The notes beneath the pieces are model-generated. The model was not told the origin of the DNA and searched no databases. It saw only the letters and a program-made list of their open reading frames with translations. DNA of 64,000 nt from Octopus vulgaris (taxonomy: Eukaryota). Shown here piece by piece: positions 1 to 64,000 of this stretch. Each line of letters begins with the position of its first letter. Position 1 is the first letter of the stretch. The DNA is taken from the NCBI GenBank assembly GCA_951406725.2, contig OX597830.1, forward strand, positions 70,122,001-70,186,000, given 5' to 3'. Position numbers and translations under genes: made by a program.

Positions 1-182
1 TTTTCTACTCTAGGCACAAGACCCGAAATTCTGGTGGGAGGGGCCAGTATGCATCTGGTACTTAATTTATCGACCCCGAAAGACAAAGTCGACCTCGACG
101 AATTTGAACTCAGAACGTAAAGACAGACGAAATAACGCTAAGCATTTCGCCCGGTGTGCTAACGATTCTGCCAGCTCGTCGC
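1..182 (-). mobile_element. tRNA-derived SINE, family A (Nin/Deu-domain-like)
   Basis: Reverse complement of the family A sequence (GCGAGCTGGCAGAATCGTTAGCAC...GAGTTCAAATTC...GGGGTCGATAAATTAAGTACCAG) that recurs throughout the window. Confidence 0.85.
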
Positions 183-268
183 ATTACATATACACATATA
201 CTATATACATACACACATACATACATACATATATACATACATACATACATACATACATACATTCATAC

Positions 269-340
<72 letters not shown>

Positions 341-355
341 ATATATAAAACATTT

Positions 356-560
356 TTCTCAATATAAAAGAGTGTACATTTAAACCTAGGTATAACCATT
401 AAAAAAAATAACAAGGTAACAGTTTATATTTTTCATTCCCTTCGAAAAATGTTCTTAAATGGGGTTTTGGTCGTTTTGACTGCTTCTTCTAGCGTGTAAA
501 AATTGCCTGTCAAAAATAGTTTTCTCTTGTGTTTAAATTTAAACTATTTTATATTGAGAA
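356..560. mobile_element. MITE-like element or fragment with ~30-bp imperfect inverted repeats
   Basis: TTCTCAATATAAAAGAGTGTACATTTAAAC (from 356) is the imperfect reverse complement of GTTTAAATTTAAACTATTTTATATTGAGAA (ending at 560). It lies between (TA)n tracts. Confidence 0.55.
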
Positions 561-644
561 TATGAATATGTCTATTGACTTTTTATACATGCTAGGCCAC
601 TGGTGGTGAAATTTCTAAAAATATTCGCCATCCTATATATTTAC

Positions 645-710
<66 letters not shown>

Positions 711-958
711 ACTCGTCATTGTCGTAATCATTGGCGTAAACTTTCTCGATGTCAGGTGTTCCGCCTACTTTACTTAACTCACCATAGTCAAATATGGCGT
801 CTCACGTGAGTGTGAAGATCCGGATTTGTTCGACGCATTCACTGATATTCTCTGCATGGGATCATTATTGGGCTTTTCATCGATGGTGGTTAGTCTTCAA
901 CACACACATACACACACACACACGCACGCACACACATACACACACACGCACACACACA

Positions 959-1002
<44 letters not shown>

Positions 1003-1183
1003 GACTCAGCGCACCGAGAGAGATTATGTAAGTGATTCAGCAGCCTGATCAGCTGGAATTAACTGTTACACTCGATTTTGGTATTGAGTACATTTTCATT
1101 CTTCGGACACACACACACACACATACACACACACACATACACACACACACATTTATATATATATATAAATGACACAAACGCAC

Positions 1184-1229
<46 letters not shown>

Positions 1230-1264
1230 TACTTAGCTTGATAGGTTGATTGACAAATAGATGC

Positions 1265-1360
<96 letters not shown>

Positions 1361-1398
1361 CTATCTATCTATATACATATATATATATATATACACAC

Positions 1399-1450
1399 TG
1401 AGTAGAACCTCGGTTTACGAACGCCTCTGATCACGAATAAATCGTGCTTT
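1399..1450 (+). mobile_element. Possible Tigger/pogo-type terminal inverted repeat fragment
   Basis: AGTAGAACCTCGGTTTACGAACGCCTCTGATCACGAA resembles CAGTRG(T/A)ACCTCG...ACGAAC termini of pogo/Tigger MITEs. No partner end was seen. Confidence 0.35.
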
Positions 1451-1470
1451 ATTTCTCTCTCTCTCTCTCT

Positions 1471-1516
<46 letters not shown>

Positions 1517-1539
1517 GTATGTATATACATATAATGTAC

Positions 1540-1575
<36 letters not shown>

Positions 1576-2194
1576 CTGTGTGTATGTATTATACGTGTGC
1601 CTGTGAGTTTATTATGAGGCACATATACATGCTTACATATATATACACATACAGACAAATGCACGCACATACATACGTAAATTCATACATACATTTATAT
1701 ACATACACTGATACATACGTAGACATAGGTGTGCGTCTGTTGACGCGAATTCAGTCAGATCTCTGTAACAAGATAATTGGTTATCTAGCACAAAGGAATG
1801 GTTGTATGATAGGGGTCAATCGAACTTCTGTGTTATCCCATCTAACTTCCTCTCAAAGGTCCCTATCCCCCTTTTTTCTCACCCTCATCCTCACTCCCTC
1901 GGTCGCCCCCTTTGCTAATGATATTCTGGACATCATGATCCCCCTCCTTTATATGCTGTCCCCCATCCCGCCGTTGTGTCCACCCCCTCACCTCCTTTTC
2001 TTTGTGGAGATCGATCAGCGGCACTACCAGACCTGGTGATTTCCGTATAATTAACATAACATTTCAATGAAATAGACAGATAGACAGACAGACAGAAAGA
2101 GAGACAGACAGATAGACACACAGACGAGTAAGGGGAAGGAGTAAGGAAGGGTAAAAAGGAGAGAGAAAATAAGAGAGAATAAAATAGAGATAGA

Positions 2195-2195
2195 C

Positions 2196-2231
<36 letters not shown>

Positions 2232-2327
2232 GATGACAGCCGTAGCAGTAGTAATTATAGTAGTAGTAGTAGTAGTAGTAGTAGCACCGAATGATGACGA
2301 TTGATAATAATGGTTATTGACGATGAC

Positions 2328-2403
<76 letters not shown>

Positions 2404-2535
2404 GCGATGACGACATCAGAGGCGGTGGTGAAGATGGTAGTGCCGGTGAAGGTGGTGACGCTGATGAAGATGGTGGCCATTGTGATGGCGGCGGCAGTGT
2501 CGATGGCGATGATGAGAATAATGATATTGATGTGA
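2195..2535 (+). repeat. Compound (GAT)n/(GTA)n/(GGT)n microsatellite
   Basis: Long GAT runs; source of the poly-D/M/I/S ORFs. Confidence 0.95.
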
Positions 2536-2791
2536 GGAAATAATCGGGAGAACAGATTGACCAGACAAAATAGATGGAATATGAACGCTCAGAGCCGAGA
2601 GGAGGGAAAGAACTGGAGAGAGAGGGGGAGAGAGGGAGGGAGAGGGAGAGAGAGAGAGAGAGAGAGAGAGAAAGTGAGAAAGAGAAGGAGAGTGACAGGG
2701 AAGAAGGGAAGGAGAATGCAATGGTAGTGAGAGTGAGCGACAGAGTGTCAAGCAGTTTAAGAGAGGACGATAGACAAATGACGCACACATA

Positions 2792-2865
<74 letters not shown>

Positions 2866-3077
2866 CACCCACTCACACACACACAAACATATGTGTGTGT
2901 GTGTGTGTGTGTTTGAGAGAGAGAGAGATAGAGAACAATTAGAGTTAATGAATAGGATGAGAAATACTGATTCTGAAGGGGGAGGGGCAGTCATAAAGAA
3001 ATGAAATGAGGAGTGAGAGAGAGGTGGGGAAGAAGAAAGAGGAAGGGAGATAAAATGTGTATTCATGTGTCATATAT

Positions 3078-3125
<48 letters not shown>

Positions 3126-3191
3126 GTATATATAATATATATACTATATATCTGTGTATCTCTAAATGTATGTATGTATACATATACATAC

Positions 3192-3259
<68 letters not shown>

Positions 3260-3719
3260 ATATATATGCTTCTATATATAATTACACACACACATACACA
3301 GACACACACACATATGGATGTGAATATACGCACATATGTTAGGTGTGTATTTGTCAGTGTTGTGTGTATGTATTTGTTTACAGAGAAATAGAGAGATATT
3401 TGCGAAATAATAAAAAATATATAAATGAATATACAATAACAATAACAATAACAACAAACAAAACAAGAAAATTAACATAAACATTTTTTAAAGGAATAAT
3501 TGGATGGAATATAATTATGTCCCCTGTTTCTATGATCCTTGTCGCTTGTAGTGATGATGGTGTTGGTATCGATGATAAAAAACGGTGGGGGAGGGGTTGA
3601 TGGTGATGTTGGTTATGATGGTGTTGTTGTATTGGCGAAGTTGGCAGTGATGATGATGATGACGATGGTAGTAGTGATGGCGGTGATAGGGATGTTGGTG
3701 ATATTCGTAGTGATGATTT

Positions 3720-3934
3720 AAGGCAGCGAGCTGGCAGAGTCGTTAGCACACCGGGCAAAATGCTTAGCAGCATTTTGTCCATCTTCATGTTCTGAGCTCA
3801 AATTAGGCCGAGGTGGAATTTGCCTTTCATCCTTTCGAGGATCGATAAATTTAGTACCAGTTGAGGACTGGGGTCGATGGAATCGACTTAATCCCTTCCC
3901 CCAAATTTCAGGCCTTGTGCTTCCAGCAGAAAGG

Positions 3935-3935
<1 letters not shown>
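3720..3935 (+). mobile_element. SINE family A, tail type 1, followed by (ATT)n
   Basis: AAGGCAGCGAGCTGGCAGAGTCGTTAGCAC head; GCCTTTCATCCTTTCGAGGATCGATAAATTTAGTACCAG core; ...AATTTCAGGCCTTGTGC...AGAAAGGATTATT end. Confidence 0.9.
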
Positions 3936-3983
<48 letters not shown>

Positions 3984-3986
<3 letters not shown>

Positions 3987-4205
3987 CGGCGAGCTGGTAG
4001 AAATGGTTAGCGCTCCGGGCAAAGCATGCTCAGCGGCATTTCGCCCGTTTCTTTTTTTTTCGTTTTCTTCTAAATTTCCCGAGATCGACTTTGCGTTTCT
4101 TCCTTTCGAGATCGATAAAATAAATACACATTGAGCACGACTATACACTCCCCCCCCCCCACCAAAACACAATTTCAGGTCCTGTGCTTATATGAGAAAA
4201 GATTA
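3984..4205 (+). mobile_element. SINE family A, diverged, in tandem with the previous copy
   Basis: Same head (AGGCGGCGAGCTGGTAGAA), core and tail type 1. Confidence 0.8.
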
Positions 4206-4671
4206 TCATCATTTTTATTATTAATGGTGTTGTCGTTATTATTATTACTACATCCGCCATTTGCCACAGGGACGACAGATAAAGAAGACATGACAAGAAC
4301 TAAGTTAAAAATAAATAAATGAATAAATAAGATTTTAAAAAGTAAACACTGTGAGGGTTTACGTAAAGCTCCTTATAAAAAAAAACTGCGCATTGCACAC
4401 AAAAATATTTTCTTTGAAATTCACCGCAAGTGTAACTAAGTACGTAAGTTATTTTGCAAGTACTTGCGCTGCAGTTGTGTTTCTCCGTCGATCTGACAAT
4501 AATAACCTTACCCATCTCTTCGGTTGAAGTATACAAAAGTTTCTTTGTATGTCGGATGAGTAACAGAGCACTGAAAGAACATTGGCAGTTCGCTGTCAAA
4601 GACGTACGTTTTCTCGTCGCTGCACGCATAACACACAAACACACATCACGTTTATAAACAAAATACAAATG

Positions 4672-4674
<3 letters not shown>

Positions 4675-4750
<76 letters not shown>

Positions 4751-4770
4751 GTCTGTCTGTCTGTCTATCT
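4675..4770 (+). repeat. (ATCT)n microsatellite
   Basis: Direct tandem ATCT/GTCT units. Confidence 0.95.
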
Positions 4771-4789
4771 ATAATTCATAATTCATTTT

Positions 4790-4827
<38 letters not shown>

Positions 4828-4910
4828 ATATAAATATATACATATGTATATATAAATATATACATGTATATATGTAAATATATATACATGATATATATAT
4901 ATATAAATAT

Positions 4911-4989
<79 letters not shown>

Positions 4990-5009
4990 TTTATCTATTT
5001 ATTCTTTTG

Positions 5010-5205
5010 ATTTTTCAGTCATTTGACTGCGGCCATGCTGGAGCACCGCCTTGAAGAGTTTTAGCCGAGCAAATCGATCCCGGGACTTACTTTTAAAGCC
5101 TAGTACTAAGTTACGAGGACGCAAACACACCAACACCGGTTGTCAAGCGGTGATCGTGGGACAAACACAGACTCAAAGACGTACACATAGAAATATATAC
5201 GAATA

Positions 5206-5265
<60 letters not shown>

Positions 5266-5397
5266 TCCACTCACAAGACTTCGGTCTCCCCGAGGATGTA
5301 GTGGCAGACATTTGCCCAAAGTGCCCAAAGTGCCACGCAGTGAGACTGAATCCGGAACCACGTGGTTGGGAAGCAAGCTTCTTCCCACACAGCCATA
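5010..5397 (-). mobile_element. tRNA-derived SINE, family B (CORE-like), internally deleted
   Basis: Matches the fuller copy at 19375-19799 (CAGTCATTTGACTGCGGCCATGCTGGAGCACCGCC ... GTGCCACGCAGTGAGACTGAATCCGGAACCACGTGG). Confidence 0.85.
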
Positions 5398-5747
5398 TGT
5401 ATATTTTAGTAGTATGTATATGTGTAAGTATTCTAGTAACTATAGTGACCAATTGACTGATTGATTTTTTAATTTTAAGGGAACAACGTGTAATTTTTAA
5501 TGCAATTTGTGTGATATTTCTAGCAGGACGCGCGTCCACGTAGATGCTTCCTCGATGTTGGTGATGTCAATGGTGATGAAAATCACAACGATGATGTTAG
5601 AGATGATGGTGACGATAATGACGACTACGATGATGAAGTCTACGACGATGATGCTGCTGCTGCTGCTGCTGATGATGATGATGACGAAAGCGGCTCTTTT
5701 AAGGGAGGAACGAAACCACAAAGGCACAAGGATACGCTGATCTGTAC

Positions 5748-5786
<39 letters not shown>

Positions 5787-6448
5787 ACACACACATATAA
5801 ACAAACATATATAAAATAAAACTGTCAACTACGAGAAGGCTTACGAGTATATATATATATATATACACATATATACACGTATTTATATTTATGATGTGTG
5901 TGTGAGTGAGTGTACATTGTGAGAAACCTAGCAGTTATTTCTAGCAAATCATACGACCATATAATGCAGAGAGGCTACCTCATTGTTTCGCGCTCATCCG
6001 ATATTCATCTGTGAAGTTCGTGTCGTTTACAGCTTATATATATATTATTATTATTCGATGAGATAATACAGCGTAGTGATCGTCGCGAAAATATATCTTC
6101 AACAGACAATCTAACGCTATGATTGTTATCATCTATAACGGGTCTTTCGTCCTTTTGTTTAGTTTTGTTTGCTAGTTTCTTTATCGTAGCCGAGGCCTGA
6201 ACGATAAATTGTCAATTGTAAATATTGAATTAGAGTTAGGTCGGGAAGTCAAAGACTTTTGGCTTGACCCAATGACATTACAAAACAGTTTCTAACAAAA
6301 CACCGAAGGAAAGGAAAAGAAACAACACCGCCATTTCTACTGCATAATTATACATAAATATACGTGTATACATACGTACTCATAAAATATATATGTTTGG
6401 GGGCTTGCGTGTTAGTATAGAAAATATGAATGCGCTCAAACACACTCA

Positions 6449-6521
<73 letters not shown>

Positions 6522-6551
6522 GCATACACATATAGAAATATATATATATAT

Positions 6552-7090
6552 CATTGTATCACTGTACCGACCAGGCATCAGATGCTACTGTACACGGCTG
6601 GTCACAATGCGCTCCCAGTTCTTGATTGCGCCATTCTTTTCCATTTTGTCCCAAATCGTTTACTAAAATTGTCTTCCCATAGTCTGGGAGGCCTTCCATA
6701 TAGCTTTTTTCCATCACTTGGATACCACTTAGCAATTGCACAGCTCCACCTGCTGTCTGTAAACGTTGCACCATGTCCGGTCCAGTGGAATTTGTGCTTT
6801 CGGTATTATGGGATTACATCGTTCACTCCGCTCCATTCTCCAGTAATTTCCTTTCGAATATTTTCTCCTAATGATATTACTAGCATACGTCTTACCATGG
6901 GCCTTTGCGTTGTAGCCAATCGATGTTCTTTTCTCTTCATAGTAGTCTACATTTCACTTGTGTGCAGATAGGATAGGGCTACTGAAAAATCTGGCATGTG
7001 TCGTCATGTCCAGTTTAGCTTTGAGCACATTCTTTATTGAGGTAAACACCTATTCTGCACTTATTTTCTACGAGATCTCAACATTCATGT
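6552..7090 (-). mobile_element. RTE-clade LINE 3' remnant (decayed ORF C-terminus)
   Basis: Minus-strand translation with stops: FTSIKNVLKAKLD...TTMKRKEHRLATTQRPMVRRMLVISLGENIRKE...SGVNDVIP*YRKHKFHWTGHGATFTDSRWSCAIAKWYPSDGKKLYGRPPRLWED...WKRMAQSR. This matches the RTE motifs (QRAMERxMLG, WAGHVAR..DxRW, GRPxxRWED). It ends in a short GTGATACA-type tail. Confidence 0.85.
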
Positions 7091-7704
7091 CTCGGTACAT
7101 ATTCACTCGGTACCCTAATATTTAGTCATCCAGAGAAGAGCAGGCAACACCCATGAGATCTTATTTTCGTCAGGGTTACCGGGAAGATTAGTGACATGAT
7201 GGGAAGATATTTCCCTTAAACCTTGGACCTGGAATGCATACCTGCAATAGAGTGGACTCCACTAAACGTACCCAAAGGCCAAAGGGGTGGGTATTTAACT
7301 GGGTGACAGATTAAGTCTGCTATCCTATTGCTCGATTAAATACACAAACATTTAAGCACCGAGGTCGATATAGTCATCCATTTCATCTCTAATCCCTTTG
7401 CTTCTTCGCAAAAATTTGAACCCGTGTTGCAATGCAAAGTAATCAATGTTTATTAAACCGTTATTCTGATATTCCGAAAGAATAGTTAAGAGAAACATTT
7501 TTCTTTTCTTTGTTATTGTCGTTGTTGCTGCTGCTGTTCTTGTTCTTCTTTTCTTCTTCTTTGTGGTAGTGTGATCAGTCACTTAAAAGGTCACATCTTT
7601 TCAACGATATTGTTTTAATCATCATAAAACTCTGCTCCCTTGATGGAATGAAAACCTATGTCAAGTTATTCCTTTTGCTTGAAAAATAAAACACACGTCG
7701 GCGG

Positions 7705-7770
7705 GAAGAAGAAGAAGAAGAAGAAGAAGAAGAAGAAGAAGAAGAAGAAGAAGAAGAAGAAGAAGAAGAA
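7705..7770 (+). repeat. (GAA)n microsatellite
   Basis: Pure GAA run. Confidence 0.95.
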
Positions 7771-7950
7771 AACAGGGAATAGAAAAAGAAAAGAAAAAAA
7801 CAACAGAAGCTCACAAACATACAGCATACACACACACACATGTTCATATAAATATATGTATATATGTATGTATATATGTATGTGTGTATGTATATATATG
7901 TGTGTGTATATATATATATATATATGTGTATATATATATGTGTGTGTATG

Positions 7951-7984
<34 letters not shown>

Positions 7985-8054
7985 TATATATATATATATG
8001 CATATACATGTATATATCCTTACACTCATACAAAATATACTCATACACTTTTAG

Positions 8055-8089
<35 letters not shown>

Positions 8090-8752
8090 CAATTAACACT
8101 TACATACAGACGCATAAACACATGCACACACGTATATGTGTGTGTATGTGTGAGTGTGTGTATGCACATTCACATACACACACTCACATAGATGTACACA
8201 TACGCACATACACACACACAGACAGATCCTGAAAGACTTAGCCGTTGTGGGCGGTAAACTCAAATGGATGGCTTCCTTCTTAATTTCCGTCGTTGCCTTG
8301 TTATTTCCAACATAATATCAAGTACAGCTCTTATAATATATGCAATGTCAGGGTTGCTATCACGTGACAAATGACAGAAAGTGTACGGAACTTTCTTTTT
8401 CTTCCCATCTCTGTACATCCACTCCCCCCCTCCCGTCTCATTTTTTTAAAACCACGCTTTCGTATTTTTTTTTTTTTGGTCTTTTCGTGCGTTGTTTTTA
8501 AGCTTATATTATTGTTGAGCTCTTTTTTCCCATCCCTCTAATCTCGATTCGTCTAAGTCTTTTTTTTTTTTTTTTTTGATATTTAGCGTTTGTTGTTTGT
8601 TGTTGCTTTTATTTTAATGTTAGATTATAATTGAGCCCTAAACCCCTGTCCGCGTTTAAAGGGAGCAAGTTCACTGGGCCAATTGCGTGGATCTAATTGC
8701 GTGGATAAATATATATTCTTAATCTTTCGTCTCCTCCTACTACCACAACCTG

Positions 8753-8817
<65 letters not shown>

Positions 8818-9170
8818 TTCCTCTCTGTCTCTGACTCTCTCTCTCTCTCTCGTTCTGTCTGTCTGTCCGTCTTTCTCTCTCTCCACTCTTTTATAAGGTG
8901 TGACAATCATATTATGTGAGTGTCAGCGTGTGTCTGTCTGTCGGTTTGTCTATCTATATCTGTGTATGTGTTGTTTGCATGTGTGTGTGTGTATGTTTGC
9001 ATGTAGGTGCGTGTATATATGTGTGTATTTATGAGTGCATGTACGCATGTAAATTTGCCTATACGTATGTATGTATGTATGTATTAGTGCTTATGTGTGC
9101 GAGTGTGAGGTTTGCATTTGTGTATGTCCGTGATAATCCGTGTGGTTTTTGAATGTGTGTAGCTATGTGT

Positions 9171-9207
<37 letters not shown>

Positions 9208-9405
9208 GGTAAACGAGTGTGCAGTGTTTTGTGGGTGAAAAGGTGGAGAGCCCCTCTTTGATAATGATAGTTTACGGCTTACATAGTTTGAAACCCCGTT
9301 GTCACCTGACGAACAATAGTACCAACAGAAAATATAGTATACAACACGAGCGAAAGCAAAGTAATTAACGTTAACACCACCAACACTACTACCACTAGTA
9401 GACTG

Positions 9406-9615
9406 TTTTCTACTATTGGCGCAAGTCATGAAATGTTGTGGGAGGAAGTAAGTCGATTACATCGACCCCATTGATCAACTGGTACGTATTTTATCGATTC
9501 CAAAAAGATGAAAAGCAAAGTCAACCTCGCTGGAAGGTGAACTCAGAACGCAAGGCTGGACGAAATTCCGATAAGCATTTTGCCCGGCATGCTAACGATA
9601 CTGCCAGTTCACCTC
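9406..9615 (-). mobile_element. SINE family A (diverged)
   Basis: Reverse complement of family A head, core and tail. Confidence 0.8.
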
Positions 9616-9677
<62 letters not shown>

Positions 9678-9684
9678 CAGCAAC

Positions 9685-9719
<35 letters not shown>

Positions 9720-9720
<1 letters not shown>

Positions 9721-9934
9721 CCTTTCTACTATAGGCACAAGGCCTGGAATTTTTATGAGAAGGGACTAGTCGGTAAAATCGACCCCAGTGCGTAACTAGT
9801 ACTTAGTTTATCGGCCCCAAAAGGATTAAAGGCAAAGTTGACCCCGGTGGCATTTGAACTCAGAATGTAAAGACAGACGGAATACCGTTAAGCATTTCGC
9901 CCGGCGGGCTAACGATTCTGCCAGCTCACCGCCC
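9720..9934 (-). mobile_element. SINE family A, tail type 1, flanked by (AAT)n
   Basis: CCTTTCTACTATAGGCACAAGGCCTG...GATTCTGCCAGCTCACCGCC; long (AAT)n at 9616-9720 and 9935-10175. Confidence 0.9.
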
Positions 9935-10006
<72 letters not shown>

Positions 10007-10010
10007 CAAC

Positions 10011-10042
<32 letters not shown>

Positions 10043-10089
10043 TAATAATAATAATAATAATGATAATAATGATAATAATAATAATAATG

Positions 10090-10123
<34 letters not shown>

Positions 10124-10864
10124 TAATAATAATAATAATAATGATAATAATGATAATAATAATAATAATGATAATATAAGTTCTTTAAAATAGTAGGTGT
10201 AAAGCATCATAAATTATCGTACAATCCTTGGCGGTGAGAATACCTTCTCCATCCATTTCTATCGGATTTGGATGTTAGGGTCTATTCATTCACACTATAT
10301 TGGCTCCTTTAATACAACTTTTACATAATTCACTAGGATTCGTTACTTTGTCTGCCCACATTGACCTTTTGTTCTTTTTTTTTTTTCGAGTGGTACTTAT
10401 TCAAGTTAATAGGGGTCGAAGAGGCCAAAAGTTCTGTTGTCTCACCCCTATCTTCAGCTCCCTGTACTCTGCGACCCCTTTCATTATAACCACGAAACTG
10501 ATTGCTCCTTCGAGCGAATGAAAGACGGGGGCAAGACCCTCACAATAGTTTCGGTTGACAGCTGGGTCCGTCGTACACGACTTAGCAATCGTTCGACACA
10601 ATTTCAACACCTCGCCAATCTTTCGACCCTGAACGAGTGTATGATGGGGGACAGGGCTCAAAAACGTCCTAGTAACGGCATTACCGCCACAGCACGGCTA
10701 AACTTGAAGTAACAATTTCTACGGTGGTTCTACAAGTTCTTTGGAATATATCTATAAGTTCTGACTTGTGAGTACTCCGGAAAATAAGCTACAGGATAGC
10801 TTATCAATATCTGGTATGCCACTGTTATCATATATTAATCCTCTATGAACCAACGAGGGGGATA

Positions 10865-11030
10865 TCGTATAGATGCTTCAGCTGCTGAAACTAGCAGTTA
10901 ACTATCCCTGAAATCACAGAGTCCAACGTTTTAAAAGGAAGGACTTTCTGAACAATGCAGTCATGCATACAAAATAAGAGGGATGGTCACTATTAGGATC
11001 CCTTTGATCATATGTTTGACCTGATATATC
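10865..11030 (+). mobile_element. Dispersed SINE-like family C fragment
   Basis: Shares CTAGCAG...AAATCAC...GGATGGTCAC...CCTTTGATCATA blocks with copies at 37200, 51385, 56290 and 58495. Confidence 0.55.
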
Positions 11031-11280
11031 GTTCTACGTACATATATATATATAAAATCCTTAAATCCTTAAAAATGCTTCAGCCTGAAGGCTACGGCCA
11101 TTCTAGGGCACCACCGTTGAATGAGCTACACTAGTATGTGAAACCACCTCTGATACGTGGCACTTGATCAACAAGGGAGTTCGATGCCGCTGCCCGCATC
11201 TGTGTTTCCTGCTGAAAGGTAGGTTCATCTGGGACCCCCTGACAAGAAGACATACATACATACATACATACATACATACA

Positions 11281-11314
<34 letters not shown>

Positions 11315-11719
11315 CACTTGTTGCACGAAGTAAAATACCAATAAACAGATCAGTGGAATGAATGAAATCAATGATTGAAACAGGATCAATGACGTTTTCT
11401 CGGCGTTTAGCAATCTTCAACTCTCTAATCCCTTTGGTAATAGTACTTAATAACTCTTCTTTTGTTGGTATGAAGCTCCATATGTTGAAGAAGAACAGAC
11501 TAGAAGACTACGTCGGTTAACAGAACACTACAGGTATGAATTGTATTGGTTTTGGTGAGTTAAAAGGGAGGCTTCGGTATGTAAAAGAGAGATTACTGAA
11601 AACCGTTTGCAAAACGATGAAAACGACCAGGAATTGAACTTGGGTTGCAAAATCATTTTGCCAAAAGGTCAAGAGCATACGACATTGGCTACGGCGTATG
11701 CTACGAGGTATGCAACTCT

Positions 11720-11753
<34 letters not shown>

Positions 11754-11775
11754 ATGCGAACGTATGCATGCACAA

Positions 11776-11828
<53 letters not shown>

Positions 11829-11872
11829 TCGTCTAAGAGCGGACAATATGATATTTAATACTATAATTCCGG

Positions 11873-11915
<43 letters not shown>

Positions 11916-11922
11916 ATGTATG

Positions 11923-11985
<63 letters not shown>

Positions 11986-12097
11986 TGATAGATATAGATA
12001 CAGAAACATTTCATAAACAAACTTAGAACAAACTCGAGAATTTTACCAAAAAATAAAGTAAATTTCGAACGCGGGATAGCTGTGAAAGCAACGTAGA

Positions 12098-12162
<65 letters not shown>

Positions 12163-12342
12163 AAGGCAGAAAGAAAAGAATGAGGAAACGGATAAAATGA
12201 AGAGTGATACGTAATAGGAAAGCTGGAAGAGACGGTGAGGGACGAGGAGAGGTGTGGGAGAGGAAGAAGAAGAAGAAAAACAAGTAATAAGTGACAAACA
12301 GAAGAGTTCCCCACCTTTTCTGCAGCTCTCCCCCCTCACATG

Positions 12343-12374
<32 letters not shown>

Positions 12375-12866
12375 ATCCCCATTCTCTCTTTCTCTCTGTG
12401 TTTTTTTCTCTCTCTCTTTCTCCTCAATTGCTATATATATACCCAATACGAAGAAGACAATCTATCTGTGGGAAGAGCCAAGTAATTTCTAGAGATGATA
12501 AGTATCTCAAGGAACAGTTAGACAAAGAAAGCTATTGTTGGCAGCACCAAAAGGCGCTAGCTATTAACATTAATAATGTTTTTGACCACCATCAAAGGGA
12601 GAAAAATAGAAGCAGCTGTCATGATGCACATCCGACAGGAAGCTATCTAGCCTCCTCCTAACCTCTTCTTCGATCCATTGGGTTTCCCTCCCTCATTATT
12701 CTCTCCTCTCTCTCCCTTTACTCCTCTTTATCTCTCTCTCTCTCTCTCTCTCTCTCTATTGCACTTTCCTTCTCTCTGCATAGCAACACCTATCACCCAA
12801 ACCCTTCCAAAACCCTATCTTTGAATATTATATACATACATAGACACGCACACACACACAGATATA

Positions 12867-12930
<64 letters not shown>

Positions 12931-12975
12931 CATATATATATATATATATATATCCCTTTCATTCTCTCTCTCTCT

Positions 12976-13031
<56 letters not shown>

Positions 13032-13050
13032 TCATTCTCTCTCTCTCTCT

Positions 13051-13155
<105 letters not shown>

Positions 13156-13492
13156 CTTGTCCATGTATATATATGTGTGCTTATGTTAGTGTTTGTCTAG
13201 GTGTGTATCATATATACCTCCACGCGCACGCGCACGCACACAAACATATTCTTTACTGTGTCTTTGTCACCATAAATGTGTTCTGCTTTTATCGCTCCGT
13301 TCTATCTTACTGGTTTCCATTCTTTCCTTCCTTTCATCTTCCTGTTTTATTTTTTCTTGCTTCCTAACCATACTTTCTTACTCTCTCAGTTTTTTTTTTT
13401 TTGTTTTGTCTTTGTCTCTCAAGCATTTCTTTTTTTCCCGGTTCCTTTCTCTCTTCTCTTTCCTTCTCTCTCACTCTCTCATCCATTCCTTC

Positions 13493-13542
<50 letters not shown>

Positions 13543-13851
13543 GATGTAGAAAGATAGGTAGATTGATTGATAGATAAATGGATAGATATAGATAGATAAA
13601 GAGACAGATAAATGGATAAATAGAAGACAGATAGATAGTTCTCCCCCGTTCTTCCTCTCTTTTTTTCTATCGTTATCCTTTCCTTTTTCTCTCTCTGCCA
13701 CAGTAATATACCTCTCGTTCTATCCTTTAAAAACCATGTTTATTTTGCTTTTAATTTTCACCTTCCGTACTCGTTTCATACGCTTTCCCCGTCATAATAC
13801 ATTTCTGTCTCAAACCTTTTATTCTTTCTCCCTTTCTCTCACTCACACACG

Positions 13852-13938
<87 letters not shown>

Positions 13939-14428
13939 CTCACACACATTTATACGATATATTTCATCATTCATATCTCAGTTTCTCTTGCATTTTACTC
14001 CCCTGTCTTTGAACATCGTCGTGATCTTCCATCTCATACTACTCCTCTCTATGGCTCAATCACTGATCTCTCTCGGCTCTATCCTCAAACCACTCCTGTA
14101 CGTATATACTTACTCGTTCCTCTCACTTTCACTTTCGATATCTTTTCAATAACGCATGTATGTATCTCTGTCTCTCTCTGTGTCACTGTCTATCTCAGTC
14201 TGTCTGTCTGCCTGTCTGCTTCTCTCTCTCTCTCTCCATATATATATACTTTTACATAAATACACACACACATACTCTCAGAACTTCCAACCTTCATTTT
14301 GCCATCCCAATCTTATCCTTGCGATTTTTCTCATTCACTTTCTAAAGCCTTTAATTCAATTTCTCAACCTCCCTTTCTCCCACCTTGTTACTCTGACTTA
14401 TTCGCTTCAAATTTCCCCTCCTCCTTAT

Positions 14429-14530
<102 letters not shown>

Positions 14531-15003
14531 GATCTATCTATCTATCTATCTATCTATCTAATGTATATATATGTGTATATATGTTTATATCTATCTATCT
14601 ATATATGTATACATACATACATACATATATACATATATACATACATACATACATACATACATATGTATGTATACTAGACTCAACCTGATACTCTCTTACA
14701 AACTATCTCTCATTCTTTCTCTCTGTGTCTCACTCTCTCTTTCTCTCAAACTCACAGATACAGAATAAGGAAGAAACAGAAAGTGTAAGAGATAGATAGA
14801 TAGAGATGCAGACAAAGCTAGCGAGAGAGAGAGAGAGAGAGAGAGAGGAACGGAAAGAAAGATAGAGAGATTAAGAGAAAGAGACTCCCGCACAGTCAGT
14901 TCCGTTTCCAATCTTTCCAAAATCAACGCCCAACACTAATGCACCCCTTCCCGCTCGCTTCTTTCTCTTTTGAAGGATATTGTTACCGAAAAGGTGTATG
15001 CAT

Positions 15004-15102
<99 letters not shown>

Positions 15103-15293
15103 CATGTCTATATGTGTTTGATATACGTATATAATTCATCTGCTATGTCATAGAGACCAGATCTTAAGGCCAATAATGGTAGACACAATTAAAAATACAT
15201 CGTAACAGTCTACTTCCTTTTTAAAGTTTCATTTTTACGATTAACAAACGTACAGCGAACAAAACAGCGGCAACAAGAACAACCACAATAACC

Positions 15294-15327
<34 letters not shown>

Positions 15328-15469
15328 TAACAACATCAATAAGAACAACAACAACATCAACCGCTGCAATAACACCAGTTATAGGAACAATAATAATATT
15401 ATTAGCAAATAAGCAAATAAAATAGCAATAACGCAAAATAATATGAAAAGCAAATTAAAAATAGCATAT

Positions 15470-15507
<38 letters not shown>

Positions 15508-15540
15508 CTATATAAATTTATATAGCTATATCTATATATA

Positions 15541-15581
<41 letters not shown>

Positions 15582-15728
15582 ATGAACTATTTGTGTTTCG
15601 TTACGTAAATATCCATATATACGTATATATGTTTGTATAATGTGTAATAAAATTATATATACATGACGTACATGTTTATACAGTTATATACATTCATATA
15701 CGCATTCATAAACATACAGCTTTATATA

Positions 15729-15770
<42 letters not shown>

Positions 15771-15851
15771 TATACGAATATACGTATATTTAATGAGAAA
15801 AAATTACGTGAGCCAACGAACACATGCTTTATGTAATTTCCATTTATGCTA

Positions 15852-15889
<38 letters not shown>

Positions 15890-16009
15890 TCACATACGAA
15901 TACATATATCATCTACCTCCTTTGTAAATATACTCATAAACGCCCGTACACACATAAATGTATGCATGTGCACACACATGCACCCGCCTCTCTCTCGCTC
16001 TCCCACCAC

Positions 16010-16041
<32 letters not shown>

Positions 16042-16065
16042 ATATAAACATATATATATATATCT

Positions 16066-16151
<86 letters not shown>

Positions 16152-16590
16152 CACTCACACACACACACGCACACACACACGCACACACACAAACAACGTA
16201 TAATACATTCATTTTTATTGATATATATTTATTTCATTTTATACTTTCGCTTTTTCATGTCGATGCCATCATCATGCTCATCATCGTTATTAATATTATT
16301 GTTTTATTATTATCATTATTATTTGATGTTTTCGTCGTTGTTTTTTGTTGCTGTTGTTGTTGTTGTTGTAGTTGTTGTTGTTTATGTTGCTATTGTTAAT
16401 ATTGTTGTCGATGTTGTTGCAGTCGTGGACATTTTTACGACTAAATATCCATGTACGTTCTTTCTTTGAGCAATAACACATGCCATACCTACATCGTAAT
16501 GGCAGCAAAATTGCCTTAAAACTTTCTCACTAAAGAAATAGCTTTGTTTGCAATTCAAAGCACCGCAGCCAACTGAATAGGGAAAATGTT

Positions 16591-16649
<59 letters not shown>

Positions 16650-16979
16650 GACACGCACACATACACTTATATATATATGATTTTTTTTTTTTTTTAGGGT
16701 TTCATTTTTGTGGTTCTTGTGTGTTGGTTTTACTTTTTTTTAAGGGACAGTAAATATTCTTCTGTGATATTTTGTTAGGGGGTTTTCTGCGTTCATAATT
16801 TTTATTCATTTATTTTTATTTTTTTCGTGTGTTTACTCTCATTTTTTTTTTATATTTATATATATATTTTCATATTTTCTTTCATAATACATCGCTCGAA
16901 CAGAAATAATGCGAGAGGAAAATAAAAATAAAATAAAATACTCAACACACACAAATTTTAGTGATTTTACAACCATACA

Positions 16980-17010
<31 letters not shown>

Positions 17011-17383
17011 GTATTATTTGCACATTTGTTTATTTTATTATTTAATATCGCAGTATATTGTGAAGTATAAATGAATGAGAGGATAAATAAGCATAAAATG
17101 TCTTTGTTCTTTAAAAGAGCTATTGTCATACCGGTGATGTGCTGTTCCACTTGTAATTCAAACGTTACGGTTTCGAATACTACTGCTGGTTATCATTCCA
17201 TTCACATAACTTTGATTAAATCAGTTTCTTTTATTTTTTAATAATTTCTCTTTCTCTCTCTCTTTCACTCTGTCTCTGTCTCTGTCTCTCTTTCTCACCC
17301 CTTTCAATACATATACATGCACACATATATATGTATTGTATATTTGTATCTCTGTCACTTTCCCTACCCTTTGGCGTGTAAGT

Positions 17384-17418
<35 letters not shown>

Positions 17419-17463
17419 ATAAAGCACAGGTCTATGCATATAGCTGAGTATGCGTGTGCCCGT

Positions 17464-17506
<43 letters not shown>

Positions 17507-17615
17507 CATACATACATATGAAAAAGCATGTATGAATACATATAAACATATATATGTATCCATATCTCCCTTGCAGTGTGTGTGTGTGTGTGTGTTGTGT
17601 GTGTGTGTGCGTATG

Positions 17616-17661
<46 letters not shown>

Positions 17662-17664
<3 letters not shown>

Positions 17665-17858
17665 AGGGACATTAGCCAACTGAATATGGCTAGGGACAGG
17701 GCAGGGTGGTGGGGGTGTCACTGTTGCATTTAGCCCAGGCGAACATCAACGTCACCAGATCTGTTGACGTTGATGTTCGCCTGGGGTTAAATGCAACAGT
17801 GACACCCCCACCACCCTGCCCTGTCCCTAGCCATATTCAGTTGGCTAATGTCCCTTAT
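17662..17858. repeat. Near-perfect ~197-bp palindrome (fold-back or MITE-like)
   Basis: Arms of ~98 bp centred on CAGATCTG (17756-17763) with no spacer; two mismatches and one indel by eye. Confidence 0.95.
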
Positions 17859-17905
17859 ATTATGGAGCAGTCACTGTCTATATCTCATTTAGAGAATTAT
17901 TATTG

Positions 17906-17980
<75 letters not shown>

Positions 17981-18109
17981 CAGAGTGAGAGAGATAGAAA
18001 GACAGTGTGAGAGAGAGATCATTATATATAAAAAAGTGATTTGACCAGTGTCATACATACATGTATGTGCGCATGTACGTATGTGCATGTACGTATATTT
18101 GTATATGTA

Positions 18110-18119
18110 TGTGTGTATG

Positions 18120-18153
<34 letters not shown>

Positions 18154-18248
18154 TGTATGTATGTATGTATGTATGTATGTATGTATGTATGTATGTATGT
18201 ATGTATGTATGTATGTATGTATGTATGTATGTATGCATGTATGTATGT
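18110..18248 (+). repeat. (TATG)n microsatellite
   Basis: Tandem TATG units. Confidence 0.95.
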
Positions 18249-19216
18249 TTACGGATTTGTGCAGACTTGGTAACACGCTCGAGTTAGATATAAAATGTAA
18301 TCCCCATTCCAAATTGATCATACTAAGTATTTTAGTAATCAATGATAAATGTACATAATTTAAGTATTCATCACGAGTATATACATGCACACATAGAGTA
18401 TATAATGTATATTCAGGTATATACATGTAGGTTCATTATATATGATGTGCCTACAAACAACAGAACAGACATAAACTAGAACGATTTATCAAAAACAAGG
18501 TAATTTTTTTTTATCAAAGGGTCCCTTCTAGATATTCCTTTAATGGTCGAAGGAACAATGATGCTTATCATTGAGATGAACACGTTATAAAATTAAACTG
18601 CGAATGAACCAAGAATATTTAAGAATTAAGTACACAACAGACGCCGCATTTCATCATGGGAGCACAACAAATGTGTATAGTATTTTCTTCAATAAGTCTA
18701 GTGTGGTATTCAAAGATAGAAATATACAACGTAGTCTAAATGGATGAACAATGTTTCATACTAATGCTTTGGTGGCCTACGTCGTGTTTTAAAAGACTGG
18801 GTCGTCACTAAACGATCGTTGTTTTACATAATTCAATCAAAGATCTAAAATCTAAATCACTGAAAAGTAAATTTACATGTATCATATTATTGTATTCTAC
18901 GTAGGATTTCTTAACTTATGTCTTACTGTCTTGTTTGTAAGCATAAAGTAAAAGTAAATATAGATTTAGTGGCTTTGAACTTAATCCATGTAAAGTTTGA
19001 GCAGTGTCTTCTAACAAAAAAAAATGGAAAAAAGGGGTTTTGAGGCATTACTATTCTATAATAATACATTAATAGTATGTATTAGATAAGTTTTGTCTAA
19101 TAAGTTTTCGATGATAGGGATTCAATTCGATCATATGGACTAGCATGTAAGTGGATGAACATTCCACAGACATGTAACTAATTTTCATGCAGAATCAAAG
19201 TGATACAGTTACATCA

Positions 19217-19254
<38 letters not shown>

Positions 19255-19374
19255 ATCGGATACGTACATATGGGACTGCATTACACAACGTGTACTTCCT
19301 ATTTTATGAGAGTAATGATTAAGCTGAAAGATGTGGAATATAATTCTAGTTGGTCAAACGACCTCTCTGTTTTC

Positions 19375-19799
19375 TCTTTTACTCTTTTACTTGTTTCAGT
19401 CATTTGACTGCGGCCATGCTGGAGCACCGCCTTTTGTCGAACAAATCGACCCTAGGACTTATTCTTTGGAAGCCTAGTACTAATTCTATCCTATTCTATC
19501 GGTCTCTTTTGCCGAACCGGTAAGTTACGGGAACGTAAACACACTAGCATCGGTTGTCAAGCGATGTTGGGAGGACAAACACAGACATACAATATATTCA
19601 CACACACACACACACACACAGACGTGTGTATATATATATATGACGGGCTTCTTTCAGTTTCGGTCTACCAAATCTACTCACAAGGCTTTGGTCGGCCCGA
19701 GGCTATAGTAGAAGGCACTTGCCCAAGGTCTTCTTGGGCAACCCGAAACCATGTGGTTGGTAAGCAAGCTACTTACCACACTTCCACTCCTGCGCCTAT
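19375..19799 (-). mobile_element. SINE family B, near full length
   Basis: Minus-strand head AGGCGCAGGAGTGG..GTGTGGTAAGTAGCTTGC (tRNA-like), CORE-like CCTTGGGCAAGTG, internal (CA)/(TA) tract, and 3' end ...GACTGAAACAAGTAAAAGAGTAAAAGAG. Confidence 0.9.
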
Positions 19800-19804
19800 A
19801 ATTT

Positions 19805-19896
19805 AAAAGAGGTGAGGATCGAACTCACGATGTTCAGATTCCTCAACATAAGCTGCTTGATTATGAGACTGGCGCTGCCTACTGCGCTACCAAGGC
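19805..19896 (-). pseudogene. tRNA-Met(CAT) elongator-type pseudogene with 22-nt intron
   Basis: GCCTTGG-TA-GCGC-AGTAGGCA-GCGC-CAGT-CT-CAT-A-[ATCAAGCAGCTTATGTTGAGGA]-A-TCTGA-ACATC-GTGAG-TTCGATC-CTCAC, closely matching eukaryotic elongator tRNA-Met. It has a 2-nt deletion after the D-arm and has lost the 3' acceptor strand. Confidence 0.85.
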
Positions 19897-20095
19897 AACC
19901 TCATAGAGAATCTTTCATTGGCTCGTGTATTTACTATTGTTGTTGTTGTTATAGTTGTTATCGTTGTTTAACCTCAGAGCAGCGCTCATTGAGCTCTCCT
20001 ATGATCAAAGGTACTTTGGTTACGACCGATCTGCCTTTCGTTTCTCTTTTTGCCTAATTCCATGCACAGTATTTCGAGGACTATGTTATCTAATA

Positions 20096-20458
20096 CTAAC
20101 ACTAGACCCGGCAACGCCGAGTCATAGTGCTAATGCATGCATATACAGCTGCATGCGCGCGCACATACACGCGAGTACTGTCCAAATCTCCGACCAATCA
20201 CATACAGCTAGCTGGCATTCAATTGGCGTATCAAGTTTCGGGCATTTTGATTGGGTTTTGGATAGAAAATTCACAAAAAAGTCACTTCTATTGATTTTTT
20301 AATGGCTTTGCGGGGTGACTGGGGAAATGTAAAGATGTGCCCGACCACCCTTGGATGATTTTGAATGACCATAGAAAGTGTGAGCCCTCTAACTGAAAAA
20401 TTGTGGATTTGTATAAAGGACACGCACACAGACATTTTGCTGTTTATGTATAGAGAGA
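20096..20458 (-). mobile_element. Non-autonomous Helitron-like element
   Basis: Minus strand starts (A)TCTCTCTATACATAAA. It ends with the hairpin GCACTATGACTCGGC-GTT-GCCGGGTCTAGTGT followed by TAG(T), a degenerate CTAG terminus. No TSD. Confidence 0.7.
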
Positions 20459-21705
20459 TGTCTTTCCTTTTCAAATATTATAGGGCATGATTTGAGTTAT
20501 AATTGAGGCGTTATTTCCATCAGTTGAGGCAACTCTAGAAGCATTCTCACCCATCGGCGCTAGCGTTCGCGATTAAATCCTGCTGAAACCAGCAGCGTTT
20601 ATAAATAACATAGCGAGCAGAGATTTTATAATTTATCCATCGCATATTTGACTTGGTTTTGTTTTATTTTCTAATTCTATTAGCCTTTTCCCCTCTCTCC
20701 ATTTAGATAATGCTTAAAAAAAAAACATTTATGTTCATTTATTTATTTTTTTAAAGATATTTGTCTTGCAATAATAATAATAATAATAATAATAATATTA
20801 ATAATTCATATCAATATCCGTGAAAAGATAATTAAAAGCGATAAAAAATAAAATATATATAGCAAAAATTATTTAAAAAAAAAAAATGAATGTTTTTGAT
20901 GCATTTTGTGCGATAATACCGGAACAGCAAGCATGATAATGTTGAAATGTGCAGGAATGTCCCTGCATAGAGAAATGCCTTTAGATGTGTTGAAAATTTG
21001 CATGTGTAGCTATTTGTATGTGTAATTGTACGACTAATTATGAGTAAATGAAATTACCTGTGAAACAAGGTCATTAGAGCTTTGCTCTAATTGCTATATT
21101 AAAAAAAAAATGTTATTCTGCAGCCATTAATTTTAACATTGAAGCAATCAATTGATTTTAATAATTTTCTTTTATAATTTCTCTCTTACTCTCTTACGCA
21201 CTTTCGCTCCCTCTCTCTATCTCTATGTTTCTATCTTTGCTGCGTTTCTTTTTTTTTTGTTCTCTCTATCTTTATTACTCCCCTTTATTATTCCATGTCA
21301 CTTCTTTTTTCCTCTCTTACTCTCCGCATCTTTACTGCTCTCCTTTTTTATTCTTTCTATCTTTAATAATCTTTCTTCCTTTCTTCCTTTCTTTCTTTCT
21401 TTCTTTCTTTCTTTCTCTCTCTCTCTCTCTCTCTCTCAAATTGTTTTGTTGTTTGTTTTGTGATTTCATTCAAAAACAAATACCGAAGCACTATTCATTA
21501 ATACATTAGGCATTATTGTGTAAGAATCATATGAAAAATGAAATTCCACGGAGAGCGCAAAAGCCTATTTTATATCGGGATCCAGTCACTTACCTACTTC
21601 ATGAATATTTATATCTAGCACAAATCCTCACATATTCCGAGTGACATTAGCGACGAAAGCAAAGTGAAATAGCTACGACCGGCAATAGATGCTAGCTGAC
21701 AAGGT

Positions 21706-21746
<41 letters not shown>

Positions 21747-22034
21747 AATACACAGAGAGAGAAAGAGGGAGAGAGAGAGAGCTTTCTCTTGCACAGCATG
21801 GCGGAGTTGAGTATTTATTTTATGATCTTGTCTTTTACATGTAAATGAGATTCTGTGACCTTAATGTATTTCTGAAGAGCATTAGGGATGTGAATAAAAT
21901 GGAGGTTTGATCCGGGAGTCAGAACTGGATTCAGGCTCGGTTCAATAGTAGCTTCTTCTCAACACTACGTTGACTGAACGCCACTGAATATACAATCTAC
22001 TGCGTTGAACTCCGCTTGTTTACGAGCTTTTCTC

Positions 22035-22370
22035 TGTTTTCAGTTTTTAGACTGCGGCCATGCTGGAGCATTCCCTTTAAGAACTTTTATTCGAATGAAT
22101 TGACCTCAGTAATTATTGTTTCTTTAAGCCTAGCACTCATTCTATCGTTCTTTTTTGCCGAACCGCTAAGTGACGGAAACGTAAACAAACCAACGCCGGT
22201 TGTAAAGCGGTGGTGGAGGACAAACACAGACACAAAGACACATACACACACACAAGCACACACACATACGTAAATATATGTACGATAGGCTTCTTTAATT
22301 TTCCGTCAACCAAATCCACTCACACGGCTTTGGTCAGCCCGAAGCTTTGGTAGATGACACTTGCTCAAAA
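22035..22370 (-). mobile_element. SINE family B, head missing
   Basis: GACTGCGGCCATGCTGGAGC...TTTTGCCGAACCGCTAAG...CAAATCCACTCACACGGCTTTGGTC. Confidence 0.85.
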
Positions 22371-23399
22371 TATGATGGGAGATAATTTAATACATCGAGT
22401 GGTCTTTAAACGTACTTGGTGGATTTTGCCAACCATGACCCTTAGCTACATTTCTCATAAACTTTCATTATGAATTTAAATATTATCGGTGGCTAACCAA
22501 GTTATATTGATGCCCTGTGGTGACAATACAATACGTAGCAGTCATACTTTGGGGCTGATGAAACTGATTATTCTCCTTCCTCACAAAACATGTCCCCATG
22601 TTAGAAATGAAAATTAGATTTTCCTTTTGTTTTTCTCTCCCAGAGCTATAGAATTGGTGCACTTGAAACGTCATTATGTTGGAATAATTAAAAATTTTAA
22701 TGCAAGATAATTTAAATTTTCACAGAAATCATTTCTTTATTTTTTCCCTTAATGAAATTGCCATTTCAACTAATTAATGATTAATAACTTCAAACACAGT
22801 TAATGTAACATTAACTACTCTAACCCCGCCCACTCTTCTCAAACTTTCACCCCCCTAAAAATGGATGTGGGGAGTACTGAATAGCTGAATAATACATTTT
22901 CAAATTCGGCGTGGGGTGAGGTAACGAACAGAAGAAAACGATATTAAGATATGGGGAGATTTCATTAAACATCAATTAAGACTTATTAAACCAGCTGAAA
23001 GTCTACAGATTGGTAGAGGATGGTGATGGTCAATAGAATTTACTCTCAGTAATATTTTAAAGAACCAGGAATGATAAATGTATAGTCCGACCCAAATGGA
23101 TTTGAACTTGGGAAACCAAGGCTGGAAATGAAAATAATGTAAGGCATTCTCTGTCCCGACTTCTGTCACTTCGTTAGCTTCGTTACAAAGTAAAACGCTT
23201 TACAGAAGATCAGTTATATGGGATACTGCTGGATTGTTAGGCATTTAATTATAAACTCAGATCTATTCCAGGTTGTTGCTCTCCAGCCTGAAGTCAACAT
23301 GGATCAAGCGAACACGCTATGATCAAAAGGTGATCCGACCATGTACATGTTTATTTTTTCTAAAATCCAAGCAGCATTTTAAACATTACAGTGGCAGGC

Positions 23400-23510
23400 C
23401 CAGAGATATGTTAGAAGACATTTGTCCAAAGTGCCACGCAGTGGGACTGAACCCAAAAGCATGTGGTTGCAAAGCGAGTGCCTTTTAACCACACAACCAC
23501 GCTTGTGCCA
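23400..23510 (-). mobile_element. SINE family B head fragment
   Basis: GTGCCACGCAGTGGGACTGAACCC...ATGTGGTTGCAAAGCGAG. Confidence 0.75.
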
Positions 23511-25000
23511 TATAGAGTAATTATAAATTGCTTCAATTCATTTCGTCGACGGTAAATGATAGAGTATACATTAAAAGACTTCTTGCAGCCTTTAGAAAGG
23601 AGGATAAATGTAGATCTGATGCAGCACGGATTTTTGTCAGTGAACAGGTCGCGGATTTTAGCGACGAAAATATTTTGACAAATTATACTTAAATGTTGGA
23701 GTGAATCGAACGGCTTTTGTGTGTTTCTTAAATGGCTTATAAACACCTTCCACGCTGCAATTGTTTTCGTTTCAGCACACGATCTCGGATCAAATTACTT
23801 GCTATGCGAGTGCATCTCCGTAATATATATACTATGACTGAAGAAAAAAAAGCAACAACTAATAGATGGCACAGATCAGTCAGTTCTGATCTCAGGTAAA
23901 ACAATGATAACAGCAATACCACCGACACCTTTAATATCACCAGCAAAAACAATGGTGAGCAACGGGTTTTAAAGGACCACACATGATCTAGGAAAGACGG
24001 ACAAATACAACGGAGTCCTGGACAAAATACTTGCAGTCAATGTTGTGACTCTATACGTTCTGAGATGAAATCGCGCTAAAACCTATTTACAATTTCATTC
24101 TTCCAAGTAACAGTCAGGCGCTGGAGATCTATATAATCGACTATCCTGTCACCCCTCCACTAAATCCCTGGCTTTCTGTCTAAGTTAGACATCACGGTGT
24201 AAATTGATAGACTTGTTAGGATGCCAGGTAAAATGCTGTGTGCTATTTAAAATAAGTACCAATCAAAGAAGTCCTGGATTCACCATAATCGCAATCGATT
24301 ATGGTGAATCCTTGTGCCTGTATTAGATATCATTATATATTATATATTTATTAGAAGAGGATATCATTTTCTTTCGCAGTGACAGTATGGTGCTGAAGGC
24401 GGCTGCTCCGGTGTGTTTGAACAACAAAACTAGATTAGCTCAATCATATCGTAGCCATGTTATCTGTTACATTAACGGCAAGAATTTATTAAGATGTCAT
24501 GTTTAATGACAGTAACCCGCGTTCACCTGCATGTGTACACATGTACAATTGGACACGATGTAGGTGTACGTGGTAGGTGTAAGTAGGTGTGCATCTGTGT
24601 CAACGTATGACGAGATGGGGAGAGTGTGTTTAAGAGTCCTTGACTGTGTATGCTGGAGGGGAGGTTGGGCGTGGGCGGCGGGTGGGTTGAGCTCAGCGAA
24701 GCGGAAACCACTGAAGCTGGTGAGCAACATATTTGAATCAATGATGTATGACACAATAGGAGAGAGAAGGGAGTTATTAATATGTTTAACCAATGCCCAT
24801 AAGATAAGTCTGTTTATATATACATTTGTATATGTGAGTGTTATTGTGTGTATGATAAACGAGTTCCGTATGGCATGCGTTACAGCGTCGGAGCGGGTGT
24901 GTGCGTTTTCACGTATGAAGAAATGTGGAAAGCGATATGTGTACGTAAAATCATTGTAATTAATACATTTATGCATGTTTGCTTGCGCATATAAGCACAA

Positions 25001-25051
<51 letters not shown>

Positions 25052-25387
25052 TGTATACATATTTGAATATGAGAATATAGACACACATATATATGCATAC
25101 AAACATATCTACATATACACATGCATATAACATTATATGCACATGAACATAAATACATTTATCTATCTCTCTATGCATCTATCAATTTCACTCTCTCTTT
25201 CTCTGTGCTCTCTCCTCTTTATATACATATATATATATATATGCACACACATATATTCATATGCATATACACACATATAAATATACCTATATATGCATAT
25301 ATGTATATATATATATATATACATTCAAACATACATGCATACATATGTACATGTATATATATATATCCTCCTAATCTATCTATTTAG

Positions 25388-25465
<78 letters not shown>

Positions 25466-26003
25466 GTGTATGTTTGTCTTCTGAATGTCATCCCATATGC
25501 ATATAAATGTGTATTCGTGCCTGAAACTAAGGTTGTACATAACACGTACATACGTACATACATACATACAAATATACATACATACATGCATCCATCCATC
25601 CATCCATCCATCCATCCATCCATCCAACCATCCACACACACATACATATATACATACATACATATATACATACATACATACAAGCATCCATCCATCCATA
25701 CATACATACATACACAGAGGGAGACACAGTTATGCTAATGGTACAGAGTTGATCATTGAGCCTTTCAGAGCCAACTTGATCCAACAACAAAGACAGAAAC
25801 ACTTTATTCTTTCACTTGATTGAATAACATACACCTGACTGCTAGTGAGACACGCAGACAACAAAATACCTTTGGCAGAAGTGAACACCTGACCCATGAA
25901 TTAGCAATCTAATCGTTTAGACTTACCTCTTTTATTCCACTTGATGTTTCTAATGTGAAACTTAGATTTCAATACTATTTTACTTAATTTTGTATGTATG
26001 CCG

Positions 26004-26116
<113 letters not shown>

Positions 26117-26311
26117 ACTAACCACCTGTCTGCTTCTCTGACTTCCATTGTTCTTGTTTTTTATTATTTTTGATTTCACTATCTTTCTATCTATCTATCT
26201 ATCTATATATCTATCTATCTATCTATCTACCTATCTATCTATCTATCTGTATGTCTGTCTGTCTGTCTGTCTGCCTGTCTGTCTGCCTGTCTGTCTGTCT
26301 ATGTATGGATG

Positions 26312-26344
<33 letters not shown>

Positions 26345-26456
26345 CTATCTATCTATCTATCTATCTATCAATTTATCTATGAATGAATGTATGTGTGCAT
26401 GTATGTATGATACATATATGTTGGTGTGTATGTGTGCACTTCGTGTATATGTGTGC

Positions 26457-26490
<34 letters not shown>

Positions 26491-27059
26491 AATGGGGGAA
26501 AGAGGGAGATAGAGATGAGACCGGCGTTGCTGTGCATCTTACGTCATAGCGTACACCGTTTCACACACGATTCATTCCGATAAAACCTGTTACATTTTGA
26601 AGCGAATGCAATCAGTTGCTATTTCTAGCATGTCATTGACCTCGCAGTGGCTCCTCTCTTGGCTTCTCCGTTGGCTTCTGAGTACGTGTGAGTGTGAGTG
26701 TGAGTCTGCACGCGTAAAAGGATTGTGTGTATTTCAGCGACTTATTGACTGATTCGTGCTACGTTCAAATGAATTCATGATGCATTCTTCGCTATACTTC
26801 CATATAAGAATCAACTCATTAGCAGAGCTAAGTATTAGAAACGTCACAGTTCTGTTGTTTTAGCACAATCTGTCAAACCAACGATATACATTAATACTAC
26901 TTACAGTGATGTGTTTTTTTTTTCTTTTTCTATTTTGTTATTTATATTTTTTGATCTTTGTTTAGTTATATTTTGCTTTATTTTATTTCTGTTAGTAAGA
27001 AGGAAGAAACCATTTTTCATAGCTGAATTTACCTCAACATGCCATTAGGCCTGAGAAGT

Positions 27060-27116
<57 letters not shown>

Positions 27117-27532
27117 GAGAGCGAGATTTTATGTGATATGTGTGTGCATTACATGGATACATGCAAACATACATACATACCTACATACATATATATGTGT
27201 GTGTGTGTATGTATATGTACGTACACACACATCTTTCTATGTATATATACACTAATATATATGGATATACATGCATTCATACTCGCACTCATATACTACA
27301 TTTATATACATATATGTACTTATATATACATATATTATGTATCTATGTGTATACACACATATGCACCTACATCAACACATCCTTATACGTATAATGTAAA
27401 TATATAAGTATATGTATCTGAATATATATATATATGTGTGTGTGTATGTGTGTGTGTGTATGCATGTATGTATGTATATATATATATATACATATATATA
27501 CATATATATATATATACATGCATATATATACG

Positions 27533-27566
<34 letters not shown>

Positions 27567-28657
27567 AATATATATTATATATATATATATATACATACAT
27601 GCAAATATATATACATAACATATATATATATTTTTTTTCGCACCCACCAATATATAGACGTACAATACATTTGTATATGGATGTAAAATTATAGATTGTC
27701 ACGTATGTGTAGATAGAGACAGGAAGTATATAAATGAAAACTGTGTGATGAAAAATCATATTTTAGAATTAGGCTGGCGTGAATTCTTTCATAAAGCTAT
27801 TTCCAAATAACTGCCATTCATTAAGCCGAAAATTTGCATGGCAGTTGGTGGCCTAGTAGCTAGCAAACATCTTTGTTAACAGATTGAGCACTTAGCCAGC
27901 TAAAATGTTGAAAAGAAGTTATGGTAGTAATTTTAGAACAAGTCTGTTGTTAGTCTAGAGCAATGCTAGTTAGTACATTAGCAGAGCTAGATTTTTGTAT
28001 GAGGGATTGAAGTAACGTTAAGTACGTAGTTAACTATCATTTGTACATTGTTGATCGTCTGTAATCATTTATAGACGGCAGTTGTATTCGTAATAGGATT
28101 GACAAGGCCATTTCAGTAGTACGGTTTGGTACTATAGCTGTATGTATGGTGCGTTTAGTGATTATGTATGTGTGCATGCAAACTTGGTAAACATTCGTAT
28201 CCAGTGTAGAATCAATTTAGTAAAATAGATACCAAAACATCAATCGTAGCTATATGAACATCAACCGGTATAATATCTGATAAATGTATATAACTACACG
28301 GGTATTAAAAGTGATACGAGTAAAGAGCCTGGAAGAATGTCTGTACTTCAAGGGTGAGAACTCTTTTCAACGTCAGTGTAAGTGCATAAAGAACCTGTGA
28401 TATTAGCCGTGTTCTAAGAAAAATACTGAATTTTTAATTCTATAAATTCGTATGAATTCCGTGCTTTCTATGTCTCATAAGGTTTTGAATCTACAAGGAA
28501 TTTTCCAGGTGCAAATCTTTCCAGTTGCTGAGGAAAGATTTATACCTCTCTCTCTCTCTCTTCCTCCACTCTCTCTCTATCTCTCTATCTATCTATTTCT
28601 CCCTCTATATATATGTGTGTGCCTCATATCGTCGTTTAGAAGGCGAATCAGGAGATA

Positions 28658-28714
<57 letters not shown>

Positions 28715-29044
28715 TATTATTATTATTATTATTATAGAACACAAAAGGATAAAATACAAAATTGAATTCGCTAAATGTTAATGGTGCCTATAAGGGCGCA
28801 AGGAGAAATAGACTTCCCCCTCTTCAGGAAGCGAAACATTAACGTTGCAAATGCAGGATGGGAACGCACCAGCATTGGACTGCTAATTCCTTTTCAGCGA
28901 AGTAGACAGCCATGTTCACCTTTCTCAACAACACAATGCTCTTCTCAGATCGAGAGTTCAACTAAAAGACATTTGACTATGAACCATACCACAACCACAA
29001 GACCACGCACCATCACAGAGGCGCATACATGTCTAAATATGCAA

Positions 29045-29075
<31 letters not shown>

Positions 29076-29100
29076 CATACACATATACACGCACATACAT

Positions 29101-29227
29101 CCATTCTGCCGAAGAGCGTAGGCTCGAAACGTAAAAGACTTTTCCATTTTACCGAGCGTTAAAACTAATACACCTGCTTGTTCCTACACCTGTCTCCGTC
29201 TTTTGCTTTTCTGTAAATTTGAACTAC
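29101..29227 (+). mobile_element. Short pLTR-like repeat carrying a variant minimal hammerhead motif (family HH-2, copy 1)
   Basis: CTGCCGA-A-GAGC-GTAG-GCTC-GAAA-CG-TA at 29106-29133; ~120 bp are homologous to 62771-62891. Confidence 0.55.
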
Positions 29228-29255
29228 ACACACAGAAACACACACACACACACAC

Positions 29256-29310
<55 letters not shown>

Positions 29311-29324
29311 TATCATATACGTAA

Positions 29325-29381
<57 letters not shown>

Positions 29382-29458
29382 TATATATCATATACATAAA
29401 TATATATATATGTATATATATGCATATATATATATATACTTATGTGTGTGTGAGTGTG

Positions 29459-29519
<61 letters not shown>

Positions 29520-30162
29520 GTCTGTCTGTCTATCTATCTATTTCTATTTTACATATACATATGTGTATCTTTATAAATATACGCATAAATACATATGTAT
29601 AAAATACGATGATGATGATTATTATAATTATTTTTGAAACGTAGAAGAACAAGGACAACAACAACAACAACAACAACTACAATAATGAAAGTAATGATAG
29701 TGATATCGATTGCAAAAGGGAAAAAAAAAACTAAAAAGAAAGTAAAAAATATCTAAGAAAGTAAACGAATGATATAGATAATCATATTGAAAACATATGG
29801 GAAGACGAAAGAAAAACATAAATAAATAACTAAAACCATAACAAACAACCAAAAATGAAAGCAAAACTGAAAACCGAACGGAAACAAAATTACCAACGAT
29901 GACAACAAGACAAAAAAAAAAAAAAAAAAAAGGCAATACCAAAAATCAAAAAAAAAAAAGATAACAACAACAAAAAAAAAAAAAACAGTGTAGTCTGAAA
30001 CTGTCACAAGATCAAACAGAAGTAACCTTTGACTTCAAGAAGGGAGGTATTTTTCTGCAAAGCGAAAAATCTGAATTTAATCAGAGACTTTGGAAGCAAA
30101 GCTAGCTTGAATCTTTAAATAATGCGAGACATTATCGATCAACGTGACGCATTATCGACCAC

Positions 30163-30330
30163 TCTTCTTCTTCTTCTTCTTCTTCTTCTTCTTCTTCTTC
30201 TTCTTCTTCTTCTTCTTCTTCTTCTTCTTCTTCTTCTTCTTCTTCTTCTTCTTCTTCTTCTTCTTCTTCTTCTTCTTCTTCTTCTTCTTCTTCTTCTTCT
30301 TCTTCTTCTTCTTCTTCATCATCATCATCT
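30163..30330 (+). repeat. (CTT)n microsatellite of about 50 units
   Basis: Uninterrupted CTT run grading into CAT. Confidence 0.95.
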
Positions 30331-30375
30331 TGCTTCTGCTTATCCGAATTACAAAGCTTACACTATCTATTTATT

Positions 30376-30467
<92 letters not shown>

Positions 30468-30644
30468 ATATATATATATATATATTATACATATAAATAT
30501 ATATATATATATATTATACATATGGATTTGGTTTTGTGTGTCTTGTTTATACTTATTTTATATTATTATCATGTGCATACTTGCGATTGTTATTATTGTT
30601 ATTATTATTACTACCACCACCACCACCACCACTATCACCACTAC

Positions 30645-30677
<33 letters not shown>

Positions 30678-30923
30678 ATCACTATTAATTGTCGTTGTTG
30701 TTATTGTTTTTTGTTGAATATCATTTTTATAGATCGGTCAAATTTTCAAGAGAAAAAAAATATGGAAAAAAAAGATAAATAAATAGATAAAACAAAATAT
30801 ATCAAAAACTTAAGACCCTGAGAAGATGAGTGCTATACATATTATTAATATTATTTCTATCCTCGTCCTTCTCCTCATCAGCATCATTATAATTGTAAAG
30901 AACTGAGCATACACACACACACA

Positions 30924-30991
<68 letters not shown>

Positions 30992-31149
30992 CATGTATAT
31001 TCATTTAGAGCGTATGAGCTAGTAAGAAAGATAGATAGACGGGTAGGTAGATAGATAGAAAGAAAGGGTGCAGAGAGAGAGAGAGAGAGAGAATATAGAC
31101 CAAATAGCAATAACAGCAACAACAAAAAACGAAATTGAAGAAAAATAAG

Positions 31150-31261
<112 letters not shown>

Positions 31262-31499
31262 AGAAGAAGACGAAAATGAAGAAGAAGAAACTTACTACTA
31301 AGTGGTAGTCATTGCTTATTGGCTGTGATTTATCCCTAATTATTAGGTAGACACCCGCCATACATCTTAACTCCCACCTCCGACACGTACGCACACGCAC
31401 AGACACCCACCTCAGCCAACGACTACTTGGTAATCAACTTGAAATTCTCTTTCAAGTTACTTGGGAGGGTTTGAAGGAATACGGAAGAGAAAAGAAACT

Positions 31500-31548
<49 letters not shown>

Positions 31549-31811
31549 TGAGACAGAGAGGGAGAAACATAAGTTGATAGATAGAAAGTATCAAATTTTT
31601 TATTGAGTCATAAGCAAAAAAAAAAAAAAAAACCCAAAACAACTAAAAAACAAAATCACTAAGCGAACAATAGATTCTGTAAAATAACTTTTTACAACAT
31701 CAATACGTATTTTTTTGCGTATTTATTTTGGTATTTCTTTATATTTTCTTATTTCTTTCCTTTACTTTCACTTTCCAACTTTTCACATTCTATCGTTATT
31801 TATGTTTTCTG

Positions 31812-31881
<70 letters not shown>

Positions 31882-32111
31882 TGTCTTATACTTTTTTCGT
31901 TTGGTGTTTATTTATTTATCTATTTATTTATTTATTTATTTATTTATTTATATTTGTTTTTGAGTCAAGATGTTGGTCAATTTTTGCTTAAGTCACTGCT
32001 GAATGACATTATGTCTTCTTTATATTTTTTTCTTATTTATATTTTGTTATACCTTTAGTTTTATATACATACATATATGTATATACGTGCTTGTGTCTAT
32101 ACATATACATA

Positions 32112-32199
<88 letters not shown>

Positions 32200-32590
32200 A
32201 TTTCATAAGAGTTTTAGAAGATGAAAGACGTTCGATCCACAGTATCTTTTGCCTTAATGAAAGAGTAGGATTTTTTCGCAAGCGCAGTTGTGAAAACTGA
32301 CGACAGAGCATTAATGATTGTAGTATAAAAAAAAAGCCACATCAACAACAACAACGACGACGACGACGACGATGACGACAATAACAACAACAACAACAAC
32401 TATAATAAAGAAAACTGGCGGAAACGTTAAGATTGTTTACAACTTGCGACTGACATTTTCTTTGCTTATGTTTAAACAAAGTTATAGAATTTATGTTCAC
32501 ATACATTGCACAATATGTGTACACAAATACACATACACACGTGCAAACACATATATACACACTTATATAATTTATTATTTCATATATAAA

Positions 32591-32631
<41 letters not shown>

Positions 32632-32719
32632 TTATATCTATGAATTTATATATACATACATATATAAATATTTAAAAGCAAACTTAACATAAACTGCATC
32701 GGAGAATTGAATAACAAGA

Positions 32720-32722
<3 letters not shown>

Positions 32723-32804
<82 letters not shown>

Positions 32805-33201
32805 AAGAAGAAGAAGGAGGAGAAGGAGGAGGAGAAGAAGAAGAAGAAGAAGAAGAAGAAGGGGAAGAGGAAGAGGAAGAAGAAGAAGAAGGAGGAGGAG
32901 AAGAAGAAGAAGAAGAAGGAGAAGAAGAAGAAGAAGAAGGAGGAGGAGGAGGAGAAGAAGAAGAAGACGATGAAAAGGAGGCGATGAAAAGAAGAAGAAA
33001 AATGATGATGATGATAATGATGAAGAAGAAGAAGAAGAAGAAGAAGAAGAAGAAGAAGAAGATGATGATGATGAAGATGAAGAAGAAAAAGAAGATGATG
33101 ATGATAATGATGATGGAGATGAAGAAGAAGAAGAAGAAGAAGAAGAAGAAGAAGAAGAAGAAGAAGAAGAAGAAGAAGAAGAAGAAGAAGAAGAAGAAGA
33201 A
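32723..33201 (+). repeat. Compound (AAT)n-(GAA/GGA)n-(GAT)n purine-rich microsatellite
   Basis: About 480 bp of trinucleotide runs; source of the poly-R/K/F ORFs. Confidence 0.95.
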
Positions 33202-33559
33202 AATACGTGGGGGTTGAATATACATTATTAATGTTTTTGTCCCAAAAACATCTGTGAAAAGTTATGAACAGCAGTTACAACCAAAATTACACTAGCAGCA
33301 CCATCATCAATGTCAGCAGCAACAGAAGCTGCAGCAGCAAGTTTAACTAACAGGAAGACAAGTCTGTTATATTCTTCTTTTAATCTTTTTGTTGTTTTTT
33401 TCTTTCATTCCAAATGTATGGAAAGATATCGGGGTTAATTAGATTTTTGATAACATTACATAGGAGAGAGAGAGAGAGAGATACAGGGGTAGACTGACAG
33501 AGAGAATTAGATAAGTAAAGAGAGAGAGGAAAGGGAGAGAGAGAAAGGGAGAGAGAGAG

Positions 33560-33710
33560 AGAGGGAGGGAAGCGGGGGCGGGGGCGGGGAGTGGAGAGAG
33601 AGAGAGGCGGGGGGGGCGAGGTGAGAAGAGAGAGGGGAGTGGAGAATGATGCAAATGAGAGGAAAGTTGGATGTGGGTAATGGCGTCATTTCGGATATCT
33701 ATGACGTGTG
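33560..33710. promoter_or_regulatory. Candidate promoter or enhancer motif cluster
   Basis: Tandem GC boxes GGGGGCGGGGGCGGGG, an octamer ATGCAAAT, and CRE-like GGCGTCA and TGACGTG in an otherwise AT-rich window. Confidence 0.3.
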
Positions 33711-33806
33711 TATGTGTGTGTGTGTGTGTGTGTGGTATCTAAATTTGATGTTCTAATGGAAAAAGCAGGTTGATAAAAGATACCCTTTTACCACATATAA
33801 AAATCA

Positions 33807-33876
<70 letters not shown>

Positions 33877-33880
33877 CAAG

Positions 33881-34090
33881 TAGGCGAGCTGGCGGAAACG
33901 TTAGCACGCCGGGCGAAATACTAAGCGGTATTTCGTCTGCCGCTACGTTCTGAGTTCAAATTCCACGGAGATCGACTTAGCCATTCATCCATTCGAGATC
34001 GATTAAATAAGTACCAGTCACACACTGGAGTCGATGTAATCGACTTAATCCTTTCCCCAAATTTGAGGCCTTGGGCTTCTCGTAGAAAGG

Positions 34091-34092
<2 letters not shown>
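33881..34092 (+). mobile_element. SINE family A, tail type 1
   Basis: GGCGAGCTGGCGGAAACGTTAGCACGCCGGGCGAAA...TGAGTTCAAATTCC...GTAGAAAGGATTATT. Confidence 0.9.
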
Positions 34093-34129
<37 letters not shown>

Positions 34130-34469
34130 GGCATTTCACATTCCGCCGAGGCCGACTTTGCCTTTTATTTTTATTCTTCGGTGTCGATGAAATAATTACC
34201 AGTGGAGCACTGGGGGTCTTGGCTTATATAATAATTAGCTTGATGTAATTTTGATCCGCTTGAAGTTGTATGATTCCATGCAGAAAGGAAGGAAGAACGC
34301 ATGAAATTATGGAACAGATATGTGAACAGCAAGTGAAGGAATACTTATGAAAAGCAAATAATAACTGGTCTAGACTTGTCAATAAAATCAAACACAAAAT
34401 ATCGACTCTCACATGTATGTCCATGTAAAGCACGTAACCAAATACGTAGAATATATTATAGTATTATCG

Positions 34470-34702
34470 AAGACAGCGAGCTGGCAGAATCGTTAGCACG
34501 CCGGGCGAAATGCTTTGCAGTATTTCGTCTACCGTTACGTTCTGAGTTCAAATTCCGCCGAGGTCGACTTTGCCTTTCATCCTTTCGGGGTCGATAAATT
34601 AAGTACCAGTTACGCACTGGGGTCGATGTAATCGACTTAATCCCTTTGTCTGTCCTTGTTTGTCCCCTCTGTGTTTAGCCCCTTGTGGGTAGCAAAGAAA
34701 TG
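34470..34702 (+). mobile_element. SINE family A, tail type 2, with ~16-bp TSD
   Basis: Full head and core plus TTTGTCTGTCCTTGTTTGTCCCCTCTGTGTTTAGCCCCTTGTGGG tail; flanks TATA(T/C)TATAGTATTAT at 34452-34467 and 34703-34718. Confidence 0.92.
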
Positions 34703-35255
34703 TATACTATAGTATTATATCCATAAGAGATATTGTTCTTTGTGTGTTCAATGATTGAAAATCCGCTGGCATTCTGTGTGCTGGTGTGCCAGAAACGAGA
34801 GTGATCTGCTGAAATACTCGAGGATTTTCGAACCGCAGCATTCTGTTTATTTGCTGTCGAAAAATACTTTGTTCAGAACCTACAAACGTAGAACAAATGC
34901 AATGGATTTTCAGTCCATTCTCTAACCTTCTGCCTCTCCCCCGGTTTTTAAAATGGTATTTTGTATTTTGTCTATTGAGAAAAATTGACCCGAGGTAGGA
35001 TTTGAACTCAGGCCGCAAACAACTAGATCAAATATCATACAGTCAGATTCTCTAACAAATCTTGCAATGTGGAGCTTACCTAGTTAATTAGGCAGCTTGA
35101 TACTAATATGTTAAAATCGACAGGAGATTCTGTGTGAATAAATACACACATACACACACGCGCGTATGTATGGACAGAGAGATATGAAAATAAAATATAA
35201 GAAAACAATAAGAAGCCATTGAAGATCTATCGAACTATTTAAGGTATCTATCTAC

Positions 35256-35331
<76 letters not shown>

Positions 35332-36084
35332 ATAACACTACATTCTCTGTTTCTCATCAGAAGTTCTTCGCCTCTTTAAAGGTTTAAACCACCTCAAAAT
35401 TTCTGTATCTTCCTCTTACCTCTTGATCTGAAGTTTAAAAAAATATAACTATTAGATTAAATATTAGAAAGGGATTTAATAGCACACTATTAGTTCCTTA
35501 TCTATCTGATTGAAGATCCATGCCGGTTTGGTTAAATTTTTGATTTACAAATTTATTAAAATATAAAGGCATTTGCGAAACCAGATCATAAACTATGGGA
35601 ATTAAATACCGATTCAAATATATAAGGAAGAGAAAGAAGGGAAGAGAGAGAGAGTGAGAAAGAGGAAGAGAGGCGGAGAGGGAGAGGGAAAGATATTCTT
35701 TACTAAGTGCACATATCTTGAAAGTCTCTTTGCGCTGAATCCTGTCAGCTGGTTCGCTGGCATTGAAAGGCATTAGCTGAAACATTTGAGCATACATTGA
35801 GGATATTCCACTCTTTGTTTTCTTTTTCTAGAGGCTGCCGAAGGATCTGCTTTTTCTTTTTATTTCCAGGTCTCCTTGATCCAAAACAGATACGGCAGCC
35901 ACTCCAACAAAAACGCAATATAAACGCAACAACAAAAGAAACAATTCTATGGTTTCCACATCTTGCAATTCCATGATTAGTTCTGGCGTTATTTGAAGAT
36001 GTTGCACTTCGCTTTAAGAGATACAGCATTAGAGTATTCAATAACAGTAGTTAAAATCTTGAGGTTCACGGTAAGTGCTGTAGT

Positions 36085-36803
36085 TTGATAAGCAAAAATC
36101 TATTTTTGGATCGTGTTGTGAAAAGTGACCAAAAATAGATTCCATGCGACAACAAGAGTCGTTTTACGGATGGCTGCACCAAGCTAAAACACCAGAAGAC
36201 TTCCCCAGACTAAAGTTTCATGAAAAGGTTATAGCAACTATAGGGTGGTCATCAGGTGGAATAATCTGCTGCAATTCTTGAATCCTAATGAAATATTGTT
36301 GAGAAATATTGCCAAGAAATCGACAATATACTTCAAGAACTGCAGCGCTTATGTGTCCTATTGATCAATCGTATAGTACAAATTCTTCCCCATCACAACC
36401 CCTGACCAGTTGTCTCGCAAATAAGCGGTCAGAAAATGAACGAACATATCTTCGAAACTGTTTACTCATACAGCACTTTCCCCCTCTCTCCATCTCTATC
36501 CCTGACCAACTACCGCTTTTTGAAATATTTCAATGATTTTCTGCAAAAAAAAAAGAGATTTTCAACAACCAAGAAGCTGCTCAAACGCTTTCGAAGAATT
36601 TATAGGTTGATAGAATGAAGAATTTCACACTACAAGAATAAACAGACATGGTTCCCAATGGAGAAAATAGCTTAGATTTTTTAATGGCAATAATAATCGT
36701 TAAAATCTACAGATTTCCGATAAATAAAATTCATTCTAAGCGAAAATATACTTCTTTAAAATGGTGGTTAAAAAACCGCAAATATTTTTGCACTAGGCTG
36801 ATA
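36085..36803 (+). mobile_element. Decayed mariner transposon (cecropia/Hsmar1-like), 3' half with right TIR
   Basis: Frameshifted translation FLDRVVKSDQK*IPCDN...FPRLKFHEKVIATIGWSSGGI...EKYCQEIDNILQELQRL...ILPHHNP*P...LSLTNYRFLKYFNDFLQ...FNNQEAAQ..FEEFI aligns by eye with mariner DD34D motifs (TCDEKW, HDNARPH, SPTDYHFF). Terminal AAAAACCGCAAATATTTTTGCACTAGGCTGATA resembles the Hsmar1-type TIR. Confidence 0.85.
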
Positions 36804-36854
36804 CTAATTTTTAAAATTAAATTGCGACCAGACTGATATCCTCCATCAATATTA

Positions 36855-37075
36855 ACACACGTGACCGTTTGTTTAAGAAGCTCACTTTGTGACCATACGG
36901 TTTTGAGTTCAGACCCACTACGCGGCACCTTGTTTGTTTATGTCTCCGTAAACTCGCGGTTCGGCAAAAAGAGACCGATAGAATGAATATTAGATATAAA
37001 TTTGAGTAAAACTGTCAAAGCAGTGTCCCAACATGGTTGCAATCCAATGACTGAAACAAGTACGGGATAAAAGAT
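36855..37075 (+). mobile_element. SINE family B, diverged and internally deleted
   Basis: TGAGTTCAGACCCACTACGCGGCACCTTG...GCGGTTCGGCAAAAAGAGACCGATAGAAT...CCAATGACTGAAACAAGTA. Confidence 0.75.
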
Positions 37076-37199
37076 ACACGTGGAGACAACAAAATGAAGT
37101 TTATACTTCTTCCGAGGAATGGACGGTTTTTCAAGCACCAATTCACACTGTACCACAAACACCAATATCTCATTGACTAACCAGCAAAAGAACCGCCAC

Positions 37200-37432
37200 A
37201 TGATTGTTCGATCTATGAAAAATACCAGCTACATTTGTCTGAGACCAAACCCTGCCACTAACGTATAAATAAAAAAATAAGAAATAAACTGATGAATGAA
37301 ACACTCAAGGGCACTTTAGATAATGTATCACTAGATAATCTACGCATAAGGAAAAGGCGGGATGGTCACGACTGGGACATTTTTTATCATGGAACTGTTC
37401 TATGAGTGCAGATATAAGGGACTAAACAACAC
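37200..37432 (+). mobile_element. SINE-like family C copy
   Basis: GATAATGTA..CTAGATA...GGGATGGTCACGACTGG...GGGACTAAACAACA; shared with 51385 (same strand) and 56290/58495 (opposite strand). Confidence 0.6.
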
Positions 37433-37793
37433 TATAGAATTGATCATGCTGATGTTGATGATGTTGATGATGATGATGATGAAGCAGAAGAGAGGATGAG
37501 GGGGTAGTGATGCATGTAGTGAAAGTTGCCCTCGCTTATGATCATAAATCTGACGACGTCGATGACGATGAGAAGGGGGAGGGGGAAGATCAAGTAATAT
37601 GATATTACGATGATGATCATTATGACATCGACGAGCTTGAAGGATAGTCTTTTATATTGTATCCAATGATTCCAGTAGTAGGACTGCGGCCACGCTGGAG
37701 CACAGGCTTAAATTATCTTGATGACAAGAGTGTTGAAACTGTATCCACTTCAAAAACTAACGCTAGCAACAACAATAACATCAACATCAACGC

Positions 37794-37858
<65 letters not shown>

Positions 37859-37880
37859 TAATAATAATAATAATGATAAT

Positions 37881-37923
<43 letters not shown>

Positions 37924-38447
37924 GGAAAACATAGCCCTTAAAACGATGACAATGATGGTAATGATGATGATTATGATGTTGATGTTGATGTTGATGATAG
38001 AAACGAAAATAATATTTTATACATATACATACGTACATAGATACAAATATATATATATATGTGTGTGTGTGTATATATATATATATACACACGCAGACAC
38101 AGACACACATACGCACACACGCGCGCACACACACACACGCACACACACATACATACATACATACATACATACATACATACATACATACATACATACACAC
38201 ATACATATATATATATACGTTGGCATTACTGTGGCGCATTTTCAAAAGTGATTTTCCTTCGAGGGAATTGGCCAGTGTATGTGTTAGATCGATCAAGTCT
38301 GTGTGTGTGTGTATGTATGTGTGCGTATACACAGACAAGCACATATATATATATATATAGACATATAAAAGATATATTATATATATATAATATATATACA
38401 TACATATAAATAAATATATATACATATATATAAATAAATATATATAC

Positions 38448-38506
<59 letters not shown>

Positions 38507-38560
38507 GGCTTAGTAAAATAAATTACTTCGCCGCATACTGAATTTTACCCTCAATTGTTG

Positions 38561-38631
<71 letters not shown>

Positions 38632-41436
38632 ATGTATGTATGTATATAATCTCTACTCGGCACACAGTTTGGGCGCTGACATTACGCGCCATCCTCTTCT
38701 CAACTGCCTCTCTCAGAGATTTGTCGACTTCCGGCATCAGTTTTGTTATTTCCACATCTCCCCCACCCCCATCTCACCCTTTTCCTTTTTATCGCCCTCA
38801 GTCATGCTCATTAGCTAGTATAATACCGGTTTATACACATGGAAACCAACTCTCTGCATGGAAATTTTATGGTCAGAGCAATCTATGATCAAAAGAACCC
38901 TTTCCCAACGTAGGTCATGATTCTTGGAGTAATTTTAGCCAGGAATTCTGGCTGCCTGGCTTGATCACCCCATCTTCCTTAGCAACAATTTAGCCCCACG
39001 CCACGCAGTTTACCCCTCCTTTCCCCAACCTCTCTCCTACTCTCTGTCTCTCTGTCTCCCGTTTCTCTCTCCCTCTGTGTCTCTCGCTTCCCCTCTGTCT
39101 CTTATTTCTCCCTTTCCTGCCTCTCCACCCTCTCATCTCATCTCATCTCATCTCATCTCGGTTCTAGCTTCTCCTGCTGTTGGTTGGTTGGCTCCGTCAC
39201 CAATGTGTAAATTAATTTAAACCTAATACAACGTGTTGCATTCCACAGAGTAGTAATTGATAGAGACGAGGAGGAGGGGGGGTTAATAGATAGGGAGATA
39301 AGAGCACATAAAAACAAATGCAGTACCTACGTTGGCTAGCGACGTGCCAGTGGCGGTGGCGGCGACGGTGACGGTGACGGTGGTGGTGATGACAGGAAGA
39401 AGAAGAGGAGATTGTGGTGGTGGTGGCGGTGGTGGTGGTGGTGGTGGTGGTGGTGGTTGTAGAGATTGAGGTCGTAACGGTGGTACAGTGTGTGGCGTAG
39501 TGCGACGTGGGATTGAATATAGGAGTAATGTTTGTCGGGTGTGGTGGTGGTGGTGGTAGTGGTGGTGGTGGTGGTAGTGGTGGTAGCGGTGTTTGTGTTG
39601 TGGTGGTGGAAGAAGAAGAGGAAGAGGAGGATGGTAATAACGGTTGGTGCTGCCGTGTGCATGCATGTATAAGTGTGTATATATGTGTACTTCAATATAT
39701 GTGTGTTTGTATCTGTATATGAATGTGTATGCATGAATGTGTATGTGTATGTATGTGTATGCATGTGTATGTGTATGCATATGTGTGTATATATACATAT
39801 ATATGTATATGTTTATGTGTGTATGCATGTATATATTTATGTATGTTTACATATGTGTGCGTATATATATGCATATATATGCAACTATAAGTGCACACGC
39901 ACATATATATGTGTGTATATATACGATATATATATAGATATATATATATATACGTGCATACATATCTGTCTGTGAATATATGCATCTATGTATGTACATC
40001 TATACATGTGCATCTATACATGTGCATCTATACATGTGCATGTATTTATATATCTTTATATATATATATATATGTGTGTATGTGTGCATATATGTGCAGG
40101 TGTATGTATAAATGTATGAGCGTGCACAATTTTTATGCGTGTGTGTATGTGTCTGCAGATATGTGTGTGTGTGTGTATTAATGCGATGTGTGTTTGTTTG
40201 CGATGTGTATATGTGTGTATATGTGTGTGGTGTGTGTGGTGTGTGGTGCGCAGTAAAAAGCCGCGAAAAATTGGTAGTCGACAAAGAAAAAAAAAGCGGG
40301 GAACTCCGGTCAAATAAAAACGCGGGAAGATGAAGTAAAAAGCTTCAATGTTTGCGTATGATATATATTGGCAAATGTATGTGTCAGTGATTTTGTATGG
40401 AGATATGTTTGCGCTTGTGTGTGCATGTGTGTATGAGTGAGTTTGCACAGAGAGTGAGAAGGGGGGGGAGGGAGGTAAAAAACTAAAAAAAAAAATATAG
40501 GATGTATATATGAACGCGGGTATCATTGTATGATTGCGTATGACGATGTAATACGCATTTATGTATACATCAATATATATATTTTTTTGTGTATTCTATT
40601 CGCTTGTGTGTGTATAATGGATGGAAAATATGTGCAAAAACACACGCGCATGTATACACACACACATATACATTATACCTACAAATTTGCATATATATAT
40701 ATATAAATGCATGTATGCATATATATATATATGCATATATATATATGCCTTTACTGTTACATATACATACATACATACATACATGCATACATACATACAT
40801 ACATACATATACATAGTATGTATATATAAAACATGTACATACATACAGACATACGTACATATTCATGTACACACATGTGCCTACAAGCAGATACGTGTGC
40901 ATGCAAACAGACACACGAGCATATTGAGACACTTATACACATACGTGTATGCACGCATATACATATGTATGCATGTATGTATGTGCGTATGTTTGTATGC
41001 ACGTATGTATGTATGTATGTATGTATGTTTGTATGTATGTATGTGAGTATGCACGTACGTATGTATGTATGTATGTTTGTATGTATGTATGTATGCATGT
41101 GTATGTATGTATGTATGTATGTATGTATGTATGTATGTATGTGTGTATGTTTGTATGTATGTATGTGAGTATGCATGTACGTATGTATGTATGTATGTTT
41201 GTGTGTATGTATGTATGCATGTGTGTGTGTGTGTGTGTGCATGTATGTATGTATGTATATGTATACTTGCGTACATATGTGTTTTTCTGTGTATTTTATA
41301 GTATGAGTGTGATCTAGCACTGATGAAAAATTAGGTGATTTTGCACGTGAGCCTCTGTATACAAACTGGTACATGCATGAACGCGAAAAAACAAGAAGCG
41401 TAGGTAAGAGTAAAATAACATATATATATATATACA

Positions 41437-41484
<48 letters not shown>

Positions 41485-41646
41485 TATGCATATGTATATA
41501 CATATACACATATACATAAACATGTACATGTATATCTATTTACACATATATATATATACATGCATATATATATATACATATATATGGATATATATATGTA
41601 TATATATATATCAATATATATATATATATATATATCCAAACACATG

Positions 41647-41693
<47 letters not shown>

Positions 41694-41886
41694 CTGCACA
41701 TGTATGTATATATTGATGTACGTTGGTATGTATATATGAACATGCATACATTCATATACATACAACATGCATGTATAGATATACACATACACACACATAT
41801 ATATATATGTATATATGTACATACTTATGCAAGCGTACGTACTTTCTGAGTATTTATATGTGTATGCTTATATATATATATATATG

Positions 41887-41929
<43 letters not shown>

Positions 41930-41960
41930 GTATATATATATATATATATGTATATATATG

Positions 41961-41998
<38 letters not shown>

Positions 41999-42449
41999 TA
42001 TACATGCGTACATGTTGTTGTATATGTAGGATTTAGTACATGCGTATATTTTTACATGAGTGTGTGTGTAGGTGTGTTTGTGCGTGTGTGTGTGTGTGTG
42101 TCTGTGTATGTGTGTGTGTAAGTAAAGGTATAGAGGTAGAAGTGTGAACAGAAAGCTATGAAAGCTTTCTCTAAATTTCCCACAGGATGAATTTCTAATC
42201 CGCCGCCATGCTTTAATGCGCCATTTCGACTCTGTACCACCACCCCGCCATTGTTCTACACTTATCTCACACCACCACCACCACCACCACCACCACACCT
42301 CGACTCCTACTCCCTACATCCCTTCATTCCCCCACCTTCACCGCACCACCACCACCACTTTCGTCGCCGTCATCCTAAATCGTCATCATATCGAACATCG
42401 TCACTCGGTTACCTCAGCCAGAATTCCCCCAAAGCCTACGTAACTCGTC

Positions 42450-42960
42450 TACACTGACTCGAGTCATTCACTCGACACTTAAGTCCCACTCACTCGCGCA
42501 ATACACAACTCACCCCTGAACTTCAGCCGACACTCAAGTCGACCTACAAACCATCCAAGTCACACTTCACTAAACATTGATGTCACATTTCACTAATCAT
42601 TGATATCACTCTTCCCTCATCACTCAAGTCACACTTCAGTAATCTGTTAAATCACCTCACCCAACAGTCAAATTCCTTCATTAACCACTCAAGTTATTTC
42701 GCCCAAAACACAAGTCCCACTTCACTACCACTCAAATTTTATTACAGCCAACACTCAACTCGAGTCACAGTATTAAGCATTCAAGTAATACTTAGCTCAC
42801 CATACCAGTTACATCTTACTCCACACTTTAGTCACAGTTCACTCACCATTTAATTCCCGTCCCTTGCCACTCAAGCTTTTTCGACCAACGCTCAGCTCAC
42901 GCATAACCTAATACTCAACTCACTCTCTCATAATACTCCCCCCGCATTAACCACTCCAGT
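42450..42960 (+). repeat. Degenerate minisatellite, ~22-bp unit (CACTCAAGTCACACTTCACTAAC-like)
   Basis: CACTCAAGT, CAAGTCAC and CTTCACT recur at roughly 20-25-bp spacing; the + strand is strongly G-poor. Confidence 0.7.
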
Positions 42961-43357
42961 TCACGTATCCCCTCAAAACACAGGACTTCGTTCTAACAAT
43001 TAACGAGTGAGCCCCAGAGTAGCCATTCGAAATATAAGAGAATAACAGCGGAAACCAAATGAAATTACACACAACAGAACACGTTGTTCGCATAAAAGTA
43101 CACATTCGATCGCATAGAAGAGGATTTACAACTAAGAGTAATGATGAAATCGTCTCTGATGGAAATAGATTTCAGCATCGGTCTCTGTTTATTCGAAGCT
43201 TACATTGCGTTACACAACAACTACAAAATGTAAACTAAAACGAAAGTGAAACTAGGCTTTCGTTTGTGGGGAATAGGTTGTTATTCTTGTCGCTTGCAGT
43301 TTAGTTGAAGTAACTCGATTCACTCAAGATATGTATTGCTAGGTGCTAGGTGTGTGC

Positions 43358-43388
<31 letters not shown>

Positions 43389-43406
43389 TGTATGTATGTA
43401 TGTATG

Positions 43407-43437
<31 letters not shown>

Positions 43438-44970
43438 TGTATGTATGTATGTATTGCTAGGTGTGTGTGTATGTATGTATGTATATATGTATGTATGTAT
43501 GTATGTATGTAAGTATGTATGTATGTATGTATATATGTAGGTGTGTACGAGACTGACTCAGCTACTAACACAATCATACATACAGATACATATATATAAC
43601 TTTGTGTTCATATTTGCATACATACATACATACATACATACATAATTACGTACATTCATACATACACATATTATATACATGTATACATTTATGTATACAA
43701 TTTATTTATAGGTATAATATACATAACATTTTACCCAAAATTTATTATATGTGAATGTGTATCTATACGTGAGTGTGTGTATCTATGTGTGTATTTACAT
43801 TACATATAAGAATACACGTATATTAAAATTATTAAGCACATATATTCATCATCACAAATATGTAAGCATGTATATATATAATATATATGCAATTATATTT
43901 GTATGTATATATATACATATATATGTGTGTGTGTGTTTGTATGAGTGCGTGTGAGTGTACGTTCGTCGTATGAGTAACGATATGCAGAAAAAATAGAAAC
44001 GCTACAGAGAGAGAGAGAGAGAATATTAGAGAGGTTGATAAACGAATACATGGTATATGATATATATATATATATATATATACATGTATACATACATGCA
44101 TATACTAATTATATATATATATGCATATATATATATATATGTACATATATGCATATATATATATGCATACATATATGCATATATATATATGTACATATAT
44201 GCATATATATATGCATACATATACGCATATATATATATGCATATATATATATATGTACATATATGCATATATATATATATGTATAAAATATATATAACCA
44301 TCTATATCTACATATATATAGCTATGTATTTATTTATTATCTATATGTATATATATATACATATATATTGACATATGCGAGCATGTGTGCAAGCATTGCT
44401 GCTATCATCACTTTGAGATCTTTATCAACGTGATCCCCGCTCAACAAAAACCACCGGTACAAAGTGCAGAACAAGAAACCAGAAATCCGTACACAACGAT
44501 GGCGATTACAAGCCAATACCATCAGCCCCATCACCACCTCAATAATATCTACTCCACCACAACCACCAGCACCACCACCTCCGCCTGTACTACCGGCGGC
44601 TCCATCCCTGCCGCTATTCGCAGCGTTGATAGCAACATGCGGCATCAACAAACTTATCCGGCAGTAAATGTGCAATGTCAACGGCCAATAGAAATAAAGC
44701 GATAATAATGATGAAAATCTATGTAATTATATTGTTAACATTTGGCTGTGAATTCAATAGTAAAGCGTAACCATAACAACACAACAACCCATCCAGATCC
44801 AAATACATTTAGTGATGCTTATGCAATATAAGCCCTAGAATAAACGTTACATACACACACACACACGTATATATATACATATATATATATACATACATGT
44901 GTGTGTGTTTGTGTGTGTGTGTGTGTACATACGTAAACATGCAGTAATAGATACATACAGATGAATATAA

Positions 44971-45019
<49 letters not shown>

Positions 45020-45056
45020 TAGTATATGTACAAAATGATATAATAATATAGATGCG

Positions 45057-45102
<46 letters not shown>

Positions 45103-45222
45103 TATATATATATATGTGTATGTATATTACTTTATAAAATAAAATATATGTATATATATAAATATAATAATTATAAATATATATAAACAAAATATATATA
45201 CCTATATATATATATATATATT

Positions 45223-45263
<41 letters not shown>

Positions 45264-45288
45264 CATCTATACGCCTAGATATATATGA

Positions 45289-45331
<43 letters not shown>

Positions 45332-45680
45332 CATACGTCCCTCCATAAAGCGTTTGTGGGCATGTTAGCTCCTGCAGAATTTCACTTGAATCGTATTTTT
45401 AGTATATGCTTCATTTCCTATGTTTTACTATTAATATTTCATCATCATCATCATCATCATCATTGTTTCTAGTAGTAGTAGTAGTAGTAGTAGTAGTAGC
45501 AGTAGCAGTAGTAGTAGTAGTAACAGCAAGCAACATAGATTGTTTCGGAAATAATCATAAACTGCGGATTGACTGTGGGTTCTGTGTTGTTGTGTTGTTG
45601 TGTTGTTGTGTTGTTCTTTTAGATGGAGTTTTCTTTTCCTTCTCCTTTTCTTTATTTCATTTTCTTTTCTTTATTATTAC

Positions 45681-45723
<43 letters not shown>

Positions 45724-47214
45724 TTCCATTTGTAGTATTCTCGATGTAATTCCTCGTCTCCATTGAAAAGCGCCGTTTCTTTGTCGAGGAATATCAATAA
45801 TGAACTTTGCAAACAATATAGGTCAACTCTAAAGCAATTCTAGTAATAAAGATACAAAGCACAAATCACGGATAAACCTTTAAAAATGCATTATAAAGTT
45901 AGCAGTTATGTTTGTTTTGTGTTGCTTTTTTGCATTGTCTTTGCTGCACCTCTTTTGTATGTAATAATGTGCGTATGCGCGTGTGTGTATTGTATACCGT
46001 ATATGAGTAGCGTAGTATATGTGTGTTAGTGTGGCTTTAGATCTATACGTGTAAGTGTGTGTGTGTCTGTGAGGTTTTGTACTTCGTTACAGACAATACG
46101 GTGTTGGCCTTACCTTTTTTCTAAACAGTATTGTCAAACAAAAACGAGTTCTTGTAAAAAAAACAAAAACAAAAACAAAAGTTTTATTTTGAGGTTTTTC
46201 ACTATTTCTAAATTGTGGATTAATAATGGCCAAACATTTGCCTAAACAATGTCGTCATCAACAATAAGAACAACAATAACAAGAACATTAACAAACATGT
46301 AGAACACAATAACGAAAATGTTATTGCTTATTGTAGCAATATTGGTAGTTGTTATGAAGGTAGTACCGCTAATTCTAAGCATATTCTTTGCATGTCTATT
46401 TATTGTTATTTAATTCCGTTAAAATTCCAGTGCTTTGTTGTCCTCCCCCCCCTGTTTAATTCTGCTATTATCTGTATTCCTTTATCACTGTTATCTTCTT
46501 TTGTCAGAGTTCTTTACTCCGGGGAAGTTCTTTACATGAAGGGAAACGGGAAATGTAAGTTCCATGTCCTTCTAAAGGGCAATAGCTGAGTTTATTTAAG
46601 TAAAATAGACTCACCGATGAATCGAAACCGCATTGCCATTTTCGATTTTATACTGCTTACATTTTGCTCTACGGCCCTCAATATCTTGAAATCAAAGGAA
46701 CTGCATGACAGAATTATTAAGAGCAACAGAATTGCCAATAAAATGCCGTACGGTGTCTAATTTCGACCGTTTTTGTTTTGAGTTCATTTTTCGATTGAGC
46801 CAGCTTTACCTTTCGTCCTTTCATGGTCGATGGAAATAAGTACCAGTTAAATCCTGGGTTAATGTCATCGACAATACTTTCTTCTAAATTTTGCGGTATT
46901 ATACTGATGTTACAAAACAATAATATTTTTTCAAGATGGGAGGAGAAAAAGAACGTCATGCAAAATGACAGAGCGTCGAACAAAACGTCAGAGTGTCATA
47001 CAAAATGGCTTCATTGCAGTATTAAGTTACGGTTTTTAGGTTTAGACCCAGAAAATCGTCGAGATTAGTTTTGCCTTTCATCCATTCGAGGTTGATAAAA
47101 TCTGTACTAGAGAATATCTTGGGTCAACCTAATCGTTTAAACTCCTCCAGTAAAATCTTGTTTTCGTTGTGAAATTAGGAATCAATGTTATTTACCTATA
47201 ATCCTTTTTTCTAT

Positions 47215-47369
47215 TGCCCCAGTACTCGATTAGTACATTTTTCATCGACTCCGAAAGAATGAAAGGTAAAGTCGACCTCGGCAGAATTTGAACTCAGGGC
47301 ATAACGACGGACAGCTTACCGCGAAACATTTCGTTTGGCGTGCTAACACTTCTGCCAGCTCACCGCCTT
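47215..47369 (-). mobile_element. SINE family A, preceded by diverged + copies at ~46735-46900 and ~47000-47150
   Basis: ATCGACTCCGAAAGAATGAAAGGTAAAGTCGACCTCGGCAGAATTTGAACTCAG...TTCTGCCAGCTCACCGCCTT. Confidence 0.85.
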
Positions 47370-48399
47370 ATTATTTACTTATAATTCAATAATCAAAATC
47401 ATTTTTACCCCTGGAAAGTGTTACTGTGGACAAAATGATAGAGTAGCCACGTTAATGACTTGTAATATTTTACTACACCTTCAAGGCGAATCTTTCTCCT
47501 AGGATTTGAACTCAGAACTGAACGAGACAAACCGTTGATGAATTTATACACCGCTCTTGCAGTTTAAAGCGTTAAACTTCATTTCCTCTCATCAACCGTA
47601 TTCACGGTCAGATCGATTGTACTAGGTGATAGTTAAGCATTTGGAAAAAGGCATTAAAACGACAATAGTCACTTGATACGAACCGCCGACCCTTCGACCA
47701 CACTAAGCCGAAGCCCGTATAAATAAGTCAGCTGCCACACCCCGACTTTTGCCAATGTACACATCATCAATCGATTATCCCACAATCTTATATGTCCATC
47801 AAACTAGTATTATTCACCACACGAATTGTTTCGCGTATGTAATCATGTTAAAATTTCCGCCAAATGTAAACGTTTTGATAAACAGCAATCAAATAGGTGT
47901 TCTTTTGAAATAACAACTTCCTTACAAGCTAAAGAAATATATAAAACAAGATACTTCTTGTATTTTTCTATGTTTGTTGGTTTTGGTAATTAAATTTGGC
48001 GACTTTGTAGTTCAGAACTAGAATAAATAATGTTGATTTTTTTTTCTTTAACTAAATGGCAACACCTTGTATATTTAGGGAAATAAAATTGGATGTAACA
48101 AAGTGCATGCCTTTCTCATGAGCATTATTAAAACATTTAATTTAGAAGAAATTGTTTACAAATACTGATTAAAAGATAAAAGTCGTGACCCAGACTTGTA
48201 GGTTATTTCCCATATTTACATCTTTTGTGAATTACATTTATTTCTTACATGAAATTGAGGTAAAAAAATACCAAGTATAGATTATTGAATTTACCCTGTA
48301 ATATGTCTGGTGCTTATTTTATTGATCACGGAGGAATAAAACATTAAAAAAAAATCTCACTGGAGGACAGAGAAAAGAGTGAAAGATTACAATAAATAT

Positions 48400-48562
48400 T
48401 GGTTTCAAATTTGGAAACAAGGCCCGCAATTTCAAGGGAGAGTTAAGTCGATTACATCGACCCCAGTGATCAACTGGTACTTATTTTATCGACCCCAAAA
48501 AGATAAAAGGCAAAGTCGACCTCAGCGGAATTTGAACTCAGAATGTAAAGACGGACGAAATA
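48400..48562 (-). mobile_element. SINE family A, head truncated
   Basis: AAGTCGATTACATCGACCCCAGTG...GGCAAAGTCGACCTCAGCGGAATTTGAACTCAGAA. Confidence 0.85.
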
Positions 48563-48679
48563 TATATAAACAGTTTTTAATCATAATAGATTACCCACGG
48601 ACGCATATTAGAATGCTCTATACCACTTAGCCTCAGTGATTTATAAGTATGAGTTATTTTCATTCGATTCAGTTGTATG

Positions 48680-48728
<49 letters not shown>

Positions 48729-48731
<3 letters not shown>

Positions 48732-48940
48732 TAAATGAAAGAATGGAGTCGAACGAAGATGTTAACAAAATTCCTTTACTCTCGACATATGTTTCGAAGA
48801 CAACATGGTTTCATTCCAAAGGAATAAATGGTGCATTATGCAATCTTCTCATCAGGAAAGAAAGGGAGCCTCTCTCGACAACAAGACAAACAAAAATTTG
48901 TTTGACGATAAACATAGGATAATTCATTCACCTATTTAAA

Positions 48941-48943
<3 letters not shown>
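48729..48943 (-). mobile_element. ~215-bp hammerhead-bearing element inserted in (TA)n (Penelope pLTR- or retrozyme-like)
   Basis: Unique block bounded by (TA)n on both sides; contains the canonical hammerhead listed next and has no ORF. Confidence 0.65.
48773..48865 (-). ncRNA. Hammerhead ribozyme, type I, canonical core
   Basis: RNA: CCUUU-CUUUC-CUGAUGA-GAAGA-[43 nt]-UCUUC-GAAA-C-AUAU-G-UC/GAGAG-U-AAAGG. Stem I is CUUUC/GAGAG plus CCUUU/AAAGG, stem II is GAAGA/UCUUC, and stem III is the palindrome ACAUAUGU. The GUC triplet predicts a cut between 48784 and 48783. Confidence 0.85.
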
Positions 48944-48983
<40 letters not shown>

Positions 48984-49424
48984 GTTCGTGAGGAGAAATG
49001 ATGCTTAACGCTTTACACTGCAAGTGTGCTGTATAAATTCCCGAATAAGACGGACAACTTTAGAAGAATACTTTTTCCACCATTAGATGACACCCAGGAA
49101 ATATGACATACGTACAAACAATAATCAGGAAATAATCAAGAAATATGCAAACAATGAGTCGTATATTTATTCCTCTTTACTTATTTAACGGACTTGTATA
49201 TTTGCTTTTCGCTGAACCTTTGAAGGTTTTTTTCTAAATCTAGAAAATAGATATTTCCCACTGACTAAACAACTAACATTCTATTTGGAAGATATTTCTA
49301 CATGTGTTTATATTGGAAATCGTATTATTTTTATTTATTCAGTCGTACTGTAAGTGAAATCTTAAGTGTTTCACGATAATAAAAAAAAAGGTGTTTGTGG
49401 AAATATTGTCTATCATAATACAAG

Positions 49425-49890
49425 GTCACAGATGTGAAGGCATTAATACATTAATTTAGAAGGGTAAATGCTATTTATCAGTGCTTTATGAGGAAAGGAC
49501 GATTAAGATATTACAAGTTTATAAAGAAATAGCTGTATTAAAATTATTGCTATTTAAATGTTAAAATGTTACTAATTTAAAGAGAAATAGTTGTGAATGT
49601 ATAAACTGCTTTATAAATTAACAGTTTTGAAAGTATTATCCCATATTGCTACTTTGTAAAGAAACGTTTATGACGGTATTACAACCTTACAAAGAAACAA
49701 TTATAAGGATATTAAGAAACAATTGTGGAAGTTATTACTACTTTATAAACAAGTAGTTGTGAAATCATTACTGTTTTATAAAGAAACAGTTATTGAAAAA
49801 GACGGCGTTGAAGATATTGCTACTTAATAAATAAACAGATGAGAAGGTACTACTACTTCATTAATCGATATTTGTGAAGGTATTCATGCT
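49425..49890 (+). repeat. Degenerate minisatellite, ~33-bp unit (TTTATAAAGAAACAGTTGTGAAGGTATTACTAC-like)
   Basis: TATAAAGAAA, TTGTGAA and TATT(A/G)CTAC blocks recur at about 33-35-bp spacing. Confidence 0.7.
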
Positions 49891-50035
49891 CAACATATAA
49901 AAAAAAATTATAGCAACGTATAGAACATTTATGATGTACAGTTCTATATTTAAGACATGAGGAATTATGTACATTATTTACACTATTTATATTATTTACA
50001 TTCGACGGATATTTGTCCCCATCTCGTTTGTTGTT

Positions 50036-50081
50036 AACACAACGTTTCGGCTGATATACCCTCCAGCCTTCTTCAGGTGTC
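50036..50081 (-). ncRNA. Minimal type I hammerhead (PLE-like, dimer-type stem III)
   Basis: GACAC-CUGAAGA-A-GGCUG-GAGGGUAUAU-CAGCC-GAAA-CG-UU/GUGUU. Stem I is GACAC/GUGUU, stem II is a perfect 5 bp, and stem III is reduced to the palindrome ACGU. Confidence 0.75.
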
Positions 50082-50308
50082 TTGGGGAAATTTCGAACCT
50101 GAGTTCTCATTCATAAGGTATTTATCGATGTTATTAATATTATTATTGTTATTATTATTGTTGTTGTTGTTGTTGTTAATATTGTTACTATTATTATTGT
50201 TTTTGTTATTGTTCAGGTCACTGCTTTAATAATAATTATAATAATAATATTAATAAAGACATCGAAAAATACCTTAAGAATGACAACCCAGGTTCAAAAT
50301 TTCCCCAA

Positions 50309-50354
50309 GACACCTGAAGAAGGCAGGAGGGTATATCAACCGAAACGTAGTGTT
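50309..50354 (+). ncRNA. Minimal type I hammerhead, stem II mutated
   Basis: GACAC-CUGAAGA-A-GGCAG-GAGGGUAUAU-CAACC-GAAA-CG-UA/GUGUU; two mismatches in stem II relative to the sister copy. Confidence 0.6.
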
Positions 50355-50422
50355 AACGGCAAACAATATGAGGACAAATATCCGTCGAATATAAATAATG
50401 TAAATAATTTATGATGTACATA

Positions 50423-50646
50423 TATACAAACGTGGAAAGGCATTATCCGCAATATTCGTCTCAGAGAAACTTTGCTAAGAGACTTGAGTATTAAAAATAC
50501 AAAACAAAGAATAACACGAGATTTGCTCAAAATATCGTCGGTGTTTTGTCAGACTCAGTGTTTCGATCTGGTCTGACGATCAACCGACGATATTCTGGAC
50601 GCACTTTATAGATTTTTAACAACTAGTGCCGTTCCACGTTTGTATA
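50423..50646. mobile_element. Small element with 20-bp terminal inverted repeats and an internal hairpin
   Basis: TATACAAACGTGGAAAGGCA versus TGCCGTTCCACGTTTGTATA (19/20). Internal nested stems AATATCGTCGGT/ACCGACGATATT and GTCAGAC/GTCTGAC. Confidence 0.65.
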
Positions 50647-50714
50647 GATAATTTCCATAATATATATAAAGTTATTTTAATTTGATGTACTGTCAAGTGC
50701 GTATACTGAGACTA

Positions 50715-50783
<69 letters not shown>

Positions 50784-50950
50784 ATATATATATATAATAT
50801 TTATATATATATATATATAATATTTATATATATATATATAGAATATACACATCATGGAAAAATATATATATACAGCATTGATTTAATTCTTGCCGTTTTA
50901 CATGCTCAAAATGATGTTCCTTATCTCTTACACTTCTCTCCGTCTCTCCG

Positions 50951-51022
<72 letters not shown>

Positions 51023-51384
51023 CACTCGCACACACACACACATGAATCATAAATTTCAGCTGGCTCATGTGGTTTTTATGATTTGTAGGCATAACGCCTT
51101 AGTATTAAAACCGAATGAGTAATAGGAAGTTGTGACGTTCATTGTCTTGTCACCGAACTTTATATCTCTGCACCATTGTCTTCTACTGCCCTACGTCTCG
51201 CTTTTTCTCCAAATGACAGATGTCATCGACTGTTACTTATATTAGTAATGAACCACATAAAACAAGTATAAAACAGGTAAAAAAACAGCTGTGTTACAGG
51301 GTAAGAAAAAAGTTTCTTTCTATCACCGCAGTTGCATTGACCGTAGAGTCATAGTAACCATTACACGCCAGTGAAGGAGCTTAT

Positions 51385-51597
51385 ATATGGTCGTTCGACG
51401 TACTAGTAATAATAACCAAATCGACATAAAGTCAACGACTACAGTCTGAAAAGAAGAGTCCACTCACGTTGGAGACTGTGTAGATAATCCAGGATAAATT
51501 AAATAAAGACGAGATAATCAAGGTCGGAGCGCCTTTAGCCATAAGTCTATTCGATGTGGGAAGACATGGGCTAAACATTTACAACAATAACAACAGT
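51385..51597 (+). mobile_element. SINE-like family C copy with (CAA)n-type tail
   Basis: TGGTCGTTCGACGTACTAGTAATAATAACCAAATC...GCCTTTAGCCATAAGTCTATTCGAT...GGGCTAAACA..ACAACAATAACAAC. Confidence 0.55.
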
Positions 51598-51739
51598 AGC
51601 TGTATAGGGAATGTCTGTTTGGAATCATAGGTGTGTTTTTGAATGTAAGGATCACGGGGTATCACTGTTACAGGTAGAAATGGCACTATGTTTAATCTAG
51701 TAGCCTTACCTTAGTGAATCCTTCCCTAGCTGTATAAGT

Positions 51740-51975
51740 GTTTCGGAGAGTCTGTTTCGGCAACCAACGGCTCCTCGGTCGTTCTGTTCCTGCGTCTGCG
51801 GACAATCTGCGGCAAACAGGATGTCTCTACATGCGGGATTGTTGGAGACCGCTTGTGAAATTCATATTCCCACGAAACTTCTTCCACCGCCATAGTTCGA
51901 GATGCCTCGAGGGTGGTAGAAGAAGCCGACTCAACCCGCCCAGGGTGAATGTCGTCACAAGTACAAGTACAAGTA
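51740..51975 (+). mobile_element. RTE-type LINE extreme 3' end (decayed)
   Basis: GC-rich island ending in frame ...IVRDASRVVEEADSTRPG* followed by a short tandem tail ACAAGT-ACAAGT-ACAAGT, typical of RTE 3' termini. Confidence 0.55.
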
Positions 51976-52461
51976 GGTGACTAAGAACAGCGGTAATGGT
52001 TAGGATATGCTTCTCTGAGAGGAGGTTTATTGATACCGGAATGTGTCCAGTGTTGTCATCATCGCAATACTAAAGGTCATTGCGTAGTGCTTTTTTTTTT
52101 AATCAGAAATGTAAATAAGGATTTGAGTGAAAGGAGCCCACTTCTTATCTAATTGGACTTCATTTATCTCTGGAAAAATGGAAGATAAAATCACCGTTCG
52201 TGAAACTTAAACTGACAACATAGATATTGATCAACTCGTTGTTAGATGTATAAAAAAAAAAAAGAAATAATAATACAATTGCCCAAAGTTGCGCAAGGTA
52301 AGAGCGAACCTGGATCTACACGGCTAACTTGCAAACGTCTTAAATTCTCAGGCATGCCTATACGTTTGATCGTATTTATTTGTCCATGTATGGAATACGG
52401 TAGTATACGTATACGCGAACAACTTCATATGTAAGTGTTCGACTACATTATTTAAGAATGC

Positions 52462-52529
<68 letters not shown>

Positions 52530-53674
52530 GTGTGTGTAAGAGAGAGAGGTTATATCGAGCGTATAGGAAAATGCAAGAGTTAGTTTGTGACAGTTAACAT
52601 ATAACTTATTTTTAATGAGGCCTAGATGTTAAGGTTGAAGTAAGTATCACCTTGATTACGAAAACTGACGAAGCTGACAATCAATACCATTGCTGTAATT
52701 ACGCTCTCTCAGAAATAGCCAGATACTAGGATCAAATTAGACTACATCACTTACCACCCTTTACTTACATTTCTTTCATTATAGCTTTTATTTTATCTTA
52801 TTTTATTATATTATTTTATATTATATATTATTTTATTTTATTTATTCATTTCGTTAACTAATTCTTACTAATTCTCAAGCTTTTCCATGTATGTGGAAAG
52901 GTTTCTGATTTGCATAGATAAAGGGTGATTTTTTCTCATTAGTGTCATACATAGCGTAGCAGTTTGGCTATTTTTTCTTAATGAAATATTGTTTTATAGT
53001 AGTTTTGGGGGTTTGTTTTTCTTTTATTTTTTAAGTGATCATTCATCCTAGAAATATTGGTCTGCGAATCACTTGGAACCACAAAAAAAAAAAAAAAAAT
53101 CATAGATTTCGTACATGTAAATGTACGTAGCCAATCATAAGTCGCAGAAACAGTAAAAAAAAAAAAATAGAGAAAGAACTAAAAAAAAAAATGAACAGAA
53201 AAACCAAAAAAAAAAAAAAAGCAAAGTAAGTCATAAAATACAAAAACAAAACAAAATAATAATAATGATAAAGAATAAGAAATATATGTTTATAGTTTGT
53301 GACAGGTGGAGTTATTTTTCTTGTTAAAAAATAAAAATATATATATAAATAAATTAAATAAAAATACAATTAATTAGTTTCAAGGAAACACCATCTAACA
53401 ATTTGGATCTTTATAATGATTCTGAAAAATATATATCTTTTTGTGTTTTTTTTCGTATTCATTTTGTGTTATGCTATTTGTTTGTTTTATTTATTTATTC
53501 GCATTTTTTTTTTGTATTATTATTTTCGTTTTCTTTTTACTTAATTCGATTTCAAAGAGTTTTCAAAGACAGGAAAATGATCGACAAATAAGTAACGGTT
53601 AAGAATTAATTTCCTTTGGTGTATATGTGTATGTGCGTACGAATGTGTCAGTGTGTGAGTATGTGTGCATATGT

Positions 53675-53718
<44 letters not shown>

Positions 53719-54218
53719 ATATGTGTGCGTTTGTTTTTAAATAACAAGGTGACATATTCTGGAATAAGGTTCATTAATCAACGCATGTAAACATTCTTTG
53801 ATTAATTTGGCACAGAAACACAAACACGCTTACACACACAAATACACACACACACAAATACACACACACACACACACATAATGTTACACTTAACTTTGCG
53901 CATACATATAGATACACACACTCATACACATACACACATATATATAAACATAGATACCTACATTTACACTTTGATACACAGAAACAAATGGATACATAAT
54001 ATGATAACGGAGTCCACGAGGCGCCGGTCTGCCAAGCAAAATTCAACGATTTATTCCCGTTTCAGAGACTTCCGCTATATAAGACAGACATTACGTGATA
54101 GCTAAAACCAGCAGGAAATAGCAACCAAATCTGTTTCACATCATATCATATCATGCTAATTTTTTTTTTTAAAAAAGAAAGATTATATCGTATATTATTA
54201 TAGTTCTTGATAGAATAT

Positions 54219-54381
54219 CCTTTTTACTATAGGCACAAGGCCTGAAGCTTTGGGGAATAATCGATTAGATCGCCCCCAGTACATAACTGGTACTTAATTT
54301 ATCTATCCCGGAAAGATGAAAGCAAAGTCGACCTCGGCGGAATTTGAACTCGGAACGTAGCGGCGGGTGAAATACCGCTAA
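54219..54381 (-). mobile_element. SINE family A, head truncated
   Basis: CTATAGGCACAAGGCCTGAA...GCAAAGTCGACCTCGGCGGAATTTGAACTCGGAACGTAG. Confidence 0.85.
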
Positions 54382-54784
54382 GAGAGAGAGAGGGAGTGTG
54401 TGTGTGTGTGTGTATGGAGAGAACAAGGGTAAGACAAGGATAGGTAAGAAAGAAGAGGAGAAGGAAGAACCGTCGGTAGTTACAGGCTGGATTGTTTTTA
54501 TATATTTATCGGCGCAAAAATGACGAAAGGTAAGCTTGATGTAGAGCGCAGGGAGACAAAATGGATACCACGAGACACTTTTCTACTTCGTCGCTTTGAC
54601 CATTCAGCCAGATCAGTAATACATGGCAGATACTTGATTTGCCTTTAACCCTCAACCCCTGATAGAGTTGAAGACCCAATGGAAATCATGTACCTATGAT
54701 GGAGGTGGCGGATCCCTTTTCTCTCCATATCTAACCATAGCCATTTTCTTACACAAAAAATGAGAGAGGGAGCGGAAGAGGGAG

Positions 54785-54815
<31 letters not shown>

Positions 54816-54859
54816 AGAGAAGAATCGGCCTCAGTATAAGTAAGAACTGTCTCAAGCAC

Positions 54860-55083
54860 TAGGGCTGGTTACCCGGTTTTCATGGCATATAAGTAACCAA
54901 GATCTCAACACTATTCCTGAACGGGTCACCGGTCCGTTGCAGGGTTACACATATGAAGTTGAGTGGATTTGAACAACGCGAAATGAAGTGTTTGGATCAA
55001 AGGCACAACACATCGCTTGGTTAGCGAATCGAAACCACGATCTCGTGATCAAGAGTACAACATCCTAATGCCTACGCCGCACG
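54860..55083 (-). mobile_element. Diverged tRNA-derived SINE (additional family)
   Basis: Minus-strand head with ...GAGATCGTGGTTTCGATTC (B-box-like), then GTGTTGTGCCTTTGATCC..ACACTTCATTTCGCGTTG. Confidence 0.55.
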
Positions 55084-55100
55084 GTTTCTTAGTACAGAAT

Positions 55101-55332
55101 AAGGCGGCGAGCTGGCAGAAACGTTAGCACGCCGGGCGAAATGCTTAGCGGTATTTCGTCTGCGTTACGTTGTGAGTTCAAATTCCGCCGAGGTCGACTT
55201 TGCCTTTCAGCCTTTCGGGGTCGATAAATTAAGTACCAGTTACGCACTGGGGTCGATGTAATCGACTTAATACCTATGTCTGTCCTTGTTTGTCCCCTCT
55301 GTCTTTAGCCCCTTGTGGGTAATAAAGAAGTA
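55101..55332 (+). mobile_element. SINE family A, tail type 2, young, with 14-bp TSD
   Basis: Near-identical to the 34470 and 58192 copies; GGTTTCTTAGTACA at 55083-55096 and 55333-55346. Confidence 0.93.
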
Positions 55333-55348
55333 GGTTTCTTAGTACAAA

Positions 55349-55487
55349 ACTGGTACTTGATTTATCAATCCAAAAAATAGACGAAAGCGAAAACTAACAT
55401 CGGACGTTTTTGAACTCGGAACGCCAGAACGAATACTGCAAATGATTCTATTCGACGTCTCTAACAACTCGGCCAATTCGCCGCCTG
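55349..55487 (-). mobile_element. SINE family A, old diverged copy
   Basis: CTGGTACTTGATTTATC...TTTGAACTCGGAACG...CTAACAACTCGGCCAATTCGCCGCC. Confidence 0.65.
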
Positions 55488-56009
55488 TATAGCAGACAGT
55501 ATGATCGATCGATCTGTTTGTCCTGTAAACTGTTTTTGGTATCAAAGGAGTTGAGTTATTTTGTTGTTTGTTGTTGCTTAGATGACATTTCCAGACTGCT
55601 ATTGTTTCACACGATTACTAGGTCACTCCTTTCGTCTCTCCGTCTCTCCGTCTCTCCATCTCTCCCCTGCCCCTCATTCACTCACTACTGATCAGTGATA
55701 GAGACGATTAAGCGATAAGAAGCTTTCTTTCTTTTTTTCTTCTTTTTTAATTTTTGTAGACCAGCAAAATAATAAATAAATAGATAAATAAATTAATAAT
55801 CGGCTCTACCACTAATAACAATAGTAACATAATAAAGCCGAGCAACAACAACTACAGCATCAACAATAATAACAACACTATCAATAGTAGTTTGGCGATA
55901 TTCCAACTGACATGAAGTGTCAAATCGAAGAATCACTTCTCACCCTTTGTAACTATGGACATTTATTTATTCATTTATTTATATATCATTATTATTATTA
56001 TCATTATTA

Positions 56010-56098
<89 letters not shown>

Positions 56099-56794
56099 TA
56101 TGGAAGCCAACACAGAGATGGAGAAGTAATCCAATACTGAAACAAGTTTCAAGATTGCAGACATTAGTACTGTATTCTACTTTAAATTCAATCTTGGATC
56201 ACTGATTCTTCGGGATAAGGTATTCGTTTTTTGTTTTTTGTTTGGTTATTGTAATCTTTTGCTGTTGTTTTTTTTTCCCATTGTTTTTGTTATTGCTTAT
56301 CATCAGGTCGAATCATATTGAATAGTCCTATGATCAAAGCGTTTCAGCTACGAGTATTCCCCTCTTATTTTCATGCAATATAACTCAGGTCTGCATTGTT
56401 CAGTATGGCTGCCAATTTTTAAGATGATTAAGCGTGGTTTGAAAAGAAATTGTTCGCTATTTCTAGAAAAGCGAAGCACTGTGTAGATGCTTTCTGAACA
56501 ACCCAGGTGGCGTGGAAGAAAGGTGCGTTTAAAGAATACCCAAAGAAGAATACACAATATGTAGTTATTAGTGCCACGCTACAAGGAGGAAAATACTGCT
56601 GTACAAAACGCCGAACACATTCTTATATTTCTTTCTTCCTTACGGCTTTAAGCTAATAACTTCATATTGTTTTCTTATCTTTGTCTACGGCTTGGGATTT
56701 GTAAAAGGCGGCTAATAAAGTATCAGTATTACACTGTAAATCGAATGAATTACAATTATATATGATTGCACTTATATAAACTACATGTACAGCT

Positions 56795-57001
56795 ACGAGC
56801 TGGCAGAATCGATAGTATACCAGACGAAATACTTAGCGGCATTTCGTCCGTCTTCATGAAGTTCAAATTTCGCCGAGATCGATTGAGCTTTCGCCCATTT
56901 GGGGATACAATATGTACTATTTGAGCACTGGGGTCGATGTAATCGACTAGCTATCCCTCACCTCCAAAATTTCAGGCTTTGTGCCTATAGTAGAAAGGAT
57001 T
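56795..57001 (+). mobile_element. SINE family A, tail type 1
   Basis: CGAGCTGGCAGAATCGATAG...AATTTCAGGCTTTGTGCCTATAGTAGAAAGGATTATT. Confidence 0.85.
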
Positions 57002-58191
57002 ATTGTTATATTTGTATGGCCGTATGGTCAATTAAGCTTTGTCAGCAATAATGCACTTCGTTACGCGAGTTTATTAATAATGCATTGTCGTATTGGAAAT
57101 ATATCTACTGAGATATTGCCTAACAACCAACGTTCAAGTGTCCTAGATAGTTTTTTTCTGTTCGTATACTTTGTAAATAGATTTTGACGAAACAAAAATA
57201 AAATATAAACACGATACATCAACTACATAAATACTTTTTTCTGTCTCTCCTGCTTTCCAAGCCCTTGTAAAAGAGTATTTTACTCGAAATATCAGGATCA
57301 TTAAATATTTTCAAGTAATAACTCCATATCTTTGTTCTTATTTTTATTTATATTTAATCTTCCAACTTCAATATTCTAGGATATTAGCATATTACTTTAT
57401 ATTCCTGTGTGGCTGCCGGGACTACTTTTCGTCTCTGATATATATATTCTGCTAAATACAGCACATTCATAAAAGATTTTATCTCGGGCGAAAGCCACAG
57501 TAACTTGCATATAAATGGTGTGTATATACATTAAGTGTGGTACATAAATTGCTATTTTACTCCATTATATGTATAATAGATTATAATCAATATGCTCGTG
57601 CACGTACTTTCAACTTGATGTTAACAGTTTAGCACGTAACCTCAGTGATTTATAATTATGAATTATTTTCTGCTAAGTTATATAAAGCTTATTTCAAATT
57701 GTAGCTTTTCTTTTCCTAATAATACTTCAGGAAAAAATTAAGTGAACAACAATTTGATGAGCCATTTTTTTCTCAGTAAGTGACATCATTCTAAAGTCAA
57801 AACGTATTTGCTTTTTGTAAACAAATATTGTATGACATGAATTTTTTTTTATTATTATATGAAATTAATTAAAGTCGTTCATTACATTAATTATTCTATT
57901 AATCAATTAGTCATTTTTTTAATACAATAATTTCTTTTTAGCTGAGTTATAATTTAATAGACTGAATCAATATTCATACATTCCTAATACAATCTTCGTG
58001 ACCACAGATAGATGGAACAATATGAGAGTTCAACATCTTTTCTTCTATGAAGAATGAACTCAACTGATAGTTGATCATTATTACGCATAGTTTGCCCCTT
58101 TTCCCTCCTACCTGAAAATACAGACCTCATGAAGCTTCAGAGAATACCCGATCTCATGCCCTCAAGACTTGATGGTATTGTTTTACATTTT

Positions 58192-58424
58192 AAGGCGGCG
58201 AGCTGGCAGAAACGTTAGCACGCCGGGCGAAGTGCTTAGCGGTATTTCGTCTGTCTTTACGTTCTGAATTCAAATTCCGCCGAGGTCAACTTTGCCTTTC
58301 ATCCTTTCAGGGTCGATTAAATAAGTACCAATTACGTATTGGGGTCGATGTAATCGACTTAATCCGTTTGTCTGTCCTTGTTTGTTCTCTCTGTGTTTAG
58401 CCCCTTGTGGGTAGTAAAGAAATA
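58192..58424 (+). mobile_element. SINE family A, tail type 2, with perfect 18-bp TSD
   Basis: GGTATTGTTTTACATTTT at 58174-58191 and 58425-58442. Confidence 0.93.
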
Positions 58425-58494
58425 GGTATTGTTTTACATTTTGGTAAATCCTGAACATGAATCGAGTTCATATTTTCAAATACTTCCCATTGTT

Positions 58495-58720
58495 GCTGTT
58501 AGTATTGTTTTTGCCCCTAGCATCAGACCTATAGTGACCAAACGCGTTCCAGTCGTGGCCATTCCGTCTTATATATCAAACATAGTACATCTAAAAGTGC
58601 ATAATATTCTAAATGCAGCTTCTGTTTCTCTATTTTCTTAAGATGGCAAGCTTTGATGCTTTGGAGATTTAGCTACTATTTTCAGCTAACCGAATGAGAT
58701 GCTGTGGCTGGCTCACTCGC
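58495..58720 (-). mobile_element. SINE-like family C copy
   Basis: TTTGCCCCTAG...CGTTCCAGTCGTGGCCATTCCGTCTT...GGAGATTTAGCTACTATTTT is the reverse complement of family C blocks. Confidence 0.55.
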
Positions 58721-58914
58721 TAATTGATAAATAGATTTAAACGTACTTGATGTTGTATGATTGTACTCGTAGTTGACAGAGCCGAAAGGAGTTGCAAGCA
58801 TATAACCTTTATCACAATATCACAAAATATACTTAGAATATCTTCATAAAACAAATATGTATTTAGAATATAAATAACCCAAGAATATCACAGAAAAATT
58901 ATACATATTTTCAT

Positions 58915-59361
58915 CTGTTGTCTTGTATCAGTCATTAGATTACAGCCTTGCTGGAGCAGCACCTTGAGGTGCTTACCTACCTCAGTACTTTATTTTCTTT
59001 AAGTCTGGCATTTATTTTATCGGTCTCTTTTGCCGAAGAACTAAGGCACGGGACGTAAACAAACTAACACTGGCTGTCTAGCAGTAGTGAGGGGCAAACG
59101 CAAAGACACAACATACATATAGATAGATAAATAGATAGGTAAACAGGCACATAGACAAAGGGTGGGGTAAACAGATAGATAGATGGGAAGATAGATAGAT
59201 AGAGAGATATACGTACACGGGCTTCTACGCAGATTCCGTCTATCGAATTTACTTGAAAAGCATTGTTCGGCCCGAGACTGAAGTAAGGTACTGAGCAGTC
59301 GGATTGAACCCAAAACCACGTGGTTACAAAGCGAGCTTCTTAACCTCACAGCCATGCCTGC
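58915..59361 (-). mobile_element. SINE family B, diverged, near full length
   Basis: CAGTCATTAGATTACAGCCTTGCTGGAGC...TCGGTCTCTTTTGCCGAA...CCACGTGGTTACAAAGCGAGCTTCTTAACCTCACAGCCATGCCTGC. Confidence 0.8.
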
Positions 59362-60489
59362 TTGGCAAAAAAGATCCTTGTTGATATTTATAAAATCTTG
59401 AGTTGACCACGAACCGTAACGCCGAATATAAATTACATTGCAGTATTCCTATTAATGCGTTTTAATTTTACATTGTAAATCCAGAGAGAGAGGCGGGGTC
59501 AGAAAAAGAGAGACAGGGGAGTGAAAGAAAGCGACAGGGAGAAAGAGAGAGGGAGGGACAGACAAACGGACAGTGAGTGCCTTGCGTTTCGTCCATATTA
59601 GTTAGGCAAATAGAAGTAACATACTAAAGTCAAAGCGAATCGATAATGTCCTTCATCTTCGCAAATAGGGAACTAATACAGCCGCAGAAGAAAAGATCAA
59701 TATCTCTAATTTTTCAGACTGTTTCAGGTACCAGTCATTGGAGACCAAACCGATGTTTTAATCGAATTCAAAATTCTATTTGAAATACAGGCAACCTTTC
59801 CTCCACAGATACACACATACAAAATCACTGGAATCTCCTCAAAGACCCAACACAGTAGTTGTAAATAAAAATTTAAGACGAGGTTAGTCAAACTTGGCTT
59901 CGTGTTTGTTTCCCCAGTACCATCTTAACGTGATGGTTAAAGCCTTTAAAAAGAGCAAAATCGCTTAATGGACTAAACGTTATCTCAATTTGCGCCGCTT
60001 CAATAGCTACGAGGATATTTACACGACATTTTACAGTCTTTTATTTATAATGTAATAGCATTTGACCCGCTTTTTCTCGTCCCTTAAACTTTTCAGAATT
60101 GAAGGTCACTAACATTTACAGTATGATAAACGTTGTCTTTCAGTTTAATACAGACGGGTTACTACAAGATTACGGTGAAGACGGGGAGATCCCTGCAAAC
60201 CCATCAATTTTAGTTATATAAACGAGTTACGACAAAATTGGGGTCTCTTCCATGGCCATCAATTTTAGTTCTAACAAGACAAAATGGTATTCGTCTTCAG
60301 GAATTTGACAGACGGCGATTAAACGGAAATTGTTATGAAAGATAACATGATATATAATATGTCAGCTGTGTTTTAAAGTATGTCTGTTTATTACGCTCTT
60401 GGGTGGAAAATACCCGACTGCTTCGTGTTTGCAATTGTCCGAGAATATTGAAATTACAGTGCTGCAAGGTTCAGACCGCCGCATAAGCG

Positions 60490-60555
<66 letters not shown>

Positions 60556-61094
60556 CTTCTGGTTAATACACGAACATCACACAATCCTGTTTCCAGTTCA
60601 TCTCTACACTAGGGTGTTCGTACCTTGTTAAAAAGGGAGCAGTATCTAATTATGCTGACTTCACCTGTACGAGCGTGTATATAAGTAGAATACAAACAGC
60701 CGTCACTTGCGAGCGAGTACGGCTTGATGACATTTGCCAATCGTAATTATGTATTAATTATTTTTGGGTGCTTATGCAGTTGCGAGCAGACATAGACACA
60801 TTCTCAGTCGCAGTAACCCTTGATCCAGAGAAACATTAAAGATGTGGCAACTGAAGGGAGGTAGGGTAACGCCAGTACTCGGATGATACTCTTTACAACT
60901 AAATAGATCTGACCACGCACTTTTATGGAATATATATTTGTTTTAGCTTTAAAAGGGAATGTTGTAATTAAGCAGGCATGATTCTAGTGGGCATTAGCAC
61001 ATAAAGCAATTAACTACCTTATTGGTGATGAGATTAATCTCCAAGGTCACAACATTTTATTGAATAAATTGTACATATATAATTTATATATATA

Positions 61095-61159
<65 letters not shown>

Positions 61160-61160
61160 G

Positions 61161-61321
61161 ATACGACGGGCTTCTTTCAGTTTCCGTCTTGCAAATCCAC
61201 TCACAAGGCTTTAGTCAGCCCGAGGCTATAGTAGAAGATACTTGCTTAAGGTGCCACGCAGTGGGACTGAACCCGGAACCATGAGGTTGGGAAGCAAGCT
61301 TTTTACCACACAGCCACGCCT
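61161..61321 (-). mobile_element. SINE family B, 5' half
   Basis: ACGACGGGCTTCTTTCAGTTTCCG...GGTGCCACGCAGTGGGACTGAACCCGGAACCATG...CACAGCCACGCC. Confidence 0.88.
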
Positions 61322-62277
61322 AGGTTCATTTGCGTTTTTATTAATTTTAATTGGCACAAAGTTACAAAACGTATTCGATGGTCGAGTGTTTGGTGCATAG
61401 CATTTATCAAAACCGACTTCACGAAACTCTGGGCACTTGAGTCACTTGTAACTTTCTGCCGAACAAAAAACAATTCATATAGGTGTGTCTGTGTGTGTGT
61501 GTGCTTGTGTGTGTGAATATATTGCATATAAATTCTATATATATTATACATAAATTATACCACACACGCATACACACATATATACACACTAACGTACATA
61601 GATTTATATACGTATAAATATGTACACACAAGTACAACGATTGCTCTGTTGATAAGAAATATATTTCTTTCAAACTGGAGTGACTCTTTGTATTAATGTT
61701 TGTATAAGTAATCGCTTTGTATGTATACGTGTATGTATCCATACACACACATAAATATATATATATATATATATGTATTCGTGCGTATGTCTGTATGTAC
61801 GTATGCATATATAATTACGCGTATGTGTAAAAATACGTGTGAAAGGCCACTTGTGTGAATAGCCGGTAGTATACGAGTGTGAATAATGCGTATATACTTT
61901 TTATGTGAGAAACCGATTGTGTGAATATATGTTTAATATATAACTATGAATGGTCTTTTGTATATCTAATCATTTGTGTGAGGAACTGCTTGTGTGCAAT
62001 ATGTGTTTGTATTGAGTCGCCTTTTAATGTGTATAAATATCTATTATCGTATGAGTGTATGTGACTTTCTATCTGTATGCAATGTATAATGATTATTTTT
62101 TTCTTTTGTCGTTGCTCTTTTTTGTTTGTTTTTTATATTTATTTTGTGTATTTCTCTCTTTTTTTTGGTATTTTCTTGTGTCACTTTAAACACTACCATT
62201 TTCCATCAATATCATAATTCTCATAACACTTTCTATTATTTTCTATTCCTGCTTTCTTTCCTTTTCTTTATGTTTTC

Positions 62278-62338
<61 letters not shown>

Positions 62339-62356
62339 TCACGCTGTCACTCCTCC

Positions 62357-62388
<32 letters not shown>

Positions 62389-62744
62389 GCCTGTCTATAT
62401 GTCTCTATCTCTCTCTCTCTATATATATATTATATAAATATATGTACACACACATATATATGCACACATATATAATCATATATATATATACATATATAGA
62501 TATATTCATATATTATATATATATATATGTATGTATATGTATATATATATATATACGCATACATATATGTATAATGTGAATCTTCCGTCATGTGTGTGTG
62601 TATCGATTTGTGTTTATTTTTACCCCGATGTTTCCTTATTTCTCTCTTGTAGCTCTGTATAATATATGAATACATGAATACCATGTGTGTATATGATATG
62701 TATGCATAAATATATGTACATATGTATCGCTAGCCACTACACAC

Positions 62745-62891
62745 ATTTTTTCTCTCGTTTCTTTCTGTTTTCCTTTCTGTGGAAGAGCGTAGGCTCGAAA
62801 CGTTAAAATTTTTTTCAATCCCCGAGCGTTAAACTAATACATCTGTTTGTTTTCTACACCACCTGTCTTCGTCTTTTTCGTAAATTCTCCC
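62745..62891 (+). mobile_element. Short pLTR-like repeat carrying a variant minimal hammerhead motif (family HH-2, copy 2)
   Basis: TTT-CTGTGGA-A-GAGC-GTAG-GCTC-GAAA-CG-TT-AAA at 62774-62807. Downstream CCGAGCGTTAAACTAATAC...CTACACC...CCTGTCTTCGTCTTTT is shared with 29101-29227. Confidence 0.55.
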
Positions 62892-62904
62892 TATATATAT
62901 ATGT

Positions 62905-62936
<32 letters not shown>

Positions 62937-64000
62937 TTAATCGTTTTTCCAACCCTGTTTCTTTATCCCCGCCAAACTTGATCTTACTCCCTCTGTCTCT
63001 GTCTTTCTCTCTGTCTCTGTCTATCTGTCTGTCTGTCTGTCTGTCTCTCTCTGTTTATCTACGCCTCTCTCTCTCTCTTTCTCTTTCACTTTCTATATTG
63101 CACTTTCACTTCTTTATATTGTCTATTTATATGAACACTTCGCTTCAGTAGTGAGATGGGACGTAGCCAATGATTCTTTCACCAATCTTTGAACAGGAGG
63201 ATGTAACATGAGCGGAATTTGGTTGCTATTTCTAACAGGTCGAACGTCTACACACCGGGGTTATCTCACTGAATCGATCATATATTAATTAGCGATATGC
63301 ATAAAGATACTTCGTTTGAGACTGTTAGCTCTTTTGCTATCAGTTTGCCATCGATATCCATTGTAAGGCTGAACGACTTAGAAGTCGCCATTGCAATCAA
63401 GAGTTCGCGAGTTCGATATCTTTGCTGAATGTTTTAGATAAGTATCATATGCTATAGTTTCGAATCGACCCATGCCTTGTCAGTGAGTTAAGGTTGAGAA
63501 AAACCCCATAAAAGCTCGTTAGATGAAGCGTGGCAGCAATTTAATGGTCCAGTCGTGTCTCACAACACACTGTGTTACGGTGAGTATGCAAGAAGAGGTA
63601 CATTAAGGGGTACATGTGTCTGTGGAATTCTAGGAATACTCAACCGCTGACACGGTGATTCAATCAATATGGAGTCTGTTGACTGAATAACTGATTACCT
63701 TTTGATGAAACAGACAAAGACCCACTTTCAACAGTTCAGTTCTTAATGAGTCAACTGCCGATCAAAGATCTTCCAGCCTCGACCATTTCGTCCCTTTAGT
63801 ATATCTAGAAACTGTATAGGTTTAAGCGGGAATAAAGCGTGAGGAAATGAAGATTTACCTCTTATTTCTAGCAACCCTGTCATCTGCGAAGGGCCACCTA
63901 CTTTGAGCCAAATCGTTAGTTTCAAGAGAGTGCATGTGCATATATGAGTTGTAGTAGATTGTCACAAAGTCCATATCGTTTCTAAGCAGATATGCGGTGA

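Follow-up and report, generated by a model that had tools for sequence, protein, structure and literature searches.

A type I hammerhead motif and its look-alike second site in a truncated Hydra-like Penelope-like element of Octopus vulgaris

Described hammerhead systems and layout of the octopus locus

Hammerheads in the pseudo-LTRs (pLTRs) of Penelope-like elements (PLEs) are already well described, and the present finding matters little as it stands. In the account by Cervera and de la Peña (2014; PMC4209133), these motifs are of type I, lie in both pLTRs about 3 kb apart and carry a palindromic helix III, and their genomic copies are mostly single and truncated, with some pairs on opposite strands; the octopus element is alike in these respects. 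It departs from the minimal motifs of that study in having a longer helix II and a longer helix I, the latter interrupted by an internal loop or bulge, and it adds evidence that compensatory substitutions have preserved the palindrome step by step. The type I fold, a weak palindromic helix III and residence in an animal genome are likewise shared by non-LTR retrozymes (Cervera and de la Peña, 2020; PMC7229834). The latter are described as tandem arrays without coding capacity, whose 150-450 bp units each contain a core (PMC7229834; bioRxiv 10.64898/2026.07.22.740005), whereas the motif studied here lies within a coding element, whose parent unit encodes reverse transcriptase and endonuclease (RT-EN), and forms no short tandem. 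A limited open-access search for hammerheads in Penelope-like elements of octopus returned only PMC8557442 (Craig et al., 2021), and the motif of the present family is absent from the Hydra rows of the hammerhead table published there. The locus is modestly useful in that it concerns a Hydra-like lineage with a long-helix-II hammerhead missed by Rfam and an Asn-rich linker replacing the cysteine motif.

The analysed window comprises 64,000 nucleotides of O. vulgaris contig OX597830.1. A preliminary description had pointed to a canonical core and to a 9-mer occurring twice at 93-nt spacing, all of which was confirmed when the sequence was checked (Table 1). Read on the minus strand, the CUGAUGA core (48855-48849) is followed by a 53-nt helix II domain, GAAA (from 48795), ACAUAUGU, C17 (48784) and GAGAGUAAAGG. 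The helix II domain, with its internal loop and terminal hairpin, had been hidden behind two dots in that description. Exactly two occurrences of CTCTCGACA were found in the window (48779-48787 and 48872-48880), and the two C17 positions, 48877 and 48784, are 93 nt apart. Around the single core, a type I helix I of 5+5 bp with a 1-nt bulge can be drawn, as can a type III fold with an 8-bp helix I' (three G·U pairs) and a 3-bp helix III'.

The hammerhead motif is present in the window beyond chance, with two matches to the hammerhead descriptor compared with none in 19 of 20 block shuffles and one in the remaining shuffle. The Rfam check proposed earlier was also run: neither of the two descriptor motifs was detected as a hammerhead at gathering level in the window, and a local search at E<=10 gave no hammerhead match, for the present motif probably because of its 53-nt helix II domain. 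A match to an Rfam model is a detection aid, not the definition of a hammerhead. As regards type I membership, CUGANGA, GAAA and NUH are all present, helices I, II and III are conserved, and helix I is open-ended. We consider it highly probable that the motif is the type I hammerhead of a truncated PLE, located in its 3' UTR/pLTR and predicted to cleave, probably in dimeric form, at no site other than the downstream GUC (48784/48783), and that the upstream site is likely a coincidence.

Table 1. Features of the hammerhead-bearing insertion, in window coordinates
Feature	Position	Strand	Basis
Helix I 5' strand, CCUUU CUUUC	48856..48865	-	Pairing and alignment
Catalytic core C3-A9, CUGAUGA	48849..48855	-	Sequence
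Helix II domain, 53 nt: basal stem, internal loop, terminal hairpin	48796..48848	-	10 consensus pairs, 5 changed on both sides
GAAA core and self-complementary helix III octamer ACAUAUGU, predicted dimer helix	48785..48795	-	Self-duplex -7.0 kcal/mol
Predicted type I cleavage site, GUC/G	48783..48784	-	Canonical geometry and conserved type I fold
Helix I 3' strand, GAGAG-U-AAAGG	48773..48783	-	Proximal helix I 95.7% paired, 23 sequences
Upstream UGUCGAGAGAGG, the "second site"; homologue of the helix I extension 5' strand (UGACAUAAG in sister subfamilies)	48869..48880	-	Alignment, MFE folds of L069, L103 and L072, pair counts in columns 31-40
U-rich 3' strand UUUUGUUA, partner of the upstream segment in the extended helix I of sister subfamilies	48763..48770	-	Folds and pair counts
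Predicted subfamily-specific upstream hairpin sequestering the core, competitor of both hammerhead folds	48839..48892	-	MFE; z -2.9 vs shuffles
(TA)n tract, 3' side, target microsatellite	48684..48728	.	
(TA)n tract, 5' side	48944..48980	.	
5'-truncated 3' UTR/pLTR piece of the Penelope-like element, equivalent to L035 2132-2307	48724..48899	-	98.9% identity over 176 nt to the full element
Inverted arm, 40 nt, equivalent to L035 2422-2461 (long 3' end of the element), orientation opposite to the truncated piece	48903..48942	+	100% identity over 40 nt

The parent element and its Hydra-like features

The insertion in the window consists of a truncated piece and an inverted arm between (TA)n tracts; the same pairing of piece and arm was found in loci L003 and L004, and the anatomy matches that published for PLE insertions, with inverted truncated arms and (TA)n targets (PMC8557442). 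A search of the 2.8 Gb genome yielded 1793 candidates, 40 of which were scored and showed 93-100% identity, and the 23-mer of the downstream site has 628 exact copies. At 30 loci the flanks are common up to 1.5 kb upstream, where a GIY-YIG endonuclease is encoded. Locus L035 holds a complete unit comprising (TA)n, a pLTR with a hammerhead at 2176, an ORF at 2498-5085 that carries a frameshift, a pLTR with a hammerhead at 5358, and (TA)n. Its two hammerheads lie about 3.2 kb apart, which is the length of the repeat unit. A single ORF with RT and C-terminal GIY-YIG was recognised by its motifs in L035, L033 and L076, and the other traits of EN+ Penelope-like elements, namely partial tandems acting as pLTRs, inverted 5'-truncated copies and a pLTR hammerhead, are all present. 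Pfam gave no significant match to the RT or EN pieces, so the classification rests on motifs. The window motif resides in a truncated copy of this high-copy element with RT and C-terminal GIY-YIG; the retrozyme-like monomer proposed earlier is not supported, the motif being part of a protein-coding PLE with a repeat unit of about 3.2 kb. A tblastn search of the window for the RT or EN of the element found neither. The window copy, which lacks an ORF and a family partner in the window, is likely inert or only passively transcribed.

The family has preferred 3' ends at L035 positions 2307 (18 alignments) and 2462 (15 alignments). These are 155 nt apart, each following a similar TTCATT-containing motif, a feature reminiscent of the PLE "tail" yet far exceeding the 30-40 bp reported for it. 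Just upstream of the full element, at L035 647-960, lies another Hydra-like endonuclease end, distinct from that of the element and equipped with a type I hammerhead of its own (core 906). Elsewhere in the window, positions 49979-50411 contain a 184-nt inverted repeat (87%) bearing a second, unrelated minimal hammerhead, which looks intact on the minus strand (core 50076) and has helix II mismatches on the plus strand (core 50314); this repeat probably represents two inverted pLTRs of a different Penelope-like family.

Members of the Hydra clade are defined by DKT and RWK, the lack of an internal CCHH, CxxC and CxH around E and N, a CxCX5C linker and a preference for (TA)n (PMC8557442). With the clade as described there (Craig et al., 2021; e.g. 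Hydra-1_Obim) the octopus element shares the C-terminal GIY-YIG, DKT, CxxC and CxH around the conserved E and N, the lack of internal CCHH cysteines, (TA)n targets, inverted truncated arms and a type I hammerhead near the 3' end, and its RT matches that of Hydra-1_Obim motif by motif when the two are compared by eye. In a motif check of five long intact ORFs from related subfamilies, SDKT, YRDD, CxxCxSE and CxHW were each present in all five, and SDKT in L035 too. Where the Hydra clade has RWK, four of the five ORFs have RWL, and the fifth gave no match. A Cys between YIG and CxxC was absent in four of them, and the fifth was anchored on an earlier YIG. The insertions of the element in (TA)n correspond to the preference of the clade. 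By contrast, the CxCX5C linker was found in none of the five long ORFs and in neither of two C-terminal pieces of the window subfamily, a long Asn/Ser-rich linker standing in its place, and for this reason the element was filed as Hydra-like and not as a strict member. The element also has an ORF of about 900 aa and a unit of about 3.2 kb, whereas Hydra clade elements are generally below 3 kb; its hammerhead has a 53-nt helix II domain and an 8-nt palindromic helix III, whereas the Hydra rows of the published table give a loop 2 of 3-10 nt (PMC8557442). Judged by motifs and by the RT comparison, the element presents most of the clade features and resembles the Hydra clade.

In the ORFs of L076, L082, L083, L088 and L090 and in L033 4571-6028, the RT-EN linker is Asn/Ser-rich low-complexity sequence without CxCX5C. 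Insertion into (TA)n despite the missing cysteine linker fits poorly with a role of that linker in directing microsatellite targeting. Between a 192-nt stretch of the window (9944-10135) and the Asn-rich linker region, similarity amounts to 67%, which may reflect low complexity only. Among the related subfamilies, one with about 68% RT identity (L086, L092-L098) has many copies with an 899-aa open frame, suggesting recent or ongoing activity, and in another (L101, L102 and L106) U4 of the core is changed to C, giving CCGAAGA, and the 3' UTR is short.

Conservation of the type I fold and of the helix III palindrome

An RT search gave 132 scored places, 40 of which were taken for their spread of identity and long frames; together with L001 and L035 they make up 42 loci. 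Homologous hammerheads (54 in total) were found in 38 of these loci, whose RT identity to L035 ranges from 66 to 100%. Three loci had no hammerhead, and two motifs were left out, one truncated at the edge of its locus and one with a 2-nt deletion in helix III. There were 40 distinct motif sequences, from which 23 of diverged subfamilies were aligned to lower redundancy. As the search pattern demanded a downstream GUH, the presence of GUH was not counted as evidence.

Across the 23 sequences, the type I fold was 85.1% paired, with 44 double-change cells and a covariation of 0.232; these statistics were reached in none of 500 shuffles, a comparison that is inflated by the kinship of the sequences and by the structure having been partly read from them. 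Slid controls were 34-50% paired. Among the parts of the fold, proximal helix I was 95.7%, helix II 93.5% and helix III, in dimer register, 98.9% paired; distal helix I together with its extension reached 72%, the extension being partly conserved. Helices I, II and III of the type I fold are conserved and covary, which supports the claim of the preliminary description that the hammerhead is of type I and its stem III palindromic. The type III fold that was also claimed can indeed be drawn with a perfect core, but in the same 23 related sequences it was only 59.7% paired, a value reached by 210 of 500 shuffles and lying below that of its own -2 slide. No conservation of the type III pairs beyond shuffles was thus detected across the related subfamilies, and the locus has neither the conserved closed helix I' nor the stable open helix III' that mark type III, the predicted energy of helix III' being -0.1 kcal/mol.

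The helix III hexamer was CATATG in 29, CATGTG in 8, CACGTG in 16 and CATGAG in 1 of the 54 motifs, while the non-pairing CACATG, permitted by the search pattern, occurred in none of them. In the RT tree, copies with CACGTG are nested within those with CATGTG, and these within those with CATATG; CATGTG is also found in L070 and L106. Helix III has accordingly undergone stepwise compensatory change from U-A through U·G to C-G with the palindrome kept (CAUAUG, CAUGUG, CACGUG), and the order CATATG to CATGTG to CACGTG is the path expected under selection on a self-complementary helix. The kept palindrome points to dimeric cleavage and lends comparative support to the model in which PLE hammerheads act as dimers. 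Two cores would pair through the ACAUAUGU palindrome and cut at GUC, and the paired cores may process partial-tandem transcripts into units of about 3.2 kb. Processing of this sort has been proposed for PLE hammerheads (PMC4209133); for one PLE, hammerhead mutants are reported to have had no effect on insertion in vitro (PMC11167929).

The duplicated 9-mer and the upstream site

The 9-mer duplication was found in 28 of 32 motifs of the window subfamily, at loci chosen by similarity to the window, and in none of 20 motifs of the close sister subfamily, which has TGTTGAGAT upstream and TGTCGAAAG downstream. When the conservation of both 9-mers was followed through these motifs, in line with a check suggested in the preliminary description, the duplication held as the consensus of the window subfamily but failed in its close sister. 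More distant subfamilies carry GCTGACAT, GTCGACAT or GGAGAATT at the homologous upstream place, and in several of them the upstream segment lengthens helix I by pairing with UUUUGUUA downstream. Judging from the aligned sequences, the upstream GAGAGAGG is homologous to the 5' strand of the helix I extension. The purine-rich upstream segment would descend from the 5' strand of a longer helix I whose partner is the U-rich downstream sequence, a descent that would predispose it to resemble GAGAG; purine-rich sequence beside the pyrimidine-rich strand of helix I would therefore be expected. With the upstream segment shuffled, a duplicate of at least 9 nt spanning the site arose at p ~6e-4 (0.06%), a naive estimate that ignores post-hoc selection and pairing constraints, and the shuffle probability of the 8-bp type III helix I' was 0.003. 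These probabilities speak against a coincidence, and so does a weak arrangement compatible with type III (helix I' of at least 4 bp, helix III' of 3 bp), seen in 3 of 11 subfamily representatives: the window subfamily, its sister (4 bp, same position) and a further subfamily in which it lies elsewhere. The upstream look-alike probably arose by coincidence and without selection, and is specific to the window subfamily. Of the two fallback explanations in the preliminary description, chance comes closest, and a relic of a tandem array is contradicted by the lack of tandem cores in the genome. A general excess of type III decoys across subfamilies was considered and rejected, as without the pre-selected pair 1 of 9 representatives had one, against about 0.3 expected from the summed shuffle probabilities.

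Predicted energetics provide secondary evidence. With the core enforced, the type I fold reached -28.6 and the type III fold -23.1 kcal/mol, the latter being 5.5 kcal/mol less stable. The unconstrained MFE (-30.4 kcal/mol) is an upstream hairpin that buries the core and corresponds to neither hammerhead, and the pair probability of type I helix I is only about 0.09, so the energy model, in which Mg2+ and tertiary contacts play no part, can arbitrate only weakly. The pair probability of helix III' is at most 0.0002, its duplex energy of -0.1 kcal/mol comparing with -7.0 kcal/mol for the dimer palindrome. On the nascent RNA, where the core-sequestering hairpin dominates, the exact type III fold has a probability of about 4e-9.

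These data bear on the type I/type III switch that the preliminary description had put forward, with release of a 93-nt retrozyme-like monomer. A single core would then cut both sites, first through the type III fold on nascent RNA at 48877/48876 and then through the type I fold or dimer at 48784/48783, and the 93-nt unit could circularise. If true, such a switch would be new: a natural ribozyme in which one core serves two sites, and a path by which autonomous PLEs could give rise to very small circular RNAs. In its favour, a perfect core allows either fold to be drawn, the duplication belongs to the consensus of the window subfamily and exceeds naive chance, and helix I' could already be in place on the nascent RNA ahead of transcription of the downstream strand. 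Nevertheless, the unconserved type III pairs, the sister subfamily without the duplication and the predicted weakness of helix III' and of the nascent type III fold all speak against it, and so does the genome, in which neither tandem cores at 88-98 nt spacing nor an exact 93-nt circle junction were found, as opposed to the 628 normal sites. No 5' end of an aligned copy coincided with either cut at 32 loci, a comparison of low power with few truncated copies. Contigs from four sequencing runs, compared with L035:1895-2800, showed eight joints, none of them going back 93 nt, which speaks neither for nor against the circle, as contigs drop rare forms. The predicted MFE of the 93-nt circle also lacks a complete hammerhead. 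Cutting of both sites by one core is therefore very unlikely. The proposal that the single core of this one young subfamily has gained a second, upstream substrate and become a bistable self-excising ribozyme, a retrozyme arising from a PLE pLTR, appears highly improbable as well. A limited open-access search for natural two-site hammerheads turned up engineered ribozymes only, and the non-circular permutations of PMC10085705 represent another phenomenon.

Alternatively, the upstream segment might be a selected attenuator covering the core and the 5' strand of helix II, which would silence the ribozyme until refolding by a partner or protein. For both the nascent and the full RNA this hairpin is the MFE, and it beats shuffles in the window subfamily (z -2.9, p 0.01), and a strand that pairs with the 5' half of the hammerhead necessarily resembles its 3' half. 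The effect is significant in only 1 of 18 representatives, however, and that one was pre-selected; a conserved inhibitory hairpin was rejected, the other 17 giving z values from -1.2 to +1.7. We accord selected attenuation a very slim chance.

A derivation of the 93 nt from the last monomer of a non-LTR retrozyme tandem array would agree with a direct 9-mer repeat at unit spacing and with the report that retrozymes are derivatives of PLE pLTRs (bioRxiv 10.64898/2026.07.22.740005). It is exceedingly improbable, given that the sequences following the two 9-mers differ, that the upstream flank runs on into the 3' UTR and ORF of the PLE, that tandem cores are lacking in the genome and that reported monomers measure 150-450 bp (PMC7229834). 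The preferred reading remains a type I hammerhead with a probably coincidental upstream look-alike. Against it, L088 carries a 9-nt duplicate of its own at another position. In L073-L075 a perfect palindrome of 10 nt, ATGTCGACAT, occupies the place homologous to the "second site".
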